In this document: positions 1 to 64,000 of the stretch, piece by piece
Position numbering within the stretch: position 1 is the stretch's first letter
How the letters are laid out: each line of letters starts with the position of its first letter
NCBI GenBank assembly: GCA_964348525.1
Contig: CAYGCY010000001.1
Location: 21,873-85,872, forward strand
DNA from: an uncultured Candidatus Saccharibacteria bacterium
GTDB lineage: Bacteria; Patescibacteriota; Minisyncoccia; Phycocordibacterales; Zambryskibacteraceae
Length of the DNA: 64,000 nt
Direction of reading: 5' to 3'
Translations under genes and position numbers: made by a program
The notes under the pieces: model-generated
The model's database searches: none
The model's input: the letters and a program-made list of their open reading frames with translations, nothing else
Told to the model about the DNA's origin: nothing

Positions 1-833
1 AAGACAAAAATCTGGCGCAAAAGACCTTACGCGAATACGAACAGTTAAAAGTGCAGAAAGAAGGTGGTGGGGAATATGACAAAGGCTCTGCAGTTCTAAC
101 CATTTTTGCAGGGGCGGGCGGTGATGATGCAGAAGATTTTGCAAGAATGCTTCTTGAAATGTATATGAAATATTTTGATAAAAAAAACTGGGCTTACACA
201 TTTCTCCATGAGAACCAAAACGATCATGGTGGGTATAGAAACATCACGTTGGAGGTTGATGGCAAGGGCCCGCCTAGACTCGGCGAGGCTGGAGTATATG
301 GAATTTTAAAAAATGAATCAGGTGTTCATCGTTTGGTAAGAGTGTCTCCGTTTAGCGCAAAGAGTTTACGCCACACATCTTTTTGTTTGGTGGAATTTAT
401 TCCCAAATTTGAAAAAACCACAGAATATGCAATTCCAGAAGACGAAGTGCGAGTTGAGTTTGCGCGTTCTGGTGGTCCGGGTGGGCAAAATGTAAATAAA
501 AGAGAAACAGCTGTTCGTGTGATTCATGAGCCGACTAATATTTCTGTGCATGTTTCGACCGAGCGTAGTCAGGCCCAAAATAGGGAAAAAGCCATGCAAA
601 TTCTTTCCGCAAAACTTTATAAAATACGAGAAGATGAAAGGATAGCAAAAGAAAAAGGAATGTATATATCAAAAACTACAGAGATAACTTGGGGCAATCA
701 GATTCGCTCATATGTATTACACCCATACCAACTTGTAAAAGATCACCGAACAGAGGCGGAAACCAGAGACATTAAAGCGGTTCTCGATGGAGACATCGAT
801 TTATTTTTAGAAGCAGAAAAAAGCTTGAGCTAA
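1..833 (+). CDS. prfB: Peptide chain release factor 2, 5'-truncated by window edge (frame open from nt 3; the RF2 frameshift site would lie upstream)
   Basis: SPF tripeptide motif (VRVSPFSAK), GGQ motif (GGQNVNK) and RF2-type N-terminal EYD...AGAGG...MLLEMY region; reading frame has no stop back to nt 3. Confidence 0.85.
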   Translation, partial: DKNLAQKTLREYEQLKVQKEGGGEYDKGSAVLTIFAGAGGDDAEDFARMLLEMYMKYFDKKNWAYTFLHENQNDHGGYRNITLEVDGKGPPRLGEAGVYGILKNESGVHRLVRVSPFSAKSLRHTSFCLVEFIPKFEKTTEYAIPEDEVRVEFARSGGPGGQNVNKRETAVRVIHEPTNISVHVSTERSQAQNREKAMQILSAKLYKIREDERIAKEKGMYISKTTEITWGNQIRSYVLHPYQLVKDHRTEAETRDIKAVLDGDIDLFLEAEKSLS

Positions 834-850
834 TATGTTAAAATATTTGC

Positions 851-1531
851 GTGATCTATTTCGATAAAGTATCAAAAATCTATCCAGACAATTCTGTAGC
901 CCTAGAGGATGTGAGTTTTACTGTAGAGCCCAGAGAATTTGTCTCTGTAGTGGGGCATTCTGGGGCAGGAAAGACCACTCTCCTTAAGATGCTTTTAGTT
1001 GAGGATAAACCCACAGAAGGTCAGATATTTTTTGGCTCTCAAGACGTTCACGCTCTCTCGAAAAAAGAGCTCAATGACTATCGTCGAAAAGTAGGAGTGG
1101 TTTTTCAGGACTACCGCTTGCTTCCATACAAAAATGTTTTTGAAAATATAGCTTTTTCTATGGAGGCGGCAGGCAGGTCAGACGAAGAAATAGAGGCTGA
1201 CGTGCCCCATGTGCTTGATTTAGTGAACTTGGGACACAAAATATGGAATTTCCCAAATGAACTTTCGGGAGGTGAAAAGCAGAGAGTTGCTATAGCAAGG
1301 GCTATTATCAATCAGCCGGAAATAGTCATAGCCGATGAGCCTACAGGAAATTTGGATCCTGTAAACACCTTTGAAATTATTCAAATACTCAAGAAAATCA
1401 ATGATTTGGGCACCACGGTAATACTTACTACACACAACAAAGGAATAATAGATTCACTAAAGAAGAGGGTGATTACTATGGAAGATGGTAAAATTGTGCG
1501 AGACGATAAAAGTGGGCGGTATGTTCTATAG
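851..1531 (+). CDS. ftsE: Cell-division ABC ATPase FtsE
   Basis: Walker A GHSGAGKTT, ABC signature LSGGEKQRVAIARA, Walker B IVIADEPTGNLD; immediately upstream of FtsX-like permease. Confidence 0.85.
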   Translation: MIYFDKVSKIYPDNSVALEDVSFTVEPREFVSVVGHSGAGKTTLLKMLLVEDKPTEGQIFFGSQDVHALSKKELNDYRRKVGVVFQDYRLLPYKNVFENIAFSMEAAGRSDEEIEADVPHVLDLVNLGHKIWNFPNELSGGEKQRVAIARAIINQPEIVIADEPTGNLDPVNTFEIIQILKKINDLGTTVILTTHNKGIIDSLKKRVITMEDGKIVRDDKSGRYVL

Positions 1532-1545
1532 GTTTATTTAAAAAT

Positions 1546-2478
1546 ATGCCAAAACTTTCTACAAACACAAGAAGAATAATTAAAACAGGGTTCTTCAATT
1601 TTTGGAGAAATGGTTTTGTGTCTCTGTCTTCTGTTGTTGTGATGGTAGTAACACTTTCTGTGATAGGGGGGTTAATATTTCTGTCTGCTATTTTAAATTC
1701 GGCTCTTACTGAAATAAAAAATAAAGTTGATATCAATGTGTATTTTGTAACCTCTGCCTCAGAATCTGAAATTTTTGCACTTCAGAAAACTATAAATACT
1801 CTTCCAGAAGTGTCTGAGGTTTCATATACTTCGCGTGAGAAAGCCCTGGCTGACTTTAGAGACAAGCACAAAAATGACGAAATCACTTTGCAGGCGCTAG
1901 ACGAGCTGGGCGATAACCCACTTGGTGCTAGTCTAAGCATTAGAGCGAAAAACCCATCTCAATACGAAGGCATCGCTAAATTTCTTACCAAAGAAGGTGC
2001 TCTTTCATCGGGAGAGGATTCCATAATAGACAAGGTAAATTATTTTCAAAACAAAACAGCAATAGATAGGCTCTCAAAAATAATAGATTCGGCAAACAGG
2101 CTTGGCTACATAATCATTTTTATTTTGGCAGTTATTTCTGTGATAATCACCTTCAATACCATAAGGCTTGCCATTTTCTTCTCTCGTGAAGAAATCTCCG
2201 TGATGAGGCTTGTAGGGGCTACAGCGGGCTATATAAGGGGGCCATTCGTTGTGGCGGGCATTATGTATGGAGCAATGGCTGCTATTATTACCCTCATTAT
2301 ATTTTTCCCAATCACATACTGGCTAGGGGGTGCTACACAAAATTTTTTCATTGGCTTGAATATGTTTAGTTATTACTTGCGCAATTTTGGCCAATTCTTC
2401 TTAGCTCTTATTGGAGCAGGGGCTGTGATAGGTGCGGTCTCTAGCTACCTAGCTGCCAGAAAATATTTGAAACTCTAA
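1546..2478 (+). CDS. ftsX: Cell-division permease-like protein FtsX
   Basis: N-terminal TM, large extracytoplasmic loop, 3 C-terminal TM helices; FtsE-FtsX synteny. Confidence 0.8.
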   Translation: MPKLSTNTRRIIKTGFFNFWRNGFVSLSSVVVMVVTLSVIGGLIFLSAILNSALTEIKNKVDINVYFVTSASESEIFALQKTINTLPEVSEVSYTSREKALADFRDKHKNDEITLQALDELGDNPLGASLSIRAKNPSQYEGIAKFLTKEGALSSGEDSIIDKVNYFQNKTAIDRLSKIIDSANRLGYIIIFILAVISVIITFNTIRLAIFFSREEISVMRLVGATAGYIRGPFVVAGIMYGAMAAIITLIIFFPITYWLGGATQNFFIGLNMFSYYLRNFGQFFLALIGAGAVIGAVSSYLAARKYLKL

Positions 2479-2494
2479 GTAATTATCTGTTTAG

Positions 2495-2526
2495 AAAAAA
2501 CACCGGGCCGAGACCGGTGTTTTTTG
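2495..2526. terminator. Bidirectional intrinsic terminator between convergent ftsX and GNAT gene
   Basis: hairpin caccgg-gccgaga-ccggtg flanked by A-run upstream and T-run downstream. Confidence 0.7.
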
Positions 2527-3129
2527 TTATGCAAGGAACTTCTTTTTGTACTTCTCCCAGAGTGGAAGAAATTTGTCTCTGAATACTGCGAGAATAAATT
2601 CATCGCAGTATCTGCCATTGCGGAACTGTTGTTCTTTCCTTCGACCTTCCACGATGTAGCCACACTTCTCAAGGCATCTTTTACTACGCCCATTGAAGTC
2701 GTAGACAATAGAGCTAATCTTTCGTAGGTTCAGAGTGTTGAAGGCGAATTCTAGCACGAGCATTTTAGCCTCTGTGCCATAGCCCTTGCTCCACAAATCC
2801 TTTCTGCCTATGAAAGAGCCAGTTGTGGCTGTTCCATGCTGGTGATTGATTTTGTGGAGAGACATCACTCCGATAAGCTCGTTTGTGTCTACCAGTACAA
2901 TTCCAAAAGAGATGTCAGTACTTTTTCTTTCGGAATGTGACTCGACCCACCTAAGCTCGTCCTCTGGCGACATCGGGGCGTTTACCTTCAGAAACTGGTG
3001 TACTTCTGGGTCATTGATCCAGATGGTAAGAAGTGGTACGTCTTCTTTGAGTATTGGGCGAAGATAAACCCTCTTACCCATTCGGAACACAATCCTCTGT
3101 GATTCTCGCTTTTCCTTCATCCGTTTCAT
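2527..3129 (-). CDS. GNAT family N-acetyltransferase (RimJ/RimL-like)
   Basis: acetyl-CoA binding motif region ...GVMSLHKINHQHGTATTGSFIGRKDLWSKGYGTEA... typical of GNAT fold. Confidence 0.7.
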   Translation of the reverse strand: MKRMKEKRESQRIVFRMGKRVYLRPILKEDVPLLTIWINDPEVHQFLKVNAPMSPEDELRWVESHSERKSTDISFGIVLVDTNELIGVMSLHKINHQHGTATTGSFIGRKDLWSKGYGTEAKMLVLEFAFNTLNLRKISSIVYDFNGRSKRCLEKCGYIVEGRRKEQQFRNGRYCDEFILAVFRDKFLPLWEKYKKKFLA

Positions 3130-3412
3130 ACTTGCCTCGTGTTAGGGAAGTGAAAAGAACTATGCTGAATGAAAAATCTCGGCTTTTCATTCAGCCGAGA
3201 TTTTTCTAGAAAGTGTTAGGGAGATTTATACGCTAAAACTATCACGGCTGAATAAAAATGGTTTCTTTTCTTTGGCAACAGAAATAAACCAACATATTTG
3301 TGTGGCCATGTAACCTCTATTAAGCTGTGTATGCGTATTAGGCATAATTACACCTTAGGTTATTTGCTTCTCGAAAGCAAGTCCCCAGATATAGATATAG
3401 ATAGTATAATTT

Positions 3413-3448
3413 CCATATTCTCTAATTCGTGAGAATTAGAGAATATGG
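3413..3448. promoter_or_regulatory. 36-bp perfect palindrome (CCATATTCTCTAATTCGnnnnCGAATTAGAGAATATGG) directly downstream of a TATAAT box (3405-3410); candidate operator for the ArsR-family gene
   Basis: inverted repeat read directly; a TATAAT hexamer lies 3 nt upstream; tandem GATATA repeats precede it. Confidence 0.5.
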
Positions 3449-3496
3449 TTGAAGATTGAATTAATAAAAGGTCAAATTTAATTATTAGTGGTAAAA

Positions 3497-3760
3497 ATGC
3501 AAATAAGAAATTTAGAAAGAATACTTAAAGCCTTAGCAAACAGTCGCAGGCTGGAAATCTTGAAGTTTCTGCGGGGCAAGACTGCAAATGTGGGGGAGAT
3601 AGCTGAAGCCATAAAACTTTCATTCAAATCAACGTCGAGGCATCTTTCTATTCTGGCCGGTGCCGATATTTTGGAGAAAGACTATGTCAGTAACCAAGTT
3701 TATTACCACCTTTCGCCGAGCCCTCATACTTTGGTAAAAAAGACACTATCTATTCTCTAA
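3497..3760 (+). CDS. ArsR/SmtB-family winged-helix transcriptional regulator (start could be GTG 3488)
   Basis: LKALANSRRLEILKFL...VGEIAEAIKLSFKSTSRHLSILAGADIL HTH pattern of ArsR family. Confidence 0.6.
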   Translation: MQIRNLERILKALANSRRLEILKFLRGKTANVGEIAEAIKLSFKSTSRHLSILAGADILEKDYVSNQVYYHLSPSPHTLVKKTLSIL

Positions 3761-3781
3761 TTCGTACGAATTAGAGAATAG
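3750..3781. repeat. Second copy of the same palindrome (CTATTCTCTAATTCGtacCGAATTAGAGAATAG) overlapping the ArsR stop codon
   Basis: arm sequence identical to 3413-3448 palindrome; overlaps stop TAA 3758-3760. Confidence 0.5.
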
Positions 3782-3853
3782 ATAGTGGTGGGGGAGGTGG
3801 GGTTTGTTTGGGCATAGTTTGGTGTTGGTTTTTTTGTTATTGTGTAGGTTAAT

Positions 3854-3924
3854 TGCCAGTTCGTCTAATGGTAGGACGACCGCCTCTGGAGCGGTTAATT
3901 GGGGTTCGAGTCCCTGACTGGCAG
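3854..3924 (+). tRNA. tRNA-Gln (anticodon CUG)
   Basis: 7-bp acceptor TGCCAGT/ACTGGCA with U1:A72 (characteristic of tRNA-Gln), U8, D-stem GTCT/GGAC, anticodon stem ACCGC/GCGGT, loop CTCTGGA (CTG), T-loop TTCGAGT, discriminator G; no encoded CCA. Confidence 0.75.
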
Positions 3925-4105
3925 CAAATGGGCAAAGCCGATTTTCTGCTAGTCAGCAAAGCAATTTATTGCTTTGCGTAGGGTACTCGAAAGGCGCAGG
4001 TGTATTTTTGTTTTGCAAGGCAAAGGCAAAAATACCGAGCAGGGGTCGCGAAAAATTTCCGTCAGGAAATTTATTTGTGACCGAGTCCCTGACTGGCAGC
4101 AAATG
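3907..4105 (+). repeat. 24-bp direct repeat of the tRNA-Gln 3' end (CGAGTCCCTGACTGGCAGCAAATG at 3907-3930 and 4082-4105) bracketing a 151-bp hairpin-rich insert
   Basis: exact 24-nt duplication read in sequence; att-site-like arrangement. Confidence 0.6.
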
Positions 4106-4184
4106 ACTTGAGAAAACAGCTTGCTTTATCTCCACGCTCTGTTATCTTTAGCAGTTCACAGAACTTTATTCGTAATTAAATCAA

Positions 4185-4370
4185 ATGGACGAAAACAATA
4201 CAAACGCAAATCCTATTGCTGATACATCTGTGGGTACAAACCCGCAAGAGCCAGTAGTAGCGCCAGCGCAAACACCGGAAGTGGCAGAAACAATGCCAGC
4301 ACCGGAAGCAACAGTAGTGCCAGAAACACCAGTCGCAGATGCGCCAGCCGAGGAACCAGCTCAAGCGTAA
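4185..4370 (+). CDS. Small acidic Pro/Ala/Thr/Glu-rich low-complexity protein (61 aa), hypothetical
   Basis: ORF followed 8 nt later by a clean intrinsic terminator; no SD; composition-biased, so could be non-coding. Confidence 0.3.
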   Translation: MDENNTNANPIADTSVGTNPQEPVVAPAQTPEVAETMPAPEATVVPETPVADAPAEEPAQA

Positions 4371-4378
4371 AGCAAAAT

Positions 4379-4405
4379 AAAACTCCCTTTAGGGAGTTTT
4401 ATTTT
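4379..4405 (+). terminator. Intrinsic terminator
   Basis: AAAACTCCC-TTT-AGGGAGTTTT hairpin then T-run. Confidence 0.7.
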
Positions 4406-4493
4406 GTATGTAGGAATTTTAAATACTGTATAGACACATAGTGTAGTATTAAGTATACGTTTTCGATAATTTTGGAGAAAAACAGTAAATAAA

Positions 4494-5216
4494 GTGGATT
4501 CGGTAGCGACAAAAGAATACTGGAATGAGCACTGGAAAGAATCTGGCTTTGGAATTGCGCCAAAACACCACCCCGTGCGCAAATGGATTGAAAATGAAAT
4601 ACCAGACACAAAGACCGCGAGCTGTATAGAAATTGGCTGTTACCCAGGGAAGTTTTTATCGGTCTTTGGGGAAAAGGGGTATGAATTAAATGGGGTTGAC
4701 TCTTTTTCTGAAATAAACTCATTAGCGAATTGGTTTAAAGACAAAGGATATCGGCTTGGTAATTTCTATGAGGCGGATTTCTTCAAGTTTATTCCTGTTG
4801 CGAAATACGACATAGTTGCCTCATTTGGATTTATTGAACATTTTGAAAATTTGTCGGAGGTGTTGGATCGGCATTTAGCTCTTTTAAAACCAGGGGGGAA
4901 AGTAGTTATAGATGTGCCCAATCTCAATTCTCCAATTTATTATTTTCTCTACAAACTTTTTGAACCAAAAACATTACAAAATCACGTTTTGTCAGTTATG
5001 AATTTGGAGGCCATAAAATCCGTGCTTGAAGCAAAAGGTTGTCAAATAAATTACGCAGGATACTTTGGGTATTTTTATTTTCGGTTTGTTACAAAACACG
5101 ACAGCATTCATCAGAATATAGCCAAAATAATTAATTTATTTGATTTACCAATGCGCCTGTTTTCAGGCTCTTTATATAAAAGATATATTGGAGTTATTGC
5201 AACAAAACAGCAATAA
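4494..5216 (+). CDS. Class I SAM-dependent methyltransferase
   Basis: motif I IEIGCYPGKF, motif post-I, LLKPGGKVVIDVPN. Confidence 0.75.
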   Translation: MDSVATKEYWNEHWKESGFGIAPKHHPVRKWIENEIPDTKTASCIEIGCYPGKFLSVFGEKGYELNGVDSFSEINSLANWFKDKGYRLGNFYEADFFKFIPVAKYDIVASFGFIEHFENLSEVLDRHLALLKPGGKVVIDVPNLNSPIYYFLYKLFEPKTLQNHVLSVMNLEAIKSVLEAKGCQINYAGYFGYFYFRFVTKHDSIHQNIAKIINLFDLPMRLFSGSLYKRYIGVIATKQQ

Positions 5217-5245
5217 TTCAGCATGTATACTATCAATTAATAACT

Positions 5246-6466
5246 ATGAACAGAAAACGCCTATTTCTCTGGTCTCTGTACGATTTCGCTAATTCTATAG
5301 TTCTAATGGCCTCTCTGTTTTATTTTTCTCAGTGGTTGGTTATAGATCAGGGGAAGCCAGCTTGGTGGTATAACGTGTCCCTTGTTATTTCCTCAATTCT
5401 TTTTCTTTTGAGCGCACCAACTATTAGTAAAAAGATTGATGAGACAAAAGAAAAAATTGCCGGGCTTAGACTATGGACATTTCTTGCTTTCGTTGGTTTT
5501 TTGTCGCTGGCCTTTACCGTGATGCTTACAGACGGTAGAGAGGTCTTGGCAACGATTTTGTACACACTTTCTACATACGCTTATCTTGTGTGTTTCCTGT
5601 ATTTCACCCCAATGTTGAACGATATATCTAGCGATGAGAACCGTTCCTTACGGTCTGGTATTGGACAAGGCGCAAATTCAATTGGCCAAGTAGTAGGGGT
5701 CCTTATTACGCTTCCGTTTGTAAACGGAATAACACTGTTTGGTGATCCAGGAAGAGCTCAGGCGTTATTTCCGGCTACCATTATTTTTGGGATATTGGTT
5801 TTACCAATGCTTCTGTTCTATAAAGAAGAAAAATTTATTTCTTCCAGCAATACGCAGGTCAAAAACCAACTAAATATTGTCTCCTTATTTAAAGAAGTTT
5901 TCACATACAAACCATTGGCATTTCTTTTATTAGCTTATTTTTTGTTTAGTGATGCGCTAATCACATTTGCAAACAATTTCCCTCTGTATCTAGAGATAGT
6001 GCACAACGTAAGCGATACAGTAAAGTCAGTATTGACTGCATGCATCCTTTTACTTGCAGCTGTTGGAGCAATTGTTTTTGGCAAAGTAGCTGATAAAAAG
6101 GGGAGTTTTAAAGTGCTTAAAATTATTTTATTTATTTGGAGCCTTATCTTTTTGGGTATGGCCTTAATTACAAACTTTAAAGTACTTGTTCCAATGTTTT
6201 TATTGGCGGGAATATTATTCGGTCCCGTTTGGGGGATAAGCAGAGCACTTGTGGGTCAGCTTGCGCCTCCGCATTTAGTTGCCTCCTCATATAGCTATTA
6301 TGTAGTTGCGGAGCGTTTTGCCACTCTTGTTGGCCCTGCGGTATGGAGTATCGCCCTTATTACTTTTGGCGAAGGGGCTCGTGGGTATCAAGCAGGAAGT
6401 CTTTCTCTTATGGCATTGTTGCTTATAAGTATTTTTGTATTAAACAGAGTGAAGACGACAGTATGA
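5246..6466 (+). CDS. MFS transporter, UMF1/Atg22-like family
   Basis: N-terminal LYDFANS motif typical of UMF1 family; ~11-12 predicted TM helices. Confidence 0.65.
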   Translation: MNRKRLFLWSLYDFANSIVLMASLFYFSQWLVIDQGKPAWWYNVSLVISSILFLLSAPTISKKIDETKEKIAGLRLWTFLAFVGFLSLAFTVMLTDGREVLATILYTLSTYAYLVCFLYFTPMLNDISSDENRSLRSGIGQGANSIGQVVGVLITLPFVNGITLFGDPGRAQALFPATIIFGILVLPMLLFYKEEKFISSSNTQVKNQLNIVSLFKEVFTYKPLAFLLLAYFLFSDALITFANNFPLYLEIVHNVSDTVKSVLTACILLLAAVGAIVFGKVADKKGSFKVLKIILFIWSLIFLGMALITNFKVLVPMFLLAGILFGPVWGISRALVGQLAPPHLVASSYSYYVVAERFATLVGPAVWSIALITFGEGARGYQAGSLSLMALLLISIFVLNRVKTTV

Positions 6467-6532
6467 TTTAAGAAAAATGGGCAGATTAGGTTCTTGTTCT
6501 TCTTTGGCCCTTTTCTGATATATTTGAGTCAA

Positions 6533-6961
6533 ATGAAAAAGTCTATAATCATTTTAATAGTAATTTTCTTGGCCCTAGGGTTTTTTGTTTTTTCGAATAA
6601 ATTTCAAAAAGAAGGCACCATCTACAATAATGCTTCAGCGAATGACATTGTGGTTGAGTTGCCTTATCCTGATGCTGTCACGGGAAAAGAATTTAGCGTA
6701 ATAGGTAGCGCGCGGGGCTTCTGGTTTTTTGAGGGCTCGTTTCCTTTAGAAGTATTAGACGAAAATGGTAAAAGTATTGCTGTGGGCTACGCTCAGGCAG
6801 AAGGAGAATGGATGACCACAGAATTTGTGCCTTTTAAAGGCGAGATAAAGGTACCGGAGAGCTATATAGGTAAAGCTGTTTTAGTTTTGAAAAAGGATAA
6901 TCCGTCTGGGATACCCGAAAAAGATGCCAGCATTTCTTTCAAATTCAATATTGAATACTAG
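6533..6961 (+). CDS. Membrane-anchored Gmad2 immunoglobulin-like domain protein (ORF track start 6494)
   Basis: N-terminal TM; C-terminal GSARGFWFFEGSFPLEVLDENGKSIAVGYAQAEGEWMTTEFVPFKGEI resembles Gmad2/GerM-associated Ig-like domain. Confidence 0.5.
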   Translation: MKKSIIILIVIFLALGFFVFSNKFQKEGTIYNNASANDIVVELPYPDAVTGKEFSVIGSARGFWFFEGSFPLEVLDENGKSIAVGYAQAEGEWMTTEFVPFKGEIKVPESYIGKAVLVLKKDNPSGIPEKDASISFKFNIEY

Positions 6962-7013
6962 TTTTCTGTCACGGGAGTATAATTTAGGTTAATTAATCAT
7001 TTAATTTATTACC

Positions 7014-7277
7014 ATGCAAAAAGTACAAACACATAAAGTAGGTTTAGTCTTGGGTGCGTCTTTGGGAGTTTTTCATCTAATCTGGGCGCTTTTAGTGGCT
7101 TCCGGCACAGCTCAAAGTATGATGGATTTTGTTTTCAAACTGCACATGATTAATCCGCCATATACTATTGCTTCATTTAGTTTCGGTTTGGCGCTCACGC
7201 TTATAATTGTTACCGCTGTCATAGGCTATATTGCCGGCTTGATAATGGGGTATCTTTGGAACAAGTTAGTCGCATAA
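7014..7277 (+). CDS. Small membrane protein (2 TM), hypothetical
   Basis: two hydrophobic helices; no recognisable domain. Confidence 0.4.
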   Translation: MQKVQTHKVGLVLGASLGVFHLIWALLVASGTAQSMMDFVFKLHMINPPYTIASFSFGLALTLIIVTAVIGYIAGLIMGYLWNKLVA

Positions 7278-7351
7278 TATTCCCCGCACAATTTCCAACC
7301 GAACGAGCTATTTTTGGAGTTATACATGCCAAAGGTATATAATTCGGCTAT

Positions 7352-8491
7352 ATGAAAAAAGGCCTTATTTTGTCTGGACTAGCGCTAATGAGTGTCATTC
7401 TTTTTATTCCTTTTATTTCTGAAGGGGCAGTAGTTGGTTTTGGAGATAACTACATAGTTCCAAAAGACTCACGAGTAGATACCAATCTTTATGCAGGGGG
7501 GCAACAGCTTACTCTCACAGGGAATATTTTTGGTGATGTAGTTGGTGGAGGTGGAAATGTTTTCATAAGCAATAAAATAGCGGGAGATGCACTGCTTTTT
7601 GGTGGAACTATAAATACTGTTTCAAATATCTCTGGTGATTTGAGACTTGTTGGAATGTCGATAGTTGTGTCGGGTGAAATAGATGGAGACGTGGCAGTAG
7701 CCGGAAAGAATATAAGAATTGTTGACAGTGCTTTTATAACTGGAGATTTGCTTGGTGTCGGGGGCAATATTGTTGTATCTGGTCCGGTAAAAGGCTCTGT
7801 TAAAATATCTGCCGCTGAAGTTACTTTGAACGGGGTAGTTGATGGGGATGTAAAAGTAGTAGCAGATAAGCTTTTTGTAGGCAAAGGCGCGGTTATCAAA
7901 GGCTCTCTAGAATATAAATCGGTTCGTGAGGCGATAGTTGATAAAGACGCAACAATAATGGGGGAGACCAGTTTTGAAAAAGTTTCTTACTCCGGTGAAA
8001 ATTCGAACATATTTTCGTTTCTTTGGAACTCTTTTTTTTGGGTTAAGCTAATAACCCTGTTTGTCTCGGCAATGATTTTGTTTGCGATAGGGAAGAGAAG
8101 TGTTGCCGTCTTATCTGTGCGTGGGAGAGAAGATGTTTGGCATAATATTTTTGCAGGTATTTTGTTTCTAATAGGTGCACCAGTTTCTGCAGTACTTTTA
8201 GTAATGACAGTAATAGGACTCCCTCTTTCAATTGCTGTGGTTGGCTTGAGTATTATTTTTATAATTGTATCTGTGGCCTTTACCCCAATTTTGTTGGGTG
8301 CATTCATAAAGAAGCTTATAAAAAAGAACGACACAATATCATGGAAAGTTATTCTTCTAGGCTCCTTTGGAATGACTGTTTTGGGGCTCATACCATTTTT
8401 AGGTAGTATCTTGAGAACTTTCATTTTCTTGGTAGCCATAGGAGTGATGATAAGAGTTGGCTTTGAAAAACTTCAACACATAAGAAATTAA
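7352..8491 (+). CDS. Secreted bactofilin-like (polymer-forming cytoskeletal/DUF583-type) beta-helical repeat protein with C-terminal multi-TM domain
   Basis: signal peptide; repeated G-D/N-V/I-x-V-x-G-x-V hexad-like repeats (GDVVGGGGNVFISNKIAGDALLFGG..., GDLRLVGMSIVVSGEIDGDVAVAGKNIRIV...); 4 TM helices at C-terminus. Confidence 0.55.
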   Translation: MKKGLILSGLALMSVILFIPFISEGAVVGFGDNYIVPKDSRVDTNLYAGGQQLTLTGNIFGDVVGGGGNVFISNKIAGDALLFGGTINTVSNISGDLRLVGMSIVVSGEIDGDVAVAGKNIRIVDSAFITGDLLGVGGNIVVSGPVKGSVKISAAEVTLNGVVDGDVKVVADKLFVGKGAVIKGSLEYKSVREAIVDKDATIMGETSFEKVSYSGENSNIFSFLWNSFFWVKLITLFVSAMILFAIGKRSVAVLSVRGREDVWHNIFAGILFLIGAPVSAVLLVMTVIGLPLSIAVVGLSIIFIIVSVAFTPILLGAFIKKLIKKNDTISWKVILLGSFGMTVLGLIPFLGSILRTFIFLVAIGVMIRVGFEKLQHIRN

Positions 8492-8493
8492 AA

Positions 8494-9036
8494 ATGTCTC
8501 GCTATAAATCTAACCTAGTTCTAATATTGATAGTTCTCATTTTTTTTGTGGGGGCATTTTTGTCTGTAAGAAAAAATAAAGAAAACCAAAATTTTATAAT
8601 AGACTCATTTGATAAGTGTGTGACGGCTGGTTTTCCAGTGCAGGAATCTTTTCCTAGGAAATGTACCGATGGCATAGGGGCAGTATTTACAGAAGAAATA
8701 ATCGTAAAAGATTCAAAACAGAGCGAAGCGCTTAGAGTGTTTTATCCAACCCCATCAACAAGGGTTTCTACCCCAGTTTCTTTTTCTGGAGAAGCAAGGG
8801 GAATTTGGTTTAAAGAGAATACATTTAGCGTCGAAGTAAGAGATAAAGATGGCAAAACACTAGCGAAATCTAAAGTAGTCAGAGAAGAGGATGTCTATGT
8901 AGATAAATTAAATTATTTTGACGATCTTATCGCCATCCCAATGAACGTGTCTTCTCAGGAGCTTATGCTCGTATTCATAAATGGCAACATGAATGGGGAA
9001 GAGGTGGTAGTGCCCATTAATTATCTCAAGAAATAA
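8494..9036 (+). CDS. Membrane-anchored Gmad2 Ig-like domain protein (paralog of 6533-6961)
   Basis: N-terminal TM; GEARGIWFKENTFSVEVRDKDGKTLAKSKVV... parallels the first Gmad2 protein. Confidence 0.5.
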   Translation: MSRYKSNLVLILIVLIFFVGAFLSVRKNKENQNFIIDSFDKCVTAGFPVQESFPRKCTDGIGAVFTEEIIVKDSKQSEALRVFYPTPSTRVSTPVSFSGEARGIWFKENTFSVEVRDKDGKTLAKSKVVREEDVYVDKLNYFDDLIAIPMNVSSQELMLVFINGNMNGEEVVVPINYLKK

Positions 9037-9037
9037 A

Positions 9038-10204
9038 TTACAAAGTATCTTTGAGTCTGAGAGATAAAAATACTCCTATAAAAAGTATTCCCGCGAGGAC
9101 TACGAAAGAAGTGTATGGACCAAGAATATATATACTCGTTGCGCCTATCATTGGGGACACTAAATAGGAGACTGGTCTAGTAGCCCTGAATATCCCCACA
9201 GTACCAGTCTCTCTGCCTTTTATATGTTTGAAGAAATATGATTCTGTCGCTATTTCTACTGCGCTTGCCCCAGTTCTTGTCATAAATAGTGCTAATGCCC
9301 ATACCAATATAGAGCTTATGCTTATTACTGAAAGCATAGCGGTAGATATGGCTATTAGAAAAAAACCGATAGACATAATTTCTTTTTCACCAAACATTCT
9401 ATCTGCCAGCTCTCCTAAAGGTAGTTCAAAAAGGACAAATGGTAAAAGCATTACGGAGAATATGATACCTATCTCTGTCCAAGCGAACCCTATATTTTGA
9501 TGGAGATGTATGGGTACCCAGATAATCATCCACGCATAAAAAAATTGAAGTAAAAAATTTAAAAATATACCCATCCGCATGTCTTTGGTAACAGGCGCAT
9601 GATGAATGGGCAATAGGTGGTGGTCTGTCTTGTGACTAAAATGGGCTGGGATAGCAAGAAATAAAAAGAAAACAGAAAGCATATATATAAAGGCATACCC
9701 ATTTGATTCAAGTGCAAAACCCAAAAATAGTGGGGTTATCACAAAAGCCACGCTCCCTACTGTCAAAAATATTCCTCGTACTTCGCCAGTATTAGTTTCG
9801 TCTTTTATTTCTCTTTCAAGAATTATGTCTAGTACATAGAAAAGAAAAACAATAGCAGCTTGGTGCACGATGAATCCCAAGCCGACTAAGATTGGCGTCT
9901 CTGCGGACGACATTGTAGTTACTGCCAATATTTCAAGCACGGCTGTGGTTGTGAAGGCAGAGCGCAAGTTAATTTGCTTGAAAAAAGTTTCTGAAGACAA
10001 GAGTATTAATAGAGAAAGTATTGAACCCAAAGCGAAAAGTGTAGCCACTTCAAATTTGCCGAAAAAATTTTCAAGGTAGGAGGAATTTATATAAAGTATT
10101 AGGCAATAGTGAATTGCAGAAAAGAGCCCCGCCAAATATATGGGCAAAAATTTTCTGTTTCTTCCAATAAGACCTCCGTGGTGGAGTCTGCTTAAAACAC
10201 GCAT
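9038..10204 (-). CDS. MFS transporter
   Basis: ~12 TM helices, MFS-like organisation. Confidence 0.6.
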   Translation of the reverse strand: MRVLSRLHHGGLIGRNRKFLPIYLAGLFSAIHYCLILYINSSYLENFFGKFEVATLFALGSILSLLILLSSETFFKQINLRSAFTTTAVLEILAVTTMSSAETPILVGLGFIVHQAAIVFLFYVLDIILEREIKDETNTGEVRGIFLTVGSVAFVITPLFLGFALESNGYAFIYMLSVFFLFLAIPAHFSHKTDHHLLPIHHAPVTKDMRMGIFLNFLLQFFYAWMIIWVPIHLHQNIGFAWTEIGIIFSVMLLPFVLFELPLGELADRMFGEKEIMSIGFFLIAISTAMLSVISISSILVWALALFMTRTGASAVEIATESYFFKHIKGRETGTVGIFRATRPVSYLVSPMIGATSIYILGPYTSFVVLAGILFIGVFLSLRLKDTL

Positions 10205-10246
10205 ATACCAAGTGTACCAAAGGTTTTACCAATAAAGAGAGAATAT

Positions 10247-10308
10247 AAACCAGAAATGCCTCGTCACGGAGAGATAAACCTCGCTCCTAAACGAGGCATT
10301 TCTGGTTT
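10247..10308 (+). repeat. Hairpin element copy A (conserved loop CACGGAGAGATAAACCTCGCTCCTAA; 18-bp perfect stem)
   Basis: stem AAACCAGAAATGCCTCGT / ACGAGGCATTTCTGGTTT read directly; loop matches family consensus. Confidence 0.8.
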
Positions 10309-10325
10309 ATATTTATATTAAGACG

Positions 10326-10390
10326 AAAACTGAACTAGCCTGTCCGCGGAGCGCGGTATATCTCTCCAAAGGACAGGCTAGTTCAGTTTT
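10326..10390 (-). repeat. Hairpin element copy A' (opposite orientation; 20-bp perfect stem; loop GCGGAGCGCGGTATATCTCTCCAAA is the reverse complement of the core)
   Basis: stem AAAACTGAACTAGCCTGTCC / GGACAGGCTAGTTCAGTTTT; immediately downstream of rnj in transcript orientation. Confidence 0.8.
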
Positions 10391-10428
10391 CTAGAGGGGA
10401 GCTATGGGGATTTATCTGGTTGTCTTTA

Positions 10429-12339
10429 TTACACTCCAAGTGTTACAGGTATCACTATAGGAGTCTTGGCTGTTTTTTGGAATAAGAATTTTGATATATC
10501 TTCAGACACGGCATTTTTCACATAGTCGAAATTTATCGGATTCATTCCTTGAGTAGTTCCTTCTATGGAATGCCTGATAATCATGCGTGCCTGATTCAGA
10601 AGATCTTGAGACTCGCGCAGATACACAAACCCTCTGGAAATAATATCTGGTGATTTTTTTAATTTCCCTGTTTTTAGATTGATGGTGGCGACGATTACGA
10701 ATATTCCATCAGCAGCAAGGGCTTTTCTATCTCTCATTACCACTTCCTGTATGTCTCCTATGGAGAAGCCGTCTACTATCACATCTTCAGAAGGGGCCTT
10801 CTCTTTGAGTACTGTTATGCTTTTGCCCTCATCTCTTATTTCTATAATTGAACCATTGTCTGGTACCACGATATTTTCTTTAGGTGTGCCGTTTGATTCT
10901 GCGAGCTCTGCATGTTGTCTCAACATAAAGTGATTACCGTGAAGCGGAACAAAAAATCTGTGTTTTATTTGTTGCTGTATCCAGCGGAGTTCGTCTCGGT
11001 TGCCGTGCCCAGATGCATGAATGTCTGAATCTAGATAAGTGATTATTTTTGCTCCAGATCTGTACAAATTATCTTTCAATTTGGTAACTGCAAGATAATT
11101 TGTAGGAATAATAGACGAAGACAAAAGCACAGTGTCGGTTGGTTTTAGCTGGACCTGCTTGTGAGTTTTGTTTGCTATGCGCATAAGAGCAGCAAATTCT
11201 TCTCCTTGAGCGCCGGTAACGAGCATCACGATTCTATCTGGAGGGTAGTTGTCTATTTCCTCTATGCCAATAATGCTTTTTGTTTCTGTAAGCTTAAGGT
11301 GCCTGATGATTTCAAGGTTAGTTTTCATACTGCGTCCCTCCACTACTACTTTTTTGTTGTATTTTTCTGCAGCCGCAATAATGGCGATGATCCGCTCAAC
11401 TTGAGAAGCAAATGTGGCGATAATCATTCTTCCCGAAACCTCTTTGATGTATCTATCTATATTTTCTATAACCACTGATTCAGAAAGTGAAAACCCAGGT
11501 TTTTCTATAGAAGTAGAGTCCATGGTAAGAAGCAGGGCTTCCTTTCCTTTGAATTGCTTGTACTGCTCTACCTCTTCGTCTGTAGGAACTCCTTTTATGT
11601 TGTCTACACGCACATCTTCAATAAATATTATTTCTCCGTATGGAGTTTCTACAATGAGACCCATCGAATCGGGGATAGTGTGGGAAATAGGGAAGGTGCG
11701 TATTCTCAAAGATCCGCAAGAGATGGTTTCTTTTCCTTCTATTACCTTTATGTCGAGTTTTTGCAAATGAGGGAATTCTTCCTGTCTCTTTTCCACCATT
11801 ATTGCTCCGAATTGTCTTGTATATATAGGTGGGTAGCCTATGCGATCAATGATGTAGGGGATTCCGCCAATATGGTCTAAGTGCCCGTGAGTGATGAAGA
11901 GGGCTCGAATTTTTTCTTTTCTCTCTTCCAAATATCTTGTGTTAGGCAAAATGTAGTCTATGCCTGGAGTGTCCTGTTCTTTAAATTGAAATCCGGCATC
12001 CACCACAATGATGTCGTCTTTGTATTCAATGGCAGTCATATTTCTGCCTATTTCCTCCACTCCTCCAAGTGGGATGATACGTATTGCGTCTCCTATTTCA
12101 GGAATAGGTATTCTTTTTTCATCGATAGTTTGTCTTACAGAAAAACCTCCCGCGCCCGGTCCGGTTTTTCTCATTGGTCTTCTACCATTTCCTCTAAATG
12201 GGCGAGGACCGCCTCTTCCTCTTTTAGGTGCAGAGAAAGGCTTTCTGTCTCCAGATCTTTGAGGAGATGCATTTTGAGACGAGGAAAAAGATCTTCTAAA
12301 TGAAGAGTTTCTCGTTTCTCCTCCACTGTTTTGTTCCAT
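10429..12339 (-). CDS. rnj: Ribonuclease J (metallo-beta-lactamase/beta-CASP) with ~75-aa Arg/Gly/Ser-rich N-terminal extension
   Basis: HGHLDHIGG motif, beta-CASP region, RNase J C-terminal domain; disordered RG-rich N-terminus. Confidence 0.85.
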   Translation of the reverse strand: MEQNSGGETRNSSFRRSFSSSQNASPQRSGDRKPFSAPKRGRGGPRPFRGNGRRPMRKTGPGAGGFSVRQTIDEKRIPIPEIGDAIRIIPLGGVEEIGRNMTAIEYKDDIIVVDAGFQFKEQDTPGIDYILPNTRYLEERKEKIRALFITHGHLDHIGGIPYIIDRIGYPPIYTRQFGAIMVEKRQEEFPHLQKLDIKVIEGKETISCGSLRIRTFPISHTIPDSMGLIVETPYGEIIFIEDVRVDNIKGVPTDEEVEQYKQFKGKEALLLTMDSTSIEKPGFSLSESVVIENIDRYIKEVSGRMIIATFASQVERIIAIIAAAEKYNKKVVVEGRSMKTNLEIIRHLKLTETKSIIGIEEIDNYPPDRIVMLVTGAQGEEFAALMRIANKTHKQVQLKPTDTVLLSSSIIPTNYLAVTKLKDNLYRSGAKIITYLDSDIHASGHGNRDELRWIQQQIKHRFFVPLHGNHFMLRQHAELAESNGTPKENIVVPDNGSIIEIRDEGKSITVLKEKAPSEDVIVDGFSIGDIQEVVMRDRKALAADGIFVIVATINLKTGKLKKSPDIISRGFVYLRESQDLLNQARMIIRHSIEGTTQGMNPINFDYVKNAVSEDISKFLFQKTAKTPIVIPVTLGV

Positions 12340-12372
12340 ATTTAACTTTTATTACTTTTTATAAATCAGGCT

Positions 12373-14175
12373 TTATCGAACAAAGATTTTCCAAACAGAA
12401 TCGGTTTCTATAAACCAGTCTGATATATCCAAAAACCTTTCAGAGCCGTTATTTACGGTCTTTAGTTCTACTCTTTTTACTCTTTTAGAGATAGCGTAGA
12501 CATATTTCGGAGCATACAAGAACGTTGCCGGTATGTCGCTATCGAATTCTTTAATGAGCAAAGAAAGAGTTTCCTGTTGCTTCGTATTATCGGCGATTTT
12601 GCGTAGGCTGTCAAGAAGTTTGTCGGCTTTGCTGTTTGCATAAAGAGCCACATTAAGTCCGGGGTCAAAGCGCTCGGATGAATGCCAAAAAGGGAATAGG
12701 TCCATTTCTCTCCCTATTACTTCTCCAAACAAAAGTGAATCGTACTTTCTTTCTCTTATTATGTTTTGCTGTAAATCTCCGGCCTCGAATACTTCGACAG
12801 AAACCTCAACTCCAAGTTTTTCATAAGTGTTTTTTAAAATATTTGCGGCTGAAACCAAATCACTCGTGTCTGCTGTGGCTATAGAAAATTTTAGTGGTGT
12901 TGATACCGCTGTTTTTCCTTTGCCAGTAGTTTTTACTCTAAAGCCGTTCGTCGAGCTCGCTATTTTATACCCTGCCTTATCAAGAATTTCTCCAGCCTCT
13001 TTTAGCCCGTCTCCGGAAACAATGTTCTTTGAGCTAACATTTAGAATAGGCCCATAGATTGGAGCCCCAAAATTTTTCAAACTTTCAGAAACAATTTGCT
13101 CTCTGGGGGCTACCAAAGAAAGCGCCTTTCTTACATTTTTATCCGCCAAGATTTTGTTGTGGTTTTGATTAAAGAAAAGGGCAAAGATTCTTGGAAGAGT
13201 AGGAGACACGATATTAAAGCCTCTTTTTGATAAAGTCTCTGCATTTTCAGGGGCTATACCACCGAGAGAATCTATTTCTCCAGATATTAAAGATGACACC
13301 GCTTTGTTTTCATTGTTGTAAAACAAAACTTTTATGTTGGTAATGAAAGGTTCTCCTTTGACATATTCGTTAAAGGCTTTGAGACTAATTTCTGAAGGTA
13401 TTCCTCCTGAATCTCTTGAAACAGAGTTCACTATATATGGGCCCGCCCCTATAGCCTCGAGATTAAGACTGCTCCACTGAAATTCATCTGGCACAACCTT
13501 GCTCCAAATGTGTTTTGGCAAAATGCCTATCGTGAGATTTTCCAGAAAAGGTGCGTAGGGCTGTTTTAAGTGAAAATTTATTGAAAGATTGTCTATTTTT
13601 TCAATAGAAACCCCTTCCCAGTTTGCCCTTTTTGGGCTTTTTATCATTGGGTCTTTTATTTTTTCTATAGTGTAAATGACATCATCTGCAGTTAGTGGTT
13701 TGTTGTCATGAAAAATCAACCCCTCTTTCAAATGTACAAAATATGTCTTGCCGTCATCTGATACGTCTACAGATTTTGCCAAAAGATTTTCATATTCTCC
13801 TTGGGCGGTGGCTTTTACTAGCCCTGCATATACAAGAGCGGTTACATCTTTGTCAGCATCTGTAATAGCGAGCACTGGGTTTATAAATCTTGGAGTTCCA
13901 ACTATTCCTTCTGTTAGCGCGCCACCTTTTTTAGGAATTTCCACACTAAATCTGTTGTTTACTCCAAAAAGCATAAAAAACGCTGTGAGCACCATTATTC
14001 CGCTCAATATTGCAAAAATCATTTTCTCTGTGGCCGAGAAAAGTTTATAAGATCTTGCTATGTAATGGCTACCAGGCAAATGTATTTCTTTTTCAAAAAA
14101 TTTGAAATACTTTCCGTAATACCCGCTAAGGAGTTTTTCTAAAATTTTCTTTAAATGTTCAATCATAAGCCTCAA
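12373..14175 (-). CDS. ABC transporter substrate-binding protein, family 5 (Opp/Dpp-like), membrane-anchored
   Basis: N-terminal TM anchor; SBP_bac_5-like length and sequence pattern. Confidence 0.7.
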   Translation of the reverse strand: MRLMIEHLKKILEKLLSGYYGKYFKFFEKEIHLPGSHYIARSYKLFSATEKMIFAILSGIMVLTAFFMLFGVNNRFSVEIPKKGGALTEGIVGTPRFINPVLAITDADKDVTALVYAGLVKATAQGEYENLLAKSVDVSDDGKTYFVHLKEGLIFHDNKPLTADDVIYTIEKIKDPMIKSPKRANWEGVSIEKIDNLSINFHLKQPYAPFLENLTIGILPKHIWSKVVPDEFQWSSLNLEAIGAGPYIVNSVSRDSGGIPSEISLKAFNEYVKGEPFITNIKVLFYNNENKAVSSLISGEIDSLGGIAPENAETLSKRGFNIVSPTLPRIFALFFNQNHNKILADKNVRKALSLVAPREQIVSESLKNFGAPIYGPILNVSSKNIVSGDGLKEAGEILDKAGYKIASSTNGFRVKTTGKGKTAVSTPLKFSIATADTSDLVSAANILKNTYEKLGVEVSVEVFEAGDLQQNIIRERKYDSLLFGEVIGREMDLFPFWHSSERFDPGLNVALYANSKADKLLDSLRKIADNTKQQETLSLLIKEFDSDIPATFLYAPKYVYAISKRVKRVELKTVNNGSERFLDISDWFIETDSVWKIFVR

Positions 14176-14199
14176 AACGAGGTGTATTGTTATTCTAAC

Positions 14200-14424
14200 T
14201 TATTTCAAGAATAGGTCGGTCAGTATAGTCACAACAAAAAGAATGGCTACTACTATTGTGCCGACAAATATGGTTTTTTCTGCGCCACGTTTTTCATACT
14301 TTACTCCGCTGAAAGTGTCTTGACCGAATGCTGAACCAAGGCCTGCATCTGAACGCTGGAAAAGAACTCCTATTATGAGAAGTACCGCCAAACCTATTTG
14401 AATAAACGACAATATATTAGACAT
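14200..14424 (-). CDS. secG: Preprotein translocase subunit SecG
   Basis: 74 aa, two TM helices with the glycine-rich loop GLGSAFG typical of SecG. Confidence 0.75.
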   Translation of the reverse strand: MSNILSFIQIGLAVLLIIGVLFQRSDAGLGSAFGQDTFSGVKYEKRGAEKTIFVGTIVVAILFVVTILTDLFLK

Positions 14425-14454
14425 AGGGGATAGATTAGCATAAAGAAGGAAATA

Positions 14455-14520
14455 AAAAACAAAGTCCCACAGCTCGTCATGGAAAGATATACCTTGCCTC
14501 CAAATGAACTACAAGACTTT
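14455..14520 (+). repeat. Probable degenerate copy of the hairpin element (core TCATGGAAAGATATACCTTGCCTCCAAATG, ~22/29 matches; weak stem)
   Basis: similarity to family core read by eye. Confidence 0.3.
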
Positions 14521-14574
14521 AATGGCTCTGTAGAGCCATTTTAGGGTTTGATAAATTTATGAGCCAAATTATAC

Positions 14575-14603
14575 TTGACAGATATAGCATAGTATGCTAT
14601 CAT
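14575..14603 (+). promoter_or_regulatory. Sigma70-like promoter (TTGACA-17-TATCAT) with an internal palindrome ATAGCATAgtATGCTAT in the spacer, upstream of the GC-rich island gene
   Basis: hexamers and spacing read directly. Confidence 0.5.
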
Positions 14604-14679
14604 ATTAACAGCAGTACCGTGGGCATTCCGGCCCACACACATCACAGTTTTACGCCCTAGGGGGCGGAGGACAACAGCC

Positions 14680-15609
14680 ATGCCGTTCATCCAGAGTGTT
14701 GAGAATGTCGCGAAGGTGGAGAAGGCTTTCCTCGCCGTGTGCGAGGAGCTCTCCAAGGTGGTCGAGGAGTGCCGGACGATTCCGGACTTCCGCATCCACC
14801 GGCTCGTCGAGGTGCTTCTCTTGGTCGTTGGGCGCGCCTGCGCCTGGATCGAGAAGGAGCCCCTGAAGTCGAACCCCAAGCGCCTCGAGTACCTCGGTAT
14901 CGAGGTGACGCGCGCGAAGGATCGCCTCGTCGGCGCTCGCATCAACTTCCTGAGGAATCGGGATGAGACGCGGGAGCGGGTTGTGCATGAGATGAAGGCG
15001 ATGAAGCATTTCGCCTCGCTTCTCAATGCTCACCTCGCGGAAGCCGAGCAGGTCATCCTGTTCGACATTCCGGAGCTTGCGCCGTGCGCGGTGCAAGTCT
15101 CTCACGACATCGAGCTCAAGCTCGAGCGTGGGCAGAAGGTCACCGTGAACGAGGTGGTTGAAGCCTCGCAAAACGCCTCGACCCAGCTCAATGTCCTTCG
15201 GGACGCGGAGCGCTCGTTCTACGAGGACGAGGCTGTCCTCAACGACCTGCGGATGCGCATCAATGCGCTCCGTCGTGACGAGACGGTCTTCCGTCGCGTC
15301 GGGAACGGTCTCTTCCACCGCGCTGGCTTCCTTGCGAAGCTCGCAAAGCCGGGTAGCGGGGAGTCGCTCGCGCTTCTCCGCAAGACCTTCATCGTCCTTC
15401 TCAACCAGCTGGTTGAGGTGGAAGAGGAGGTTGCGGCGAAGGAAGCTTCCGCGCGTGTCGCGGAAGTGCTCACGCCCCCGCCCTCGAAGCGCCGGAAGCC
15501 CCGTCGCTACGTCGCGAAGGGCGAGAAGCGCACCGAGCCCAAGGAGAAGAAGGGCAAGAAGGAGAAGAAGGGCGAGAAGGGCAAGCGCAGGCTCGCCGTC
15601 GCCGCCTGA
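14680..15609 (+). CDS. Hypothetical alpha-helical protein (309 aa) with Lys-rich C-terminal tail, encoded in a ~60% GC island; ORFan
   Basis: GGAGGA SD 7 nt upstream of ATG, single long ORF spanning the whole GC-rich segment, intrinsic terminator 20 nt downstream; C-terminus KEKKGKKEKKGEKGKRR. Confidence 0.6.
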   Translation: MPFIQSVENVAKVEKAFLAVCEELSKVVEECRTIPDFRIHRLVEVLLLVVGRACAWIEKEPLKSNPKRLEYLGIEVTRAKDRLVGARINFLRNRDETRERVVHEMKAMKHFASLLNAHLAEAEQVILFDIPELAPCAVQVSHDIELKLERGQKVTVNEVVEASQNASTQLNVLRDAERSFYEDEAVLNDLRMRINALRRDETVFRRVGNGLFHRAGFLAKLAKPGSGESLALLRKTFIVLLNQLVEVEEEVAAKEASARVAEVLTPPPSKRRKPRRYVAKGEKRTEPKEKKGKKEKKGEKGKRRLAVAA

Positions 15610-15627
15610 AGCACAAGCTGTGAGACA

Positions 15628-15657
15628 ACGGCCATCCGAAACAGGATGGCCGTTTTC
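15628..15657 (+). terminator. Intrinsic terminator
   Basis: ACGGCCATCC-GAAACAG-GATGGCCGT hairpin followed by TTTT. Confidence 0.75.
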
Positions 15658-15724
15658 TATTGCGCATTGCGCACCTTTTTCAAATAACTATAATGTGCGC
15701 ACCTTATAAGTAGGAGATAACAAT

Positions 15725-16051
15725 ATGAAAAATAAAAAAACCAATAAAGCACCAGTTATCACCTCAAATATTTCACCACTAGGCGACAGGGTGCTTTTAA
15801 AGCCAATAGAAGAAAAAGTAATGAAAACTGAATCGGGCATTTATCTACCCGAAAATCTTAAAGATGAAAACCAAGGAAAATATGGGGAAGTGGTGGCAAT
15901 AGGCCCGGGAAGATTTGATGATGGGGAATTAATACCTATGCAAGTAAAAGTAGGACAGAAAGTTTTGTATTCGTGGGGCGACACTATAAAACACGACGAC
16001 GAAGAATTTATCCTTGTTCGAGAAGGCGAAATATTAGCAATTATTAAATAA
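15725..16051 (+). CDS. groES: Co-chaperonin GroES (with short N-terminal Lys-rich extension)
   Basis: ISPLGDRVLLKPIEEK...GEVVAIGPG...; directly upstream of groEL. Confidence 0.9.
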   Translation: MKNKKTNKAPVITSNISPLGDRVLLKPIEEKVMKTESGIYLPENLKDENQGKYGEVVAIGPGRFDDGELIPMQVKVGQKVLYSWGDTIKHDDEEFILVREGEILAIIK

Positions 16052-16084
16052 ATTTTATTCATTATTCCTAATTCACTATTCTAA

Positions 16085-17731
<1,647 letters not shown>

Positions 17732-17765
17732 AAAACAGGTCGCGACTAGTGTCGCGACCTGTTTT
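17732..17765. terminator. Bidirectional terminator between groEL and the convergent GC-rich ORF
   Basis: AAAACAGGTCGCGAC-TAGT-GTCGCGACCTGTTTT. Confidence 0.75.
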
Positions 17766-18174
17766 TCATGAGCCATTTTGGGAGCGGATCGCTTACGTTT
17801 GGAGAAAGCCCAGCCTTGAGCCACGCGCCCTTCATTCCAGAACGGCGGAAATGCTTGTATATAAGCGCACAGAGCTCTGGGTTGGTTCGCCTTACGAAAG
17901 CACAAGATGGAATTTTCCCGTGTTCAAGCGCGAGCAACTGCATTGATTCAACAATCTGCGCGAGGGCTCTTTTTTTCTTCGCCCTTCGTCTTTTCAGGAA
18001 TTTCTGTGCTCCTTTCTCCGAGAGTTTTTCCCTAGCCGCAGCCTTCTTGAAGTCTCGTTTCTTGTGCGGAGTGATGGCACTCGCTTGCCCCCACGAGGTT
18101 ATCTGTGGGTCGTTGATTGCGCGCAGTACTTCTTTGCGGTCAATCGAGTCCGCATTGCTGTCGTCTGTGCCCAT
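17746..18174 (-). CDS. Hypothetical basic protein (142 aa), GC-elevated (~55%) ORFan
   Basis: long ORF convergent on groEL sharing its terminator; Lys/Arg-rich; no recognisable domain. Confidence 0.4.
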   Translation of the reverse strand: MGTDDSNADSIDRKEVLRAINDPQITSWGQASAITPHKKRDFKKAAAREKLSEKGAQKFLKRRRAKKKRALAQIVESMQLLALEHGKIPSCAFVRRTNPELCALIYKHFRRSGMKGAWLKAGLSPNVSDPLPKWLMKNRSRH

Positions 18175-18243
18175 TGTGGCCCCATGTAAAGATCTCTCTT
18201 TTTAAATTTACTCTAATTTGTAAAAGAATCAACAAAGAGTAAA

Positions 18244-18828
18244 ATGTTGCTTATGGAAAACATAAAAGCATTTTTTAAATCAACCACAGGCATTGTGGTT
18301 ATTATTATCGTCATTCTGGGCTACGTGGGGCTTACTTACAATTCTCTAGTATCAAAGAATGAAGGGATAGACGGACAGTGGGCACAGGTAGAAACTCAAT
18401 ATCAGAGACGCCTCGACCTCATTCCTAATCTTGTCGCGTCTGTAAAAGGTGCTATGGCTCAGGAAGAAAAAGTTTTTGCAGACATTGCAGAAGCGCGTAC
18501 TAAGTACACAGGAGCAAAAACAGTGGACGACAAAATAAATGCAGCTAGCCAAGTAGAAACATCTCTAGGGAGACTCATAGTGGTTATGGAAAACTATCCA
18601 ACGCTTCTTTCTATTGGAACCGTGCAGACACTTATGAGCCAGCTTGAAGGTACTGAAAATAGAGTATCAGTAGAGAGAATAAGGTTTAATGACCAAATTC
18701 GCTCTTACAACACAAAGGTAAAAAGATTTCCTTCTTCGCTTGTCGCGGGGATATTTGGTTTTGACGCAAGGCCATACTTTGAGTCTGCCAAAGGAGCCGA
18801 AAACGCACCAGCAGTAAATTTAGAATAG
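18244..18828 (+). CDS. LemA family protein
   Basis: N-terminal TM then ...YNSLVSKNEGIDGQWAQVETQYQRRLDLIPNLVASVKG... LemA signature region. Confidence 0.8.
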   Translation: MLLMENIKAFFKSTTGIVVIIIVILGYVGLTYNSLVSKNEGIDGQWAQVETQYQRRLDLIPNLVASVKGAMAQEEKVFADIAEARTKYTGAKTVDDKINAASQVETSLGRLIVVMENYPTLLSIGTVQTLMSQLEGTENRVSVERIRFNDQIRSYNTKVKRFPSSLVAGIFGFDARPYFESAKGAENAPAVNLE

Positions 18829-18832
18829 AAAT

Positions 18833-19696
18833 ATGAAGCGACTATTTCTTGTCGCAGTACTATTTTTCCCGTTCCTTTCCTTTGCGTTACCCAGTAGTTT
18901 TTCTGAGCCCACGGGTTTTGTTACTGATACTGCCAAAATTTTGAACGTTGAGATACGCGAAAGCCTTGAAAATGAACTGCGTACATTTGCGAGAAATAAT
19001 GGTTATGAAATAGCCGTGCTTGTTGTCCCTAGTCTTGAAGGGGAGACAGTAGAGAATTATGCCGTTAAGGTTTTTGAAAAATGGAAAATTGGAAACAGTA
19101 AGCTTGATACAGGGGTTTTGTTTTTGGTTGCGATAGAAGATAGACAGATGCGAATAGAAGTGGGTTATGGCGCAGAACCAGTCCTTACAGACTCTGCTTC
19201 TTCTCAAATATTAAACAATGTTGTTAAGCCTCTATTTAAAGAAGGCAAGTATGAGGAGGGAATCACCGCTGGAGTAAAAAATATTGAAAATGTTTTGTCA
19301 GGCGAACCACAAGATGTATCCGGCACAAATTATCAAGGTGGTGGGAGACTTAATTTAGACATAATATTTTTTCTCTTTATTTTGTTCCAGTCCTTTTTCG
19401 CTTTAATGGCGCGCACGAAATCTTGGTGGCTAGGGGGTGTTGCCGGTTTCATAATTTCACTTGTACTTGTTTTGATTTTTGCTAGTGCTCTTGTATTTTT
19501 GATAAAGGCTGTAGTAATTGGAGTGGCTACTGTCCTCGGACTACTAATAGATTATTTCGTGTCCAAAAAATTTGGAGGAAAATCAAATGGTCCTGACATT
19601 TGGCTTTTTGGAGGAGGGCGAGGTGGAGGAATGGGAGGTTTCGGTGGGTTTGGTGGCGGTCGCTCTGGCGGAGGGGGCTCATCTGGCTCATGGTAA
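18833..19696 (+). CDS. TPM-domain protein (YgcG-like) with C-terminal TM and Gly-rich tail
   Basis: signal peptide, TPM domain (GYEIAVLVVPSLEGE...VLFLVAIEDRQMRIEVGYGAEP), TM, GGGRGGGMGGFGGFGGG tail; LemA-TPM operon. Confidence 0.75.
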   Translation: MKRLFLVAVLFFPFLSFALPSSFSEPTGFVTDTAKILNVEIRESLENELRTFARNNGYEIAVLVVPSLEGETVENYAVKVFEKWKIGNSKLDTGVLFLVAIEDRQMRIEVGYGAEPVLTDSASSQILNNVVKPLFKEGKYEEGITAGVKNIENVLSGEPQDVSGTNYQGGGRLNLDIIFFLFILFQSFFALMARTKSWWLGGVAGFIISLVLVLIFASALVFLIKAVVIGVATVLGLLIDYFVSKKFGGKSNGPDIWLFGGGRGGGMGGFGGFGGGRSGGGGSSGSW

Positions 19697-20277
19697 AAGC
19701 AAGAAAATTAAAAATAGATAGCAGTAAATTAAGGAAACTTAAAAAAAGCAAAAATCCATATGCTTCTTTGGTGCGCTCCATTATTTTTCAACAGTTAGCG
19801 ACGAAAGCAGCGGATTCCATTTACAAAAAATTTTTAGAACTGTTCAAACTAGACAAAAAGAAAAATTTTCCAAGCCCAAAAGAAGTTTTATTAAAAACAC
19901 CTGCACAATTAAAAAAAGCTGGTATATCGGCACAAAAGGCGTCATATCTCCACGACTTATCTAAGAAATTTTTGGATGGAAGCATTGACCATAAGAAATT
20001 TCACAAAATGAAAGACGAAGAGATTCGCGAACATTTGATAGTGGTAAAAGGTATTGGCAGATGGTCCGCAGATATGTTTCTTATTTTTGCTTTAAATAGG
20101 CCAAACATTTTGCCGGTTGGGGATTTGGGTATTCAACATGGTTTTAGAATTGCTTACAAACTCAAAAGCCTGCCAAGTGAGCGCACTATGAAGATGCTAG
20201 CAAAACCGCATGAGGGGGAATACACAAAGCTGTCTTTGTATTTGTGGGATGTTAAAGACAAGAAAAAAGAGATATAG
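19690..20277 (+). CDS. HhH-GPD base-excision DNA glycosylase (AlkA/3-methyladenine glycosylase II-like); ORF-track start 19600 is an over-extension
   Basis: helix-hairpin-helix VKGIGRWSADMFLIFALNRPNILPVGDLGI; start ATG 19690 overlaps the TPM gene stop. Confidence 0.7.
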   Translation: MVKARKLKIDSSKLRKLKKSKNPYASLVRSIIFQQLATKAADSIYKKFLELFKLDKKKNFPSPKEVLLKTPAQLKKAGISAQKASYLHDLSKKFLDGSIDHKKFHKMKDEEIREHLIVVKGIGRWSADMFLIFALNRPNILPVGDLGIQHGFRIAYKLKSLPSERTMKMLAKPHEGEYTKLSLYLWDVKDKKKEI

Positions 20278-20289
20278 TTTTATGGCAAT

Positions 20290-20377
20290 GGAGGCGTCGG
20301 ATAGTGGTTTATTCCACCACCTTGGAAAGGTGGCATACCGAAAGGTATCGTGAGTTCGAATCTCACCGCCTCCGCCC
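20290..20377 (+). tRNA. tRNA-Ser (anticodon GGA), class II with long variable arm
   Basis: acceptor GGAGGCG/CGCCTCC, 3-bp D-stem, anticodon stem CCACC/GGTGG loop TTGGAAA, variable arm CATACCGAAAGGTATCG, T-arm GTGAG-TTCGAAT-CTCAC, discriminator G. Confidence 0.8.
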
Positions 20378-20417
20378 TGTGAAGGAATAGCTATAACAAA
20401 AGCGTTATAATTTCTAT

Positions 20418-20579
20418 ATGGAAAAACGCAAAATACTGTATTCCATTCTTATGGCATTAGTCGGGGTGTCTTTGTTTGTATATGGCGGAATTGATGATAG
20501 CCCAGGGGGCCAGCTAATAGGATTGGTTTTAGTTGTTGTCGGAATTGTGGGTGTAGTAAAGAATAAAAATCATTTATAG
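20418..20579 (+). CDS. Small membrane protein, 53 aa, two TM helices (below ORF-track cutoff)
   Basis: ATG 20418 to TAG 20577-20579; two hydrophobic segments around a DDSPGG turn. Confidence 0.3.
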   Translation: MEKRKILYSILMALVGVSLFVYGGIDDSPGGQLIGLVLVVVGIVGVVKNKNHL

Positions 20580-20648
20580 ATCTTGCTTGAACTAAAAATG
20601 TGTTGTGTTAGGGTGGTCGCAGACTGTACCTACTAACCAGGAGCCACA

Positions 20649-21434
20649 ATGGCCGATGTGAAAATGCCGGATTCGAAGCCTTGCCAGTTTGACAAGGCAT
20701 GGCAAGGAAAGTGCAAAAAACCGAGTACCAATGGATGGTGTTCGGAACATGAAGGGCTGAAGTGCGTCAGTTGTGGGAAAAAGGCTGTGAAGGAATGTGA
20801 CAACGCAGGCTCATTCGTGTGTGGGGCGAACCTTTGTGCAACGTGTCAGCATTCGCCAACCAGTTCTGGTCATGTGACCAAGGCGGTTGCGGACGCATTA
20901 TGGAAGGGTATAACCGAAGAGCGGAAAGCGATTGAAGCTTCTCGCACTAGCCCAATCCAGCGGATGAATGAAGAGCTTGGTGTTCCATTAAACCGAGCAG
21001 AGCTTCTCAAGAAAATACCCGCAGGTTTCGAGATCAAGGAGTATTACTACTTACAACTTGATCATGGTCTCATGGGTTTCTTCCCAGCAGTTTTTGTTGG
21101 CTCGAAGCGTGTTGTTATCACAACCGACATCGAACTTGCAAAAGAGGCTTGGGGTACCATGACACCCCGCAAGTCAAAGTTGTCGCATAATCTTGGGCAT
21201 GTAAACGAGCAATTAGGGATTGTTTACCCGATTCTTGGGGACGATCAGTACGAAAAAGAAGAGAGTAAGCCACTCCAACTTCTCACTCGTACTGAATTCG
21301 AGGGGTTGCTTGCCGTAAGCCCGCATCCATTCCAGTGGGCACCAGGGCTTCTTAGCAACGATATGAATGCGGATGAATTCCGTGAACTAATCAGCTCGGT
21401 TGCCGAGAAGTATGACGTGCAAGTTCCTAAGTGA
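20649..21434 (+). CDS. Cysteine-rich hypothetical protein (261 aa), GC-elevated (~49%), zinc-ribbon-like N-terminus
   Basis: AGGAG SD 7 nt upstream; 11 Cys in first 80 aa (CQFDKAWQGKC...CSEHEGLKCVSCGKKAVKEC...CGANLCATC); intrinsic terminator after stop. Confidence 0.55.
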   Translation: MADVKMPDSKPCQFDKAWQGKCKKPSTNGWCSEHEGLKCVSCGKKAVKECDNAGSFVCGANLCATCQHSPTSSGHVTKAVADALWKGITEERKAIEASRTSPIQRMNEELGVPLNRAELLKKIPAGFEIKEYYYLQLDHGLMGFFPAVFVGSKRVVITTDIELAKEAWGTMTPRKSKLSHNLGHVNEQLGIVYPILGDDQYEKEESKPLQLLTRTEFEGLLAVSPHPFQWAPGLLSNDMNADEFRELISSVAEKYDVQVPK

Positions 21435-21441
21435 TGTACAG

Positions 21442-21467
21442 GGGCCGAAGTAATTCGGCCCCTTTCT
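21442..21467 (+). terminator. Intrinsic terminator
   Basis: GGGGCCGAA-GTAA-TTCGGCCCC then TTTCTGTT. Confidence 0.7.
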
Positions 21468-21480
21468 GTTATGAAATTTT

Positions 21481-22590
21481 TTGGAGTATTCTATCTGTAT
21501 GTATAAAAGAGTAGTGAAGCCGGTATTGTTTTTGATGCATCCGGATTTTACGCATCTACTAGCCGTAAAAATCGGCTCTGTTTTGGGGAACTTTTCTCTT
21601 ACCAGAAAAATTCTTCAATGGCTATTTGTGTATAAAAATCCTGTGCTTGAACAAGAATTTTTTGGAATCAAATTCCCCAATCCAGTAGGGTTAGCGGGCG
21701 GGTTTGATAAAAATTGCGAACTTTTGAAGACGATGCCCGAGATAGGGTTTGGTTTTATGGAAGTTGGTTCAATTACGAGATTCCCATATAAAGGGAACGA
21801 AAGACCTTGGAGCGTGAGGCTTCCCAAAGACCAGTCTCTCATAGTTAATTATGGTCTGAGAAATAAAGGAGCAGATGTTTTATCAGAAAAATTACAGACA
21901 CGGAAGACCAGAATTCCCTTAATTATCAATATTGCGAAAACCAATGACTCCAACATAAAGGGGCAGGGCACAATAGACGACTATATACACTCATATCAGA
22001 AACTTGAAGAATTTGGTGATTTGATAAATATAAATATTAGTTGCCCAAATACTGGAGACGGGATACTTTTATGCGAGGATACGGAATTATTGAAGGGGCT
22101 TCTCGATGGTTTGCAAACTTCGTTTGAACAGTCTGTGTACAAAAAGCCAATTTTGTTAAAAATAAAGCCCGACCTTGCTGATGAAAAACTACTTGAGATT
22201 TTGGGGCTCATAAAACAATACAACTATATAAAAGGGTTCGTTGTAGCCAATCTTTCAAAAGATAGGGGTTTATTAAAGGCTACAGATTATGCAAAATATG
22301 AAAATATTCCGGGAGGTATATCAGGGGCTCCTATAAAAAATATTTCAACTGAAATGATAAGAAAAGTAAGAAGAAATATTGGAGAAAAGTATTTGATAAT
22401 CGGCTGTGGAGGAATTTTCTCTGCAGAAGACGCATACGAAAAGATACAAGCCGGCGCTAATTTAGTGGAGCTTATTACGGGGCTGATTTATGAAGGCCCT
22501 AGCTTAATTAAAAATATAAATAAAGGCTTAGCAGAAATACTAAAGAATAAAAACCAAACAATCTCGGAACTATGTACATTAAAGCAATAG
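21481..22590 (+). CDS. pyrD: Dihydroorotate dehydrogenase (quinone), class 2
   Basis: FPNPVGLAGGFDKN, NISCPNT, IIGCGGIFSAEDAYEKIQAGANLVEL motifs. Confidence 0.85.
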   Translation: MEYSICMYKRVVKPVLFLMHPDFTHLLAVKIGSVLGNFSLTRKILQWLFVYKNPVLEQEFFGIKFPNPVGLAGGFDKNCELLKTMPEIGFGFMEVGSITRFPYKGNERPWSVRLPKDQSLIVNYGLRNKGADVLSEKLQTRKTRIPLIINIAKTNDSNIKGQGTIDDYIHSYQKLEEFGDLININISCPNTGDGILLCEDTELLKGLLDGLQTSFEQSVYKKPILLKIKPDLADEKLLEILGLIKQYNYIKGFVVANLSKDRGLLKATDYAKYENIPGGISGAPIKNISTEMIRKVRRNIGEKYLIIGCGGIFSAEDAYEKIQAGANLVELITGLIYEGPSLIKNINKGLAEILKNKNQTISELCTLKQ

Positions 22591-22796
22591 TGACGGCTGG
22601 TGCTAGAAAAGAAAAATTTGTAAAAAAGAGCGAAGACACTTTTGAAATTTCTGTAAAAGAAAAGGCAGAGAGGAATATGGCAAACAGCAGGGTAGTAGAA
22701 CTGATTTCTGAGCATTTTGCTACCCCTAAAGGCAGGGTGCGCATAATAAATGGTCACCACCATCCGCATAAATTGATTTCAGTCATGGATAAATAG
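22572..22796 (+). CDS. DUF167/YggU family protein
   Basis: 74 aa; KAIVTAGARKEKF...PKGRVRIINGHHHPHKLI pattern resembles UPF0235. Confidence 0.5.
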   Translation: MYIKAIVTAGARKEKFVKKSEDTFEISVKEKAERNMANSRVVELISEHFATPKGRVRIINGHHHPHKLISVMDK

Positions 22797-22829
22797 TGGC
22801 GTGATACAATAAAAAGGTTATTAGATAAA

Positions 22830-23516
22830 TTGAATATTGTGAAAAAAATAGCCTTTTTAGTGTTTTTGCTGGTTTCTGTAGTGACTAGTGTTCCATTGTT
22901 TGCACAGAACACACAAGCACCAGCCACAACCCCTTCTGATGTAGAGTCAGGCTTAACTCCAAGTAACTCCTTGTATTTTTTAGATAAATTCATTGAAACA
23001 ATAGAAGAAATTTTGACCTTTAATCAGGACGCAAAAATAAAATTGCAAATTAAATTTGCGAAAGAAAGAATGGCTGAGATAAAGGAGATGTTGGATGATA
23101 GTGGAGCAGATGACGAAGATATAAAAGAAGCTCAAAATAGGCTAAGCGAACATTCCAAAAAAGCTACTGATATTCTAAAAGAAGAGAAAAAAGCCGGTAA
23201 AGATGTGGAAGATTTAGAAAAGGAACTTGAAGAGAGTATGGGAGATGATGAAGAAGAATTACAGGATCTACTTGAAGAAGTTGAGTCTAATTTAGAAGAA
23301 GAGAAAGACAGCCTAGAGCGGGCCATTGATCAAGCTGAACAGGAAGGGGATGCGGCAAAAGTGGAGAGCCTAAAAGCACAAATAAAAGAGGCTGAACTTA
23401 AAGCAGAAGAGGCAAAACAAAAGGCAGAAATTACAAAAGAATTGTTGGAAAACGATGGTTTGAGTGAAATCGAAAAGGAGCTAAATAATATCAACGAAGA
23501 CGCGGACGATTTTTAG
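22830..23516 (+). CDS. Secreted acidic coiled-coil protein (DUF5667-like)
   Basis: signal peptide then extended E/K/D-rich heptad regions. Confidence 0.45.
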   Translation: MNIVKKIAFLVFLLVSVVTSVPLFAQNTQAPATTPSDVESGLTPSNSLYFLDKFIETIEEILTFNQDAKIKLQIKFAKERMAEIKEMLDDSGADDEDIKEAQNRLSEHSKKATDILKEEKKAGKDVEDLEKELEESMGDDEEELQDLLEEVESNLEEEKDSLERAIDQAEQEGDAAKVESLKAQIKEAELKAEEAKQKAEITKELLENDGLSEIEKELNNINEDADDF

Positions 23517-23632
23517 GGTATTGACAGATTAAAGTTAGGGTGTATAATGGGCTGTAATACAGATTTCGATTTTCGTTACTGGTTCGTCCGTGTGCGAAGT
23601 ATAGGTCTGTGGATGATAAGTAACATAATCAA

Positions 23633-23923
23633 ATGGCAAAGAAATTGTTTGTAGGAGGTATTCCTTACACTTCTACAGAAGATGCGCTTCGCGCATTATT
23701 TAGCAAAGTTGGCACAGTTGAGTCAGTAGCAATTATTACTGACAGAATGACTGGCCGTTCAAAGGGATTCGGTTTCGTTGAAATGTCTTCAGATGATGAA
23801 GCCATGAAGGCAATCGAAACTCTTAACGACACAGACCTTGAAGGCAGAAAGATTTCTGTCAAAGAGGCTCAGCCTAAGGCTCCTCGTGAAGGAGGCTTTG
23901 GAGGCGGTCGCGGCGGATACTAA
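23633..23923 (+). CDS. RRM-type RNA-binding protein with Gly-rich tail
   Basis: RNP-2 LFVGGI and RNP-1 KGFGFVEM motifs. Confidence 0.8.
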   Translation: MAKKLFVGGIPYTSTEDALRALFSKVGTVESVAIITDRMTGRSKGFGFVEMSSDDEAMKAIETLNDTDLEGRKISVKEAQPKAPREGGFGGGRGGY

Positions 23924-23985
23924 TCATAAGTAGCAGAGCCTAGCTCTTCTACCGAATTAGTTCCAAATTCCCTTTTGCTTTAAAA

Positions 23986-24016
23986 CAAAAAACCCGCAGA
24001 GATGCGGGTTTTTTGT
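23986..24016 (+). terminator. Intrinsic terminator
   Basis: AAAAAACCCGCA-GAGA-TGCGGGTTTTTT. Confidence 0.8.
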
Positions 24017-24089
24017 TTGTGCTTGTTTTTATTCTTTACAAAAAGTAGTGTAGCTAAAGAAGTAGCACACCAATGACCTTGGGGGATAC

Positions 24090-24533
24090 ATGACAGAGCA
24101 TGAGAGCGGGCTTTCAGCAGAAGAGCTCGCAGTATTCGAGGAGTTTGTGTCCAAGTATTTGCCACGGACTTCGCCCTTAGTTTCTGGGTATCCACAAGTC
24201 TTGTTGGTTAACCAAACGGACTTGCCGTTACCGAGAGTTGTGTGGTGGATTCATGAACACGCGCCAGCTATAGCTTCCATCCCGACAGCTGAAATTCTTT
24301 TCAACAAAGCATCGGGGCAAGCTAGGCGAATTGGGCGCGACAAGATTCTCCAGATTACACTTCGGGCGGTGGAGTACCTTTGCACAGAAAGAGACAAACA
24401 CAGCTTCAGGCTCGGGCACAACATTCTCCTTGTGCTTCGCGGAGAGTACATGAATGTAGCTCCCGAAGTTGAGAAGTTAGTGGCTGAGCTCGGTGCAGAG
24501 TTTGAAGTGTACAAGCACGATGAGTGGATTTAG
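24090..24533 (+). CDS. Hypothetical protein (147 aa), GC-elevated (~50%)
   Basis: GGGGGA SD, followed by terminator 24552-24580. Confidence 0.5.
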   Translation: MTEHESGLSAEELAVFEEFVSKYLPRTSPLVSGYPQVLLVNQTDLPLPRVVWWIHEHAPAIASIPTAEILFNKASGQARRIGRDKILQITLRAVEYLCTERDKHSFRLGHNILLVLRGEYMNVAPEVEKLVAELGAEFEVYKHDEWI

Positions 24534-24551
24534 CTTGGTGTGTGAACTGTA

Positions 24552-24580
24552 AGGCGCGTACATGTGTACGCGCCTTTTTG
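24552..24580 (+). terminator. Intrinsic terminator
   Basis: GGCGCGTAC-ATGT-GTACGCGCC then TTTTTG. Confidence 0.75.
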
Positions 24581-24583
24581 TAA

Positions 24584-24617
24584 AACAAAAGCGCCACGCA
24601 AAAGTTTTTGCGTGGCG
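24584..24617 (-). terminator. Intrinsic terminator for the convergent small minus-strand gene
   Basis: 13-bp stem GCGCCACGCAAAA/TTTTGCGTGGCGC; T-run on minus strand. Confidence 0.65.
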
Positions 24618-24642
24618 CGGGTAATCTCGTCAGGTCTTCCTG

Positions 24643-24762
24643 CTACTTCCTGCGCTTAGGGCTGATGTCGACAATCCCGCTGTCGTCTTTGCTTCTGTTA
24701 GCAATGACAGCAATCAAGCCGACGACAACCGCGATGATTAAGGCGCCAACGAAGAATTTCAT
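24643..24762 (-). CDS. Small single-TM membrane protein, 39 aa (MKFFVGALIIAVVVGLIAVIANRSKDDSGIVDISPKRRK), below ORF-track cutoff
   Basis: AGGGGG SD 5 nt before ATG; hydrophobic helix plus charged tail; own terminator. Confidence 0.35.
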   Translation of the reverse strand: MKFFVGALIIAVVVGLIAVIANRSKDDSGIVDISPKRRK

Positions 24763-24871
24763 GGGTTCCCCCTTGTTAAGTTCCCAGCCCCATTTCTACT
24801 CTTTTTATATTTTTCTGCAACCATTTTTATACTGTCACCTTTTATCCATTTTACAAGATATAATCATTGCA

Positions 24872-25342
24872 ATGAGTATAAGGAGCCTCTTTATTACTGT
24901 CTTTTTATTTCTTTTTATCGCTTTTGTTGGTTTAGTATTTAAAAATTTATCAAATTTAAAATTAGAAAAACCTGCTTCATTTAACACAGAAGTTAGGATA
25001 GGGGATATATACTTTTTGGCAAAAACAGTTAGTACAGATATAGAGAAAAAAATGGGTTTGTCCGGCACCAAGGAGCTTAAAGATAATCAGGCGATGCTAT
25101 TTGTTTTTGACAAGGCAGATAAATGGAGTATATGGATGAAAGACATGAATTACCCGCTCGACATAATATGGCTCTCGTCTGAAAAAAAGATAGTGCATAT
25201 AGAAAACAATATTTCTCCAGACACCTATCCTAAAACTTTTTACCCCGACGCTCCTGCTATGTATGTTCTTGAAATGCCCGCCAGTGCCCTAGAGAAAAGC
25301 AATGTCGAACTTGGTAATCAGGTCTTTTTTGAAGTTAAATAG
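24872..25342 (+). CDS. DUF192 domain protein (ORF-track start 24608 is an over-extension through the convergent small gene)
   Basis: N-terminal TM, then ...MLFVFDKADKWSIWMKDMNYPLDIIWL... typical of DUF192/COG1430. Confidence 0.6.
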   Translation: MSIRSLFITVFLFLFIAFVGLVFKNLSNLKLEKPASFNTEVRIGDIYFLAKTVSTDIEKKMGLSGTKELKDNQAMLFVFDKADKWSIWMKDMNYPLDIIWLSSEKKIVHIENNISPDTYPKTFYPDAPAMYVLEMPASALEKSNVELGNQVFFEVK

Positions 25343-25418
25343 ACCAAGGGTAAGTGGCTTTCCCAAACAAGCTAATATGTTGTTTGTTTTATGCTGTTCA
25401 TAAAGGTAAAATAATCTT

Positions 25419-26447
25419 ATGAGTATTAGAGTTGCCGTGAACGGCTGTGGTCGCATTGGCAGAACTTTTTTAAGATTGGCAATAAAGAATAGCGAAATAG
25501 ATCTCGTCGCTATCAATGATCTTGGAGATTTAGCAAATATCGCCTATCTCGTACAGCATGATTCTGTATACGGGAGCGCCCCTTTTTCAGTGGCCACAAA
25601 CGAAGCAACTAAAAAGCTTATTTTAGGTGGGAAAGAAATTTATTTTTTATCAGAAAAAGATCCGAAGCTATTGCCGTGGAAAGATTTGAATATAGATGTA
25701 GTAATAGAGTCGACTGGTCTGTTTACTTCTTATGAAAAATCAAAGGCCCATTTAGATGCTGGAGCGAAAAGGGTAGTGGTGACTGCTCCAATGAAAGATG
25801 AGCCCGCAGATATTGCTGGGGCAACGGTTCTTATGGGAGTGAATGAAGAGGAATTGCAAAAGTGTGTAATAACTTCGGATGCTTCTTGCACAACAAATGC
25901 TGCCTCGCCACTTATTGCCATTCTTGATGAGGGTTTGGGAATTGAAAAAGCAGTACTAAATACAGTGCACGCACATACTGCGAGCCAGCCGATAGTAGAT
26001 GCACCCAATAAAAAAGATTTTCGAGAAGGCAGAGCGGGTGCAAACAATATCGTGCCCACATCAACAGGCGCGGCGATTGCTGTCACAAAAGCATTTCCAA
26101 AATTGGAAGGCTTGTTTGACGGGATTGCCATACGCGTGCCAGTTATAGCGGGCTCTATAGTTGACGTTACTTTTGTTTCAAAGCGTTCGACAACGGTTGA
26201 GGAAGTGAACAATTTGCTTATAAGCGCGGCCAATGAAAAAAGATGGTCAAAGATTTTTTCTGTTACTGAAGAACCTCTTGTGTCTAGCGACATAGTAGGG
26301 TCTCCCTTTGGCTCAATAGCCGATTTAAAACTCACTCGTGTAGTGGGTGGCAACTTAGTGAAAGTAATGGCTTGGTATGATAATGAGATGGGGTATTGCT
26401 ACACTCTTTTAGAGCATGTGTTAAGGGCAGGAAATAATAAGTCATAA
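25419..26447 (+). CDS. gap: Glyceraldehyde-3-phosphate dehydrogenase, type I
   Basis: NGCGRIGR NAD-binding motif; catalytic ASCTTNAASP. Confidence 0.9.
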   Translation: MSIRVAVNGCGRIGRTFLRLAIKNSEIDLVAINDLGDLANIAYLVQHDSVYGSAPFSVATNEATKKLILGGKEIYFLSEKDPKLLPWKDLNIDVVIESTGLFTSYEKSKAHLDAGAKRVVVTAPMKDEPADIAGATVLMGVNEEELQKCVITSDASCTTNAASPLIAILDEGLGIEKAVLNTVHAHTASQPIVDAPNKKDFREGRAGANNIVPTSTGAAIAVTKAFPKLEGLFDGIAIRVPVIAGSIVDVTFVSKRSTTVEEVNNLLISAANEKRWSKIFSVTEEPLVSSDIVGSPFGSIADLKLTRVVGGNLVKVMAWYDNEMGYCYTLLEHVLRAGNNKS

Positions 26448-26459
26448 AATATAAATATC

Positions 26460-26930
26460 ATGCGTATTTTTATAGGTAGCGATCATGCAGGGCTTGCTCA
26501 CAAAGAAGAGATAGTGAAGTGCTTAAAAGGGGGTGGACATGAGGTGGTGGATTGTGGAGCATATGAATACGACGAAAGCGATGACTATCCAGATTTTGTT
26601 TCAAAAGTTGCTCGTGAAGTGTCTCAGAATCCCGCAAATTCCAAAGGAATAGTTTTAGGAGGTTCGGGGCAAGGGGAAGCGATGGTTGCCAACCGTTTTA
26701 AAAAAGTGCGCGCTGTCGTCTTTTACGGAAGCAAAGATACCATCCCTGAAGATCACAATGTTATCGAGCTTGCTCGCACGCATAATGACGCAAATGTTTT
26801 ATCTATAGGCGCAAGGTTTGTGACAACGGAAGAGGCAATAGACGCGGTTCAGAGATTTTTGGACACTCCGTTCAAGGGTGAGGAAAGACACGCAAGAAGG
26901 ATTGCTAAGATAGACCATCTACATGAGTGA
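26460..26930 (+). CDS. rpiB: Ribose-5-phosphate isomerase B
   Basis: RpiB/LacA family pattern MRIFIGSDHAG...GGSGQGEAMVANR. Confidence 0.85.
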   Translation: MRIFIGSDHAGLAHKEEIVKCLKGGGHEVVDCGAYEYDESDDYPDFVSKVAREVSQNPANSKGIVLGGSGQGEAMVANRFKKVRAVVFYGSKDTIPEDHNVIELARTHNDANVLSIGARFVTTEEAIDAVQRFLDTPFKGEERHARRIAKIDHLHE

Positions 26931-27627
26931 AATAATTCCAGCTATTTTAGAAAGAAGTTTTGAAGAAATAGAAAAAAAGGTCAGGATGATTTCTGAGGTG
27001 AGTCCTTTTGTACAGGTGGATATAGTTGATGGTGTGTATGGGAAAGAGAAAACATGGCCTTTTATTAAAGGTGAGGATGAAAATTTAAAAAAATTGGTTC
27101 AAGAAGACCAGTCACTTCCAGAATGGGAGTCGGTGTCATACGAATTTGATTTGATGGTAGATAACCCAAGGGCTTTAGCAGATACATTTGTTATGGCGGG
27201 CGCATCTAGAATTATTGTTCACTATTCGTCATTTAAAGATGAACAAGAGCGAGAAGTATTTCTCCGTGATTTTAAGAAAAAATATAATTTGCCAGAACCG
27301 CTTTCAGTCGAGCTTGGTTTAGCAATTGGCGCAGATATAAATATAGAAGAAATTTTAAAATACAAAGACACAATTGATTTGGTGCAGTTAATGGGGATTG
27401 ATCATGTAGGGCAACAGGGGGAAATATTTAATGAAAAAACAATAGCGCGGGTAGCAGAACTAAAAAAACTTTTGCCAGAAATGACTATCCAAATTGATGG
27501 GGGGATAAAAGAAGAAACTATAAAACCATTAGTAGAAGCTGGGGCGGGTAGGCTAATAATTGGCTCTACAATCTGGAACGATGAAGACCCTGTCGATGAG
27601 TATGAAAAGCTCTCAGAAATGGTCTAA
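26923..27627 (+). CDS. rpe: Ribulose-phosphate 3-epimerase family protein
   Basis: VDIVDG and C-terminal IDGGIK...AGAGRLIIGSTI resemble the Rpe barrel; start overlaps rpiB stop. Confidence 0.6.
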   Translation: MSEIIPAILERSFEEIEKKVRMISEVSPFVQVDIVDGVYGKEKTWPFIKGEDENLKKLVQEDQSLPEWESVSYEFDLMVDNPRALADTFVMAGASRIIVHYSSFKDEQEREVFLRDFKKKYNLPEPLSVELGLAIGADINIEEILKYKDTIDLVQLMGIDHVGQQGEIFNEKTIARVAELKKLLPEMTIQIDGGIKEETIKPLVEAGAGRLIIGSTIWNDEDPVDEYEKLSEMV

Positions 27628-27635
27628 AAATATCT

Positions 27636-27697
27636 AAAACAAAAGTACCTTATCACGGAGAGATATACCGCGCTCCTAAATGAGGTATTTTTGTTTT
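27636..27697 (+). repeat. Hairpin element copy B (loop TCACGGAGAGATATACCGCGCTCCTAA)
   Basis: stem AAAACAAAAGTACCTTAT / ATGAGGTATTTTTGTTTT (16/18 paired). Confidence 0.8.
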
Positions 27698-27806
27698 AGA
27701 TAGCATAAAAATGTCCCACTACAGGCAGTAAAACTTGTTTCTAAACGAGATGTTTTGGCCTTGTGTTAAATACAGCTCTAAAGAAGCTAATGATATAATT
27801 ATCCTA

Positions 27807-28697
27807 ATGGAGGCATCTTTTTTAGATGATAATAAAAAGTCAGAGCTCATGGTAAAAGCGAATGAAATTCGCGAATCTATTATTGAAATGCTTGTAGAGG
27901 CAAAATCTGGACACACCGCGGGGCCACTCGGTATGGCAGATATTTTTACCCTTCTTTATTTCCATGTTTTAAATCATGATCCCAAAGACCCGCATAATAA
28001 AAACCGCGACAGACTAGTGCTTTCAAATGGGCATATTTGTCCTGTGTACTATGCGACGCTCGCTCACGCTGGGTATTTTCCTGTGAAAGAGTTAAAAACA
28101 CTTCGTAAATTTGGCTCGCGCTTGCAGGGGCACCCACATCGCGACTTCTTGAATATTTTAGAAACATCTAGTGGTCCACTTGGTTCTGGATTAGCGCAAG
28201 CCGTTGGAATGGCGCTTGGTCTCCGAATGGACCCGCCTAAAGGTGAGACAAGTAAAAATCCCGCGAGAGTTTTTGCACTTATGTCAGATGGAGAGCAGGA
28301 GTGTGGTGCAACTTGGGAGGCAGGAATGCTTGCTGGGAAAGAAAAATTAAATAATTTGGTCGGGATTATTGATAGAAATTATATTCAAATAGACGGATTC
28401 ACGGAGGATGTAATGCCACTTGAATCACTTTCGGACAAATGGAAAGCATGGAACTGGCATGTTATTGAAGTAGATGGCCACAATTTTGAAGATGTAAATG
28501 ATGCAGTTGAGGAAGCCAAAACCATTTTTGCTAAACCCGTGATGATAATTGCGCATACAATTCCAGGAAAGGGAGTGAAGGAATTTGAAAAAGACTATCG
28601 TTGGCACGGGAAGCCCCCAACAATTGATGAGGGCAAAATGGCAATGAGAGAATTAAGGAGTTTAGGGGGGAAGATAACTGGGTATCACAATGACTAA
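27807..28697 (+). CDS. Transketolase, N-terminal (TPP-binding) subunit; start uncertain (ORF-track 27735)
   Basis: GHTAGPLGMAD and SNGH TPP-binding motifs; ends overlapping next gene. Confidence 0.8.
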   Translation: MEASFLDDNKKSELMVKANEIRESIIEMLVEAKSGHTAGPLGMADIFTLLYFHVLNHDPKDPHNKNRDRLVLSNGHICPVYYATLAHAGYFPVKELKTLRKFGSRLQGHPHRDFLNILETSSGPLGSGLAQAVGMALGLRMDPPKGETSKNPARVFALMSDGEQECGATWEAGMLAGKEKLNNLVGIIDRNYIQIDGFTEDVMPLESLSDKWKAWNWHVIEVDGHNFEDVNDAVEEAKTIFAKPVMIIAHTIPGKGVKEFEKDYRWHGKPPTIDEGKMAMRELRSLGGKITGYHND

Positions 28698-29289
28698 CGA
28701 AGACAATAAAAAAATAATAAATTTTCTTTTTGAAATGGGAACGATGCGCAAATTGCCTAGAATGCATAGGCAAAATCTTCTTACTGATGATATGTCAGAC
28801 AATATAGCTACACATTCTTATAGAGTTACTTTGATTGGTTGGTTTCTAGCTAAAATGGAAAAGGTTGAACCATACAAAGTTGTGATGATGTGTCTAGCGC
28901 ACGATATGAGTGAAGTAAGATCAGGGGATCACAATTGGGTTCACAAGCGGTATACAAAAATCTTTGAAGATGAGATAAAGAAGGAACAATTGGGGCAACT
29001 CCCATTTGAAGACCTATTTGAATTATCTAGTGAGTACGAAAAGAGAGAGAGCAAAGAGGCGATTGTAGCAAAGGATGCAGATTTATTAGACCAAATTTTT
29101 TTGTTAAGGGAATATGTTTGGCAGGGAAATAAGGAGGCACAAATTTGGTTAGACGGGAAAGGTGAAGATAAAATAAACAGACAATTTAAATCATTAAAAA
29201 CTGATAGTGCCAAAAAATTAGCTAAAATGGCAATGGAAACACCTCCATCAGATTGGTGGAATGACATTTTTACACACCAAAATAGATGA
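28690..29289 (+). CDS. HD-domain phosphohydrolase (YfbR-like), inserted between the two transketolase halves
   Basis: H...HD...D metal-binding pattern (HSYRV..., AHDMSEV..., D at 3' end); overlaps both neighbours by 4-8 nt. Confidence 0.7.
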   Translation: MTNEDNKKIINFLFEMGTMRKLPRMHRQNLLTDDMSDNIATHSYRVTLIGWFLAKMEKVEPYKVVMMCLAHDMSEVRSGDHNWVHKRYTKIFEDEIKKEQLGQLPFEDLFELSSEYEKRESKEAIVAKDADLLDQIFLLREYVWQGNKEAQIWLDGKGEDKINRQFKSLKTDSAKKLAKMAMETPPSDWWNDIFTHQNR

Positions 29290-30263
29290 TAAATAAAACC
29301 TTAAACAAAAAAATATTTGATAAGGATTGCGAACAGGTGCCAATAAGGCATGGTTTTGGTGAAGGGCTGGTTATTGCGGGGGAGAAAGATAAAAATGTAG
29401 TGGTTTTATGTGCAGACCTGACAGAATCAGCACAGGCCATCTTTTTTAAAGAAAAATTTCCTGAAAGGTTTATTGAAATTGGAGTGGCAGAACAAAATTT
29501 GGCGGGGGTCGCATCAGGAATTTCTGCAACAGGTAAAATCCCTTTTATTACTTCCTATGCAATGTTTTCTCCAGGGAGAAACTGGGAACAAATTCGCACC
29601 ACAATTGCATATAACAATAGACCAGTAAAAATTGCAGGCTCTCATACCGGAGTGTCAGTAGGCCCCGATGGGGGGACACATCAAGCGCTAGAGGACATTG
29701 CCATAATGCGCACGATGCCAAGAATGGTCGTTATCTCACCATGTGATGCGATTGAAGCAAAAAAAGCCACTGTGGCAATAGCCAAAACAAACACTCCTGT
29801 TTATATTCGCCTTGCTCGTGAAAAAACTCCTGTGATGACTACAGAAGAAACTCCTTTTGAAATAGGCAAAGCACAAATTTTTTATGAAAGCGCAAAGCCG
29901 GAGGTCGCGCTAGTGGCAACTGGTGCATTGGTTCACAAGGCGTTACAAGTTGCTAAAAAACTTGAAAATGAAATTGGAGTAATTGTTGTAAATCTTGCAA
30001 CAATAAAACCGCTAGACGGTAAAACTATTTTAGATGTTGCCAAAAGAGCAGGAAGAGTGGTCACGGTGGAAGAACATCAAATAATGGGTGGAATGGGTTC
30101 GGCTGTATCTGAGTTTTTGTCGGCTAATTATCCAGTACCAATAGAGTTTGTGGGCATAAAAGACCAATTTGGCCAATCTGGTACTCCAGACGAGCTGATT
30201 GAACACTATGGGCTTGGAGTAGCTGGTATAGAAAAAGCAGTTAGAAATATTTTGAAAAAATAA
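29286..30263 (+). CDS. Transketolase, C-terminal (pyrimidine-binding plus C-terminal) subunit
   Basis: GVAEQNLAGVASG..., GSHTGVSVGPDGGTHQ motifs. Confidence 0.85.
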   Translation: MINKTLNKKIFDKDCEQVPIRHGFGEGLVIAGEKDKNVVVLCADLTESAQAIFFKEKFPERFIEIGVAEQNLAGVASGISATGKIPFITSYAMFSPGRNWEQIRTTIAYNNRPVKIAGSHTGVSVGPDGGTHQALEDIAIMRTMPRMVVISPCDAIEAKKATVAIAKTNTPVYIRLAREKTPVMTTEETPFEIGKAQIFYESAKPEVALVATGALVHKALQVAKKLENEIGVIVVNLATIKPLDGKTILDVAKRAGRVVTVEEHQIMGGMGSAVSEFLSANYPVPIEFVGIKDQFGQSGTPDELIEHYGLGVAGIEKAVRNILKK

Positions 30264-30667
30264 TGAAATTTAATCTTGACAAGATGTTTGGTTTTGTAGA
30301 CCCAGTAGATGAAGTGTCTATGAACCCTGTCGAGGAAATGAAAAAGGCCCAGAGTGTGGCCAAAACTGAAAGGGAAGCCATATCCAATTTGCAGCGCGCG
30401 ATAAATGAAATTAATTCAGCAATTAATTCACTCAAAGACAGATTGGAAAAAGAACATACAAGTTTGGGTAAAGAACAGCAAGAAGAGATAGAGGAGAGAA
30501 TAGAATTTTTGTTTGGCGAAAGGGAGAGGCTATCTTCCTTACTTCTTGATAAAACTTTTGAAGCGGAAGAAGCCGAGGAATATGTGGCAAAGGTGAATAC
30601 GGAAGTAGATAAAATAAGGAATAAGATTTTTACTGATAAACTTGAGCGTGATTTGCCTTTGCAATAA
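30263..30667 (+). CDS. Hypothetical coiled-coil protein
   Basis: E/K-rich heptad-like sequence, no recognisable domain. Confidence 0.4.
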   Translation: MKFNLDKMFGFVDPVDEVSMNPVEEMKKAQSVAKTEREAISNLQRAINEINSAINSLKDRLEKEHTSLGKEQQEEIEERIEFLFGERERLSSLLLDKTFEAEEAEEYVAKVNTEVDKIRNKIFTDKLERDLPLQ

Positions 30668-30668
30668 G

Positions 30669-30884
30669 ATGAAGTTAGGAATTTATAGGCACACAAAAAG
30701 TGGCAGAGAATACCGAGTGCTGTTTGTTGCTAAACATTCAGAAACACTTGAGGATTTTGTCATTTATGAAGCTCAATATGAAAACGACATGTCAAAATAT
30801 TGGGCTAGACCTGTAGCGATGTTTTTGGAGCAAATAGAGATAGACGGTACCCTGAAACCAAGATTTGAATTTTTGAGAGATTAA
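30669..30884 (+). CDS. DUF1653 family protein (ORF-track start 30642)
   Basis: YRHTKSGREYRVLFVAKHSETLEDFVIYEA...WARPVAMFLE resembles the DUF1653 pattern. Confidence 0.55.
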   Translation: MKLGIYRHTKSGREYRVLFVAKHSETLEDFVIYEAQYENDMSKYWARPVAMFLEQIEIDGTLKPRFEFLRD

Positions 30885-31885
30885 GCAATCTTACTTACAG
30901 AATAATCAGGTCTTTTTTTAAGTTCTTCTTGAATTTGGCTTTGTGAGAGGAGCCCTTCTCTTGCGCCTATGTATCTGCAGACACTCATTCCGTTCACGGC
31001 GCCCCAAGATAGTGCTTCGGGTAAATTCTTCTCCAAAACTAGTGCGGAGGTACAGGCGGAAGCAAAAGCGTCCCCCGCGCCAGTTCTTTCAAAGGCTTCC
31101 TCCTCGGGATTAAATTCGGGAGCAAAATATATGCCGGTCTTATCAGCGCCATATGCTCCTTTTGGCCCAAGGGTAATTACGACTGATTGAGGCCCTAGCA
31201 TGTGAAGACCCAGAAGTAATTCTTTTATGTCTGTACCAGATGGTTTATCCAAAATTTTTTCTGCCTCCTCGTTATTGCAAAAGAAAATTTCTGTACGAGT
31301 GTAAATATCTTTCAATTTCTCTACCCCCAAACTCATTTGAAATGTTCCGGGCTGAAATGCTAACTTTACATTTGGGTGCGAGCTTAAATATTGTGCAATC
31401 TCTTCGTGATATTTTTCTGTATTAGGTCCGAGAGAAGATAAATATATCCACTTCGGCTCGTTTATATTTGGCAATGAGTAAATAAATGGCTCATGTTTTA
31501 CCAAAATAGTGCGGTCTTTGTCATACCAAAGTACATAGTGATAGTTTGTTTTTTTGTCGCGCTCTATTTTTATAAGTTTTATATCTACCCTTTCTTTTTC
31601 CAAGGCTTTTAAACATTCTCTACCATTTTCATCTCCTCCAATATTTGCGATAAGGGAAGATTTTAGGCTAAGGCGGGACATGGCAACACTAGCATTAGAA
31701 GAATTACCAACGGCTGGTACTATTTTTGCTGACTCGTAAGGAATTTTATCTCCAAAGCGCATTGAAATAGTGCAGTTTTCATCGTTTAAATCACAGGTCA
31801 CTCTCGCGTCTTTCAGGCGAATAAATGCGTCCATTGTGATATCTCCTATACAGATTACATCTAAAGATTTCTTAAAAAATGACAT
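30881..31885 (-). CDS. PfkB-family carbohydrate kinase (ribokinase-like); the ORF-track 502-aa call is over-extended antisense through fba
   Basis: N-terminal ICIGDITMD and C-terminal TGAGDAFASA motifs; ATG at 31885. Confidence 0.75.
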   Translation of the reverse strand: MSFFKKSLDVICIGDITMDAFIRLKDARVTCDLNDENCTISMRFGDKIPYESAKIVPAVGNSSNASVAMSRLSLKSSLIANIGGDENGRECLKALEKERVDIKLIKIERDKKTNYHYVLWYDKDRTILVKHEPFIYSLPNINEPKWIYLSSLGPNTEKYHEEIAQYLSSHPNVKLAFQPGTFQMSLGVEKLKDIYTRTEIFFCNNEEAEKILDKPSGTDIKELLLGLHMLGPQSVVITLGPKGAYGADKTGIYFAPEFNPEEEAFERTGAGDAFASACTSALVLEKNLPEALSWGAVNGMSVCRYIGAREGLLSQSQIQEELKKRPDYSVSKIA

Positions 31886-31919
31886 ATAGAGAATTATAGC
31901 AGAGTGATACAATGGGCAT

Positions 31920-32774
31920 ATGACATTAAAAGAAGCAATACTAGAGGCAGAAAAAAAGGGTGTGGCGATAGGGCACTTCAATGTATCAGATTCTGAAGGT
32001 TTCAATGCAGTTATAGATGGTGCGAAGGAGCTCGGGGTGCCTGTAATAGTGGGAGTTTCAGAAAATGAGAGGAGTTTTTTAGGTGTCGCTGAAATAAGGG
32101 CGTTAGTTGCGGTAGAAAAAGAAAAAGGACTGCCTATTTTTCTGAACGCAGACCATACATATTCTGTGGAGGCGAGCAAAGAAGCGGTGGATGCCCATTT
32201 TGACTCTGTAATCATAGATGGCGCTGAAAAACCGTTTTCCGAAAATATTGCTATGACAAAAGAGGTAGTTAAATATACAAAAGACATTTTTCCGGATATT
32301 TTGGTGGAAGGAGAGCTTGGTTTTATAGGCACAGGTTCAAAAATACTTGATGAAATACCAGATGGGGTATCCGAAACCACACAAACCACTCCTGAAGACG
32401 CGAAGATATTTGTAGAAGAAACCTTTATAGATCTTTTCGCTCCGTCAGTTGGAAATATTCACGGGCTTGTTTCAACAGGTGAGCCAAAACTTAATATAAA
32501 AAGGATAAAGGAGATAGCGAACGCTGTAAAAGTGCCATTGGTTCTTCATGGGGCTTCTGGGAATACTGATGAAGATATAAGAGATGCAATTGAAGCAGGG
32601 ATAAGAATAGTTCACATAAACACAGAGCTCCGTTTGGCGTATAAAAAGGGTATTAAAAAATCTGTAATGAGCTCCGACGAGCTTGCACCATACAAATTTA
32701 TGGCTGAAGGGGTGGAAGAAATGAAAAAAGTGGTTATAGACAAACTAAAGCTTTTCAATGGACTTAAAAAATGA
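31920..32774 (+). CDS. fba: Class II fructose/tagatose-bisphosphate aldolase
   Basis: HFNVSD..., LHGASG, zinc-binding His pattern. Confidence 0.85.
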   Translation: MTLKEAILEAEKKGVAIGHFNVSDSEGFNAVIDGAKELGVPVIVGVSENERSFLGVAEIRALVAVEKEKGLPIFLNADHTYSVEASKEAVDAHFDSVIIDGAEKPFSENIAMTKEVVKYTKDIFPDILVEGELGFIGTGSKILDEIPDGVSETTQTTPEDAKIFVEETFIDLFAPSVGNIHGLVSTGEPKLNIKRIKEIANAVKVPLVLHGASGNTDEDIRDAIEAGIRIVHINTELRLAYKKGIKKSVMSSDELAPYKFMAEGVEEMKKVVIDKLKLFNGLKK

Positions 32775-34395
32775 GTTAAAAAATATTTTTAGTGGCGAAG
32801 TTTTGGCAGACAACGCTACCCTAGAAAAATATTCGAGAGACGCCTCCATATTTAAGGTAGTGCCCAAGTGTGTGGTTTTTCCAAAAAACTCAAAAGACGT
32901 AGAAAGTCTTGTGAGATTTGTGTCTGAAAATAAAAAAAATGACCCGAGTCTCTCAATTACAACAAGAGCTGGTGGCTCATGCATGGCGGGAGGGCCACTA
33001 AACGATTCGATAATTTTAGATACCACAAAATATCTCACAGGCATTTTGTCATGGGGGAGTGACAGCGCAGTGACTCTTTCCGGCACTATGTACAGAGATT
33101 TTGAAAAAGAATCACTTTCTAGAAATTTGCTCTTGCCATGCTTTACAGCGTCTAAAAATATGAATGCTATTGGAGGAATGATAGGGAATAACAGCGCTGG
33201 AGAAAAAACTCTTAAGTATGGAAAGATGGAAAAGTATATAAAGAAACTCAGCATGGTTTTTTCAGATGGCGTGGAAAGAGAAATAAAACCGCTTACTTTT
33301 GAGGAGCTTGAAAATAAAAAAAGGCAGAATGACTATGAAGGAGAAGTGTATAGGAAACTCGATCAATTATTGGAAGGCAATAAAGAAATAATAGAAAACG
33401 CGAGACCAAAAGTTTCTAAAAATTCAGCCGGATATTATTTGTGGAATATAAAACAAGAAGGCGTGTTTGACCTCAACAGGCTAATAGTAGGCTCTCAAGG
33501 CACCCTTGGTATTGTTACTAAATCAGAAATAAATCTTGTAAGACCGGCTTCAAAATCAAAAATGCTGGTCATTTTTATACGCAATCTCAATCATCTTGGC
33601 GATATTGTGAATGAGATTTTAAAGAAAAATCCGGAAACATTGGAATCATACGACGAGTCAACCTTAAAGTTTGCCATGCGGTACATACCAGAAATCATAG
33701 GACTTATGAAAGTTAGGAACTTTTTTAAGCTAGCCCTCTCTTTTATCCCAGAAGTTTTAATGACTCTTCGTGGAGGACTGCCAAAGCTTGTGATACTTGC
33801 GGAATTTACAGGAGAGAGTGATGAAGAATTGGAAACCACAGCCATGCAAGTAAAAGATTCGCTGAAAAAGTTTCATCCAGTCTTGAGAATCACGCATTCA
33901 TCGCTTGAAGAAGAAAAATATATGACCATAAGGCGTGAAAGTTTTAATTTATTAAGAAAACACGTAAGAGGGTTAAAGACCGCACCTTTTATAGACGATG
34001 TGTGTGTAAAGCCTGAATATTTGCCAGAATTTTTACCCAAACTAAGAGCGATTTTAGATAAATACAAATTGTTTTATACCATTGCCGGTCATGCGGGTGA
34101 CGGTAATTTCCATGTCATCCCACTAATGGATTTAAAACAAAAGAAAGATAGAGACTTAGTATTACCCGTTTCAAAAGAAGTTTATTCACTTGTAGCGGAA
34201 TACCACGGCTCTATAACTGCCGAACACAATGACGGCATAATTCGTACACCATTTTTAGAACAAATGTATGGGAAGGAAATAGTGAAGCTGTTTCAAGAAG
34301 TAAAAGAGATATTTGACCCTCAGAACATCTTTAATCCTGGTAAAAAGGTAGGGGGTACAACAGAGTATTTAGAGGAGCACATCATTACAGGCTAA
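32758..34395 (+). CDS. FAD-linked oxidase (GlcD/D-lactate dehydrogenase-like)
   Basis: FAD_binding_4 N-terminal region plus FAD-oxidase C-terminal domain (HAGDGNFH). Confidence 0.7.
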   Translation: MDLKNELKNIFSGEVLADNATLEKYSRDASIFKVVPKCVVFPKNSKDVESLVRFVSENKKNDPSLSITTRAGGSCMAGGPLNDSIILDTTKYLTGILSWGSDSAVTLSGTMYRDFEKESLSRNLLLPCFTASKNMNAIGGMIGNNSAGEKTLKYGKMEKYIKKLSMVFSDGVEREIKPLTFEELENKKRQNDYEGEVYRKLDQLLEGNKEIIENARPKVSKNSAGYYLWNIKQEGVFDLNRLIVGSQGTLGIVTKSEINLVRPASKSKMLVIFIRNLNHLGDIVNEILKKNPETLESYDESTLKFAMRYIPEIIGLMKVRNFFKLALSFIPEVLMTLRGGLPKLVILAEFTGESDEELETTAMQVKDSLKKFHPVLRITHSSLEEEKYMTIRRESFNLLRKHVRGLKTAPFIDDVCVKPEYLPEFLPKLRAILDKYKLFYTIAGHAGDGNFHVIPLMDLKQKKDRDLVLPVSKEVYSLVAEYHGSITAEHNDGIIRTPFLEQMYGKEIVKLFQEVKEIFDPQNIFNPGKKVGGTTEYLEEHIITG

Positions 34396-34435
34396 CGCTT
34401 GCCAATAGCACTATTTGAGATATAATCTCTAGCCT

Positions 34436-35092
34436 ATGTTGAGTCTTTCGGTTAAAACTAGAAAAACAGAGGAAAATGTTGATGCCTTGAGAAAAAGCGG
34501 TTTCATCCCTGCAGTTTTTTATGGCAAAAAGACGGAATCAACTCCAATCTCTATCTCTCTTGTGGATTTCAAAAAAGCTTATAAACAAGCAGGGGAATCA
34601 GGTGTAGTGACCCTAAAAGGTGATATCGAGGAAGTAGACACTCTTATCAACGATATAGATTTTGACCCAGTTACTGGAGTACCTCGCCACGCAGATTTTT
34701 ATGTATTCGACAAAATGAAAAAAATGGAAGTGGATGTCCCTGTGGAATTTGTAGGTGAAGCGCCAGCTATAAAAGCGGGTCTTCTCGTTGTGAAAGTTAT
34801 GCACGATATAAAAGTGGAAGCCCTTCCTACAGCTATACCACACTCTATAGAGGTTGATATTTCAAAACTAGAAAAAGATGGGGATGTAGTTTCTGTAAAA
34901 GATTTGTCTGTTCCAGCAGGAGTTTCCATAGTAGACAATCCGGAAGACACAGTAGCGTCGGTGCAGACACCTAAAGAAGAAAAAGAAGAAGTGCCTGTAG
35001 ACCTATCCGCCATAGAGGTAGAAAAGAAAGGCAAGGAGGCTAAAGAAGGAGAAGAAACGATGCCTCCAGAAGGAGAGCCTAAAGCAGAATAA
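34436..35092 (+). CDS. rplY: 50S ribosomal protein L25/general stress protein Ctc
   Basis: L25 N-terminal beta-barrel pattern plus acidic C-terminal extension. Confidence 0.75.
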   Translation: MLSLSVKTRKTEENVDALRKSGFIPAVFYGKKTESTPISISLVDFKKAYKQAGESGVVTLKGDIEEVDTLINDIDFDPVTGVPRHADFYVFDKMKKMEVDVPVEFVGEAPAIKAGLLVVKVMHDIKVEALPTAIPHSIEVDISKLEKDGDVVSVKDLSVPAGVSIVDNPEDTVASVQTPKEEKEEVPVDLSAIEVEKKGKEAKEGEETMPPEGEPKAE

Positions 35093-35133
35093 AACAGCCA
35101 CTCGGCTGTTTTTGCTATAATTAAGTCTCAAGA

Positions 35134-36507
35134 ATGAAACGAAGAATAGTTTTTTTATTATTTGTGTTTGTACTGGCCGGAATCACTCCGGTTGTATCTA
35201 GTGCGCAGACACTTTCTCCTCAAGAGAGAGCCGTTCTTCAGGCGGAATATGACCAAACTCTTAGGGATATAGATGCCCTCCAGAAGACGATAGATGACCT
35301 AAAGAATCAGCAAAAAACAATAAAGGGAGACATCTCGCTTCTAACAGCCCAGATTACTCAAGCAGAAAAAGTTTTGAAGCAGAAAAATCTGACCATAAAA
35401 CAGCTTACAACTGACATAAACACCAAGACACAGAAAATAAATACCCTTACAGCTCGAATAGAGAGAGGCAAGGTGTCTTTGGCAGAGCTTTTAAGGAAAA
35501 CAAATGAAATAGACACATACAGCTTGCCTGAAGCGGTGCTCTCCAACCAAGATGTTTCTGAATTTTTTGGTGACTTAGATACTTTTAGTTCTATCCAAAG
35601 AGATTTGTATGATCTTTTCAATGAAATAAGAGGTGTAAAACAAGAAACAGAAAAAGAAAAACAGGCTCTGGCCCAGAAGAAAGATCAAGAACTGGATGCG
35701 AAGTATGTGATAGAAACTAAAAAAAATGAAGTGGCTGCAAATAAAAAAGAGAAGGACCAGCTTTTAGCTGTAGTAGATAAAAATAAAGCCAGCCAAGACG
35801 CACTTTTGGCAAAAAAACAGGCGAGGGCTGATGCAATAAGGGCAGCCTTGTTTAATTTGCGTGACGCCCAAGGTATTACTTTTGAGAAAGCGCTTCAGTA
35901 TGCGGAAATAGCCTCACAAAAAACTGGAGTGAGAACTGCGATGATACTTGCCATTCTTTCTCAAGAATCTGATTTAGGAAAAAATGTGGGGTCGTGCTAT
36001 GTGAAAGATTTACAAACAGGCAATGGTATAGGGAAAAACACAGGCACTTTCTTTGAACAAGTAATGAAATCTCCAAGAGATACCTCTGTATTTTCTGAAA
36101 TTACAAACATTTTAGGATTGCCGTGGGAGACCACTCCGGTGTCGTGCCCAATAGGCGGGACAGCTTATTACGTTGGAAGAGGATTTGGGGGTGCAATGGG
36201 GCCATCGCAGTTTATTCCCTCCACTTGGGAACTTTTCAAATCACGTATAGCAAAAGCAGTAGGGGTGAGCATAGCAAATCCATGGGAGCCCGAACACGCA
36301 ATAATGGCAACTGCAATTTATTTAGCTGATTTAGGCGCTAACGGAGGAACATATACAAATGAGAGAACCGCGGCTTGCAGGTATTATTCCGGCAAAAATT
36401 GTTATGCAAGCAATGGCAAGGCGAATGTTGGATTAACTTATGGTAATCAGGTAATAAAAAAGGCGGAGACTTTCCAGAGCAATATCGATTTCTTGAAATC
36501 TGTTTAG
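35134..36507 (+). CDS. Secreted coiled-coil protein with C-terminal lysozyme-like/lytic-transglycosylase-like domain (PcsB-like architecture)
   Basis: signal peptide, ~230 aa coiled coil, then ILSQES...GAMGPSQF...AIYLADLG resembling the SLT catalytic E-S / G-L-M-Q / AYNAG pattern. Confidence 0.5.
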   Translation: MKRRIVFLLFVFVLAGITPVVSSAQTLSPQERAVLQAEYDQTLRDIDALQKTIDDLKNQQKTIKGDISLLTAQITQAEKVLKQKNLTIKQLTTDINTKTQKINTLTARIERGKVSLAELLRKTNEIDTYSLPEAVLSNQDVSEFFGDLDTFSSIQRDLYDLFNEIRGVKQETEKEKQALAQKKDQELDAKYVIETKKNEVAANKKEKDQLLAVVDKNKASQDALLAKKQARADAIRAALFNLRDAQGITFEKALQYAEIASQKTGVRTAMILAILSQESDLGKNVGSCYVKDLQTGNGIGKNTGTFFEQVMKSPRDTSVFSEITNILGLPWETTPVSCPIGGTAYYVGRGFGGAMGPSQFIPSTWELFKSRIAKAVGVSIANPWEPEHAIMATAIYLADLGANGGTYTNERTAACRYYSGKNCYASNGKANVGLTYGNQVIKKAETFQSNIDFLKSV

Positions 36508-36534
36508 CAAAAATTGAAGAACTAAACAATATAT

Positions 36535-36600
36535 AAAGCAAAGTGCCTCACCACGGAGAGATATACCGCGCTCCTAAACGAAACGCCTTCACTTTTTGCT
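36535..36600 (+). repeat. Hairpin element copy C (loop CACGGAGAGATATACCGCGCTCCTAAAC)
   Basis: imperfect stem AAAGCAAAGTGCCTC / GCCTTCACTTTTTGCT. Confidence 0.7.
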
Positions 36601-36611
36601 AAAAAAGAGTC

Positions 36612-36657
36612 CATCTACAAAGGTCGAACCTTCGCGAAGGTTCGACCTTTGTAGATG
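36612..36657. repeat. 46-bp perfect palindrome (CATCTACAAAGGTCGAACCTTCG | CGAAGGTTCGACCTTTGTAGATG)
   Basis: read directly; 23-bp arms, no loop. Confidence 0.8.
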
Positions 36658-36806
36658 ATTGAACTATATAGGGAGCGAGAGGGGCTAATGGCAAAAATGT
36701 CCTACGAGCATAATTTAAAAAAATAAGCTCGTTTATTTTTTTAAATTATCAAGTAGACAAAATACGAAGTATTTTAGCCATTAATTTCCGAGCGTACGAA
36801 GATAGC

Positions 36807-36843
36807 AATACCCCCCAATTTGGAGCTAAATTGGGGGGTATTG
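36807..36843. promoter_or_regulatory. 15-bp-arm perfect palindrome (AATACCCCCCAATTT-ggagct-AAATTGGGGGGTATT) abutting the -35 box of the ncRNA promoter
   Basis: read directly; 3' arm ends at the TTGACA hexamer. Confidence 0.6.
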
Positions 36844-36868
36844 ACAAAAATACAAATAGGTGTATACT
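36841..36868 (+). promoter_or_regulatory. Near-consensus sigma70 promoter TTGACA-16-TATACT
   Basis: hexamers read directly. Confidence 0.65.
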
Positions 36869-36874
36869 AGGGAT

Positions 36875-37145
36875 ACCTTACGCTGGTACGAGCCCGAGCG
36901 CGTAGGAGGCCACCGGCCATGTTCCGGAGAGGCATTCAGGGCGACTGCGGGGTGAAGGCGCTGAGTAGTATGAGGGTCGCCTCCGCTCACGCGTTGGATG
37001 GTGCCGTGCGCTCGAAGTTAGCGCATTGGCAGGCGCAGGTCTCTCGGTGGCCAGAGTAATGGTACACGGGCACGAAGAAGTGCCGACAGGGACCCCTTCG
37101 GGGAACCTTAAAGGGCCCGGACGATTCTGTCCGGGCCCTTACTGC
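36875..37145 (+). ncRNA. GC-rich (~60%) structured non-coding RNA of unknown class, ~270 nt, upstream of rpmE
   Basis: no ORF of 60 aa or more in any frame; long-range complementarity (GGCCACCG 36908-36915 with CGGTGGCC 37046-37053), local hairpins including a CCCC-UUCG-GGGG tetraloop hairpin and terminal stem AGGGCCCGG/CCGGGCCCT. Confidence 0.55.
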
Positions 37146-37193
37146 TATATGTTTGATAATTTTTTAAATACGGGTATATTAAGTGGACAATAA

Positions 37194-37463
37194 ATGAAAA
37201 AAGGAATACATCCAGATAACTATAGACAGGTAATTTTCCACGACAATTCGTCGGAGGCTGAATTCCTAGTGGGTTCTACTATAAAGAGCGAGGAGGCAAA
37301 GAAGTGGAAAGATGGCAAAGAGTACCCATTGGTCCACGTAGAAATATCTTCAGCTTCCCATCCTTTTTATACTGGCAATGACAAAGTGATAGACACAGCA
37401 GGCCGAGTGGAGAAATTCAAGGCTCGTCAGAGCAAGGCGACAAAGAAAGCAAAAAAGGCGTAG
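37194..37463 (+). CDS. rpmE: 50S ribosomal protein L31
   Basis: [10 protein letters not shown]...HPFYTG pattern. Confidence 0.85.
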
Positions 37464-37481
37464 ATAGCCGGCTTTCCTAAA

Positions 37482-38465
37482 ATGAACAAAGAAGATCTTT
37501 CGCGCTATAAAGAAAATCCTAAAACCGCTTATATGGCGGGCCAGCTTGAAGACTTACTAGAAAAACAAAAAGAAGCAGAGGATTTAAAGAATTCAGACCC
37601 ATCTTTCAAGGAACTAGCTGAAGAAGATTTAAAAAACATAGAGATGCAAATAAATGAGCTGAAAAACCACCTTGACGATATCTTGAAAGTCGAGGAGGCG
37701 GAAGAAGAATTCCCAAACGAAATAATTTTAGAAGTGCGAGCGGGGGCGGGCGGTGAAGAAGCGGCTCTTTTTGCAGAAACTTTGTCGAATATGTATAGGA
37801 AGTATGGAGAAATAAAGGGATGGAATAGCACAGAGCTAGATATAGCTACTTCGCCATTAGGAGGATTTAAGGATGCTTCTTTTGAAATGCGTGGGAAAGA
37901 TATTTATAAAACCCTTCGTTTTGAAACAGGAGTGCACAGGGTTCAAAGAGTACCTGCTACTGAAAAATCTGGAAGGGTTCACACGTCTACTGCTTCAGTT
38001 GCCATCTTGCCCGTTAGAAAAGTACACAAACTTACAATAAACCCAGCAGACTTAGAGATTGAATTTTCAAGGGCTGGTGGCAAGGGCGGTCAAAATGTGA
38101 ACAAAGTAGAAACCGCAGTGAGAATAGTGCACAAACCATCCGGCATTATGGTACGTTCTACCGCCCAGCGTAGTCAGAACGCTAATAAAGAAAAGGCGCT
38201 AGAAATTTTGATGGCCAAACTGGAAGAGATAGAAAGAGAAAAAGCAGAGAGTGAGTTATCTAAAGACAGAAAAGGACAAATAGGCACAGGCGACAGGTCT
38301 GAAAAAATACGTACCTACAACTATCTTCAGGACAGAATTACAGATCATCGTATAAAAGAGTCTTGGCACAATATTGGGAAAATACTAGATGGTGAACTCG
38401 ATGATATAGTGAGTGAACTTGCCAAAAGATATGAGGAGGGAACGATGGGTGAGGGAGAGGAATAA
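37482..38465 (+). CDS. prfA: Peptide chain release factor 1
   Basis: PAT tripeptide ([10 protein letters not shown]), GGQ motif ([10 protein letters not shown]). Confidence 0.9.
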
Positions 38466-38481
38466 TTAAGACAGAAAATAG

Positions 38482-38551
38482 AAAATGAGTCGGATATTTT
38501 TCTTTTGGAGAGATATACCGCACTCCGCAGAAAAACACCCCACTCATTTTA
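38482..38551 (+). repeat. Hairpin element copy D, variant loop (TTGGAGAGATATACCGCACTCCGCAGAAAAA)
   Basis: stem AAAATGAGT / ACTCATTTT; core GGAGAGATATACCGC-CTCC conserved. Confidence 0.7.
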
Positions 38552-38623
38552 GGCAGAAGGTCAGCTATTGCGATGGGATACTTGGTTTGCTACTATATTC
38601 GGGCCAACGAGGCATTTTTATTT

Positions 38624-39334
38624 ATGACAACAAAATCTTCACATAATGTTGAAATAGAGGCTCTTTCTAGAGCCGGTGTTCACTTTGGGAGACAAAAGGG
38701 TCGCAGGCACCCAAGTGCTGACAAGTTTATTTTTGGTACTAAGGGCAATGTGGAGATTTTTGATCTTGACGCTACGAAAGCAAAGCTTGAAGAAGCACTA
38801 GAAGTGGTAAAAGAGATAGGAGAAAAAGGAGGACAGATTTTGATGATTGGAGGGAAAAATGAAGCCAAAGGGGCCGTAAAAGATGATGCCTCTTCTGCTG
38901 GGTTGCCATTTGTTGCGGGGAGATTTATAGGTGGCACCCTTACTAATTTTGTAGAAATCAAAAAAAGAGTGGCACGCTTGGAAAGTCTCGTAGAGCAGAA
39001 GGAGAAAGGAGAGCTTTCAAAATACACAAAAAAAGAAAGACTTCTCATAGATAGAGAAATAGATAAGCTAAAAAAAATGTTTTCAGGTATTACTTCTATG
39101 AAATCTCTTCCAGCACTTGTGTTTGTTGTGGACCCGAGAAAAGAGAATATCGCGGTTAGGGAAGCTAATGGTCTGGGCATTCCTGTTATGGCTCTAGCGG
39201 GGTCTGACTGCAACATGAAGGAGCTAGCTTATCCAATACCGGGCAATGATGCCTCTGAAGCAAGCATAAGATTTATTACTGACAAAATAGCTAGTGCATA
39301 CAAGGAAGCTAAAAAAGCAAGCAAGATAGAGTAG
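38624..39334 (+). CDS. rpsB: 30S ribosomal protein S2
   Basis: HFGRQKGRRHP, LVFVVDPRKENIAVREANGLGIPVMALAGSDCN. Confidence 0.9.
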   Translation: MTTKSSHNVEIEALSRAGVHFGRQKGRRHPSADKFIFGTKGNVEIFDLDATKAKLEEALEVVKEIGEKGGQILMIGGKNEAKGAVKDDASSAGLPFVAGRFIGGTLTNFVEIKKRVARLESLVEQKEKGELSKYTKKERLLIDREIDKLKKMFSGITSMKSLPALVFVVDPRKENIAVREANGLGIPVMALAGSDCNMKELAYPIPGNDASEASIRFITDKIASAYKEAKKASKIE

Positions 39335-39376
39335 TTTAGTTTGTGGTTAGGGTTATAATTAAGTCCACTAAAATTT

Positions 39377-39961
39377 ATGATAAGTACTGAACAAGTAAAA
39401 GAATTACGAGACAAAACTGGAGTATCTATAATGCAATGCAGAAAAGCCCTTGAAGAAGCCGGAGGCGACATAGATAAAGCCCTTATTCTTTTGAAAAAGA
39501 AGGGTGCTGACGTGGCATCAAAGAAAAGTGATCGTACTTTGGGAGCCGGAACCATACAGTCATATATTCATGCGAATGGCATTGTGGGTGCCATAGTAGA
39601 AGTGTCTTCAGAAACAGATTTTGTCGCTAAGAACGAGGATTTTAAAAAGTTGGTCTATGACATAGCAATGCAGGTGGCGGCAACCAATCCTGAATTTTTG
39701 TCCATGGAAGATATTACAGAAGAAGCGCGTTTGAAAGCCGAAGACGCCTTTAGACACGAAGTCGACGGGAAACCAGAAGAAATGAAAAGAAAAATTCTTG
39801 ACGGCAAACTCGCTAGTTTTTTTAGTGAGAGAGTTTTGCTTGAACAGCCTTTCATAAAGAATCCTGAAATGACCATAAGAGATTTAGTTAATTCTGCTAT
39901 TCAAAAATTTGGAGAAAAAGCAGAAATAAGAAGATTCGTAAGATTTTCTACTGGAGACTAA
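39377..39961 (+). CDS. tsf: Elongation factor Ts
   Basis: N-terminal UBA-like VKELRDKTGVSIMQCRKALEEAGGD... and EF-Ts core. Confidence 0.9.
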   Translation: MISTEQVKELRDKTGVSIMQCRKALEEAGGDIDKALILLKKKGADVASKKSDRTLGAGTIQSYIHANGIVGAIVEVSSETDFVAKNEDFKKLVYDIAMQVAATNPEFLSMEDITEEARLKAEDAFRHEVDGKPEEMKRKILDGKLASFFSERVLLEQPFIKNPEMTIRDLVNSAIQKFGEKAEIRRFVRFSTGD

Positions 39962-39962
39962 T

Positions 39963-40391
39963 ATGATAGCGGTCTACATTTTCTATGGTTCACTTATTGG
40001 TATGCTCGGCATGCTAACTGTGAAAATGTATGAAGCAAAAAGAAGACGAAGAAGTTTGGTGTACAGAATATTCGTTAATTTTGACGAGATAACTCATGGA
40101 ATGCTTGCAAAAATTATGGGTAATTTGCGAGCAAAAAAAGATAGGTTCGAGGATTTTATGAAAGTAGATTTCAAAAAACTTCTCTATCTTTTGGCTGTGA
40201 AAGCTATTGCTCATATAAGGGAGTCTTATGATAAGATTCGTGAATCCTCAAGAGGGGTGCAGAAATTGAAAGAAAATCCCAAGGTGTCAGCCTTTTTGAG
40301 AGACATAGAGGAAGCAAAAAAAGAAATTAGCAAGAAAAACGAAGAAGAAAAAGCAGAGGAGTCGTTTTTGAGAGACAAATTGCCGGAGTAG
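39963..40391 (+). CDS. Hypothetical protein, N-terminal TM, K/E-rich; stop overlaps tRNA-Thr 5' end
   Basis: ORF only. Confidence 0.35.
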   Translation: MIAVYIFYGSLIGMLGMLTVKMYEAKRRRRSLVYRIFVNFDEITHGMLAKIMGNLRAKKDRFEDFMKVDFKKLLYLLAVKAIAHIRESYDKIRESSRGVQKLKENPKVSAFLRDIEEAKKEISKKNEEEKAEESFLRDKLPE

Positions 40392-40454
40392 CTCAGTTGG
40401 TAGAGCAATACTTTTGTAAAGTATGGGTCGCAGGTTCAAATCCTGTCTCCGGCT
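40382..40454 (+). tRNA. tRNA-Thr (anticodon UGU)
   Basis: acceptor GCCGGAG/CTCCGGC, D-arm GCTC-AGTTGGTA-GAGC, anticodon stem ATACT/AGTAT loop TTTGTAA, T-arm GCAGG-TTCAAAT-CCTGT, discriminator T. Confidence 0.85.
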
Positions 40455-40592
40455 CAAATAAAGTGTTTTATTTGAGTCTGGATTTGAAGGTCGGAGCGAT
40501 GTTTTGCTAGCAAGCAAAACCGCGAGACGGGGTCGCGACCGAGCCGAGTGACGACGAGCCGAGAGTTGTGGCCTAATCCTGTCTCCGGCTCA
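40439..40592 (+). repeat. 18-bp direct repeat of the tRNA-Thr 3' end (AATCCTGTCTCCGGCTCA at 40439-40456 and 40575-40592) bracketing a 118-bp insert homologous to the one downstream of tRNA-Gln
   Basis: exact duplication; both inserts share TTTTGCTAG(C/T)(A)AGCAAA and GGGGTCGCGA blocks. Confidence 0.6.
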
Positions 40593-40638
40593 CTTATTGG
40601 TTTTAGCCCGCGTTCTTTGGTAGTCTGTACTCCTCTTT

Positions 40639-42177
40639 ATGAATTACACGAAGACCCAGTATTTTAAGGTCGGAAGATCAAGCGAACTGTCTCACAAAGA
40701 CAGGGTTTTATACAAAGCATTTGAAATGGTCCCAGGGCTACTTACTTGGGGGACTATTCTTCTCATAGTGTCTCTGTCAATTTTCAAGCCAATACTCGCT
40801 GCTTATGTGGTTATCCTTTTTGATCTGTACTGGCTTTTAAAGACCGTGTACCTTTCTTCTCACAATATGCATAACTGGCGTCGCATAAGACAAAATTTGA
40901 AAACTGATTGGACGGGTATGGTGTCCCATTTAAAACACGAACATATCTTTCATTTAGTAATATTTCCTTTTTATGACGAGTCTTTCAGGGTGGTTGCAGA
41001 TAGCGTTGAAAGTATTAAAAAAGCAAATTACAATCACAAAAATATTTTTATAGTCTTGGCTTCAGAAGAGCGAGCAGGTGATGATGCAAAAGCAATCTGT
41101 AAAAAAGTCATAGCAAAATACAAAAATGATTTTGCAGGAATTATCTATACCTCTCACCCTGCAAATGTTCCGGGAGAATTAGCGGGGAAGGGCTCTAACA
41201 TTTCTCACGCCGCTGAAGAGGCCAGAAAAGAAATTCTTGATATTAAAAAAATTCCTTATGAAAATGTCCTAGTATCTGCCTTTGATATAGATACTGTTGT
41301 TTACCCAGACTATTTTCTTTGCCTCACATGGCATTTCCTAACTGTAGAGGATCCTCTCCATGCTTCTTTTCAGCCGGTTCCTATCTACAACAATAATATT
41401 TGGCAAACCAATCCTATTTCAAGAGTTACAGCATTTTCAAATACTTTTTGGCAAATGATTCAGCAAGAAAGACCTGAAAAGCTCGTTACTTTTTCTTCCC
41501 ATGCTGTGAATTTTAAATCTCTTTTTGATGTAGGTTATTGGCAAAAAAATATGGTTTCTGAGGATTCTCGTATTTTCTGGAATCTCTTTTTTGCCAACGA
41601 CGGAAATTATCGAGTGGTACCTATGGCTTATCCAGTATCTATGGACGCTAATTCTGCTGGCAGTTTTTGGGGAACTCTAAAAAATATTTACAAACAACAC
41701 AGACGATGGATGTGGGGAGCTGAGAATGTTCCGTACCTGCTTATTGGGTGTTTAAAAAATAGCAAAATTTCATTGAAGAAAAAAATTAGAATGATAGCCG
41801 TACAATTAGAGGGCTATTGGTCGGCAGCTACTAACCCTCTTATTATTTTTCTTTTAGGATGGTTACCACTTATTTTGGGAGGGAAATTTTTTAGAGAAAC
41901 AGTGCTTTCCTACAACCTACCGGTGGTTACTAGAAATCTAATGATAGGTGCCATGCTCGGGTTGGTAACACTCGCTATTATGTCCTTCTCGCTTTTGCCA
42001 AAACTAAACAATGGAAAAGCTATTACAAAAAAACAGAAATTTATGGCAGTAGCACAGTGGGCACTCATTCCATTTACTATAATAATGTTTGGTTCTGTCC
42101 CAGCCATAGATGCTCAAACACGACTTTTATTTGGTAGATATATGGGCTTCTGGGTAACACCGAAATTCAGAAAATAA
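40639..42177 (+). CDS. Membrane-integrated processive family-2 glycosyltransferase (cellulose/chitin-synthase-like)
   Basis: multiple TM helices flanking a GT2 domain; Q-x-x-R-W motif (QHRRW). Confidence 0.7.
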   Translation: MNYTKTQYFKVGRSSELSHKDRVLYKAFEMVPGLLTWGTILLIVSLSIFKPILAAYVVILFDLYWLLKTVYLSSHNMHNWRRIRQNLKTDWTGMVSHLKHEHIFHLVIFPFYDESFRVVADSVESIKKANYNHKNIFIVLASEERAGDDAKAICKKVIAKYKNDFAGIIYTSHPANVPGELAGKGSNISHAAEEARKEILDIKKIPYENVLVSAFDIDTVVYPDYFLCLTWHFLTVEDPLHASFQPVPIYNNNIWQTNPISRVTAFSNTFWQMIQQERPEKLVTFSSHAVNFKSLFDVGYWQKNMVSEDSRIFWNLFFANDGNYRVVPMAYPVSMDANSAGSFWGTLKNIYKQHRRWMWGAENVPYLLIGCLKNSKISLKKKIRMIAVQLEGYWSAATNPLIIFLLGWLPLILGGKFFRETVLSYNLPVVTRNLMIGAMLGLVTLAIMSFSLLPKLNNGKAITKKQKFMAVAQWALIPFTIIMFGSVPAIDAQTRLLFGRYMGFWVTPKFRK

Positions 42178-42178
42178 A

Positions 42179-43054
42179 ATGATTAGACCAATGTCTCAAA
42201 AAAGAAGAGCAATAATGTTTGTACTGTCAGTAATCATTTTTATCGTGGCCGGACCTACCCTGATTCTTATAGCCTCCGGATACTCCGTGAAAGAAGTGGT
42301 CTCATTGACCAAAATAAATTTTCAGAGAACCGGAGGCGTATATATAGGGGACATTGGTACAGACGGAAAAGTTTTTGTAGATGGGAAAATAGCAGGAGGC
42401 GGGTCTTTTTTTGACAGGTCGCTTCTTGTTCAGAGCTTGAGCCCAAAAGTGCATACAGTTTCTATAGAAAGAGATGGTTTCAGAAAATGGGAGAAAAAAG
42501 TAACTGTGGTACCTAATAAAGTTACTGAGATACATCCTGTATTGATTCCTACCAAAGTGGTTTTTGAAAAGATAAACGACAAAATTTTGTCTACTACTTT
42601 GTCAAAGGAGCTTGCGGTTAAAAATAAATCTTTGGTAGCCTCCACCAGCGGTACGGTTGTACTTAAATCAGGAAATATGTTTGTAGGACTTTTAGACGGT
42701 GCAATTTTCTTTAAATGGAAGAGTATTGAGGATACTCCCCAATATATGTGCTCAAAGACTAACTGTGAAATGGGGGGAGTAGTATCTGTAGAAAACCCGA
42801 TCAAAGACATAGAGTGGCACCCAGAAAGTAAATATGGGTTAGTGGCTATTTCTTCGGAGGGCTTTTATGTCATTGAGTTTGACTCTAGAAATTCGAGGAA
42901 TATAACCAAAGTACTTTCGCCCGAAGATTTTAAATTGACACATTTTATAAAACCGTCTTTAATCACTCTCGACGAGTACATATATTTATCTAGTGGGGAT
43001 GTGTTTTATAAAATAAATCTCAAAAAGGCTCCAGCTGTTTCCGAGAAAATTTAA
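42179..43054 (+). CDS. Membrane-anchored PEGA-domain protein
   Basis: N-terminal TM; VHTVSIERDGFRKWEKKVTVVPNKVTEI PEGA-like beta-sandwich motif. Confidence 0.5.
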   Translation: MIRPMSQKRRAIMFVLSVIIFIVAGPTLILIASGYSVKEVVSLTKINFQRTGGVYIGDIGTDGKVFVDGKIAGGGSFFDRSLLVQSLSPKVHTVSIERDGFRKWEKKVTVVPNKVTEIHPVLIPTKVVFEKINDKILSTTLSKELAVKNKSLVASTSGTVVLKSGNMFVGLLDGAIFFKWKSIEDTPQYMCSKTNCEMGGVVSVENPIKDIEWHPESKYGLVAISSEGFYVIEFDSRNSRNITKVLSPEDFKLTHFIKPSLITLDEYIYLSSGDVFYKINLKKAPAVSEKI

Positions 43055-43080
43055 TATCGCCCTGTTATAATTTATTCCAC

Positions 43081-44226
43081 ATGAATTCGTATAAAATATC
43101 GAGACAAGAAGAAGACGTACTCAAGAAAAATCTTGAAGAGAGACACGATGCGGAGGCTCTAAGAATAAGGCGCTATTTGGCAATGAAGGATCTTTCAAGA
43201 ACAGATGGAAGCCCTATAAACACTATAGTTAAGAGAGTTTTAGACCGTGAGGAATTTAGCGAATTTGACCTTATAGAAACGCCTGAAATAGTTCCTGCGG
43301 ATATAAGCTTCGATCTTTTTGATTTTCCAGACAACCACCCTGCACGAAGCAAGTCTGATACTTATTACGTAGATGATAAAAATATTTTGCGTACCCACAC
43401 TACTGTGATGTGGTATTACTATCTAAAGCAGGACTCTGTAAAGGAAAGAATGGCGAGAGGAGAGCCGGTGGGATGTTTTTCTCATGGAAAAGTGTATCGC
43501 AAGGACGAAATAGATAGACACCACATGAATGTCTTTCATCAGCTTGATGGATGGTATTTAGCGCCGAAGGATAAAGAAATAATAGGGCAAGAAGAGTTAC
43601 AGGCAGTCTTGATGTCTATTGCAAAGGCGGTATTCGGAGAAACAGTAGAGGGGAAATTTAATCCCGACACATTTCCTTATACCGATCCGTCCCTCGAGAT
43701 GGAAATTAAAAAAAATGACAAATGGATAGAAGTGCTCGGTAGCGGAGTGGTGAAAGGAAGTGTGCTTGAAAAGTTTGGGGTAGATTCTTCGAAATGGAAT
43801 GGTTGGGCTTTCGGTTTTGGTCTTGAGAGGTTGGCGATAGTTAGTATGGAGCTCCCAGACATACGACTTTTATGGTCAGAAGATGAGCGTGTTAAGAAAC
43901 AATTAATTTTGGGAAATAAATATAAAGAAGTTAGTAAATTTCCACCAGTTATTAGAGATATTTCATTTATTGTGGAGAAAAACTTTGTGTTAAATAATTA
44001 TTTTGACGCTATAAGAGATATAGGAGGTGATGAGGTAGAGGAGGTCCATTTGCTTGATAAATACGAAAACGAAGAAAAATTCGGAGCTGACAAAATTAGC
44101 TATACCTTCAGAATCACATACAGAGACATGGACAAGACTCTTACCAACGAAGAGGTAAATGCCATTCATTCTAAAATCGAAGCTATGACTGAACAGGATT
44201 ATGGGGCTAAGTTAAGACTTGTATGA
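43081..44226 (+). CDS. pheS: Single-chain (mitochondrial-type) phenylalanine--tRNA ligase: PheS-like class II catalytic core fused to a C-terminal FDX-ACB anticodon-binding domain
   Basis: class II motifs (FSHGKVYRKDEIDRHHMNVFHQLDG; GWAFGFGLERLAIV) followed by FPPVIRDISFIVEK...LDKYENEEKFGADKISYTFRITYRDMDKTLTNEEVNAIHSKIEAM typical of the FDX-ACB domain normally at the PheT C-terminus. Confidence 0.7.
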   Translation: MNSYKISRQEEDVLKKNLEERHDAEALRIRRYLAMKDLSRTDGSPINTIVKRVLDREEFSEFDLIETPEIVPADISFDLFDFPDNHPARSKSDTYYVDDKNILRTHTTVMWYYYLKQDSVKERMARGEPVGCFSHGKVYRKDEIDRHHMNVFHQLDGWYLAPKDKEIIGQEELQAVLMSIAKAVFGETVEGKFNPDTFPYTDPSLEMEIKKNDKWIEVLGSGVVKGSVLEKFGVDSSKWNGWAFGFGLERLAIVSMELPDIRLLWSEDERVKKQLILGNKYKEVSKFPPVIRDISFIVEKNFVLNNYFDAIRDIGGDEVEEVHLLDKYENEEKFGADKISYTFRITYRDMDKTLTNEEVNAIHSKIEAMTEQDYGAKLRLV

Positions 44227-44807
44227 GTTGGATTTGGAGGGTTGGGTTATCCCAAAATGAAACATCAGAAGAGTTGTTAAACAAATCTGGGCTTAAATAT
44301 GAGCAGGTTGAAGTAGAGGATGCGTTAAAAAAACATATTCCCGAAACGATTGGTAAGCCATATAAATTGCAAACCTCAATGAGGCTTGACGCCCCCAATT
44401 TTTTTAGTTGCTCATCTCTCGCCAGCTACTTGTATGTTTTTGCTGGGGTTTATATGCCAAGTTTGGTAATAGAGAAATTTAATTTTACTAAACCAATCAC
44501 TAAAGAAGAATTAAGATTCGGAGACTTTGTGTATTCATTCAATGATGCCGATGAAGATAGAAAATCACCAAACCATATGGGTATATACATGGGCGATGGA
44601 AATATTCTTCAAGCCTCAGGATATTGGTATAAAGGGCAGGTCTTAATTGAAAATATGAGCGAAAGCCCGTCCTTCAAAAATCTGATTGGATTCGGGAGAG
44701 TGGTTGACGACTTAAAAGAGAAAAGATACGTGGTCGAGATTCCAGATGACCGCGAGGATTTACGAGAGAAGGAAAATTTAATAAAGTATTTAAATTCTAA
44801 AATATGA
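44223..44807 (+). CDS. NlpC/P60 (C40) family cysteine peptidase
   Basis: Cys in FFSCSSLASYLY and His in SPNHMGIYMGDGNILQASG. Confidence 0.65.
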   Translation: MSWIWRVGLSQNETSEELLNKSGLKYEQVEVEDALKKHIPETIGKPYKLQTSMRLDAPNFFSCSSLASYLYVFAGVYMPSLVIEKFNFTKPITKEELRFGDFVYSFNDADEDRKSPNHMGIYMGDGNILQASGYWYKGQVLIENMSESPSFKNLIGFGRVVDDLKEKRYVVEIPDDREDLREKENLIKYLNSKI

Positions 44808-45370
44808 AATTAGACATTCCGTATTATTCACAATTTGACGGGATAACCATGCTTGAATGGAAAGAAAAAGGCTGTGCCCCCACCTGCCTTAAAATGTGTA
44901 TGGATTTTTATTTGGAGAAAAATAAAAAAACTGCTCCAACTATTGATGATTTAATAAAAGAAGGAGAAACAATAGGAGCGTACTTGGAAAATGTTGGGTG
45001 GAAACATGATGGATTAGTAAGAGTCGCACATAACCACGGTGTGCCAGCTTATGCCGAAGAGTTTCGTTCCGTTGAAGTAGATGTTTTAAATAAAACATTT
45101 TCTGATAATCCGCTACAAGGAGACTTGATAGATATTGGCATTCAGAGAATAAGAAATTCGCTAGACAAGGGGACTCCGGTTATTGTATCCATTCAAAACC
45201 ATGTAGGCTCTCACCAAGTAGTGGTTACTGGGTATGAAGATAATTTAGGGTCTACTACAGGGTTTTATATAAGCGACCCAGATAATAGAAATAGTGAAAA
45301 AAAGGGTGTTTTTATGCCAATGACTGACTTTTTGGCAATTTGGCGTAAATTTGCCATTTTTGTGGGTTAG
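44804..45370 (+). CDS. Peptidase C39-like (papain-fold) domain protein, translationally coupled to the NlpC/P60 gene
   Basis: YYSQ...GCAPTCLKM Cys region and downstream SHQVVVTGY His region as in Peptidase_C39_2. Confidence 0.5.
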   Translation: MKLDIPYYSQFDGITMLEWKEKGCAPTCLKMCMDFYLEKNKKTAPTIDDLIKEGETIGAYLENVGWKHDGLVRVAHNHGVPAYAEEFRSVEVDVLNKTFSDNPLQGDLIDIGIQRIRNSLDKGTPVIVSIQNHVGSHQVVVTGYEDNLGSTTGFYISDPDNRNSEKKGVFMPMTDFLAIWRKFAIFVG

Positions 45371-45437
45371 TAGAGCCGTATTTTGTACACAAAAAAGCTT
45401 TATTTTACCCTCCTTATTTGATAGAATACTATAGTAA

Positions 45438-47510
45438 ATGGTATCCAAGAAAGAAGACAAAAAAGAGCCTAAAAATGGCTCTTATAGCGCCGCCGATATT
45501 ACCGTTCTAGAGGGCCTAGAGCCCGTTAGAAAGCGTCCAGGTATGTATATTGGTACAACAGGCCCTGACGGCCTCCACCACCTTATTTGGGAGATTTTTG
45601 ACAATGGAAGAGACGAGGCGATGGGAGGGTTTGCTGATGAAATCGAGGTCGCTCTTTTGCCAGGAAATTTGGTGAGAATAACAGACAATGGGAGAGGTAT
45701 TCCGGTAGACATGCACAAGCAAACAAAAGTTTCTGCACTAGAAACTATCATGACCACTCTTCATGCCGGAGGAAAATTTGGGGGAGAAGGGTACAAAGTA
45801 TCAGGTGGTCTGCATGGAGTAGGGGCTTCTGTTGTAAACGCACTCTCTGATTATATGTCCGTTGTGGTACACAGAGATGGCGGTAAATATTTTCAAGAGT
45901 ATTCAAAGGGTAAGAAAAAAGCAGCTGTAAAAAAATTGGGAGCATCAAAACTCCACGGTACTGTAGTTACTTTTTCTGCTGATCCGGAAATATTTCAGGA
46001 AATCAATTTTGAGTTCAATAGAATAGTTCAACACCTGCGTCAGCAAGCCTACTTAGTGAAAAGTTTGAGAATAACCGCAATAGATGCGAGAGGGTGGGAT
46101 GGAAAAATCAGAGCAGAAGAAGTATTTAATATTCGAGAGCTTGATCTCGATGTTCCTTCTATGAGTTTTTATTTTGAAGGCGGGCTACACTCTCTTGTAA
46201 GATTTCAAAACTCATTTCAAAAACCTATTCACAAAAATATTTTTTACATAGAAAAAAAGATGAATGAGTATGAGTCTGTAGAGGTGGCGCTTCAATATGT
46301 AGACGATATATCTTCACGTATTCTTCCTTTCGCAAACAATATCTATAACGGTGAAGGAGGCACTCATGTGACCGGCTTCAAAACTGCGCTCACTAGGACG
46401 CTTAATTCATATTCAAAAAAAGGGAATGGGGAAAAGGCAGATGATTCGTTTACAGGAGACGATGTTTTAGAGGGTCTCACGGCGGTTATTTCTGTGAAGC
46501 TTCGTGAAGTGCAATTTGAGGGCCAAACTAAAGCCAAACTGGGCACTGTGGAAGCGAGAGCCATGGTGGAAAGCGCCTTTGGAGACGCGTTCGGCATGTT
46601 TTTAGAAGAACACCCAGACGATGCAAGAGCTATCATAAATAAAGTGCTTCTGGCAATGCGTGCTAGAAAAGCCGCTAAAGCAGCCAAAGACTCTGTACTC
46701 CGCAAAGGCGCATTTGAAGGCATGACTCTCCCTGGGAAATTAGCAGACTGCCAAACTTCATCTGCAGAGGACTCCGAATTATTTATTGTGGAAGGAGATT
46801 CTGCAGGCGGTACAGCAAAAATGGGGCGAAACAGAGAGTATCAAGCGATACTTCCTCTTCGTGGAAAAATTTTAAACATTGAAAGAGCGAGACTCGACAG
46901 AATGCTTGGGTCAGAACAAATCAGAAATTTGGTAGTGGCACTTGGCACTGCAATAGGTGACACATTTGATATAGGGAAACTCCGCTACCACAAAATAATA
47001 ATCGCAACAGATGCGGATGTGGACGGTGCACACATTCGAACTCTCTTGCTCACGCTTCTTTATAGATTCTTTAGACCGCTTATAGATAGTGGCTATATTT
47101 ACATAGCACAACCACCTCTATATAAAATAAAGATAGGCAAAGATATTCATTATGTTTACACAGAGCCAGAGATGGAGATTTTTAAAAAGAAAAATGGTTT
47201 AGATAACGTGAGGATTGAAGAGAGTTTGGAAACTGAAGATACTTCTAGTGAAGAATCAGCAGAAGAAGCAAATGAAAAAACAAAAAAAACGCCAAAGGCT
47301 TCCGTCCAGCGATATAAAGGTTTAGGTGAAATGAATGCTGATGAGCTATGGGAGACAACAATGGATCCGCAAAGGAGAATTCTAAAAATGGTTACCATCC
47401 AAGACGCCCAAGAGGCAGACAAAGTATTTGATATTTTGATGGGTACAGATGTTCCAGCCAGAAAATCTTTCATTCAATCCAATGCAAAACTAGCTAGACT
47501 GGATATCTAA
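45438..47510 (+). CDS. gyrB: DNA gyrase subunit B (type IIA topoisomerase B subunit)
   Basis: GHKL ATPase, EGDSAGG, Toprim ATDADVDGAHIRTLLLT motifs. Confidence 0.9.
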   Translation: MVSKKEDKKEPKNGSYSAADITVLEGLEPVRKRPGMYIGTTGPDGLHHLIWEIFDNGRDEAMGGFADEIEVALLPGNLVRITDNGRGIPVDMHKQTKVSALETIMTTLHAGGKFGGEGYKVSGGLHGVGASVVNALSDYMSVVVHRDGGKYFQEYSKGKKKAAVKKLGASKLHGTVVTFSADPEIFQEINFEFNRIVQHLRQQAYLVKSLRITAIDARGWDGKIRAEEVFNIRELDLDVPSMSFYFEGGLHSLVRFQNSFQKPIHKNIFYIEKKMNEYESVEVALQYVDDISSRILPFANNIYNGEGGTHVTGFKTALTRTLNSYSKKGNGEKADDSFTGDDVLEGLTAVISVKLREVQFEGQTKAKLGTVEARAMVESAFGDAFGMFLEEHPDDARAIINKVLLAMRARKAAKAAKDSVLRKGAFEGMTLPGKLADCQTSSAEDSELFIVEGDSAGGTAKMGRNREYQAILPLRGKILNIERARLDRMLGSEQIRNLVVALGTAIGDTFDIGKLRYHKIIIATDADVDGAHIRTLLLTLLYRFFRPLIDSGYIYIAQPPLYKIKIGKDIHYVYTEPEMEIFKKKNGLDNVRIEESLETEDTSSEESAEEANEKTKKTPKASVQRYKGLGEMNADELWETTMDPQRRILKMVTIQDAQEADKVFDILMGTDVPARKSFIQSNAKLARLDI

Positions 47511-47573
47511 TTTGATTGGCAAATAAAAGGGAAATCAATTATTCTACCCATAGACCCCTTACAGGAGGTGGAT

Positions 47574-47750
47574 TGTGACGGCACGACCGGTGCATGACGC
47601 CCCCGCACAAGAGGAGAAGCCCCCTGCGGTACAGGAAGTTGTTCTTTGCCCAGAAGGCGAAGACTGTCTGAGGCCTGAGTGTCTCGTGGCAGGTCGATTC
47701 CAATGGTGCAGGCACCCGATACGCACCGGAGCTACGATTCCGGTGTCGTG
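47574..47750 (+). CDS. Cys-rich microprotein, 59 aa (MTARPVHDAPAQEEKPPAVQEVVLCPEGEDCLRPECLVAGRFQWCRHPIRTGATIPVS), ~62% GC; below ORF-track cutoff
   Basis: AGGAGG SD 6 nt before GTG, four Cys, intrinsic terminator immediately after TGA. Confidence 0.4.
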
Positions 47751-47755
47751 ACAAA

Positions 47756-47785
47756 AAGCCGCCACAGATGTGGCGGCTTTTCCAT
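47756..47785 (+). terminator. Intrinsic terminator
   Basis: GCCGCCAC-AGAT-GTGGCGGC then TTTTCCATTTTT. Confidence 0.75.
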
Positions 47786-47811
47786 TTTTGTAAAAAAGCA
47801 ACGTAGCCTAT

Positions 47812-47873
47812 CTAAAGCAAAAGCCTCATTACGGAGAGATAAACCTCGTTCCTAAACGAGGCATTTCTGCTTT
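47812..47873 (+). repeat. Hairpin element copy E (loop TACGGAGAGATAAACCTCGTTCCTAAAC)
   Basis: stem AAGCAAAAGCCTC / GAGGCATTTCTGCTT, imperfect. Confidence 0.7.
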
Positions 47874-47904
47874 GTGTAAATAATAAAAATATATTTTGTT
47901 ACAA

Positions 47905-47941
47905 GGAATAAAAACAAATGGGGAACCCCTAGGGGTTCCCC
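47905..47941 (-). terminator. Intrinsic terminator for minus-strand small gene
   Basis: GGGGAACCCC-TA-GGGGTTCCCC palindrome with T-run on minus strand. Confidence 0.7.
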
Positions 47942-47947
47942 ATACTT

Positions 47948-48178
47948 CTACTGCTGTTCCACAGCTTCGAACATCGAGGCCGGATTGTAGCCAGCAGTTT
48001 CCACCTGCACGTACCAGCCGATTTCCCCGTCTATCCTGAGGGGCTTCACATCTCGCACCATGTGCTGGGAGAGCGAGGTACGACCTTTCCAGCGTACCAA
48101 CTGGCCCTTCGCAAACGGTGCGGTCCCGAGACTGCCGGGAGTGTTGTCGCTTTCCAAAGACGGTTCTCCGACTTGCAT
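47948..48178 (-). CDS. Hypothetical small protein (76 aa), GC-elevated (~55%), possibly an SH3/Tudor-like beta domain
   Basis: AGGAG SD 6 nt before ATG; own terminator; convergent with the Cys-rich microprotein. Confidence 0.5.
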   Translation of the reverse strand: MQVGEPSLESDNTPGSLGTAPFAKGQLVRWKGRTSLSQHMVRDVKPLRIDGEIGWYVQVETAGYNPASMFEAVEQQ

Positions 48179-48241
48179 TCGAATCTCCTGTGCAAAGACG
48201 TGGAGAATTAAGATACCTTAAATAATTGTTTTTGTAAACCG

Positions 48242-49519
48242 CTACTGTTTTGAGGAAATATTTGCTTTTATGAAAGAGATTAAGTTTTCAATATTCATTT
48301 TTTCAGATTTCTCACCATTGCGTGCTTCAAAAGCTAGTTCTTTCGATTCAACCTCTTTGTCCCCGATAACAATATTGTAAAAAGTTTTTTCAGATTTGGC
48401 GTTACGAACCTTCTTGCCCAAGGTTTCATTTGAGCTATCTAATTCAGCTCGTATACCTGCGTCAATAAATTTTTTATAAATTTCCTCTGCAAACTCGTTG
48501 TGTGTTTCGGCAACAGTTAGTATTTTTACTTGGACTGGCGAGAGCCAAAGAGGGAAAGCCCCAGCGTATTTTTCGATGAGGAGCGCCATCGTGCGCTCTA
48601 TTGCTCCAATTGACGAGCGGTGCACCACAAAAGCTCTGTGTTCTTTGCCATCTTCGCCAATGTATTTCAAATCAAATCTTTCTGGCATACAAAAATCGTA
48701 TTGCACGGTAAACGCTGTGTCCTCCTTGCCGTTTGCGTTTTTCATTTGGATATCAATTTTGGGCCCATAGAAAGCGGCTTCATTTTTTGCTTCTTCAAAT
48801 TCTGCACCACGAGACTTCATCAACTTGCGTAGTAAATCTTCCGCTTTCTCCCACGCCTCATCATTTTTATAATATTTTTCTGTGTTTGTTCTGTCGCCGA
48901 GTGACAATCTAAATCTGTAATCCTCGTTTAGTTTCAAGCCGAACACAGATGTGATGTATTCCACTAAATCTAATGCTTTTCCAACCTCCTCCACTGCCTG
49001 TTCCTCGTCTCTACAAATGATATGTGCGTCCGCAAGACAAAATGCGCGCACTCTTTGAAGACCCATTAGTTCTCCTGACTGTTCGTAGCGATAAAGCTTT
49101 GCTAGCTCTGCAATTCTCATTGGCAAGTCTCTGTATGAACGAGGCTCTGATAGATAAAGCTCAAAATGGTGGGGGCATGTCATGGGGCGAAGCATAAACT
49201 CGTCTTCGTCTATCACGATGGGTGCGTACATTGAATCTTTGTAATGCGGATAGTGGCCGGACTTTTTATATAAATCTAGTTTTGCGATGTCTGGAGTAAT
49301 AACGTGGCTGTAACCACGTTTTATTTCTTCATCCACTATAAATCTTTCAAGTTCGCGCCTAATAGTTGCACCCTTTGCTGTAAACAAGGGGAGTCCTTTT
49401 CCTACCGTTTCGGAAAAGGTAAAAAGCCCTAATTCCTTGCCTATTTTTTTGTGGTCCCTTTCATCCATGATTGCAATTCTAACAGAAAATCTTTTGTACC
49501 AAAGTGCCTGCCGCACCAA
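48242..49519 (-). CDS. thrS: Threonine--tRNA ligase, catalytic core plus anticodon-binding domain only (no TGS or N2 editing domains); true start may be ATG at 49468
   Basis: begins at conserved RDHKKIGKELGLF; class II motifs; C-terminal anticodon-binding domain; only 425 aa versus ~640 for canonical ThrRS. Confidence 0.85.
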   Translation of the reverse strand: MVRQALWYKRFSVRIAIMDERDHKKIGKELGLFTFSETVGKGLPLFTAKGATIRRELERFIVDEEIKRGYSHVITPDIAKLDLYKKSGHYPHYKDSMYAPIVIDEDEFMLRPMTCPHHFELYLSEPRSYRDLPMRIAELAKLYRYEQSGELMGLQRVRAFCLADAHIICRDEEQAVEEVGKALDLVEYITSVFGLKLNEDYRFRLSLGDRTNTEKYYKNDEAWEKAEDLLRKLMKSRGAEFEEAKNEAAFYGPKIDIQMKNANGKEDTAFTVQYDFCMPERFDLKYIGEDGKEHRAFVVHRSSIGAIERTMALLIEKYAGAFPLWLSPVQVKILTVAETHNEFAEEIYKKFIDAGIRAELDSSNETLGKKVRNAKSEKTFYNIVIGDKEVESKELAFEARNGEKSEKMNIENLISFIKANISSKQ

Positions 49520-49561
49520 GATTCCACCTTGGCAGATGCATGACCAAGGTGGAATCTTGGT
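49513..49561. promoter_or_regulatory. 19-bp-arm perfect inverted repeat (CACCAAGATTCCACCTTGG-cagatgcatgac-CCAAGGTGGAATCTTGGTG) in the thrS 5' region between divergent genes
   Basis: read directly. Confidence 0.55.
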
Positions 49562-49629
49562 GTCACAGTGCCTTGACGAAATCTCTACTAGTACATATTG
49601 TTGTTGTTAGATACAGCCAAGGAGTCGTA

Positions 49630-49800
49630 ATGAAGCGGAATCGTGAACCAAAACTTGAACGGAGGCTGGCTCACCTCGTTTTCTTCATCGGATTTGTGGT
49701 TGGACTCGTTTGTACTGCTCTCGGAGTTTTGATTGGGGCCCCTGTCGCACTACTGTTCAACAAAAAGATTAAAATGGGAGATGCAGACCTCACAGTGTGA
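49630..49800 (+). CDS. Small membrane protein, 56 aa
   Basis: AAGGAG SD 7 nt before ATG; one TM helix; terminator overlaps stop. Confidence 0.4.
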   Translation: MKRNREPKLERRLAHLVFFIGFVVGLVCTALGVLIGAPVALLFNKKIKMGDADLTV

Positions 49801-49812
49801 GGTCTGTTTTGT
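49784..49812. terminator. Bidirectional terminator shared with dnaE 3' end
   Basis: CAGACCTCACA-GTG-TGAGGTCTG then TTTT. Confidence 0.7.
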
Positions 49813-52800
49813 TATAGCGTTTTTATTTTTTCTGCTATTAAACTTTTTTCGCCGTTTCTTTCCGTAATTTTGCCGAGAACTACCACACAGCTGTCTTCTG
49901 CCAAGAAACTTTTATACTCGCTAAAAACTTTTGGAAAAATTACCATTTCTATTGAGCCAGAAAAGTCTGATATTGTCGCAAAAGCCATCATTTCATTTCT
50001 TTTTGTAGAAATTTCGCGCGTCTTTTCTATTATTCCTGCAATCGTTATTTGAGTTCCGAGTCTTGTGCTTATAGCTTTTTCAATATTCATATCACGCTTC
50101 TCTAGTTTTTCTCTGTATTTATCTAGAGGATGTCCTGAAATATAAAGACCGAGCAGTTCTTTTTCCCATGCCAGTTTTTCATCCATAGTTGCTTCCGTGC
50201 TATCTACCATTTTTACTTCATCGTCGTCCGCAATTGCTCCGAACAGCGAATCGTGAGCATCGCCTTGGTGCATTTTTTCTTTGTGAAATTCCAAGAGAGA
50301 ATCCAAATTAGCAAGCATCTGTCCGCGTTCTCCAAATTCGTCGAGTGCTCCAGTTTTTATAAGCGCTTCAAGAGATTTTTTATTTAAATTTTTATCTGTT
50401 ATGCGAGACAAGAAATCTGAAAGAGAGGCAAAGTGCCCACCACGTTTTCTTTCGTGCACGATAGTTTGCGCGATGCCGGCACCAAAGTTTTTTATAGTAG
50501 TGAGCCCGAAGCGGATTTTATCTATCTCTACACCGTTAGGGTCTCTAACGACCGTAAATCCAGCGAAGGATTCATTTACAGACGGGGGCAGTACGGGAAT
50601 GCCCATTCTTTTGCATTCCTCTATGTAGAGCGCAATAGTGTCTGTGTTGCCTGACTCGGCCGTGAGACAAGAAGACATATAAATAGCAGGGAAGTTGGCT
50701 TTGAAATAAGCCGTTTGATACGCGAGACGACCGTATGAAGCAGAGTGTGCCTTGTTGAAGCCGTACGCCGCGAATGGCTCTATCCATGTCCAAAGTTCTT
50801 GCGCTTTTTTTATTGGCCACTTCGAGTGTGAGACGCACCCTTCTATAAATTTTTCCTTTTGAGCTGCCATTTCTGCAGGAATTTTTTTACCGACCGCTTT
50901 TCTGAATTTGTCCACCTCGCCCCATGAGTACCCAGCAATGTCTTTTGCAATCATCAAAAGATCGTCTTGATAAACCAATATTCCGTATGTTCTTTCCAAA
51001 ATATGTTTTAAAGATTCATCCAAATATTTAACTAGGCTTCGATTGTGTTTTCTTTTTATAAAATCAGGAATGAATTGGATAGGCCCTGGTCTGTAAAGAG
51101 CCACCATAGCGTTAATGTCGTGGATGGTAGTGGGCTTCAGGTCTATGAGAAACTTCGTCATACCGTCGCCGTTCAGCTGAAACGTGCCTTCCGTTTCTCC
51201 GCGTGCAAGCATTTGGAAGGTTTTTTTATCGTTGAGCGGTACTGACTCAGGGTCTATGGTATTTCCCTCAATAGCCCTAATCCTATCCACGGTGTCTGCA
51301 AGTATTGAGAGGTTGCGAAGACCCAAGAAGTCAAATTTCAAAAGGCCAGCTTCTTCAATCGAATACATATCGTATTGAGTAATAAGTTTTTCATCACCTT
51401 TCGTATCGTATTGAAGAGGTGTGTAATCGGTAATGGCAGTTGGGGAAATAACCACTCCGGCAGCGTGCACTGAAATGTGGCGTGCACACCCCTCTATTTT
51501 CTTTGACATATCTATAATGCGCTTTGTGTCTCGATCCTCGTCGTACTTCTTCTGTAATTCCGGCACCATCTCAAAAGCGCGTTCTATTGTCATAGGAAAA
51601 CCTTGCGAACCCATAGGAATTAGTTTTGCGATTTCGTCTCCTTTTCCATACGGATATCCAAGGGCTCGTGCCACATCTCTCACCGCGCCTCTCGCCATCA
51701 TTGTGCCGAATGTTCCTATTTGAGCTACTTTGTCCTCGCCGTATTTTGTTCTTGCGTATTCTATTATTTCGTCACGCCTATTATCTGCGTAGTCCATATC
51801 AATATCGGGCGGAGACGGGCGATCTGGATTCAGAAACCTTTCAAACGGCAGGGCATATTCTATGGGGTCTATATTGGTGATGCCTGAGAGGTAGGTACAC
51901 ATAGAGCCCGCAACAGAGCCTCTAATGTTGGTCAGAATTCCATTTTCGTGAGCGTGACGAAGCAGATCTCCTACGACCAAAAAATAAGGCGAGAAACCCT
52001 TGGTTTTTATGATTGAAAGTTCGTACTCAATGCGTTCTTTTATTTCTGGAGTAATTTCAATGTCCCTCTTTTGAGCGCCTTCATAAACCATTTTTTTGAA
52101 TTCTTCATCAAAGTTTGAATTTTCAGGAATGTCTATTTTGGGGAATACCCACTTGCCGAGTTCTAATTCGAGGGAGCATCTGCTCGCAATACGAGAATTG
52201 TTTTCAAGTGCTTCGGGTAAATCAGAAAAATTTTTCTCTATTTCTTCGGGCGACAAAAAGGAAAAATTCTCCTCCTCGTCTGTAACGCTTTCATCAAATC
52301 TGTCATTAGACTGCTGGACACTAAGCATAGTGTCTCTTGCCGGTTTATCTTCCTCGTCCATATAATAAATGTCGTGAGAAGCGACCGCCTCTACATTATT
52401 TTTCTTTGCGAATTCAATCAGTAGATCCATGTGGGCGTTGTGTCCTGAGAGCTCGTCGTGCTTGGTGATTTCAATAAAAACATTTTGTTTCCCGAAAGTT
52501 TTTAAGTAAAAATCTAGAATGTTTTGAGCTTTTTCGGTATCTTTTCTCCTTAGGGCCTTTCCAATTTCTCCACCAAGAGCCGGAATTATTGCTATAAGTC
52601 CATCGTGAAATTGCTCTAGCAATTCATTGTCTATTCTTGGCTTGTAATAAAAGCCCTCAATGTGGCTTTTAGTTACAAGCATAATGAGATTTTTATAGCC
52701 CGTTTCGTTTTCTACTAGCAAAACCAACCTGTCTCTTGTGTGGTCAACTCCCGCCTGTTTGTCTTTCCGAGTGCGGACCGCTTTATAAAAATCAACGCCA

Positions 52801-52991
52801 ATTATGGGTTTTATTCCAGCTTGTTTACACTCCTTATAAAATTCAATTGCACCATACAAATTGCCAGCGTCAGTCAGGGCAAGTGCTGGCATCTCATATT
52901 TTTTAGCTCTTTCTACAAGGTCCGGAATTTTTGGTAGGGCCTGAAGAAGAGAGTAATGAGAATGTGTGTGTAAATGCGAATAGCGCGACAT
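49812..52991 (-). CDS. dnaE: DNA polymerase III alpha subunit
   Basis: PHP domain HLHTHSHYSLL, polymerase core and fingers regions; 1059 aa. Confidence 0.95.
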   Translation of the reverse strand: MSRYSHLHTHSHYSLLQALPKIPDLVERAKKYEMPALALTDAGNLYGAIEFYKECKQAGIKPIIGVDFYKAVRTRKDKQAGVDHTRDRLVLLVENETGYKNLIMLVTKSHIEGFYYKPRIDNELLEQFHDGLIAIIPALGGEIGKALRRKDTEKAQNILDFYLKTFGKQNVFIEITKHDELSGHNAHMDLLIEFAKKNNVEAVASHDIYYMDEEDKPARDTMLSVQQSNDRFDESVTDEEENFSFLSPEEIEKNFSDLPEALENNSRIASRCSLELELGKWVFPKIDIPENSNFDEEFKKMVYEGAQKRDIEITPEIKERIEYELSIIKTKGFSPYFLVVGDLLRHAHENGILTNIRGSVAGSMCTYLSGITNIDPIEYALPFERFLNPDRPSPPDIDMDYADNRRDEIIEYARTKYGEDKVAQIGTFGTMMARGAVRDVARALGYPYGKGDEIAKLIPMGSQGFPMTIERAFEMVPELQKKYDEDRDTKRIIDMSKKIEGCARHISVHAAGVVISPTAITDYTPLQYDTKGDEKLITQYDMYSIEEAGLLKFDFLGLRNLSILADTVDRIRAIEGNTIDPESVPLNDKKTFQMLARGETEGTFQLNGDGMTKFLIDLKPTTIHDINAMVALYRPGPIQFIPDFIKRKHNRSLVKYLDESLKHILERTYGILVYQDDLLMIAKDIAGYSWGEVDKFRKAVGKKIPAEMAAQKEKFIEGCVSHSKWPIKKAQELWTWIEPFAAYGFNKAHSASYGRLAYQTAYFKANFPAIYMSSCLTAESGNTDTIALYIEECKRMGIPVLPPSVNESFAGFTVVRDPNGVEIDKIRFGLTTIKNFGAGIAQTIVHERKRGGHFASLSDFLSRITDKNLNKKSLEALIKTGALDEFGERGQMLANLDSLLEFHKEKMHQGDAHDSLFGAIADDDEVKMVDSTEATMDEKLAWEKELLGLYISGHPLDKYREKLEKRDMNIEKAISTRLGTQITIAGIIEKTREISTKRNEMMAFATISDFSGSIEMVIFPKVFSEYKSFLAEDSCVVVLGKITERNGEKSLIAEKIKTL

Positions 52992-53027
52992 GCTTTAATT
53001 ATACTCGCGAAGCTCTAATCCACAGGT

Positions 53028-53056
53028 TTGACTAGTGAATTTTTTATAGTTATATT
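53028..53056 (+). promoter_or_regulatory. Sigma70-like promoter TTGACT-17-TATATT upstream of the Phd-like gene
   Basis: read directly. Confidence 0.5.
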
Positions 53057-53081
53057 GCCCAGAGACCAAAGAGGAGAAAGT

Positions 53082-53285
53082 ATGAGCCACGAAGAAATGC
53101 CCAAGATTTCGGTAGCGGAACTCAGAAAACAACTCCCCGCTCTACTCGACCAAGTCAATTTTCTGGGTAAGAAGTTCATGGTTACGAAGCATGGCAGGCC
53201 ATACGCCATTCTTCAGGCGATTGGTGGGCGTGAGGGTCCAGCATCGTTCACCCCCAGATGCCCCGTTCGTAAAAGCGCCGTCTGA
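53082..53285 (+). CDS. Phd/YefM-family type II antitoxin-like protein (67 aa), GC-elevated, no adjacent toxin gene
   Basis: AGAGGAG SD; ISVAELRKQLPALLDQVNFLGKKFMVTKHGRPYAILQ matches the Phd/YefM N-terminal fold pattern; intrinsic terminator after stop. Confidence 0.55.
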   Translation: MSHEEMPKISVAELRKQLPALLDQVNFLGKKFMVTKHGRPYAILQAIGGREGPASFTPRCPVRKSAV

Positions 53286-53300
53286 TGACGGCGCTTTAGT
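53273..53300 (+). terminator. Intrinsic terminator
   Basis: AGCGCCGTC-TGATG-ACGGCGCT then TTAGTT. Confidence 0.6.
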
Positions 53301-53333
53301 TATTTATATAAAACGTAATAGAATTAGCCACAT

Positions 53334-53588
53334 ATGATTTTATGGATAATGACAGCCTCACAGTTGATAGCCAGTGCGTGGTTTTCTTTGAGAGGCGGCA
53401 AACTAAACGATAAAGAATTTTATGTATTTACAGTTGCGATGATGGTTGGGCAAATTGGCCTTGGATACGAAACGTACACACAGGGAGCAACAAGAGCACT
53501 AGTCATACAAATATACTCGCTAGTCCTAACTGCAATTGGTGGTATACAAAGGTACAGGATTGTGAAAAAAGAATTGAAAATAAAATAG
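53334..53588 (+). CDS. Small membrane protein (84 aa, 2 TM), hypothetical
   Basis: ORF with two hydrophobic helices; ends 3 nt before rnhB. Confidence 0.35.
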   Translation: MILWIMTASQLIASAWFSLRGGKLNDKEFYVFTVAMMVGQIGLGYETYTQGATRALVIQIYSLVLTAIGGIQRYRIVKKELKIK

Positions 53589-53591
53589 CAT

Positions 53592-54215
53592 ATGCAAAAA
53601 CATCCTCGTATTATTTCTAAAATTCCCCCTGAATGTGTGGTAGGAATAGACGAAGCGGGCAGAGGTCCACTTGCGGGACCAGTTGCTGTGGGCACGGTAA
53701 AAATAGGTAGAGATTTTAATAAAAAATTCTTCAAAGGGATTAAGGACTCTAAAAAGCTCACAGAAGAGGGGAGGGAGATGTGGTTTGAGCTAGCGAAAGA
53801 AGCGCACAAAAAAGGCGAATTAGATTTTGCTGTCTCCCTTGTTTCTCATACCGTTATTGATAGACACGGCATGACAAAAGCTGTGCGGATTGGTATTAAG
53901 AAAAATTTAAAAAACCTTTCTGTACCACCCGCAGAATCTCGTATTTTTTTAGATGGTTTACTCAAAGCGCCGGAAGAATATAGACATCAACTCACAATAA
54001 TAAAGGGGGATGAAAAGGTTCCTGTTATTTCCTTGGCATCGATTGTAGCGAAAGTAACGCGCGATAGATATATGAAAAAAATAGCCAAAAAATATCCCAA
54101 ATATGGCTTTGAGCGACACAAAGGATATGCTACTGAGTCTCACAGAAAGGCAATAACAACTTTTGGCATTACGCCAATACATAGAGTGTCCTTTTTGAGG
54201 AATATACTCGGATAG
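53592..54215 (+). CDS. rnhB: Ribonuclease HII
   Basis: GIDEAGRGPLAGPVAVG active-site region. Confidence 0.85.
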   Translation: MQKHPRIISKIPPECVVGIDEAGRGPLAGPVAVGTVKIGRDFNKKFFKGIKDSKKLTEEGREMWFELAKEAHKKGELDFAVSLVSHTVIDRHGMTKAVRIGIKKNLKNLSVPPAESRIFLDGLLKAPEEYRHQLTIIKGDEKVPVISLASIVAKVTRDRYMKKIAKKYPKYGFERHKGYATESHRKAITTFGITPIHRVSFLRNILG

Positions 54216-54254
54216 CTTGATTAAAAGAGTGTATTTGATATATTAACTCGCACT

Positions 54255-54479
54255 ATGGTAGTAAGGATGAGACATAATCGAGGGCAAACAGGAAGCCGTC
54301 GATCACATCACAAACTAAAGAATCCGGCTTTGGCAAAGGACCAAGACGGAGCTGTAACTTTGCGCCACAGAATGAATCCAGCCACAGGCAAATATAAAGG
54401 CAAGGTGGTTGTGGATATGGCTGCAAAAAAGGCAGCAAAGCAAGCTAGAAAGAAAGCTTCCTCTGAAGCACAGAAATAA
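54255..54479 (+). CDS. rpmF: 50S ribosomal protein L32 with Lys-rich C-terminal extension
   Basis: RRSHHKL and ...LRHRMNPATGKYKGKVV resemble bL32. Confidence 0.65.
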   Translation: MVVRMRHNRGQTGSRRSHHKLKNPALAKDQDGAVTLRHRMNPATGKYKGKVVVDMAAKKAAKQARKKASSEAQK

Positions 54480-54544
54480 ACACAGCGGGATATTTTACTC
54501 AGGAGTGCGATTTGTCTCTCCGTGACAAGATATCCCGCTGTGTT
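54478..54544 (-). repeat. Diverged hairpin element copy H, minus orientation (reverse complement of loop is CTTGTCACGGAGAGACAAATCGCACTCCTGAGTAAA)
   Basis: 16-bp perfect stem AAACACAGCGGGATAT / ATATCCCGCTGTGTTT. Confidence 0.6.
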
Positions 54545-54585
54545 TATGTTTTATGTTAATATAGGGATGTAATAGTTCTTTCACG

Positions 54586-55503
54586 ATGGCAAACAGACAC
54601 CTTTCGAGATCAATAGTCCTCCAATCTCTCTTTGAATGGGACTTCTTCGACTTGAAGCCCTCTCAAGTAAAAGCCGTTGTAGAAAGAAACGCACAGGAAT
54701 TTGCACCAGGGATGAAAGATGTTTCTTTTGCTGAAAATTTAGCAAAGGAGGTAATCAAGAAAAAGAAAGATTTAGATTTAATAATAGAAAAAGCTGCACC
54801 TGACTGGCCAATTGATAAAATAAATGGAGTAGATAGAAATGTTTTGAGACTTGGGCTTTGTGAACTGCTGTTTTCAAATAGGGAAGAGGTCCCGCCTAAG
54901 GTTGCCATAAATGAAGCCATTGAACTTGCGAAAACGTTTGGAGGGGAGACTAGTGGAAAGTTTGTAAATGGGGTCTTAGGTGCGGTCTACAAAGAGATGG
55001 GGGAGCCGGGGAAAGAACAGCAATCTAGCAAAGGCGCAAAAGGCAAGAAAAACAGCCTAGACGATCAGAACATTCCTCTAGAACAGTTGGGAGGGGCGGT
55101 AGTTTATGCAAGAGATAATGACAAAATATACATAGCACTTGTCCATGATGTTTTTGGGCACTGGACTCTTTCTAAGGGCAAGCTTGAAGGTGAAGAAAAA
55201 GTGAAAGATGGTACTGAAAGAGAGATAAAAGAAGAAATAGGTTTGGATATAAAAATAAAAGAAGATTTAGGTGCCAACGAATATATTGCTTATCATCCAG
55301 AAAAAGGAAAATTAAGAAAAAGGGTCCATTATTTTTTAGCAGAAGCCGATTTTGAACCTTTGAAACTTGAATCTAGCGGGGGTTTGGATGATGCGAGATG
55401 GTTTACCGTAGCAGACATTGTGGACCTCAATTTTTATGATGACGTTTTGCCCATTGTTACGAAAGCCGTAACCCTCCTTGCCGAAAAGTATTCCAGACAA
55501 TAA
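54586..55503 (+). CDS. nusB: NusB antitermination factor fused to a C-terminal NUDIX hydrolase domain
   Basis: N-terminal ~140 aa NusB (LRLGLCELLFSNREEVPPKVAINEAIELAKTFGGETSGKFVNGVLG), Gly/Lys linker, then a Nudix box GKLEGEEKVKDGTEREIKEEIGLD within a ~140-aa Nudix fold; single uninterrupted ORF. Confidence 0.75.
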   Translation: MANRHLSRSIVLQSLFEWDFFDLKPSQVKAVVERNAQEFAPGMKDVSFAENLAKEVIKKKKDLDLIIEKAAPDWPIDKINGVDRNVLRLGLCELLFSNREEVPPKVAINEAIELAKTFGGETSGKFVNGVLGAVYKEMGEPGKEQQSSKGAKGKKNSLDDQNIPLEQLGGAVVYARDNDKIYIALVHDVFGHWTLSKGKLEGEEKVKDGTEREIKEEIGLDIKIKEDLGANEYIAYHPEKGKLRKRVHYFLAEADFEPLKLESSGGLDDARWFTVADIVDLNFYDDVLPIVTKAVTLLAEKYSRQ

Positions 55504-55514
55504 TATAAGCCACT

Positions 55515-56219
55515 ATGGCAGAAGCCAAAGACAATTACGGGCCCTTTGAAGAGCGCATCGGCGTGGTTTTTAGAGATAAAGATATTTTGAGGCAGGCCTT
55601 TACCCACAGGTCTTATTTAAATGAAAATAAGAATGTCTTATGGGGACATAATGAAAGACTAGAATTTCTAGGAGACGCTGTCTTGGAGCTAATCATTACT
55701 GATTATTTATACAAAACTTATCCAGATAAAAATGAAGGAGAAATGACAACACTTCGATCTGCTTTAGTGAAAGCGGACACCCTCTCATCTGTTGGAGTAG
55801 ATATGACAATAGGCGAATATATGCTTCTCTCTCGTGGCGAAGCAAAAGATTTGGGCAGGGCTAGACAATATATTTTGGCCAATGCTGTTGAGGCGGTCAT
55901 AGGGGCTATTTATTTGGATGGTGGATATGGAGAAGCGAGAAAAGTGATAGAGAGATTCTTGGTGCCAAAAGTAGAAATGATAATAAAAGAGGGCTTGGCC
56001 GTAGATTCCAAGTCAAAATTTCAAGCACACGCGCAAGAACATTTTGGTATTACTCCTGTATATAAAACTACTAAAGAAACAGGGCCTGATCACGACAAAC
56101 ATTTTACTGTTGGGGTTTTCCTAAAAGATGAACTTATAGCTACAGGAGAAGGGGATTCAAAACAAGTGGCTGAACAGAATGCCGCGAAGTTAGCACTTGT
56201 AGAAAAGGGGTGGGAGTAA
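55515..56219 (+). CDS. rnc: Ribonuclease III
   Basis: ERLEFLGDAVLELIITDYLY signature and C-terminal dsRBD. Confidence 0.9.
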   Translation: MAEAKDNYGPFEERIGVVFRDKDILRQAFTHRSYLNENKNVLWGHNERLEFLGDAVLELIITDYLYKTYPDKNEGEMTTLRSALVKADTLSSVGVDMTIGEYMLLSRGEAKDLGRARQYILANAVEAVIGAIYLDGGYGEARKVIERFLVPKVEMIIKEGLAVDSKSKFQAHAQEHFGITPVYKTTKETGPDHDKHFTVGVFLKDELIATGEGDSKQVAEQNAAKLALVEKGWE

Positions 56220-56226
56220 TCATAAA

Positions 56227-56352
56227 TACACCCTCTGCCAATCACGCATAGATTTTTCCAGCGAAAAATCTTGCTGTCTCTCAGTTTTTTAATCCCGCTA
56301 ACAAGCGGGATGCCATGCTAAAAAACTTCCGAGACGATTGGCAGAGGGTGTA
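56227..56352 (+). ncRNA. Candidate structured RNA element: 17-bp closing helix enclosing two internal hairpins, immediately downstream of rnc
   Basis: TACACCCTCTGCCAATC (56227-56243) pairs with GATTGGCAGAGGGTGTA (56336-56352); inner hairpins GATTTTTC-cagc-GAAAAATC and TCCCGCT-aaca-AGCGGGA. Confidence 0.4.
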
Positions 56353-56396
56353 TTTATATAAAGCATACAGTCCTCATTTAAAGTTGTTAAAAAGAG

Positions 56397-56428
56397 AGAT
56401 AAGACAAACCCCCTCAGGGCGGACCATA
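56397..56428. terminator. Bidirectional terminator
   Basis: AACCCCCT-(14 nt)-AGGGGGTT with T-runs on both strands. Confidence 0.55.
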
Positions 56429-56441
56429 AGGGGGTTTTGGG

Positions 56442-56738
56442 TTAGGCAGGGTTACTTTTTTGGCTACTACGTTCGAGGTCCGCTAGCTCTTCTTTGTAAA
56501 AGGTTTCGTTGGCCTCCGTTTTTGCCTCTTTGTACCAAACATACATATTCCAGGTGTACCAGAGGCAGGCCAAGGTCGGGATGAGAAGTACACCGGCCCA
56601 GAGTCGGCTGTCTTTTGCCATAAATGCCCAGACGCTGGTAACACCGAACAGCAAGGTGCCGATGATTCCTATAATCATCAAAAAACAAGACAGAAGGACC
56701 ATCATGTGCCTTTCTCCTGGTTGTGGTTCTTTATGCAT
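56442..56738 (-). CDS. Small membrane protein (98 aa, 2 TM), GC-elevated, hypothetical
   Basis: ORF with two TM helices and Trp/Tyr-rich segment; terminator downstream. Confidence 0.45.
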   Translation of the reverse strand: MHKEPQPGERHMMVLLSCFLMIIGIIGTLLFGVTSVWAFMAKDSRLWAGVLLIPTLACLWYTWNMYVWYKEAKTEANETFYKEELADLERSSQKSNPA

Positions 56739-56794
56739 TTCTACCTTTTAAATAAAGAAAGTCAAACTATGTCGACATGCTATAATTTTTTGGC

Positions 56795-58996
56795 ATGCTC
56801 AAATCTATAGAATTAAACGGTTTTAAATCTTTCGCCAAAAGGTCCGATTTTGTTTTCAATTCGCCTATTTCGGCAATCGTAGGGCCAAACGGTTCTGGCA
56901 AATCAAATATTGCTGAGGCTTTTCGCTTTGTTTTAGGTGAGCAGTCTATGAAGTCTATGAGAGGGAAAAGAGGGGAAGACCTAATTTTTAACGGCTCTCC
57001 AGATACCCCAAAAGCTAATCGTGCTTCTGTAAAACTTGTTTTTAATAACAATCCCAAAGTTTTTTCTTCGGTAGATTTTAATGAGGTAGTTTTAGAGCGG
57101 GTTGTGTACAGAGATGGCACTAATGAATATTTGATAAACGGTAGCAAAGTGCGTTTGAAAGACATCGTAGAGCTTTTATCAGAAGCCCATATTGGTATGA
57201 CAGGGCACCACATAATTTCTCAAGGGGAAGCAGACAGAATTCTCTCGGCAAATTCAAAGGAAAGGAGAGACATGATAGAGGATGCGCTGGGTTTAAAGGC
57301 TTATCAATACAAAAAAGAAGAATCTGAAAGAAAGCTTGAGAGGACTAGGGAAAATATGAAGCAGGTGGAAAGTTTGCGAAAAGAAATAGCCCCCCATCTT
57401 CGTTTTTTGAAAAAGCAGATGGAAAAAGTTGCTCGTACGGAAGAATTACGCAAAGAACTAACTTTGAAGGCAGGAGAATTTTTTGGCGCAGAATCATTTT
57501 TTATAAAAACAGAAAAGGAAAAAATTCTTGCAGAGTTGGCACCAGATAAAAAAGAACTGGCACGAGTTGCAGAAGGAATAAGGACAGCGAAAGAGAAGCT
57601 CGAAGCAGGTTCAAAAGTGCATGATTTATCTAAAAATCTTCAGGAGGCAGAGAGAAATAGAGAGAAATTAAGGCAAGAGGTGAACGAGACCGTGCGTGAG
57701 CTAGGGCGACTCGAAGGAGAATTGTCCGCATTGAAAAGGATGTCCGAAAAGGTTCACAGCGCCGTACCATTTGAAACAGCGAGAGATTTTTTAGAAAGGC
57801 TTTCCTTTTTAGTAGATGAGTTGAAAAATTTTTCTGAAAAAGGCGATATAGAACAAGTAAAAGTTCAAGCTGAAGCGATAGAAAGAGAAATAAAAAATTT
57901 TCGAACAGCAAATACGGCCGAGAATGGGCAAACAGATTTTTCTGAAATCTTGGTTCAAAAAGAAAAATTAGCAGGGAAACTCATTGAGCTTAAAAAGGAC
58001 GAAGAACAAGCTGTTAAGCATTACACCTTGATTGCAAAACAAGTAGAAGAAGAAAAAGAGGGGAGTCGCACAGCAGAAAAAGCCGTTTATGAATTATTGA
58101 GTAAAGAAAAAGAATTTCAGACCCGTATAGCTATTTTAACTGCTAAAGAGCGGGAACTCATAGTGAGGGAAGACGATTTAAAGCAAAATATGGCCGAAAT
58201 AGGGGCCATGATAGGCAGGGCATTTTTAGATGAAATATTAAGAAACCAAAAATCTTTTGAAATTTCTCCAGATCATGACACCAAGAGAAAAGAGGTCGAA
58301 AGGTTAAAAATAAGGCTTGAAGAGTCTGGTATAGGGGGCACGGCTGATATAGAAAAAGAATTCAATGAAGTAAGCGAAAGGGATGTTTTCTTAGAAAAAG
58401 AATTGGCCGATTTAGATACCTCCGCAGGCTCTCTAGAACAGCTGATAGTAGATTTGTCTGAAAAACTAGAAGTAGATTTCGCCGAAGGTTTGGAAAAAAT
58501 AAATTCTGCTTTTGAAGAGTTTTTCTCTATCCTTTTTGGTGGCGGTAAGGCTTCGCTTACAATAAAGAGTGTAAAGAAGAGAATTAAAAAAACAGATAAT
58601 GAAAGTGGTTTGCTAGAGGAGGTTCAAGAAGAACAGGAAGAATCCGGAATTGATATAGCGGTAAGTTTGCCACGCAAAAAAATTTCGGGACTCATGATGC
58701 TTTCTGGAGGAGAACGTGCCCTCACATCGATCGCGCTTATTTTTGCGATGTCTCAAGTCAACCCGCCACCATTTATTATTCTTGATGAAACAGATGCGGC
58801 GCTCGACGAAGCCAATTCTAAACGATATGGAGATATGGTAGAAAATTTAGCTGCCAAATCTCAACTAATTGTGATTACACACAACAGAGAAACTATGTCT
58901 CGTGCAGGAGTTATTTATGGGGTAACCATGGCACAAGGTGGGGTGTCCAAAGTACTCTCCATTGCTTTTGCTGAAGCAGAGGAAATAGCAAAATAA
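56795..58996 (+). CDS. smc: SMC-family chromosome-segregation ATPase, unusually short (733 aa)
   Basis: N-terminal Walker A GPNGSGKSN in an SMC_N pattern, long coiled coil, C-terminal LSGGERALTSIALIFAM signature and Walker B ILDETDAALD. Confidence 0.7.
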   Translation: MLKSIELNGFKSFAKRSDFVFNSPISAIVGPNGSGKSNIAEAFRFVLGEQSMKSMRGKRGEDLIFNGSPDTPKANRASVKLVFNNNPKVFSSVDFNEVVLERVVYRDGTNEYLINGSKVRLKDIVELLSEAHIGMTGHHIISQGEADRILSANSKERRDMIEDALGLKAYQYKKEESERKLERTRENMKQVESLRKEIAPHLRFLKKQMEKVARTEELRKELTLKAGEFFGAESFFIKTEKEKILAELAPDKKELARVAEGIRTAKEKLEAGSKVHDLSKNLQEAERNREKLRQEVNETVRELGRLEGELSALKRMSEKVHSAVPFETARDFLERLSFLVDELKNFSEKGDIEQVKVQAEAIEREIKNFRTANTAENGQTDFSEILVQKEKLAGKLIELKKDEEQAVKHYTLIAKQVEEEKEGSRTAEKAVYELLSKEKEFQTRIAILTAKERELIVREDDLKQNMAEIGAMIGRAFLDEILRNQKSFEISPDHDTKRKEVERLKIRLEESGIGGTADIEKEFNEVSERDVFLEKELADLDTSAGSLEQLIVDLSEKLEVDFAEGLEKINSAFEEFFSILFGGGKASLTIKSVKKRIKKTDNESGLLEEVQEEQEESGIDIAVSLPRKKISGLMMLSGGERALTSIALIFAMSQVNPPPFIILDETDAALDEANSKRYGDMVENLAAKSQLIVITHNRETMSRAGVIYGVTMAQGGVSKVLSIAFAEAEEIAK

Positions 58997-59005
58997 TAAA
59001 CAAAC

Positions 59006-59034
59006 TAGGCCCGAGGAGAATCTCCTCGGGCCTA
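59006..59034. terminator. Bidirectional terminator between convergent smc and the M15 peptidase gene
   Basis: TAGGCCCGAGGAGA-A-TCTCCTCGGGCCTA. Confidence 0.75.
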
Positions 59035-59043
59035 GACTTAACT

Positions 59044-59643
59044 TTATTTACTGTATTTATATCGCCTGAACACCATCACGTGCCACACAGCCTGACGCTT
59101 CTCTTCCGTCGCCTCGATTCGTCCCGCTCCCTCATGAAAGAGTAGTCGAGAGCGGATGAATTTTTGTTCGGTGAGTGTTAGGCCGAGCCTTGCGATGTCG
59201 ACGGTTGAGCCCATGAGGTGTGAAGACGCACGGGCTCCGTACGTTTTCGCCGCATTGCGATTTCGTTTCCGCAACTCAGCCTGCGTTTCAATGTCTCTGA
59301 CGCAGGAATTCACCTGAATGGGTTTACCGAACTTCTTCTCAAACCTCGTGCCGAGGTCTTTGATGAAGTCGACAGTCTGTGGACGACAGAAACGTCTGTT
59401 GAGAGGAAGCTCGGAGTCTACTACGACTCCGTACTTACCATCCGGAATGCGAACCAAAAGTCCGGCTTTGACAAATCTCTTGATCATCTCTTCGTTCTTG
59501 ATTTTCGAGAGATTTTCACGCTTCCCTTGCTTGTTCTGTCTTTCAACAGAAGAAGGGGAGCCTCGAAGAGATGGTCTTGTCGTAACTTGCGCCTCTGCAA
59601 TAAGCGCACAGAAAGACAGGTATACTGCAAACAACTTCCGCAT
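59044..59643 (-). CDS. Secreted peptidase M15 family (VanY/D-Ala-D-Ala carboxypeptidase-like) protein, GC-elevated (~53%)
   Basis: signal peptide; zinc-ligand pattern SSHLMGSTVD (H-x6-D) and C-terminal AVWH. Confidence 0.55.
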   Translation of the reverse strand: MRKLFAVYLSFCALIAEAQVTTRPSLRGSPSSVERQNKQGKRENLSKIKNEEMIKRFVKAGLLVRIPDGKYGVVVDSELPLNRRFCRPQTVDFIKDLGTRFEKKFGKPIQVNSCVRDIETQAELRKRNRNAAKTYGARASSHLMGSTVDIARLGLTLTEQKFIRSRLLFHEGAGRIEATEEKRQAVWHVMVFRRYKYSK

Positions 59644-59725
59644 CAGACCTCCTTTGTGACTGGTGTGTAGAGCGTTCTACTCGTATTATATACCTTTTTA
59701 CTTATCTTGTCAAGAAAAACCTAAC

Positions 59726-61678
59726 CTATTGAGCTAACACAAAATCCAGTTGTCTTCTGTCTGGATCTGCGGAGATTAACTTTACCTTTACTGAATCACC
59801 CAGAGAATATTTTTTCTTTGTTGTTTGACCTACAGCTGAGTAATTTTTTTGATCTAATTCATAATGATCGTCTGTCATATCTTTAAATTTCACCATCCCA
59901 TCACTTTTTGTTTCCACTTCCTCAACATAGACACCCCATTCGGAAACTCCAGAAATAATTGCATCGAATACTTCTCCAATCTTGTTCCCCATAAACTCTA
60001 CTTGCTTTAATTTTATTGAATTTCTTTCTGCTTCAGCCGCATTTACTTCGCGTTCGCTACAATCCTCGCAAAGTTTTTGAAATTTCATAAATTCATCGCT
60101 CGAGATTTTTCCACCAGTTAATTCTCTTTGAAGTAGTCTGTGCACTACGAGATCAGGGTATCTTCTGATAGGGGACGTAAAATGTGTGTAGTATTCAAAC
60201 GCTAGCCCAAAGTGCCCTATATTTTTAGTGGAATAAATAGCTTTAGACATTGAACGAATAGCGACAGTTTTAATGAGCGCTTCGCTCGGAGAGCCCTCTA
60301 TTTCTTTCAAAACTCTATTTATATCTTTAGCGGTTGATGTGCCGTTTTTATGATGCAATTCATATCCGAGCGCTTTTAAAAATGTTGCTAAATTTTCTAT
60401 TTTTTCTGGATCTGGCAAATCGTGTATGCGATAAACCATAGTAGCCCCCCGCTTACCCTCTATTTTATCTGACATGAATTTTGCTACTTCGCGATTGGCG
60501 AGGAGCATGAAATCTTCTACCAGTTTATGAGTATCCTTGCGAATCTTTTTTAGAACCCTTATGGGGTGTCCCTCGCTATCTAGCTCAAATTTTATTTCTT
60601 CAGTTTCAAATTCTATGGCTCCGTTTTTAAATTTCTCAATTCTTAATTTTTCTGCCAGTTTCTTGAGAATGTTTAACTCTTCTAGGTATATGCCTGATTG
60701 TTTGTCTAAAGTTTCCTGTGCCTCTTCATAGGTTAGTCTTTTATCGGACTCAATGATTGTTTTCCCAAACCATCTGTTCTTAACCTCGCCATCTTTGTCC
60801 ATATTAAAAATGGCCGAAAAAGCGAATTTAGGCTCATTTGGATTTAATGAGCACAGGTCGTTTGAAAGTATTTCGGGAAGCATTGGTATAGTTCTATCTA
60901 CCAAATAAATAGACGTTCCTCTTTTTACTGCTTCTTTATCTAGTTTTGTTCCCTCTACCACGAAATGCGAAACGTCTGCTATGTGAATACCTATTTCAAA
61001 AGTGCCGTCTCCGTTTTTTGTTACTGACAGTGCATCGTCGAAGTCTTTAGCGTCCGCTGGGTCTATAGTGAAAGTGGCTGCGTCTCTATAATCTCTTCTG
61101 CCGGCATTCTCAGGATTTTCCAGCGCCTCTCCAAGCTCGCTTTCTTTATATTTTTTATTTATTTCACTCGCCTCTATCTCCACATCTTCGGGAAATTCAG
61201 GTTCAAAACCAGACTCGAGGACTATAGAAAGCATTTCGGTGTTGTGGTCACCCTTGCGCCCTATCACTCTCAACACCTCGCCCTCTGGAGATTTTAAAGG
61301 ATCTTTCCAAGCGGTTATTTTTACTAAAACTTTATCTCCGTTTTTTCCACTATTAGATTTTGATTTATGTACAAAAATGTCTTTGTACATTCTTTTGTCA
61401 TCGGCCTTTAGAAAGTAAAAATCACCGTCGTCTTTGCCGAGGAGGGTGCCAACAAACTGATCTTTTCTTCTTTCTAAAACTCTTTCCACTTGTCCTTGTG
61501 GTTTGCCCCAAGGAGACTTTGTTCCTAAATCTTTTATTTCAACTTCATCTCCGTGGAGAGCAAAATTCATTTTTTCCGGTGCAATCTCCAAATCTCCCTC
61601 GGGGTTGTCTTCGCGCCTCAAATAGCCCACTCCGCGAGAGGTGGCTATTATTTTTCCTATAAGATTTTCTTTAGACAT
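59726..61678 (-). CDS. rnr: Ribonuclease R (ORF-track start 61741 is a TTG over-extension; in-frame ATGs at 61708 and 61678)
   Basis: cold-shock N-terminal domains, RNB catalytic domain (HFGLAFEYYTHFTSPIRRYPDLVVHR), S1 domain. Confidence 0.85.
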   Translation of the reverse strand: MSKENLIGKIIATSRGVGYLRREDNPEGDLEIAPEKMNFALHGDEVEIKDLGTKSPWGKPQGQVERVLERRKDQFVGTLLGKDDGDFYFLKADDKRMYKDIFVHKSKSNSGKNGDKVLVKITAWKDPLKSPEGEVLRVIGRKGDHNTEMLSIVLESGFEPEFPEDVEIEASEINKKYKESELGEALENPENAGRRDYRDAATFTIDPADAKDFDDALSVTKNGDGTFEIGIHIADVSHFVVEGTKLDKEAVKRGTSIYLVDRTIPMLPEILSNDLCSLNPNEPKFAFSAIFNMDKDGEVKNRWFGKTIIESDKRLTYEEAQETLDKQSGIYLEELNILKKLAEKLRIEKFKNGAIEFETEEIKFELDSEGHPIRVLKKIRKDTHKLVEDFMLLANREVAKFMSDKIEGKRGATMVYRIHDLPDPEKIENLATFLKALGYELHHKNGTSTAKDINRVLKEIEGSPSEALIKTVAIRSMSKAIYSTKNIGHFGLAFEYYTHFTSPIRRYPDLVVHRLLQRELTGGKISSDEFMKFQKLCEDCSEREVNAAEAERNSIKLKQVEFMGNKIGEVFDAIISGVSEWGVYVEEVETKSDGMVKFKDMTDDHYELDQKNYSAVGQTTKKKYSLGDSVKVKLISADPDRRQLDFVLAQ

Positions 61679-61695
61679 GTATCTCTTGTAGAAGG

Positions 61696-61757
61696 ATTGG
61701 GAAGGCATTGTCACGGAGAGATATGCCGCGCTCCTAAACAATTCCCTCCCAGTCCTT
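61696..61757 (+). repeat. Hairpin element copy F (loop TCACGGAGAGATATGCCGCGCTCCTAAAC), overlapping the rnr 5' end on the opposite strand
   Basis: stem GGATTGGGAAGGCATTG / CAATTCCCTCCCAGTCC (14/17). Confidence 0.7.
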
Positions 61758-61817
61758 TCCGGTTAAAACTTTAACATATCTTGCAGTAGTTCTTAAATTT
61801 GGTACTATAGCGCGACA

Positions 61818-62111
61818 ATGTTAATGATAAGACTACAGAGGGTGGGCAGAAAACACGAGACGGCTTTTCGTCTTGTTTTGACTGACAAACAAAACAGCAC
61901 AAAGTCTGGACGCTATCTCAAGGCTTTGGGTTCTTATGACCCACGCAAAGAGACGCAGCATTTTGATGCAGAAAATATTAAGAAAGCGATTTCTCATGGA
62001 GCAAAACTTTCTGTCACTGCCAACAACCTTCTTATCTCGAATGGCATTATAGAGGGCAATAAAATAAACGCCCAGCCAAGAAGATCTCCTAAACCAGAGA
62101 AGAAGAAATAG
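61818..62111 (+). CDS. rpsP: 30S ribosomal protein S16
   Basis: MLMIRLQRVGRKHETAFRLVLTD bS16 N-terminus. Confidence 0.9.
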   Translation: MLMIRLQRVGRKHETAFRLVLTDKQNSTKSGRYLKALGSYDPRKETQHFDAENIKKAISHGAKLSVTANNLLISNGIIEGNKINAQPRRSPKPEKKK

Positions 62112-62116
62112 ACATA

Positions 62117-62180
62117 GCAAAATAAGGAGCCTTGTCACGGAGAGATATACCTCGCTCCTAAACAAGGCCCCTTATTTTGC
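62117..62180 (+). repeat. Hairpin element copy G (loop TCACGGAGAGATATACCTCGCTCCTAAA)
   Basis: stem GCAAAATAAGGAGCCTTG / CAAGGCCCCTTATTTTGC (17/18). Confidence 0.8.
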
Positions 62181-62260
62181 TTTTACTGATATAAGGGAGG
62201 GGTATTTCATTGTGCTAAAATGTTCTTGGTAGTTATTTAGTATTTAATTAAACGAAAGAA

Positions 62261-62584
62261 ATGGAAAGAGATCACGAGTTTTTGGATTATGTAGTGAAGG
62301 CACTAGTTGATCACCCAGAGTCAGTTAAGACGGAAAGAACAGTAGACGAAATGGGGGTGCTTTTGAGATTGTCTGTGCACCCTGATGATATGAGAAAGAT
62401 AATAGGCAGGGAAGGAAAGACAGCTAATGCTATAAGAATACTTTTGAGGGTTGTGGGGATGAAAAATAATGCTCGTGTGAATTTGAAAATAAATGAACCG
62501 GAAGGTTCGACCAGAATGACCCCGCCAGACAGAAATGGAGGAATGAAAGATTTTGATCAGGCGATTGATGATTTGAGGTTGTAG
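62261..62584 (+). CDS. KH-domain RNA-binding protein (YlqC/UPF0109-like)
   Basis: KH GxxG region IIGREGKTANAIRILL; follows rpsP as in many bacteria. Confidence 0.7.
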   Translation: MERDHEFLDYVVKALVDHPESVKTERTVDEMGVLLRLSVHPDDMRKIIGREGKTANAIRILLRVVGMKNNARVNLKINEPEGSTRMTPPDRNGGMKDFDQAIDDLRL

Positions 62585-62600
62585 GACAGATTATAGACAG

Positions 62601-62623
62601 AAGCCACGCTATTCGCGTGGCTT
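62601..62623. terminator. Hairpin AAGCCACGC-TATTC-GCGTGGCTT, probable bidirectional terminator
   Basis: read directly. Confidence 0.55.
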
Positions 62624-62833
62624 GGTTAATCTATGCATTGATTCAGTAAAGTGTGTGAAAATGTAGAGGGCCACTGATCCGCCAATAATCTGGCTCAGGA
62701 TCACGGTGTTCTCACCGAGAAGTGTATGAGCCAAAACAAACGCAATAAACCCACCACACACCGACCCTAGGACATCAATGAAAAGTCTCACAGGCTGGGT
62801 TCTCCTAGTAAGTAGTAGACAACTCCTACACAT
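62609..62833 (-). CDS. Small membrane protein (74 aa), possibly GlsB/YeaQ/YmgE-like; low confidence
   Basis: two hydrophobic helices with GG motif; 3' end overlaps the terminator hairpin; GC-elevated. Confidence 0.3.
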   Translation of the reverse strand: MCRSCLLLTRRTQPVRLFIDVLGSVCGGFIAFVLAHTLLGENTVILSQIIGGSVALYIFTHFTESMHRLTKPRE

Positions 62834-62865
62834 GATAGTATCATTAATACCTAACTTGTCAATAG

Positions 62866-63513
62866 ATGAATTTTCATTTTATAACTCTTTTCCCGAACGC
62901 ATTTGAATCGTATCTAGGCGAATCTATTATTTCTCGTGCTTTGAAAGACAAAAAAATATCTGCGAAATTTTATAATCCTCGCGACTATACAAAAGATAAA
63001 AATAGAAGAGTTGATAGAAAACCTTATGGAGGGGGCCCGGGGATGGTTTTGGAAGCAGAGTCGGTGGGGAAGGCAATTGAGAAGGCACTCAAAAGCTGTA
63101 AGTCAAAAACCAAAATTATATTTTTTTCTCCAAGCGGTAAGCAATTTACTAATGAATATGCAGAAAAATTTTCAAAGAATTATAAAAATATAGTTTTTGT
63201 ATGTGGTAGGTATGAAGGGATAGACGCTAGAATAAAAAAAATGTTCAAAATGGAAGAAATTTCTGTAGGGCCATATGTGCTTACAGGAGGAGAGCTCCCA
63301 GCAATGATTGTAATGGATTCTGTGGCGAGACGCGTAAAGGGGGTATTGGGGAAAATAGAATCATTAGAGGAAAATAGGATAGCGGGTAAAGATGTTTATA
63401 CAAGGCCTGAAATTTTGGTATGGAAAGGGAGGAAACTACGTGTGCCAAAAATCCTTCTTTCAGGACACCACCATAAAATAGAAAGCTGGAAAAAAACACA
63501 AAATGGGGGATAA
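62866..63513 (+). CDS. trmD: tRNA (guanine37-N1)-methyltransferase
   Basis: SPOUT/TrmD pattern FITLFPN..., GGGPGMV, LTGGELPAMIVMDS. Confidence 0.9.
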   Translation: MNFHFITLFPNAFESYLGESIISRALKDKKISAKFYNPRDYTKDKNRRVDRKPYGGGPGMVLEAESVGKAIEKALKSCKSKTKIIFFSPSGKQFTNEYAEKFSKNYKNIVFVCGRYEGIDARIKKMFKMEEISVGPYVLTGGELPAMIVMDSVARRVKGVLGKIESLEENRIAGKDVYTRPEILVWKGRKLRVPKILLSGHHHKIESWKKTQNGG

Positions 63514-63705
63514 ACCCCTTGACGGATTAGTAGTCCTGATATAGGATTTCGATACCTCGAAAAAGAATGAGTTTTGGTACCCGGGGACAAGGAAGAAGGT
63601 GCGAATAGAGGTCTCTGCCTCTTAAATTTACAGAAAGATTAATTAATAGCCACGTCCGAATCCGGAAAACGGAGTCGGAGGTTCGTTTTTGTATTTTTAT
63701 TTTAA

Positions 63706-64000
63706 ATGTCTAAAAAAACATCTGAAAGGCTAGCCGTAGGGGCAAGCCCAAAGAAGGTCTTCGGGAAATATAAGAAGCCTCTAATAGAGGTTCCTAATCT
63801 TGTAGAACTTCAGCTAAAAAGTTTCGACTGGTTTCTAAAGCACGGGTTAAAAGAAGTATTTGAAGAATTCAAGACAATTAAAGATTTCACTGGGAAAAAG
63901 TTTGAGCTTCAATTTGTCTCTTTTGAACTTACTGAACCTAAAAATGACGAGTACCAAGCTAAAGATCAAAAAGTTTCTCACGAAGCTACTCTAAAGGCCA
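63706..64000 (+). CDS. rpoB: DNA-directed RNA polymerase beta subunit, N-terminal fragment (runs off window)
   Basis: LIEVPNLVELQLKSFDWFLKHGLKEVFEEF matches the rpoB N-terminal region. Confidence 0.8.
   Translation, partial: MSKKTSERLAVGASPKKVFGKYKKPLIEVPNLVELQLKSFDWFLKHGLKEVFEEFKTIKDFTGKKFELQFVSFELTEPKNDEYQAKDQKVSHEATLKA

Follow-up and report, generated by a model that had tools for sequence, protein, structure and literature searches.

Background

Integrations of prophages and genomic islands leave duplications of tRNA 3' ends, and the extreme 3' end of the tRNA is another known sublocation used by integrases. Among systems that read their targets by base pairing, IS608 recognises its cleavage and target sites with an internal guide, and the guide of the omega RNA of TnpB and IscB is the flank beside the element end. 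The locus described here holds a tRNA-Thr gene, a short insert and a second copy of the tRNA's own 3' end, and it belongs to a family of tRNA-trailing mini-elements that is apparently undescribed so far; no description of such tRNA-linked elements was found in literature searches. The family is read here as a non-autonomous, single-strand-folded mobile element with the tRNA T-loop as its target, recognised by base pairing, a reading to which we give an even chance of being right. The folded strand is probably RNA.

Structure of the tRNA-Thr locus

Analysis with ARAGORN and Rfam (RF00005, 72.9 bits) showed an intact tRNA-Thr(UGU) gene at positions 40382-40454 of the window (the whole stretch of 64,000 nt that was analysed; all features given here lie on its + strand), with T-loop positions T54-T60 at 40435-40441. 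The 18-nt repeat of the tRNA-Thr 3' end reported in the earlier note was recovered: AATCCTGTCTCCGGCTCA occurs exactly twice, at 40439-40456 and 40575-40592, with 118 nt between, and two matches to it were seen in 0 of 100 shuffles. The first copy (D1) runs, as read from the sequence, from T-loop A58 to 2 nt beyond the discriminator, and the second copy (D2), which covers tRNA-Thr positions 58 to the 3' end, forms the 3' strand of helix P1.

Directly 3' of the tRNA, the MFE fold placed hairpin H (CTCAAATAAA-GTGT-TTTATTTGAG, 40453-40476), which is AU-rich and was not counted as a terminator in terminator scoring. The box GGATTT(G) at 40480-40486 was assigned as the 5' strand of P1 from the family-wide covariation of box and T-loop; it is complementary to tRNA C56-C62 (CAAATCC) and matches this copy in the tRNA itself more closely than the second one, in which position 57 is T. 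An insert segment complementary to the T-loop and T-stem of the host tRNA, and covarying with the tRNA, is a key feature that was absent from the earlier note. The junction GAAG and helix P2 occupy 40486-40528 (RNAalifold, pair counts and model alignment), with P2a formed by GTC (40490-40492) and GAC (40526-40528), followed by the GGA/GA internal loop and a hairpin at 40496-40523. Helix P3 (GGTCGCGA…TTGTGGCC, 40531-40573; pattern, fold, pair counts and model alignment) has a base with G.U pairs and a tip that varies, also among same-species contigs, and the 3' end of the helix abuts D2.

The whole element, at 40476-40600, matched the family covariance models R1 (76 bits) and R2 (78 bits, E 4.8e-21). 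It is a short-form family member, without an acceptor mimic. A second tRNA-like molecule with GTCGGAG as its own acceptor 5' strand was considered and rejected, the string being a family-wide GNCGGAG motif; perfect 7/7 acceptor-type pairing was found in 19 elements of the family versus 11.5 in the permutation control.

Sister element at tRNA-Gln

An intact tRNA-Gln(CUG) gene at 3854-3924 (ARAGORN and Rfam tRNA) hosts a sister element with the same layout, including a 24-nt exact repeat, CGAGTCCCTGACTGGCAGCAAATG, at 3907-3930 and 4082-4105. Its D1 (3907-3930, exact repeat, family D10) reaches from C56 to 6 nt past the discriminator. The long-form extras (3947-3977) consist of an inverted acceptor copy and hairpin P0 (3956-3977); the former, TGCTAGT at 3947-3953, corresponds in inverted orientation to ACTGGCA of the acceptor 3' strand, with a single G.U, and its start lies 42 nt ahead of GAA, which matches other long forms. 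Core and D2 together (3979-4109) scored 89.8 bits with R1 and 75.6 bits with R2 (E 2.6e-20), and the parts were box GGGTACTC (3981-3988), GAAAG (3989-3993), P2 (3993-4041), P3 (4044-4082) and D2 (4082-4105). No terminator-like or promoter-like site was found between tRNA and core at either tRNA-Thr or tRNA-Gln, so co-transcription of tRNA and core is plausible in the window.

The two inserts are related, as the earlier note had proposed from two blocks of similarity. The block GACGGGGTCGCGACC / GCAGGGGTCGCGAAA is homologous and corresponds to the 5' strand of helix P3. The second block did not hold up as homology, since TTTTGCTAGCAAGCAAAA forms the tip of helix P2 in the Thr insert, and TTTTCTGCTAGTCAGCAAAG in the Gln insert combines the tRNA-Gln acceptor strand, copied in inverted orientation, with the beginning of another hairpin; in the structure-based alignment the counterpart of Thr P2 is Gln 3999-4037. 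Coincidence, against which the note had also argued, is excluded by shuffles, by a window-wide pattern and by an independent covariance model. The pattern GGGTCGCGA-N10-40-TGTGRCC matched only the two inserts in the window, where 0 matches were expected. The R2 model, trained with no window sequence, found exactly both inserts (E 5e-21 and 3e-20), and no other window match at E<=1.

Distribution of the family

The pattern CGAGNNNNGGTCGCGA-N10-40-TGTGRCCNARTC was matched in at least 119 species genomes or loci, against a chance expectation of about 2 by our own estimate. Among 80 of the matches listed, 54 were from CPR/Patescibacteria and 16 from Elusimicrobiota. Nearly all matches had a same-strand tRNA 45-190 nt upstream, and 17 isotypes were represented. 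The survey for extra copies gave a family in at least 119 species genomes and at 17 tRNA isotypes, with tandem arrays; counting arrays and extra copies, 136 model matches were obtained in 100 loci. A loose motif scan of viral contigs returned 120 matches that were put down to chance, none with a nearby repeat, and BLAST of the element against phages and plasmids gave no match.

As another origin, ordinary prophages or islands with an integrase could have left att scars that then decayed, or the repeat could be due to chance; such scars would fit the duplicated tRNA 3' end, which is generally known from such integrations. This origin is extremely improbable, as the same core recurs with compensatory changes in at least 119 species and 17 isotypes, chance is excluded by shuffles, pattern and independent model, one viral contig of about 2.9 million carried the specific motif (a tandem array), and no integrase was found near elements. 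It is effectively refuted by family size, covariation and the independent model.

The elements are gene-less, about 100-250 nt long and immediately 3' of tRNA genes, with cores of 75-130 nt. Family-wide, the layout is as in the window and the direct repeat starts in the T-loop; the second tRNA copy usually continues to the tRNA 3' end, an identical acceptor strand was found in 59 of 95, and a minority class duplicates the extreme tRNA 3' end instead. Such a layout could also belong to a DNA-level miniature integrative element that a recombinase of the chromosome (tyrosine/Xer-like or HUH) moves in trans, with tRNA 57-76, hairpin, inverted copy and core as the mobile unit. The three-way junction would then be a recombination site folding in single-stranded DNA (cf. 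integron attC, CTX attP(+) and IS608 ends), and the helix of box and positions 57-65 would reproduce the duplex of the tRNA gene target. We regard this explanation as rather unlikely. A repeat from T-loop to tRNA 3' end resembles classical tRNA att sites, the minority class with the extreme 3' end duplicated and the tandem arrays are in agreement with it, and the terminator-like hairpins found between tRNA and core in 23 of 90 elements look as if they restored the tRNA 3' context. The same hairpins would limit read-through transcription. Hairpin tips are often of the GCGAAGC type, which is very stable in DNA, and this likewise favours a DNA-level element. On the other hand, no recombinase was present in the window or enriched near elements, no larger autonomous relative was found in the loci and viral contigs searched, and a circular form would measure just 136-175 nt, a very small size. 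Tandem G.A motifs and so many invariant unpaired bases in the junction are also more typical of functional RNA.

Fold and covariation of the core

The core folds on the tRNA-sense strand as a three-way junction in the order P1 - GAAA - P2 - GG - P3, in which the family P2 carries the GGA/GA internal loop and the family P3 is GGUCGCGA…UUGUGACC. The 5' strand of P1 (the box) is the complement of host tRNA positions 57-65 (3' half of the T-loop and 3' strand of the T-stem), and its 3' strand is a second copy of the same tRNA segment, so that P1 is not made of element sequence alone. The last core base (…GACC; RNA …GUGACC) abuts position 57, where the duplication begins.

A proportion of 89.7% of the cells were paired, compared with 71.5% in shuffles and 34-42% with the partners slid, and two-sided compensatory changes were observed at 18 of 30 base pairs, with all four helices represented. 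Several invariant core positions were imposed by the search pattern, and unforced copies vary there. Counts of box and tRNA combinations were 24 for GGATTC/GAATCC, 11 each for GGACTC/GAGTCC, GGACTT/AAGTCC and GGATTT/AAATCC, and 4 for AGATTC/GAATCT. At loci with differing tRNA copies, 22 boxes fitted the copy within the tRNA itself and 3 the second one. Mismatches between box or acceptor copy and tRNA showed no bias of G.U over A.C (25 vs 18 and 10 vs 22); the outer parts of the tRNA pairing may be historical and not selected. Invariant G.U pairs occur on the tRNA-sense strand only, a strand asymmetry of the core that is compatible with RNA or single-stranded DNA alike. In the variable stems G.U(T) pairs are rare, which counts against the reading preferred here and in favour of the DNA-level explanation.

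In long forms, the acceptor copy is 7 nt long and keeps a fixed distance of 40-43 nt from GAA, and a hairpin takes the place of the D and anticodon arms; together with the second copy, these forms mimic the acceptor/T-arm half of the host tRNA. The idea that the inverted acceptor copy was taken directly from the tRNA 5' end was rejected, since the similarity ends after 7 nt. The long forms bear on a further explanation, which we consider rather unlikely, namely that the elements are non-mobile tRNA-like ncRNA genes or cis-regulatory RNAs that arose by partial duplication of the local tRNA. Processing by RNase P/Z would proceed through the acceptor/T-arm mimicry, and the junction would be a protein- or ligand-binding module, either acting on how the upstream tRNA matures or standing in as a spare or decoy for the tRNA 3' half. 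The exact 7-nt length of the acceptor copy, its fixed spacing and the hairpin standing for the D and anticodon arms support such a gene, as does a box that follows the host tRNA's own sequence. Short forms such as the Thr element, which are without acceptor mimic, speak against it.

Insertion and spread

Three relatives (L122, L123 and L124) have the tRNA-Thr gene without an insert at the orthologous site, and the Thr insert is thus a lineage-specific insertion. Near-identical cores (90-96%) with boxes that match their respective tRNAs were found in different genomes behind different isotypes; the identity includes the variable hairpin tips and is shared across CPR classes. Similarity between loci begins at the box/GAAAG and ends at GUGACC, and the left end is locus-specific. 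The core of the Gln element was about 95% identical to that of locus L230 in an alignment by eye (0.94 in a scripted comparison), and the host tRNAs of the two were only about 80% identical, so that the core is more conserved than its host tRNA; the flanks do not align and the neighbouring genes are not orthologous.

Within the species, no presence/absence polymorphism was seen, all same-species contigs carrying the Thr insert, and no same-species empty alleles for the Thr or Gln sites were found in the metagenome contig collection. One contig from Logan (L121) begins exactly at the second tRNA copy and is uninformative on this point. A candidate autonomous 5-kb element in L217 turned out to be a segmental duplication of element plus flank, and except for it the loci examined contained no distant upstream repeat copy, which would be the sign of a larger autonomous relative.

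Non-mobile RNA genes would spread mainly by homologous recombination at conserved tRNA sequence, with gene conversion homogenising the cores. Fixation of the element within the species is in line with this, and so is conservation of the core above that of the host tRNA. It is weakened by orthologous tRNAs that differ in presence of the element, by near-identical cores, variable tips included, across isotypes and CPR classes, by tandem arrays and by downstream genes that are unrelated; moreover, plain duplication has no known mechanism for repeatedly making matched segments.

Enzymes, neighbouring genes and known RNA families

A Pfam scan of the 50 ORFs in the window showed no integrase, transposase, reverse transcriptase, TnpB or IntI-like gene. 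The earlier note had suggested a family of tRNA-targeting mini-elements or integrase footprints; a family of tRNA-associated mini-elements stands, and the footprints do not, because no recombinase, transposase or reverse transcriptase was among these ORFs and because what is conserved is a folded single strand, unlike the double-stranded att site of a tyrosine integrase. Among the ORFs of the 119 loci no protein family was enriched beside the elements and no recombinase cluster was obtained. Small GIY-YIG proteins were considered as a partner and set aside as probable background (9 loci; the top clusters occurred in at most 9 of 119 loci). Patescibacteria are reported to be without group II introns (PMC13011429), which removes one obvious source of reverse transcriptase for an RNA-level route.

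Genes downstream in the window encode a GT2 and a methyltransferase, and no family recurs downstream across the 119 loci. A riboswitch or cis-regulatory leader was rejected, since the downstream genes are unrelated and the constant neighbour is the upstream tRNA. At threshold, Rfam 15 families in the window were tRNA only, and no recurrent Rfam match was found on the core at E<=10 (Thr region) or E<=5 (8 loci). Hammerhead, HDV and hairpin-ribozyme topologies, compared by eye, did not fit. Removal of the core in silico, as for a tRNA T-loop intron, gave a tRNA call across the junction in 0 of 114 elements; an intron is not supported, as the upstream tRNA is already intact. An IS200/IS605 remnant (PATE) was rejected on the long target duplication, the lack of a transposase or TnpB in the window and the locus-specific left end. 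The sequence left of the junction (TTGTGACC) is, as read from the letters, not an inverted repeat of the T-stem, whereas double-stranded protein-binding sites of an integrase would be dyad core sites around an overlap of 6-8 bp.

Proposed mechanism and significance

For the mobile element that we prefer, the box would recognise the T-loop and T-stem of the tRNA gene or transcript by pairing, and joining would take place by strand exchange at C56|R57. After this exchange, the intact tRNA (first copy) would stand to the left of the element, and the 3' end displaced from the tRNA (second copy) to its right. The folded strand would most likely be RNA from read-through of the tRNA promoter, with folded single-stranded DNA as the alternative, and the folded RNA may itself be a ribozyme or may scaffold an enzyme that acts in trans. 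Against the mobile-element reading, it gives no account of how the box comes to match at each new tRNA. A more specific version makes the core a catalytic or guide RNA of a new class, which would perform a strand exchange in the T-loop at C56|R57 under the direction of base pairing, on its own or together with a host enzyme; we judge this version improbable. In other words, it would be an RNA-programmed mini-transposon or a 'T-loop intron with a spare exon', with target specificity set by the short box and re-matched to each colonised tRNA.

If the preferred reading is true, a tiny structured element without genes is present in hundreds of copies in CPR bacteria and Elusimicrobia, where it reads tRNA genes by pairing, rebuilds the host tRNA and mimics half of it. 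Such an element would represent a mobile or regulatory RNA of a new kind, and could serve as a compact, naturally reprogrammable targeting module. The family explains tRNA 3' fragments and odd intergenic repeats that are confusing for annotation and assembly in these genomes, and it can be used to trace recent gene flow between CPR lineages that are very different. The covariance model is ready for finding further members.

Comparison with known systems

Tyrosine-integrase islands, prophages and CIMEs share with the element the site at a tRNA gene, the direct repeat of the 3' part from the T-loop, the tRNA left intact and tandem accretion. The element differs from integrase islands and CIMEs in being 100-250 nt long and gene-less, with no integrase in the window or enriched near elements. 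It conserves a strand-asymmetric, covarying three-way junction and not arm and core protein-binding sites, and it holds an internal segment complementary to the target.

As in group I (internal guide sequence) and group II (EBS/IBS) mobile introns, an internal guide pairs at the insertion point; the element likewise has its 3' end at the junction, runs in the same direction as a structured RNA gene and lacks its own promoter. Unlike these introns, it is far smaller, has no group I or group II core (no Rfam match) and lies after the tRNA and not inside it; its guide pairs 3' of the junction, and the target segment is duplicated.

Ends or sites that fold as single strands are shared with IS200/IS605 and PATEs, integron attC and CTX attP(+), and pairing with an internal guide is shared with IS608. 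PATEs and integrons are similar in that gene-less derivatives are mobilised in trans and that integrons form arrays. The element departs from IS200/IS605 in a guide of 6-16 nt versus 4, a long target duplication and the lack of a pair of left- and right-end hairpins. Neither TnpA/TnpB nor, as for integrons, IntI was found nearby, and the junction core is much more conserved in sequence than in these systems.

Long forms mimic the coaxial acceptor/T-arm stack in the manner of the tmRNA tRNA-like domain, viral TLS, mascRNA and YrlA, and like such RNAs they could be excised by RNase P/Z. In contrast to tRNA-like RNAs, the element has a three-way junction in place of a T-loop, its stems copy the neighbouring tRNA and are not family-specific, there was no tmRNA call and no Rfam match, and short forms are without the acceptor mimic.

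HDV-like theta ribozymes and hammerhead retrozymes are comparable as small structured RNAs right 3' of a tRNA and as repeat-flanked gene-less units, potentially releasable as a small RNA. The element gave no HDV, hammerhead, twister, pistol or hatchet match and has another topology, and its hosts are the chromosomes of CPR bacteria and Elusimicrobia, not phages or eukaryotes.

Finally, a conserved scaffold with variable target-complementary segments is found in the IS110 bridge/seek RNA and in the TnpB/IscB omega RNA. Unlike these guide RNAs, the element has no recombinase or nuclease gene attached and has another fold, and it contains both the 'guide' and its complement within one short unit.

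Repeated tRNA 3' ends and their inserts

Housekeeping genes make up the window, which comes from a CPR/Patescibacteria (Paceibacteria-like) chromosome. ARAGORN and Rfam showed an intact tRNA-Thr(UGU) at 40382-40454. The repeat of its 3' end described in the earlier note is real: the 18-mer AATCCTGTCTCCGGCTCA occurred exactly twice in the window (40439-40456 and 40575-40592), and two matches were obtained in 0/100 shuffles. In tRNA numbering, the first copy (the tRNA's own 3' part) spans from A58 of the T-loop to two bases beyond the discriminator, and 118 nt separate it from the second copy. The same layout was found at tRNA-Gln(CUG) (3854-3924), with an exact 24-nt repeat starting at C56 (3907-3930 and 4082-4105). 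The third tRNA of the window, tRNA-Ser at 20289, carried no insert.

Both inserts contained …CGAG-NN-GGGGTCGCGA-hairpin-TTGTGRCC-N-A-R-T-CC…, and the pattern GGGTCGCGA-N10-40-TGTGRCC matched only these two within 64 kb (0 expected). An independent covariance model, trained on 54 elements from other genomes without the window sequence, returned exactly the two inserts (78 bits, E 4.8e-21, and 75.6 bits, E 2.6e-20), with no further match at E<=1 on both window strands. Based on the pattern and the model, the second of two similarity blocks noticed earlier, that containing GGGGTCGCGA, is homologous in the two inserts. The resemblance in the first block is a coincidence and not homology; this block corresponds to the P2 helix tip in the Thr insert, and in the Gln insert to an inverted acceptor-strand copy with the beginning of another hairpin.

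Anatomy and fold of the element

The anatomy of the element was derived from right-aligned spacers and an alignment of 108 elements. Hairpin H comes after the tRNA; long forms then have the acceptor 3' strand copied in inverted orientation and a hairpin P0, whose loop is often CUGC. Next comes the box, GGAYTY and the bases upstream of it, which is complementary to the T-loop and T-stem of the tRNA. The conserved core continues with GAAAG, P2, CGAG-NC-GG, P3 and …GACC, and the second tRNA copy follows directly, with the 3' end of the core against position 57.

The tested structure comprised helices P1 (box with tRNA positions 57-65), P2a (GNC with GN'C), P2b (the base of a variable hairpin) and, as the fourth, P3. 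A large proportion of cells (89.7%) were paired, compared with 71.5% in column shuffles, and pairing dropped to 34-42% when partners were slid by 1-3 columns. Two-sided compensatory changes were found at 18/30 base pairs. In P1 the covarying sites were tRNA positions 57, 59 and 62: box GGATTC stood with GAATCC at tRNA 57-62 in 24 cases, GGACTC with GAGTCC, GGACTT with AAGTCC and GGATTT with AAATCC in 11 cases each, and AGATTC with GAATCT in 4. The variant GGACGA/GAGTCC has a tandem G.A in place of two pairs, the same CGAG/CGAG motif as elsewhere in the fold. Box and GAA together read as the exact complement of tRNA 54-65, and RNAalifold on a second alignment recovered P1 unaided. Strand asymmetry in general, and in particular the two G.U pairs that never vary at the foot of P3, identify the tRNA-sense strand as the folding strand. 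The conservation pattern in the alignment is not that of a double-stranded protein-binding site.

Element-owned and locus-specific parts

Cores (GAAAG…GACC) were 88-96% identical behind different isotypes in different species (Asp vs Val 96%; Val vs Ser 95%), and near-identical cores at different isotypes each had a box that fits their own tRNA. Pairwise alignments showed similarity from the box 3' end or GAAAG up to GUGACC, while H, the acceptor copy, P0, the T-stem part of the box and the second copy were locus-specific. The core of the Gln element and that of L230, a locus from outside the window, were about 95% identical by eye from the alignment (0.94 by scripted comparison). Their agreement covered the P2 and P3 tips, with one compensatory A-U to G-C change; the host tRNA-Gln genes were only about 80% identical, the flanks unalignable and the neighbouring genes unrelated. 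Since the cores are more alike than the host tRNAs, the core is either extremely constrained or younger than the host divergence, and the shared hairpin tips favour the younger core.

The inverted acceptor copy has a length of exactly 7 nt, beginning 40-43 nt before GAA, so that long forms with their second copy imitate the host tRNA's acceptor/T-arm half, the junction standing in place of the T-loop. About half of the elements have a single long hairpin made up of the acceptor 3' strand of the tRNA, H and the inverted copy. About 55/91 elements had a long second copy extending through the acceptor, and the others had a short one of about 9 nt. Where the two copies of 57-65 differ, the box fitted the tRNA's own in 22 elements and the second copy in 3, with 7 ties; among the 22 is the Thr element, in which GGATTT pairs with AAATCC and position 57 is T in the second copy.

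In a minority class the box is the complement of the tRNA's extreme 3' end or CCA and not of the T-loop, which suggests two or more target sublocations for the family. Such variants, with the same P2/P3 core and upstream tRNAs Lys and Glu, were seen at two loci outside the window (L176, 5035-5260; L183, 4540-4620 and 4740-4890), some in tandem without a T-loop copy.

Family size and distribution

A scan of species-representative genomes with the family pattern CGAGNNNNGGTCGCGA-N10-40-TGTGRCCNARTC, which leaves the T-stem unconstrained and for which we estimate about 2 chance matches in 596 Gb, gave at least 119 loci. Among 80 of the record titles, 54 named CPR lineages (Saccharibacteria, Paceibacteria, Berkelbacteria, WWE3 and others), 16 Elusimicrobiota and 10 unclassified or other groups. 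Nearly all matches listed had a same-strand tRNA 45-190 nt upstream, and their host tRNAs belonged to 17 isotypes, Ser and Leu being the commonest. The sequence 3' of the motif repeats the tRNA from the T-loop on, with an identical acceptor strand in 59/95 cases. A covariance model run on 100 loci gave 136 matches, tandem arrays included, about 35 of which were copies outside the exact pattern. GGUCGCGA/UUGUGACC varied in these copies, sometimes with compensation (GGGGCUGCGA/UUGUAGCC), and the apparent invariance is therefore partly due to the search pattern.

Among about 2.9 million viral contigs, the motif was present in one only (L016, IMG/VR contig 3300033463_005745, 2900-3319), with at least 3 elements in tandem closely similar to Elusimicrobium tRNA-Ser loci; the sequence probably comes from host DNA or the flank of a prophage. 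The phage and plasmid collections contained nothing similar to the element. At one of the other loci (L217), the element and its downstream flank are duplicated 5 kb apart (1380-1800 and 6500-6920); the tRNA-like 3' end there (…GGTTCGAATCCCTCTCGCGGAGCA) had no ARAGORN tRNA call and probably belongs to an intron-containing tRNA.

No protein family was enriched across the 119 loci. In 9/119 loci, elements had nearby small ORFs of about 90-130 aa resembling stand-alone GIY-YIG nucleases (for example, L234, 837-1106; L186, 1862-2215; L230, 646-1047), some directly adjacent or between two elements. These ORFs probably reflect background abundance in CPR genomes.

Insertion relative to relatives

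The window glycosyltransferase next to tRNA-Thr had orthologues at 77%, 73% and 71% identity, and the gene order RF1 - S2 - EF-Ts - small ORF - tRNA-Thr - GT2 - … - PheRS was kept in those three genomes. Their tRNA-Thr(UGU) had no insert, and the next gene was only 30-50 nt away. Same-species contigs (neighbour identical, 142 aa) all carried the insert, which differed from that of the window in the P3 hairpin only (the tip and one base-pair position of the 3' strand, GTGGCC vs GTGACC). A search of the metagenome collection detected no empty allele at the Thr or the Gln locus. The Thr insertion is lineage-specific, yet fixed wherever the lineage was sampled. A contig of a 98% relative (L121, Logan SRR22746125, 1-30) has its first base precisely where the second tRNA copy begins (AATCCTGTCTCC…), which may be due to assembly graph branching at the right junction of the element, or to chance.

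Other features of the window were also observed. The PheRS-like protein (43081-44226) is a single chain of 381 aa, conserved in relatives, and resembles the mitochondrial enzyme in having the class II core and FDX-ACB together in one polypeptide. Two class-I release-factor genes (PCRF and RF-1 domains; 51-833 and 37482-38465) lie within 38 kb, and the short N-terminus of the first as called may be explained by an RF2-type frameshift or by an incorrectly called start. A nested hairpin of the type AAATGCCTCGT-CACGGAGAGATAAACCTCGCTCCTAA-ACGAGGCATTT occurred in 8 copies (10254-10321, 14481-14513, 27643-27710, 36541-36608, 38507-38539, 47819-47886, 61701-61768 and 62125-62192), most of them directly 3' of + strand genes. 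It had no match in Rfam and could be an element specific to this lineage, either terminator-associated or REP-like.

Proposed mechanism

Base pairing would let the element recognise tRNA positions 57-65 (extending to 72 in long forms), and a strand exchange at C56|R57 would join it in. The exchanging unit would be (57-76 - H - inverted copy - core…GACC) and its partner a tRNA gene or transcript, giving an intact tRNA with an element-borne 3' part, the element, and the displaced original 3' end. Such an exchange would produce exactly the observed layout. Tandem arrays would form because the right junction (ACC|R57…) regenerates the target, and the box would fit the first copy better because that copy is of donor origin.

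RNA is favoured as the folded strand because of the many invariant junction bases, the recurrence of tandem G.A motifs, and the lack of a terminator or promoter between tRNA and core at both window loci (Thr and Gln). Folded single-stranded DNA is a live alternative, to which a terminator-like hairpin ahead of the core in 23/90 elements, variable stems poor in G.U pairs, common GCGAAGC-type tips and the absence of group II intron reverse transcriptases from Patescibacteria (PMC13011429) point. Mismatches of the box and of the acceptor copy with the tRNA showed no G.U bias, so the outer part of this pairing may be a relic of the insertion event and not a selected helix.

Comparison with known systems

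The 50 window ORFs included no integrase, transposase or reverse transcriptase, and the 119 loci, as noted, had no enriched protein family. An ordinary integrase scar was therefore rejected, and with it the integrase footprints suggested in the earlier note, while its family of tRNA-targeting mini-elements stands. A tRNA intron was also rejected, as the upstream tRNA is intact and core removal yields a tRNA in 0/114 elements. Rfam had no family matching the core, and no description of the element family was found in the published literature searched; there is a small but real chance that one exists and was missed. Hammerhead, HDV and hairpin ribozymes have, in our reading, a topology unlike that of the element. 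The group I introns reported in Patescibacteria tRNAs lie at position 35/36, and group II introns are reported absent from the phylum (PMC13011429). The element family, widespread, strongly structured and without a match among described families, is rated as outside the known kinds.

What the first reader, a model, noticed from the sequence alone, without database searches (positions are those of the whole stretch)
43081..44226. Single-chain phenylalanyl-tRNA synthetase with fused FDX-ACB domain (mitochondrial-type architecture) in a bacterium
Bacterial PheRS is normally an (alpha-beta)2 heterotetramer, and the FDX-ACB anticodon-binding fold sits at the C-terminus of PheT. Here a PheS-like class II core (motifs 2 and 3 present) is fused to a ~95-aa C-terminal domain. 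That domain has the FDX-ACB pattern (FPPVIRDISFIVEK...TLTNEEVNAIHSKIE). This is the domain organisation of monomeric mitochondrial PheRS. It implies either that no pheT exists, consistent with a minimal-genome lineage, or that there is an additional specialised PheRS.
Basis: partly seen in the sequence, partly recalled or inferred. Interest (0 to 1): 0.7.

Follow-up and report, generated by a model that had tools for sequence, protein, structure and literature searches.

The report
Single-chain mitochondrial-type PheRS in Paceibacteria
This ultra-small (CPR/Paceibacteria) bacterium makes its phenylalanine-charging enzyme as one short chain, the design previously described only for mitochondria, and apparently has no gene for the large second subunit found in other bacteria.

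Summary
ORF 43081-44226 (+), 381 aa, has a PheS-type class II core (Pfam tRNA-synt_2d, residues 42-274, E 1e-54). This is fused to a PheT-type FDX-ACB anticodon-binding domain (residues 285-379, E 1e-23). The best solved relative, by sequence and by predicted fold, is human mitochondrial PheRS (TM 0.74 over the whole chain).

All Phe-pocket and ATP motifs are kept. The sister bacterial family SrmL ("PheS-related mystery ligase") has lost them.

The gene is as conserved as gyrB across 80 Paceibacteria species. It sits in a fixed housekeeping block: GT2, PheRS, gyrB, thrS, dnaE. Nothing else resembling PheS or PheT occurs in the window or in 1.3 Mb of relatives' flanks.

A published table for 17 Parcubacteria genomes counts one tRNA-synt_2d and one FDX-ACB domain per genome. 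It lists pheS but not pheT among core genes. In one of those genomes (C7867-005, 74% identical, same gene order) both domains lie on this fused protein.

The protein is therefore most likely the sole, editing-less, monomeric PheRS. I could not search this genome itself for pheT.

The same design occurs in Gracilibacteria, in an Oligoflexia MAG and on huge-virus-like contigs. I found no paper describing it in bacteria.

The parts
43081..44226 (+). Complete gene for the 381-aa single-chain PheRS. The stop codon is included and overlaps the start of the next gene by 4 nt.
   Evidence: ORF. Two Pfam domains. An identical protein was found on public contigs. Homologues align from residues 1-3.
43081..43203 (+). 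Short helical N-terminal segment (residues 1-41). It stands where the ~100-aa coiled-coil tRNA-binding arm of canonical PheS would be.
   Evidence: No Phe_tRNA-synt_N hit. The E. coli PheS alignment starts at E. coli residue 109, matching query residue ~50. The AF2 model shows helices at 9-19 and 24-34.
43204..43902 (+). Class IIc catalytic core (residues 42-274), PheS type.
   Evidence: Pfam tRNA-synt_2d, E 1.4e-54. 34.6% identity to E. coli PheS over 231 aa.
43336..43347 (+). HPAR element of the motif-1 region.
   Evidence: Present in the Paceibacteria family members shown (one has HPGR) and in E. coli PheS. Replaced in SrmL. Coordinates checked.
43384..43404 (+). ILRTHTT, equivalent by my recollection to T. 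thermophilus His178/Ser180, which contact the substrate amino group.
   Evidence: Alignment blocks. Translation. The residue roles come from my own knowledge of the T. thermophilus PheRS structures.
43486..43554 (+). Motif 2: GKVYRKDEIDRHHMNVFHQLDGW, containing the ATP-binding Arg140 and the FHQxDG strand.
   Evidence: R140, F152, H153, Q154, D156 and G157 are invariant in 50 family members.
43672..43692 (+). FPYTDPS, the aromatic wall of the Phe pocket. F198 and Y200 correspond to T. thermophilus Phe258 and Phe260. T201 corresponds to human mitochondrial Thr235.
   Evidence: Residue roles are from PMC3275996. F198, P199 and T201 are invariant.
43729..43752 (+). EVLGSGVV glycine-rich floor of the pocket.
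   Evidence: LGxG is kept here and in PheS and FARS2. It is changed to LExG in SrmL.
43801..43836 (+). Motif 3: GWAFGFGLERLA. Ala243 corresponds to E. coli Ala294, which sets pocket size. Arg250 is the motif-3 arginine.
   Evidence: The role of E. coli Ala294 is from my own knowledge.
43855..43902 (+). PDIRLLWSEDERVKKQ, equivalent to the C-terminal tail of PheS. It is the hinge region before the fused domain.
   Evidence: It aligns with the last residues of E. coli PheS (..TDLRSFFENDLRFLKQ) and with human FARS2 PDIRLFWCEDERFLKQ.
43903..43932 (+). 10-residue linker (LILGNKYKEV).
   Evidence: It lies between the two Pfam envelopes. pLDDT is lower around residues 270-290.
43933..44217 (+). FDX-ACB (PheT B8-type) ferredoxin-fold anticodon-binding domain, residues 285-379.
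   Evidence: Pfam FDX-ACB positions 1-94 of 94, E 1.3e-23. E. coli PheT residues 696-794 match here and nowhere else in the window. The AF2 secondary structure is beta-alpha-beta-beta-alpha.

Best explanation
The gene encodes the organism's housekeeping phenylalanyl-tRNA synthetase, and it is of the single-chain, mitochondrial-type design.

Shown:
- One polypeptide carries a PheS-type class IIc catalytic core with an intact Phe/ATP site. A 10-residue linker after the PheS C-terminal tail joins it to the FDX-ACB (B8) anticodon-binding domain, which in ordinary bacteria ends the beta subunit.
- The N-terminal coiled coil of PheS and domains B1-B7 of PheT, including the B3/B4 editing site, are absent from this protein.

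Inferred mechanism, by analogy with human mitochondrial PheRS:
- The enzyme works as a monomer and forms Phe-AMP in the core.
- The FDX-ACB domain swings from the closed position seen in the model to an open position. There it reads the GAA anticodon of tRNA-Phe, and Phe is transferred to A76.
- With no editing domain, Tyr or meta-Tyr mischarging cannot be corrected in cis.

Also inferred: it is the only PheRS of the cell, and pheT has been lost. The trait is inherited vertically across Paceibacteria. A related form occurs in Gracilibacteria.
For: Architecture and fold:
- Both domains are found with strong scores.
- The best PDB sequence matches are human mitochondrial PheRS, aligned through core, hinge and FDX-ACB.
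- The AF2 model has pLDDT 90.3 and pTM 0.81. It superposes on the closed form 3cmq/5mgv with TM 0.74 over 389 columns, against 0.58 on the open tRNA complex 3tup.

Active site:
- HPAR, LRTHTT, YRKDE, FHQxDG, FPYTDPS, LGSG and GWAFGxGxERL are kept, and most are invariant in 50 relatives.
- Tyr200 in place of T. thermophilus Phe260, and Thr201 in place of Val261, are substitutions known from eukaryotic cytosolic and human mitochondrial PheRS respectively (PMC3275996).

Housekeeping status:
- Mean identity to 80 species' orthologues is 67.9%, against 65.6% for GyrB. It is 70.5% against 61.0% for DnaE, and 69.7% against 55.5% for ThrRS.
- gyrB follows on the same strand within 3 kb in 48 of 70 loci.
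- The gene order is identical in L089 and L002.

Sole PheRS:
- There is no other PheS- or PheT-like sequence in the window.
- Apart from three B2-only mini-genes, there is none in 1.31 Mb of relatives' flanks.
- Nelson & Stegen Table S2 counts one tRNA-synt_2d and one FDX-ACB in 15 of 17 Parcubacteria genomes, including closed RAAC4 and C7867-005.
- Their Table S1 lists pheS in 16 of 17 genomes and has no COG0072 (pheT) entry, although 11 other aaRS genes are listed.
- The C7867-005 protein is P0028: fused, 74% identical, same synteny.
Against: - The rest of this genome could not be searched, so a distant pheT or an archaeal-type PheRS cannot be excluded directly.
- Nelson & Stegen's Table S1 only shows that pheT is absent from at least 5 of 17 genomes. 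The stored copy of Table S2 is truncated before any B5 or B3_4 column.
- An intact Phe pocket does not by itself prove sole-PheRS status. An Oligoflexia MAG carries a similar intact fused gene in a non-housekeeping context and probably also has pheST.
- The protein scores below all curated NCBIfam cutoffs: pheS_mito 227.9 < 258.35, SrmL 249.4 < 300, pheS 164.3 < 237.45.
- Motif 2 has Asp156 where most PheRS have Glu. The same Asp occurs in bona fide eukaryotic members such as Vitrella.
- No biochemistry exists. Monomer state and tRNA-Phe charging are inferred.
Confidence: 0.75

Rival explanations
1. It is an additional, specialised PheRS-like paralogue that coexists with a canonical (alpha-beta)2 PheRS encoded elsewhere in the genome. 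It might be a stress- or antibiotic-resistant spare, or an enzyme for a non-translational use.
For: Fused homologues with an intact pocket exist in bacteria that should have pheST, for example the Oligoflexia MAG protein P0124, which sits among metabolic genes. The sister family SrmL is an accessory protein of unknown role. The whole genome was not available.
Against: One tRNA-synt_2d and one FDX-ACB domain are counted per Parcubacteria genome, and pheT is absent from the core list. The gene is as conserved as gyrB, sits in a fixed housekeeping block across 80 species, and occurs in very small genomes. No second PheS-like hit was found in 1.3 Mb of flanks.
Confidence: 0.12
2. It is a member of the SrmL 'PheS-related mystery ligase' family and ligates something other than phenylalanine.
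For: NF051887 (SrmL) is nominally the top NCBIfam hit (249.4 bits, E 5e-74) and covers both domains. In the NJ tree SrmL groups with the CPR clade (91% bootstrap).
Against: The score is below the curated cutoff of 300, whereas true SrmL proteins score 402-446. SrmL proteins have replaced the pocket: Phe258-equivalent to His, LGxG to LExG, GWAFG to GLA[LMS]G, and HPAR is lost. The query keeps every PheRS residue. SrmL is a separate clade with 100% support.
Confidence: 0.03
3. It is the catalytic chain of a reduced heteromeric PheRS. The fused alpha-B8 chain works with a small stand-alone remnant of PheT, a B2-type tRNA_bind protein that supplies extra tRNA affinity in trans.
For: In 3 of 80 species (L038, L048 Doudnabacteria, L067) a 135-148 aa tRNA_bind protein matching E. 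coli PheT residues 41-145 is encoded immediately upstream. In L048 it overlaps the PheRS start. The family has at least 145 clusters, all 116-212 aa with PF01588 only, and JGI calls them 'PheRS beta chain'.
Against: No such gene occurs in the window or in 77 of 80 flanks. Human mitochondrial PheRS needs no partner (PMC3275996). The tRNA_bind domain also occurs as general Trbp111/CsaA-type proteins (my own knowledge).
Confidence: 0.07
4. It is a eukaryotic (organellar FARS2) sequence, either contaminating the assembly or recently transferred from a eukaryotic host.
For: The best PDB hits are human mitochondrial PheRS. The 50%-cluster representative P0121 passes the pheS_mito cutoff (264.3 > 258.35).
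Against: The gene is embedded in bacterial housekeeping synteny that is conserved across 80 species. It lacks the ~30-residue insertion of the eukaryotic enzymes (two-segment alignment; split cores). It lies on the other side of the main split from the eukaryote/viral clade (91% and 73% bootstrap).
Confidence: 0.01

Closest known systems
Monomeric mitochondrial/organellar PheRS (human FARS2, PDB 3CMQ/3TUP; AARS Online family PheRS-M; NCBIfam TIGR00469)
   Same: Same two-domain chain: PheS core, the hinge motif PDIRLxWSxDxR, then FDX-ACB. No coiled coil and no B1-B7 or editing domain. 31-32% identity over the full length and TM 0.74 to the closed form. Same pocket, including Thr at the Val261-equivalent position.
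   Different: It is bacterial and chromosomal, and apparently the cell's only PheRS rather than an organellar second enzyme. It lacks the ~30-residue insertion between motif 2 and the FPF strand. It falls below the TIGR00469 cutoff and branches in a separate bacterial clade.
Canonical bacterial (alpha-beta)2 PheRS (PheS TIGR00468 plus PheT TIGR00472; E. coli 3PCO, T. thermophilus 1PYS)
   Same: The catalytic core is homologous (34.6% identity to E. coli PheS) and the FDX-ACB domain matches PheT residues 696-794. The same Phe-recognition residues are present.
   Different: Here the two pieces are in one chain. The alpha N-terminal coiled coil and beta domains B1-B7 (OB fold, B3/B4 editing, B5, catalytic-like B6/7) are missing. 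No pheT is adjacent or anywhere in the window.
SrmL, 'PheS-related mystery ligase' (NCBIfam NF051887)
   Same: Same fused architecture and length class. It is the nominal best NCBIfam hit and is sister to the CPR clade in the NJ tree.
   Different: SrmL has a remodelled amino-acid pocket, while the query keeps the PheRS pocket. The query scores 249 against the 300 cutoff, and true members score 402-446.
Single-chain PheRS genes on huge-phage or giant-virus-like contigs (P0138, P0273, P0169)
   Same: Same two domains, with lengths of 345-357 aa.
   Different: They pass the pheS_mito cutoff and cluster with eukaryotic organellar enzymes, not with the CPR clade. They sit among viral-type genes.

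Membership tests
Monomeric mitochondrial-type PheRS (PheRS-M / TIGR00469) | PheS-type class IIc catalytic core | tested here: met
   Pfam tRNA-synt_2d at residues 42-274, E 1.4e-54.
Monomeric mitochondrial-type PheRS (PheRS-M / TIGR00469) | FDX-ACB (B8) anticodon-binding domain fused C-terminally in the same chain | tested here: met
   Pfam FDX-ACB at residues 285-379, full profile, E 1.3e-23. The E. coli PheT C-terminus maps to this region.
Monomeric mitochondrial-type PheRS (PheRS-M / TIGR00469) | Whole-chain fold like solved mitochondrial PheRS | tested here: met
   AF2 model pLDDT 90.3. Foldseek top hits are 5mgv/3cmq, TM 0.74, 389 columns.
Monomeric mitochondrial-type PheRS (PheRS-M / TIGR00469) | Phe-specific pocket and ATP motifs intact | tested here: met
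   Alignment blocks and invariant columns. Residue roles from PMC3275996.
Monomeric mitochondrial-type PheRS (PheRS-M / TIGR00469) | Score at or above the curated equivalog cutoff (258.35 bits) | tested here: not met
   227.9 bits. The family's 50%-cluster representative P0121 does pass with 264.3 bits.
Monomeric mitochondrial-type PheRS (PheRS-M / TIGR00469) | No beta subunit needed or present | tested here: inconclusive
   None in the window or in 1.3 Mb of relatives' flanks. Published per-genome domain counts and the core list argue for absence. This genome was not searched as a whole.
Monomeric mitochondrial-type PheRS (PheRS-M / TIGR00469) | Active as a monomer; charges tRNA-Phe | not testable with these tools
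   Needs enzyme assays and size measurement.
SrmL (NF051887) | Score at or above the curated cutoff (300 bits) | tested here: not met
   249.4 bits. True members score 402.1 and 446.5.
SrmL (NF051887) | SrmL-type remodelled pocket (His for the first pocket Phe, LExG, GLA[LMS]G, no HPAR) | tested here: not met
   The query has FPYT, LGSG, GWAFG and HPAR.
Canonical bacterial PheS alpha subunit (TIGR00468) | Score at or above the curated cutoff (237.45 bits) | tested here: not met
   164.3 bits.
Canonical bacterial PheS alpha subunit (TIGR00468) | N-terminal coiled-coil tRNA-binding arm | tested here: not met
   No Phe_tRNA-synt_N hit at E<=1. Only 41 residues precede the core.
Canonical bacterial PheS alpha subunit (TIGR00468) | Partner pheT gene (B1-B8), usually adjacent | tested here: not met
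   The downstream genes are NlpC/P60, a C39-like peptidase and gyrB. tblastn with PheT finds only the fused B8.

The most novel reading that the evidence does not exclude
The single-chain PheRS was not invented by eukaryotes. One ancient fusion of pheS to the B8 end of pheT arose in bacteria or their viruses. It is the ancestral PheRS of large CPR lineages (Paceibacteria, Gracilibacteria) and gave rise to the SrmL ligases. It spread on huge phages and giant viruses. From this pool, and not from domain loss in an alphaproteobacterial PheST, mitochondria obtained their PheRS, much as they obtained phage-type RNA polymerase and primase-helicase.
Probability: 0.25. Interest if true: 0.85.

Novelty: new member of a known kind. 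Interest (0 to 1): 0.62.

Why it matters
Reviews state that the heterotetrameric form of PheRS is conserved in all prokaryotes. They also state that the mitochondrial enzyme is the only monomeric class II synthetase core (PMC3275996). A whole, very large bacterial lineage using the single-chain form as its only PheRS would overturn that rule.

It would also:
- give a bacterial system for studying the smallest PheRS;
- explain why pipelines report pheS and pheT markers oddly for these genomes, and why PGAP calls the protein "hypothetical";
- imply that these cells translate without PheRS proofreading;
- reopen the question of where the mitochondrial enzyme came from.

The neighbouring ThrRS also lacks its N-terminal portion, where the editing domain normally sits. 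This hints at a general loss of synthetase proofreading in this lineage.

Tried and rejected
- Literature: ten full-text searches found no description of a bacterial single-chain PheRS. The terms covered monomeric or mitochondrial-like PheRS in bacteria, FDX-ACB plus CPR, SrmL, Parcubacteria plus pheT, TIGR00472, PheRS-M and others. AARS Online and its companion paper list PheRS-M only as the mitochondrial form.
- Direct pheT test: I could not fetch whole genomes, so this was replaced by flank scans and a published table.
- Search for a CPR PheT seeded with the stand-alone B2-like protein: it returned only 116-212 aa tRNA_bind-only proteins.
- Motif-2 Glu-to-Asp change (FHQxDG): I suspected it marked a non-Phe substrate. 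I rejected this because the same Asp occurs in bona fide eukaryotic organellar enzymes and other groups.
- Castelle 2017 and He 2021 supplements: no pheT information.
- Rooting of the tree: it rests on a single outgroup (E. coli PheS) and neighbour-joining only, so only the unrooted split is used.
- GC-rich stretch after gyrB: the Rfam search gave only sub-threshold chance hits.
Full report
**1. What is there**

An ATG-to-stop ORF occupies exactly 43081-44226 on the + strand and encodes 381 aa. Pfam finds two domains and nothing else at E<=1:
- tRNA-synt_2d, the PheS-type class II core, at residues 42-274 (E 1.4e-54).
- FDX-ACB at residues 285-379, matching the full 94-position profile (E 1.3e-23).

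In particular the N-terminal coiled-coil domain of canonical PheS is not found.

**2. Organism and context**

The window has about 40% G+C and strong + strand gene bias. It carries housekeeping genes: DnaE, GyrB, SMC, RNase R, RNase J, GroEL and ThrRS.

The closest homologues of the protein come from MAGs labelled Parcubacteria, Paceibacterota, Minisyncoccia, and Yanofsky-, Zambryski-, Doudna-, Lipton-, Harrison- and Giovannoni-bacteria. The top 120 of thousands are all 368-486 aa with the same two Pfam domains. This places the organism in the CPR class Paceibacteria.

NCBI's pipeline names many of these proteins "hypothetical protein". JGI calls them "PheRS alpha chain".

**3. Comparison with known proteins**

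By sequence, the best solved relatives are the human mitochondrial PheRS entries (3cmq, 5mgu; E about 3e-55). The alignment runs through the core, the hinge (query PDIRLLWSEDERVKKQ, human PDIRLFWCEDERFLKQ) and the FDX-ACB domain. Bacterial PheS chains reach only 1e-34 and stop at residue 274. PheT chains match only residues 280-379.

An AlphaFold2 model built on 50 family members is confident (pLDDT 90.3, pTM 0.81). Foldseek puts the closed form of human mitochondrial PheRS first (TM 0.74 over 389 columns, rmsd 4 Å). The open tRNA-bound form 3tup gives TM 0.58, and bacterial alpha chains cover only the core.

The human enzyme aligns in two pieces because it carries an insertion of about 30 residues that the query lacks.

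**4. Active site**

I aligned the query and relatives with E. coli PheS, eukaryotic organellar enzymes, viral-contig forms and SrmL. The Paceibacteria family keeps HPAR, LRTHTT, YR(K)DE, FHQxDG, FPYTDPS, EVLGSGVV and GWAFGxGxERL. Most of these residues are invariant in 50 members.

According to the PheRS structural review (PMC3275996):
- T. thermophilus Phe258 and Phe260 hold the substrate ring. These correspond to Phe198 and Tyr200 here.
- Tyr at the second position is the invariant state in eukaryotic cytosolic PheRS.
- Thr201 corresponds to Thr235 of the human mitochondrial enzyme.

Motif 2 has Asp156 where many PheRS have Glu. The same Asp occurs in bona fide eukaryotic members such as Vitrella (P0164), so it is not diagnostic.

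**5. Relation to SrmL**

The nominal best NCBIfam hit is NF051887, "PheS-related mystery ligase SrmL". The score of 249.4 bits is below the 300-bit cutoff. The pheS_mito and pheS models are also below their cutoffs, so no curated model claims this family.

True SrmL proteins were found among the library representatives and score 402 and 446 bits. They share the fused architecture but have rebuilt the pocket:
- His replaces the first pocket Phe.
- LGxG becomes LExG.
- GWAFG becomes GLA[LMS]G.
- HPAR is lost.

The query shares none of these changes. It works like a PheRS, not like SrmL.

**6. Is it the only PheRS?**

This is the key inference, and I could only test it indirectly.

(a) The window. 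tblastn with E. coli PheT hits only the FDX-ACB part of this ORF. E. coli PheS hits only this ORF. None of the long ORFs is PheT-like.

(b) Relatives' flanks. In 80 species-representative genomes the gene was found with up to 10 kb on each side, 1.31 Mb in all. There is no second PheS-like hit and no hit to PheT domains B3-B7. The only additional PheT-like sequences are three small B2-type genes.

(c) Published tables. The supplement of Nelson & Stegen 2015 (PMC4508563) gives Pfam marker counts for 17 Parcubacteria genomes.
- tRNA-synt_2d and FDX-ACB are each counted exactly once in 15 genomes. These include the closed RAAC4 genome and C7867-005.
- Their table of genes shared by >=13 of 17 genomes lists pheS (COG0016) in 16 genomes. 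It also lists argS, aspS, cysS, hisS, leuS, lysS, metG, serS, thrS, tyrS and valS.
- It has no COG0072 (pheT) entry.
- The C7867-005 protein is P0028: 382 aa, both domains, 74% identical to the query.
- Its locus has the same gene order as the window: GT2, X, PheRS, NlpC/P60, gyrB, X, thrS(-), dnaE(-). This matches the published locus tags pheS 01435, gyrB 01425, thrS 01415 and dnaE 01410.

In that near-complete genome, both single domain counts therefore fall on the fused protein. That leaves no separate PheS and no FDX-ACB-bearing PheT. The authors labelled the FDX-ACB column "pheT" and did not comment on the fusion.

(d) Conservation. The gene behaves like an essential gene. Mean identity to the 80 orthologues is shown below.

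| Comparison gene in the same loci | Pairs | PheRS identity | Comparison gene identity |
|---|---|---|---|
| GyrB | 64 | 67.9% | 65.6% |
| DnaE | 21 | 70.5% | 61.0% |
| ThrRS | 30 | 69.7% | 55.5% |

gyrB follows on the same strand within 3 kb in 48 of 70 loci with enough flank.

Together these points make "sole PheRS, pheT lost" the best reading. I put it at about 0.75.

**7. Origin of the fusion**

The alignment with E. coli PheS runs to its penultimate residue, which matches query residue 274. Ten residues later the B8 domain begins. This is what a deletion inside a pheS-pheT operon, removing B1-B7, would produce. That is an inference, not a demonstrated event.

In three species (L038, L048 Doudnabacteria, L067) a 135-148 aa stand-alone tRNA_bind protein is encoded directly upstream of the fused gene. 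It matches PheT residues 41-145, and in L048 it overlaps the PheRS start. This family has at least 145 clusters. All are 116-212 aa with PF01588 only, and no full-length PheT was found among their relatives. The window has no such gene. It may be a PheT remnant acting in trans in some lineages, so I keep that as a minor rival.

**8. Wider distribution**

An exhaustive HMMER search of 1.84 billion representatives found only 236 clusters at E<=1e-30. The Paceibacteria family collapses mostly into one of them (P0121). Other carriers of the same two-domain chain are:
- A clade from organisms that read UGA as a sense codon, apparently Gly. These are named Gracilibacteria or "gcode 4" bins (P0127).
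- An Oligoflexia MAG, where the gene sits among metabolic genes (P0124).
- SrmL.
- Forms of about 350 aa on contigs of 160 kb, 340 kb and 32 kb that look like huge phages or giant viruses (L005, L087, L088).
- Eukaryotic organellar enzymes, for example from Vitrella and a fern.

I built a neighbour-joining tree with 100 bootstraps on 334 columns, with E. coli PheS as the only outgroup. It splits the fused proteins into two groups:
- SrmL + Gracilibacteria + Oligoflexia + Paceibacteria (91%).
- Viral-like + eukaryotic (73%).

SrmL and the Gracilibacteria clade each have 100% support, and the core Paceibacteria clade has 98%. The window's protein is therefore not a recent import from eukaryotes. 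The method is simple and the root is weak, so I use only the unrooted split.

**9. Mechanism**

Shown: a single chain with an intact PheRS site and an anticodon-binding domain, with no editing domain and no coiled coil.

Inferred from human mitochondrial PheRS (PMC3275996; PMC4394434):
- The enzyme is a monomer.
- The FDX-ACB domain moves from the closed position, which is the one the model adopts, to an open position in order to read the anticodon.
- The number of tRNA contacts is reduced.
- Tyr-tRNA-Phe cannot be edited.

The neighbouring ThrRS (48242-49519, -) matches only positions 168-564 of the 565-position thrS model. It therefore lacks the N-terminal region that, to my knowledge, carries the TGS and editing domains. 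This suggests a broader loss of proofreading in this lineage.

**10. Novelty**

The kind is known: monomeric mitochondrial-type PheRS. Databases hold thousands of these bacterial sequences under vague names.

None of ten full-text searches found a paper describing a bacterial single-chain PheRS. The standard review states that the heterotetramer is conserved in all prokaryotes and that the mitochondrial enzyme is unique. I therefore rate it as a new (bacterial, lineage-wide) member of a known kind, of real interest to synthetase and CPR specialists. The main open points are the whole-genome check and biochemistry.

Noticed in passing
window 48242-49519 (-): The neighbouring threonyl-tRNA synthetase is only 425 aa. 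It matches positions 168-564 of the 565-position thrS model (493 bits), so it lacks the N-terminal region that to my knowledge normally carries the TGS and editing domains. This would be a second synthetase without proofreading next to the editing-less PheRS.
   Followed up: partly
L038 9362-9808, L048 9601-10008, L067 9546-9974: A 135-148 aa stand-alone tRNA_bind protein (PheT B2-like) is encoded directly upstream of the fused PheRS in 3 of 80 species, including a Doudnabacteria MAG. The family has at least 145 clusters, all 116-212 aa with PF01588 only. JGI labels them 'PheRS beta chain'. It is not present in the window.
   Followed up: partly
L005 10001-11065; L087 8001-9047; L088 8001-9074: Single-chain PheRS genes of 348-357 aa lie on contigs of 160 kb, 340 kb and 32 kb that look like huge phages or giant viruses. 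They are surrounded mostly by ORFs without family matches, plus PhageMetallopep, PcfJ, ThyX, dCMP deaminase, PTH2 and a TnpB-like gene. They pass the pheS_mito cutoff and cluster with eukaryotic organellar enzymes.
   Followed up: partly
L006 9463-10833: The Gracilibacteria-type homologue (P0127, 456 aa) has many in-frame UGA codons. Some fall at conserved Gly positions (YN*RAFGI*VE against WNGWAFGFGLE), which fits genetic code 25. It carries an N-terminal extension of about 80 residues.
   Followed up: partly
L004 10001-11245: An Oligoflexia MAG encodes a 414-aa fused PheRS with an intact Phe pocket. It lies among metabolic genes (M20 peptidase, enolase-superfamily genes, a beta-lactamase-like gene). 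It is probably an extra copy beside a canonical PheST.
   Followed up: no
window 47535-47790 (+): A 56% G+C stretch lies just after gyrB in a genome of about 40% G+C. It folds better than shuffles (-96 kcal/mol, z -2.8) and ends in a strong terminator-like hairpin with a T run. No Rfam family reaches threshold, and there is no blastn match in the related loci. It may be a small RNA or a structured 3' UTR. The long minus-strand ORFs listed there are probably spurious.
   Followed up: partly
window 47941-48200 (-): A second 56% G+C patch holds a 76-aa ORF (47948-48178, -) between gyrB and thrS. Relatives have an unannotated small gene in the same slot (96 aa in L089).
   Followed up: no
window 44223-45370 (+): The PheRS stop codon overlaps the start of an NlpC/P60 peptidase gene by 4 nt. 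That gene in turn overlaps a Peptidase_C39_2-like gene, so a synthetase appears co-transcribed with two cell-wall or peptidase genes. The NlpC/P60 neighbour recurs in 17 of 80 species.
   Followed up: partly
SrmL representatives P0233, P0261, P0224, P0262, P0184: SrmL proteins keep motif 2/3 arginines and the FDX-ACB domain but replace the Phe-pocket residues (His for Phe, LExG, GLA[LMS]G). This points to a different amino-acid or acceptor substrate. They are sister to the CPR PheRS clade in the NJ tree.
   Followed up: partly

Follow-up and report, generated by a model that had tools for sequence, protein, structure and literature searches.

What occupies the gap between the convergent genes gyrB (45438-47510, plus strand) and thrS (48242-49519, minus strand), and do the two small open reading frames found there form a gene module of foreign origin? 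The window, i.e. the whole 64,000-nt stretch of DNA that was analysed, has a mean GC content of 40.5% (sd 6.5%). Within the gap, two GC-rich patches (47529-47794 and 47912-48213) both peak at 62.5% GC in 120-nt windows. An earlier note on this DNA had described a ~60% GC patch downstream of gyrB and had called the two genes in it too GC-rich for the genome. This description is borne out by the GC3 values, which are 0.57 for ORF-A and 0.68 for ORF-B, compared to 0.34 for gyrB, 0.40 for thrS, and 0.38 +/- 0.10 for 32 long ORFs of the window. The GC content of the two cassettes is ~20 points higher than that of the neighbouring genes. Very likely, both ORFs are genes, and the variable gyrB/thrS gap of this Patescibacteria (Paceibacteria-like) genome contains a small islet of foreign composition. 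The following features were assigned:

47516-47545, plus strand: promoter-like site of ORF-A (TTGGCA, 18 nt, TATTCT), suggested by a consensus scan
47563-47568, plus strand: Shine-Dalgarno sequence AGGAGG of ORF-A, six bases ahead of the GTG, read from the sequence
47575-47751 including the stop codon, plus strand: ORF-A, GTG start, 58 aa, from the ORF list
47754-47791, plus strand: intrinsic terminator of ORF-A; stem-loop 47754-47781 with a 12-bp stem (7 G-C pairs) and a 4-nt loop, then a T-run
47791-47869, no strand assigned: 79-nt variable stretch carrying the core of the hairpin element, flanked by CATTTTTG and CATTTCTG; boundaries ambiguous by 2 nt
47809-47876, plus strand: copy of a dispersed hairpin element between both terminators; long covarying stem, conserved apical core 47831-47856 (ACGGAGAGATAAACCTCGTTCCTAAA)
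47908-47943, minus strand: intrinsic terminator of ORF-B; 11-bp palindrome ATGGGGAACCCCTAGGGGTTCCCCAT at 47943-47918, then a T-run
47948-48178, minus strand: ORF-B, ATG start, 76 aa; disordered N-terminus followed by a predicted five-stranded SH3/Tudor/KOW-like beta-barrel
48185-48189, minus strand: Shine-Dalgarno sequence AGGAG (CTCCT on the plus strand) of ORF-B, six bases ahead of the ATG, read from the sequence
48210-48238, minus strand: promoter-like site of ORF-B (TTTACA, 17 nt, TATCTT), overlapping the 3' end of thrS, from a consensus scan

The minus-strand gene was found at the coordinates given in the earlier note, and its 76 codons, its AGGAG Shine-Dalgarno sequence and its palindromic terminator were confirmed. 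For the plus-strand gene, the AGGAGG sequence, the terminator and the peptide sequence were confirmed, whereas its coordinates have to be shifted from 47574-47750 to 47575-47751 and its length is 58 instead of 59 residues. In comparison with shuffled sequences, five terminator-like sites were observed where 1.3 are expected, and two promoter-like sites where 1.4 are expected; the terminators are clear, and the promoter-like sites are no more than suggestive. Similar promoter-like sites precede two ORF-B homologues (TAGACA-17-TATCTT in L023, TTTACA-17-TATTTT in L026), and in the L027 homologue of ORF-A a GGAGG precedes the ATG. Between thrS and ORF-B no terminator was found; read-through from thrS is therefore also possible. 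As had been anticipated for the microprotein, ORF-A escapes the usual gene calling. The public gene calls of all four sister assemblies covering this position include the 76-aa gene and omit ORF-A. Furthermore, the protein database does not list ORF-A, and a word-indexed protein search gave no match.

The same type of search with ORF-B retrieved only ORF-B itself. An exhaustive search of billions of proteins yielded four homologues of the same length with 36-48% identity; matches to Big_3_5, Kelch and an unnamed repeat (P0003-P0005) in this search were discarded because they represented sums of weak repeat matches. For ORF-A, a homologue that is 48% identical across 42 aa (tblastn E 9e-8) was found in L026, and a second one in L027 (E 1e-4). 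Searches of metagenomes, viral contigs, phages and plasmids added no relatives of either protein. Both proteins are members of very rare families that are absent from current family libraries.

The islet is missing in L007, which of the sampled genomes sharing the gyrB/thrS synteny is the closest one, and in six relatives the gap is filled with different genes. In all lineages, the GC3 values of the ORF-A and ORF-B genes and of an 86-aa gene described below are between 0.51 and 0.71, compared to 0.28-0.40 for gyrB and thrS. It is this atypical composition and the patchy distribution that suggest acquisition. A donor did not emerge, as no homologue outside these CPR contexts turned up among proteins, metagenomes, viral contigs, phages and plasmids; the neighbourhood scan detected neither phage nor mobility genes, and no att-like or other flanking repeats were found around the islet. 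All five members of the ORF-B family reside in AT-rich CPR contexts, and a recent origin from a GC-rich source is therefore conjectural. All neighbours, for ~7 kb in the direction of gyrB and ~11 kb in the direction of thrS, are housekeeping genes (GT2, PEGA, pheS, NlpC/P60, a C39-like peptidase, gyrB, thrS, dnaE, rnhB, nusB-NUDIX, rnc, smc), as deduced from a Pfam scan of ten ORFs in the region 40.6-59 kb; gyrB, thrS and dnaE had already been identified in the ORF list. No paralogues of ORF-A, ORF-B or the 86-aa protein occur elsewhere in the 64-kb window. An apparent repeat linking 47734-47767 with 36130-36163 proved to be a chance match within an unrelated gene.

The hairpin-element copy lies between the terminators of the convergent genes, as the earlier note had stated; it is not part of a module with them. 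An alignment of related strains revealed that the window shares the 79-nt stretch with L002 and L003, and that L001 and L004 lack it. Because these sister strains keep both genes, the hairpin element has to be regarded as a separate, dispersed element outside the gene pair. When seven copies were folded together, compensatory changes were observed in 18 of the 26 stem pairs. The element has no match in Rfam, and no transposase was seen.

ORF-A and ORF-B are adjacent in three lineages. In the window lineage and L026 they converge; in L027 their arrangement is divergent, with ORF-A located upstream of ORF-B. The Cys pattern and the pairing, on whose recurrence the earlier note had made its proposal depend, were thus found again in L026 and L027. 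This recurrence, the foreign composition and the vacant locus of L007 agree with an acquired pair. An obligatory two-gene module is incompatible with the L023/L028 lineage, where ORF-B occurs without ORF-A, and with the separate transcription units, which do not constitute an operon. In L023/L028, the place of ORF-A is taken by an unrelated 86-aa protein with four cysteines, whose gene has a dN/dS of 0.11. Homology between ORF-A and this protein is undetectable, and the latter has no significant match in Pfam, NCBIfam, PHROGs or PADLOC. ORF-B is consequently the constant component; the Cys-rich protein encoded beside it is replaceable by the unrelated 86-aa protein.

This interchangeability bears on the strongest competing explanation, namely that ORF-A and ORF-B are unrelated passengers, i.e. 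independent "moron-like" cassettes that gather in a permissive gap and have no functional link. Separate putative promoters and separate terminators would fit this explanation, as would the occurrence of ORF-B without ORF-A, the unrelated genes filling the gap in other relatives, and the presence of further GC-rich promoter-Shine-Dalgarno-ORF-terminator cassettes in the window (14680-15609 and 36919-37059). Against it, ORF-A and ORF-B have remained neighbours in L027 despite their divergent arrangement, and in every lineage seen the gene beside ORF-B codes for a small four-Cys protein. We regard mere cohabitation as somewhat unlikely, although it is a serious competitor.

Two small genes of atypical composition and patchy distribution in a variable hotspot might also be taken for a toxin-antitoxin or anti-phage defence mini-system. 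Type II toxin-antitoxin systems comprise co-directional, co-transcribed genes and match a toxin or antitoxin family; the genes studied here are convergent or divergent, have their own terminators and match no such family. Both proteins are mildly acidic and neither is hydrophobic. PADLOC was empty for ORF-A, and for ORF-B it gave a weak Csm6 match (E 0.023) that was treated as chance; PHROGs, Pfam and NCBIfam gave nothing significant. A toxin-antitoxin or defence function is accordingly very improbable.

Do the ORFs code for proteins at all? The GC-rich patches could represent structured non-coding or dual-function RNAs, the ORFs being by-products of stop-poor, GC-rich sequence. GC-rich transcription units are typical of structural RNAs in AT-rich genomes, several frames are open over the ORF-A patch, and the GC-rich stretch begins just past the -10 element of ORF-A and extends approximately to the terminator. 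Moreover, the strains differ less from each other within the islet than they do in gyrB and thrS combined (9/606 versus 121/3336 nt, Fisher p = 0.004). This low divergence is not general, since L023 and L028 differ more in their islet genes than in gyrB. The substitutions themselves argue against an RNA. For ORF-B, dN/dS values of 0.13-0.18 were determined among three of the homologues, and its three substitutions relative to L001 and four relative to L004 are all synonymous. The amino-acid motifs of ORF-A are kept despite codon change: different codons are used at 10 of the 19 residues that are identical among the homologues, and its frame is the only one that is open in all three lineages. 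Folding energies were no better than those of shuffled sequences when the terminators were omitted (z-scores -1.4 and -1.1), and Rfam, with gathering as well as E-value thresholds, yielded nothing beyond sRNA matches at chance level that spanned the terminators. A non-coding or dual-function RNA as the explanation of the patches is therefore highly improbable. At the sequence level, the pattern of substitutions demonstrates that both ORF-A and ORF-B are protein-coding and under purifying selection.

The cysteines of ORF-A are arranged as C25-x5-C31-x4-C36-x8-C45 and are followed by H47; the spacing C-x6-C-x4-C-x7-C given previously was a miscount. Four cysteines and one histidine are invariant across the three lineages, a comparison that comprises three sequences, one of which is truncated. 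The motif kept in the homologues is C-x5-8-C-[LM]-[KR]-P-E-C-x8-C-x-H-P, which can also be written as C..C[LM][KR]PEC..G..Q.C.HP. Searches of Pfam, NCBIfam, PHROGs, PADLOC and PDB sequences gave nothing significant. The term "zinc-ribbon-like" used in the earlier note does not fit this motif, because it contains no CxxC (CPxC) knuckle. The only Pfam hint was the Nab2-type CCCH finger (PF21803), which with an E-value of 0.14 and 12.4 bits stayed below the gathering cut-off of 20; in addition, ORF-A has a Gly instead of a His at +4 after C36, where C-x5-C-x4-6-C-x3-H is expected. An AlphaFold2 model computed from the single sequence is of low confidence (pLDDT 65), too poor for a structure search, and contains no beta structure. 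Metal binding is for this reason deduced from the cysteine pattern, and the chances that ORF-A holds a metal ion appear evenly balanced.

A second reading of the cysteines, in which ORF-A is a RiPP- or bacteriocin-type precursor with cysteines modified to thioethers or disulfides and ORF-B an accessory or immunity protein, had been raised in the earlier note and agrees with a small, Cys-rich product that has its own Shine-Dalgarno sequence and terminator and with a sub-threshold VWC match of the L027 homologue (E 0.014), but it is most improbable, given that no radical-SAM, LanB/C/M, YcaO or ABC-exporter-with-maturase gene exists within ~7 kb towards gyrB and ~11 kb towards thrS, that the C39-like peptidase (44804-45370) has no fused transporter and is a housekeeping neighbour conserved beside gyrB, that ORF-A contains neither a signal peptide nor a double-glycine motif and matches no RiPP family in Pfam or NCBIfam, and that its variable N-terminus, the would-be leader, and conserved Cys region are the reverse of most leader/core patterns.

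The prediction that the 76-aa protein is beta-rich is supported by its AlphaFold2 model, which is all-beta with five strands (pLDDT 76.8). As modelled, ORF-B has the five-stranded, strongly bent antiparallel sheet of about 50-60 residues that characterizes SH3-like and Tudor-like small barrels, and its N-terminus carries an invariant LGTAPF motif. H.V..VKP, a W and ET..Y are likewise invariant. The best Foldseek matches were the Mfd RID, CarD/CdnL and UvrD Tudor domains, all of them weak (E >= 0.06); judged from the model, these matches are generic for small beta-barrels. At the sequence level, Pfam gave no match at E <= 1, NCBIfam and PHROGs nothing significant, and the PDB profile search was empty. 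An assignment to KOW (PF00467), the RID of CarD_TRCF (PF02559) or R67 DHFR (PF06442) was rejected, as hhalign probabilities were 0.8-2.6%.

Taken together, the explanation that we prefer is a foreign islet of two independent cassettes coding for rare proteins, with a metal-binding ORF-A and a docking ORF-B; as a whole it has about the same chance of being right as of being wrong. Each of the two promoter/Shine-Dalgarno/ORF/terminator cassettes would give rise to a soluble, mildly acidic small protein. ORF-A would bind one metal ion, probably zinc, via C25, C31, C36 and either C45 or H47. ORF-B would adopt an SH3/Tudor/KOW-like barrel behind the flexible LGTAPF N-terminus and might dock on a large cellular machine, the Cys-rich protein serving as a metal-stabilised partner or modulator. 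The idea of docking arose because the nearest bacterial structural neighbours of the model are RNA-polymerase-binding Tudor-like domains and KOW domains; this part of the mechanism is doubtful. A still bolder version is a long shot: ORF-B might dock on RNA polymerase or the ribosome with an interchangeable metal-stabilised partner (ORF-A or the 86-aa, ankyrin-like protein), which would make a minimal two-protein regulator, and the high GC3 would be held by selection on the transcript instead of being left from a recent transfer.

The composition poses a puzzle of its own, as the small genes have GC3 values of 0.5-0.7 in every lineage and the surrounding genes values of 0.3-0.4. If selection on the transcript did keep GC3 high, GC-rich promoter-ORF-terminator units would represent a distinct class of micro-genes. 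Two bona fide small-protein families can be added to the family libraries, and their source is candidate-phyla-radiation bacteria, whose accessory genes are poorly understood. The locus also illustrates clearly how a variable hotspot can lie between conserved convergent genes. Broader interest would arise if ORF-B docked on RNA polymerase or the ribosome; at present, the result is a modest addition to the catalogue.

Phage "morons", a concept of Hendrix and colleagues, are reportedly autonomous promoter-ORF-terminator cassettes of atypical composition between conserved genes. Each of the two ORFs resembles them in having its own promoter-like site, a strong Shine-Dalgarno sequence, a factor-independent terminator, atypical GC content and a patchy distribution, and in separating two genes that lie side by side in a relative. 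In contrast to morons, these cassettes belong to a bacterial chromosome and not to a prophage; they are bordered by gyrB and thrS, with no phage genes nearby, and no phage or viral homologues were found. As a soluble protein of <70 aa with four conserved Cys and one His, ORF-A is similar to prokaryotic zinc-finger micro-proteins such as the C(P)XCG-type of haloarchaea and the Nab2-type CCCH proteins, and the spacing of its first three Cys is similar to that in CCCH fingers. It differs from the former in lacking paired CxxC/CPxCG knuckles and from CCCH fingers in that its third Cys is not followed by a His at +3. It stays under every family threshold. The modelled fold of ORF-B is reminiscent of the bacterial Tudor-like domains that interact with RNA polymerase (N-terminal domain of CarD/CdnL, Mfd RID, C-terminal domain of UvrD) and of the KOW domains of L24 and NusG/Spt5, to none of which it belongs by sequence, with hhalign probabilities of at most 2%; these families have no LGTAPF motif at the N-terminus, and ORF-B is a free-standing protein of 76 aa. 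Finally, the hairpin element corresponds to REP/MITE-like intergenic hairpins in its length of ~70 nt, its intergenic location, its at least seven copies in 64 kb, its fold and its strain-variable presence. Unlike simple repeat copies, it has conserved the apical 26 nt, whereas the stems differ between copies and covary.

The gap between the convergent genes gyrB and thrS contains two GC-rich patches (47529-47794 and 47912-48213), which are separated by an AT-rich spacer. GC content peaks at 62.5% in each patch, compared to a mean of 40.5% for the window (sd 6.5%, 120-nt windows), which agrees with the GC-rich stretch that the earlier note had seen downstream of gyrB. The following features were located:

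end at 47510, plus strand: gyrB
47516-47545, plus strand: promoter-like hexamers before ORF-A, from a consensus scan
47563-47568, plus strand: Shine-Dalgarno sequence AGGAGG of ORF-A, six bases 5' of the start
47575-47751, plus strand: ORF-A, GTG start, 58 aa, MTARPVHDAPAQEEKPPAVQEVVLCPEGEDCLRPECLVAGRFQWCRHPIRTGATIPVS
47754-47781, plus strand: terminator of ORF-A, a 12-bp stem followed by a T-run, two bases past the stop codon
47809-47876, plus strand: hairpin copy between the ORF-A and ORF-B terminators
47943-47918, minus strand: terminator of ORF-B, a perfect 13+13 palindrome
47948-48178, minus strand: ORF-B, ATG start, 76 aa
48238-48210, minus strand: promoter-like hexamers before ORF-B, from a consensus scan
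48242-49519, minus strand: thrS

ORF-B, with an AGGAG Shine-Dalgarno sequence six bases 5' of its ATG and its own palindromic terminator, is the gene that had been described on the minus strand. The small plus-strand gene is likewise real and has a Shine-Dalgarno sequence and a terminator, but its coordinates had been off by one. Its product does contain four cysteines, but has 58 and not 59 residues, and two of the three spacings had been miscounted; the correct pattern is C-x5-C-x4-C-x8-C. Because the consensus scan performed no better than on shuffled sequence, the hexamers are only suggestive of promoters.

A word-indexed search of 5.8 billion proteins retrieved ORF-B itself alone, on six near-identical contigs. 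When 1.8 billion representatives were searched exhaustively with phmmer, two relatives of 73 and 74 aa were gained (E 7e-12 and 4e-4); three repeat proteins from the same search were discarded as artefacts, their scores being sums of weak repeat matches. A profile search extended the family to five members with 36-48% identity to ORF-B. Invariant are M1, Q2, G15, L17-G-T-A-P-F22, G25, V28, H39, V41, V44-K-P46, W55, E60, Y64, and A67. Comparing the three closest members with each other gives a dN/dS of 0.13-0.18 (dS 0.39-0.51). Within the species, ORF-B differs by three substitutions from the sister strain contig L001 and by four from L004, and every one is synonymous. Judged by this conservation, ORF-B is with high confidence a real gene, and its family is very rare.

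ORF-A was not found in the protein database, and none of the four sister contigs spanning its position has a gene call there. Two contigs of other relatives contain counterparts: an ORF in L026 ending ...VHCPFGSKECLKPECTVFGETQRCMHPIHTGRKLKTS, which is convergent with the ORF-B homologue, and a called 67-aa gene in L027 containing ...CPCDMAGIECMKPECQSLGPFQKCSHP..., which lies upstream of the ORF-B homologue in divergent orientation. They are tied to ORF-A by tblastn with E values of 9e-8 and 1e-4, respectively. Residues V23, C25, P26, C31, P34, E35, C36, G40, Q43, C45, H47, and P48 are kept in the alignment, and the frame of ORF-A is the only one open across all three lineages. Between the window and L026, different codons are used at 10 of the 19 identical residues. 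The Cys spacing and the gene pair, whose absence from every related genome the earlier note had named, together with a missing transcription or translation signal, as refuting its proposal, are both conserved in L026 and L027. With high confidence, ORF-A is also a real gene, one that travels with ORF-B.

In L023, L024, L025, and L028, an ORF-B homologue is again positioned after thrS (the thrS of L023 is 83% identical to that of the window). Just downstream of gyrB, and convergent with this homologue, the position of ORF-A is occupied by a gene for an 86-aa protein:

L023, 2396-2656, minus strand: 86-aa protein gene
L028, 344-601, minus strand: 86-aa protein gene

The protein contains four cysteines (C-x2-C-x12-C-x4-C), and no similarity between it and ORF-A could be detected; its C-terminal half looks like one ankyrin repeat, with designed ankyrin repeat proteins as a weak match by profile (E 0.04). 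A dN/dS of 0.11 indicates purifying selection. The constant member is thus ORF-B, and what varies is the small Cys-rich protein encoded next to it. The proposed two-gene module holds as a recurrent pairing, but not as an obligatory one.

The best relatives of gyrB (67-75% identity) stem from Patescibacteria MAGs, which are labelled Lloydbacteria, Kaiserbacteria, Nomurabacteria, Zambryskiibacteria, Paceibacterota, or 'Saccharibacteria'. Six of them retain the convergent gyrB/thrS order, with gaps of 299 to 2342 nt and a different gene content in each. In L007, the closest genome with this order (gyrB 74%, thrS 70%), the gap of 299 nt has 34% GC; it holds a single small ORF, hydrophobic and unrelated, and neither ORF-A nor ORF-B is traceable in it. 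The gap in the Zambryskiibacteria MAG contig L022 (4976-5464) locally reaches 65% GC in a locus of 45% GC; its sequence is similar to neither ORF-A nor ORF-B. In the thrS-dnaE interval of the window, a mildly GC-rich gene (49630-49800, plus strand, 47% GC) codes for a predicted 56-aa membrane protein; in L002 and L023, gene callers likewise place a product of 56 aa there.

The earlier note had considered both genes compositionally foreign, and GC3 bears this out: ORF-A has a value of 0.57 and ORF-B one of 0.68, compared to 0.38 +/- 0.10 for 32 long ORFs of the window, 0.34 for gyrB and 0.28-0.40 for thrS. The homologues of both genes have values of 0.51-0.71 and the 86-aa gene of 0.66-0.69; in L023 the whole patch has 55-60% GC, compared to 30-40% in the flanks. 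Such foreign-like composition thus characterises the family in every lineage seen. Every known family member sits in an AT-rich CPR context, and searches for a GC-rich donor, phage or plasmid relative found none. The composition may stem from repeated transfer from an unsampled pool or from selection in place. A role of the patches as RNA is very unlikely: Rfam yielded no match at gathering thresholds and only chance-level sRNA matches covering the terminators at permissive ones, and once the terminators are removed, neither transcript folds better than its dinucleotide shuffles (z = -1.4 and -1.1).

Between window positions 43474-49504 and L001, the islet differs at 9 of 606 nt (1.5%), compared to 121 of 3336 for gyrB plus thrS (Fisher p = 0.004). 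The 73 substitutions in gyrB (3.5%) are all synonymous; thrS differs by 3.8%. L023 and L028 display the opposite pattern, and the low divergence of the islet is therefore more likely due to recent recombination or a sweep within the species than to a general constraint at the nucleotide level.

The hairpin noted between the two genes is present, but unrelated to the pair. In an alignment of five strain contigs, a 79-nt stretch bearing its core (47791-47869) is missing from L001 and L004, strains in which both genes are still present with their terminators; the pair can therefore do without the hairpin. It belongs to a dispersed, intergenic family:

10254-10321, 27643-27710, 36541-36608, 47819-47886, 61701-61768, 62125-62192, plus strand: copies, of which 47819-47886 is the one between the two genes
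54490-54532, minus strand: further copy
10343-10373 (minus strand), 14481-14513, 38507-38539: weaker copies

An apical core of about 26 nt, CACGGAGAGATAnACCnCGCTCCTAAA, is nearly invariant across seven window copies, and their long stems vary, with compensatory changes in 18 of 26 pairs. Such a combination is unusual for a simple repeat. The family has no match in Rfam, and searches of related MAG loci and of viral contigs did not find its core.

At least two more GC-rich units of the window have a promoter/Shine-Dalgarno/ORF/terminator layout:

14577-15660: unit between secG and groES with a 309-aa ORF (14680-15609; 63% GC, GC3 0.84), a TTGACA/TATCAT promoter-like site, a GGAGG Shine-Dalgarno sequence and a terminator
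about 36840-37140: unit just upstream of rpmE (peak 68% GC) with a consensus promoter (TTGACA, 17 nt, TATACT; about 36842-36870), an AGGAGG-led 46-aa ORF (36919-37059) not recorded as a called gene, and a strong terminator (about 37108-37140)

The 309-aa protein, which also occurs in L030, ends in a lysine- and glutamate-rich repeat and has no match in Pfam, NCBIfam, PHROGs or PADLOC. The second unit, for which Rfam gave nothing even at E <= 1, is either an unclassified structured RNA or a further GC-rich micro-gene. Moreover, the 3' ends of tRNA-Thr (40382-40455) and tRNA-Gln (3854-3925) are repeated 120-180 nt downstream at 40577-40594 (aatcctgtctccggctca) and 4070-4105 (CGAGTCCCTGACTGGCAGCAAATG), respectively, with GC-rich DNA between the copies or just after. 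These repeats resemble attachment sites left behind by integrated elements. The gyrB/thrS islet is therefore one of several small islets in this genome whose composition looks foreign.

The locus is best explained as two putatively autonomous small-protein cassettes within the variable interval that separates two convergent essential genes, where ORF-A would be a metal-binding mini-protein and ORF-B an SH3/Tudor-like docking module; confidence in this mechanism is low. A toxin-antitoxin or defence pair was rejected, as the genes form no operon and family matches are not significant (PADLOC gave for ORF-B one weak match alone, to Csm6, E 0.023). The suggested RiPP-type precursor was dismissed on account of an unsuitable peptide layout and the lack of a maturase among the neighbours, which include a GT2 glycosyltransferase, a PEGA protein, pheS, NlpC/P60 and a C39-like peptidase on the gyrB side, and the 56-aa membrane protein, dnaE, RNase HII, NusB-NUDIX, RNase III and SMC on the thrS side. 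The Cys spacing of ORF-A fits the definition of neither a zinc ribbon, which had been proposed, nor a CCCH finger. Both proteins are predicted to be soluble and mildly acidic, and neither sequence has a hydrophobic N-terminal stretch. Because four Cys and a His are invariant in ORF-A, presumably a cytoplasmic 6.4-kDa protein, a single metal site would be the most economical reading; its single-sequence model (pLDDT 65) is unreliable.

The model of ORF-B, built from the five-sequence alignment, has a mean pLDDT of 76.8, with the first 12 residues below 50. It lacks regular secondary structure before residue 27, which is followed by a small barrel of five strands. A PDB sequence profile search was empty and profile comparisons with CarD and R67 DHFR were not significant (probability <= 2.6%), so that ORF-B would not be placed in any named family. 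Its predicted fold class, an SH3/Tudor-like barrel, is established. Among the top Foldseek matches, all of them weak (E 0.06-0.5), Tudor-like domains of bacteria that bind RNA polymerase are over-represented, namely the Mfd RID, CarD/CdnL, and the C-terminus of UvrD; docking of ORF-B on RNA polymerase or the ribosome is only a lead from these model comparisons.
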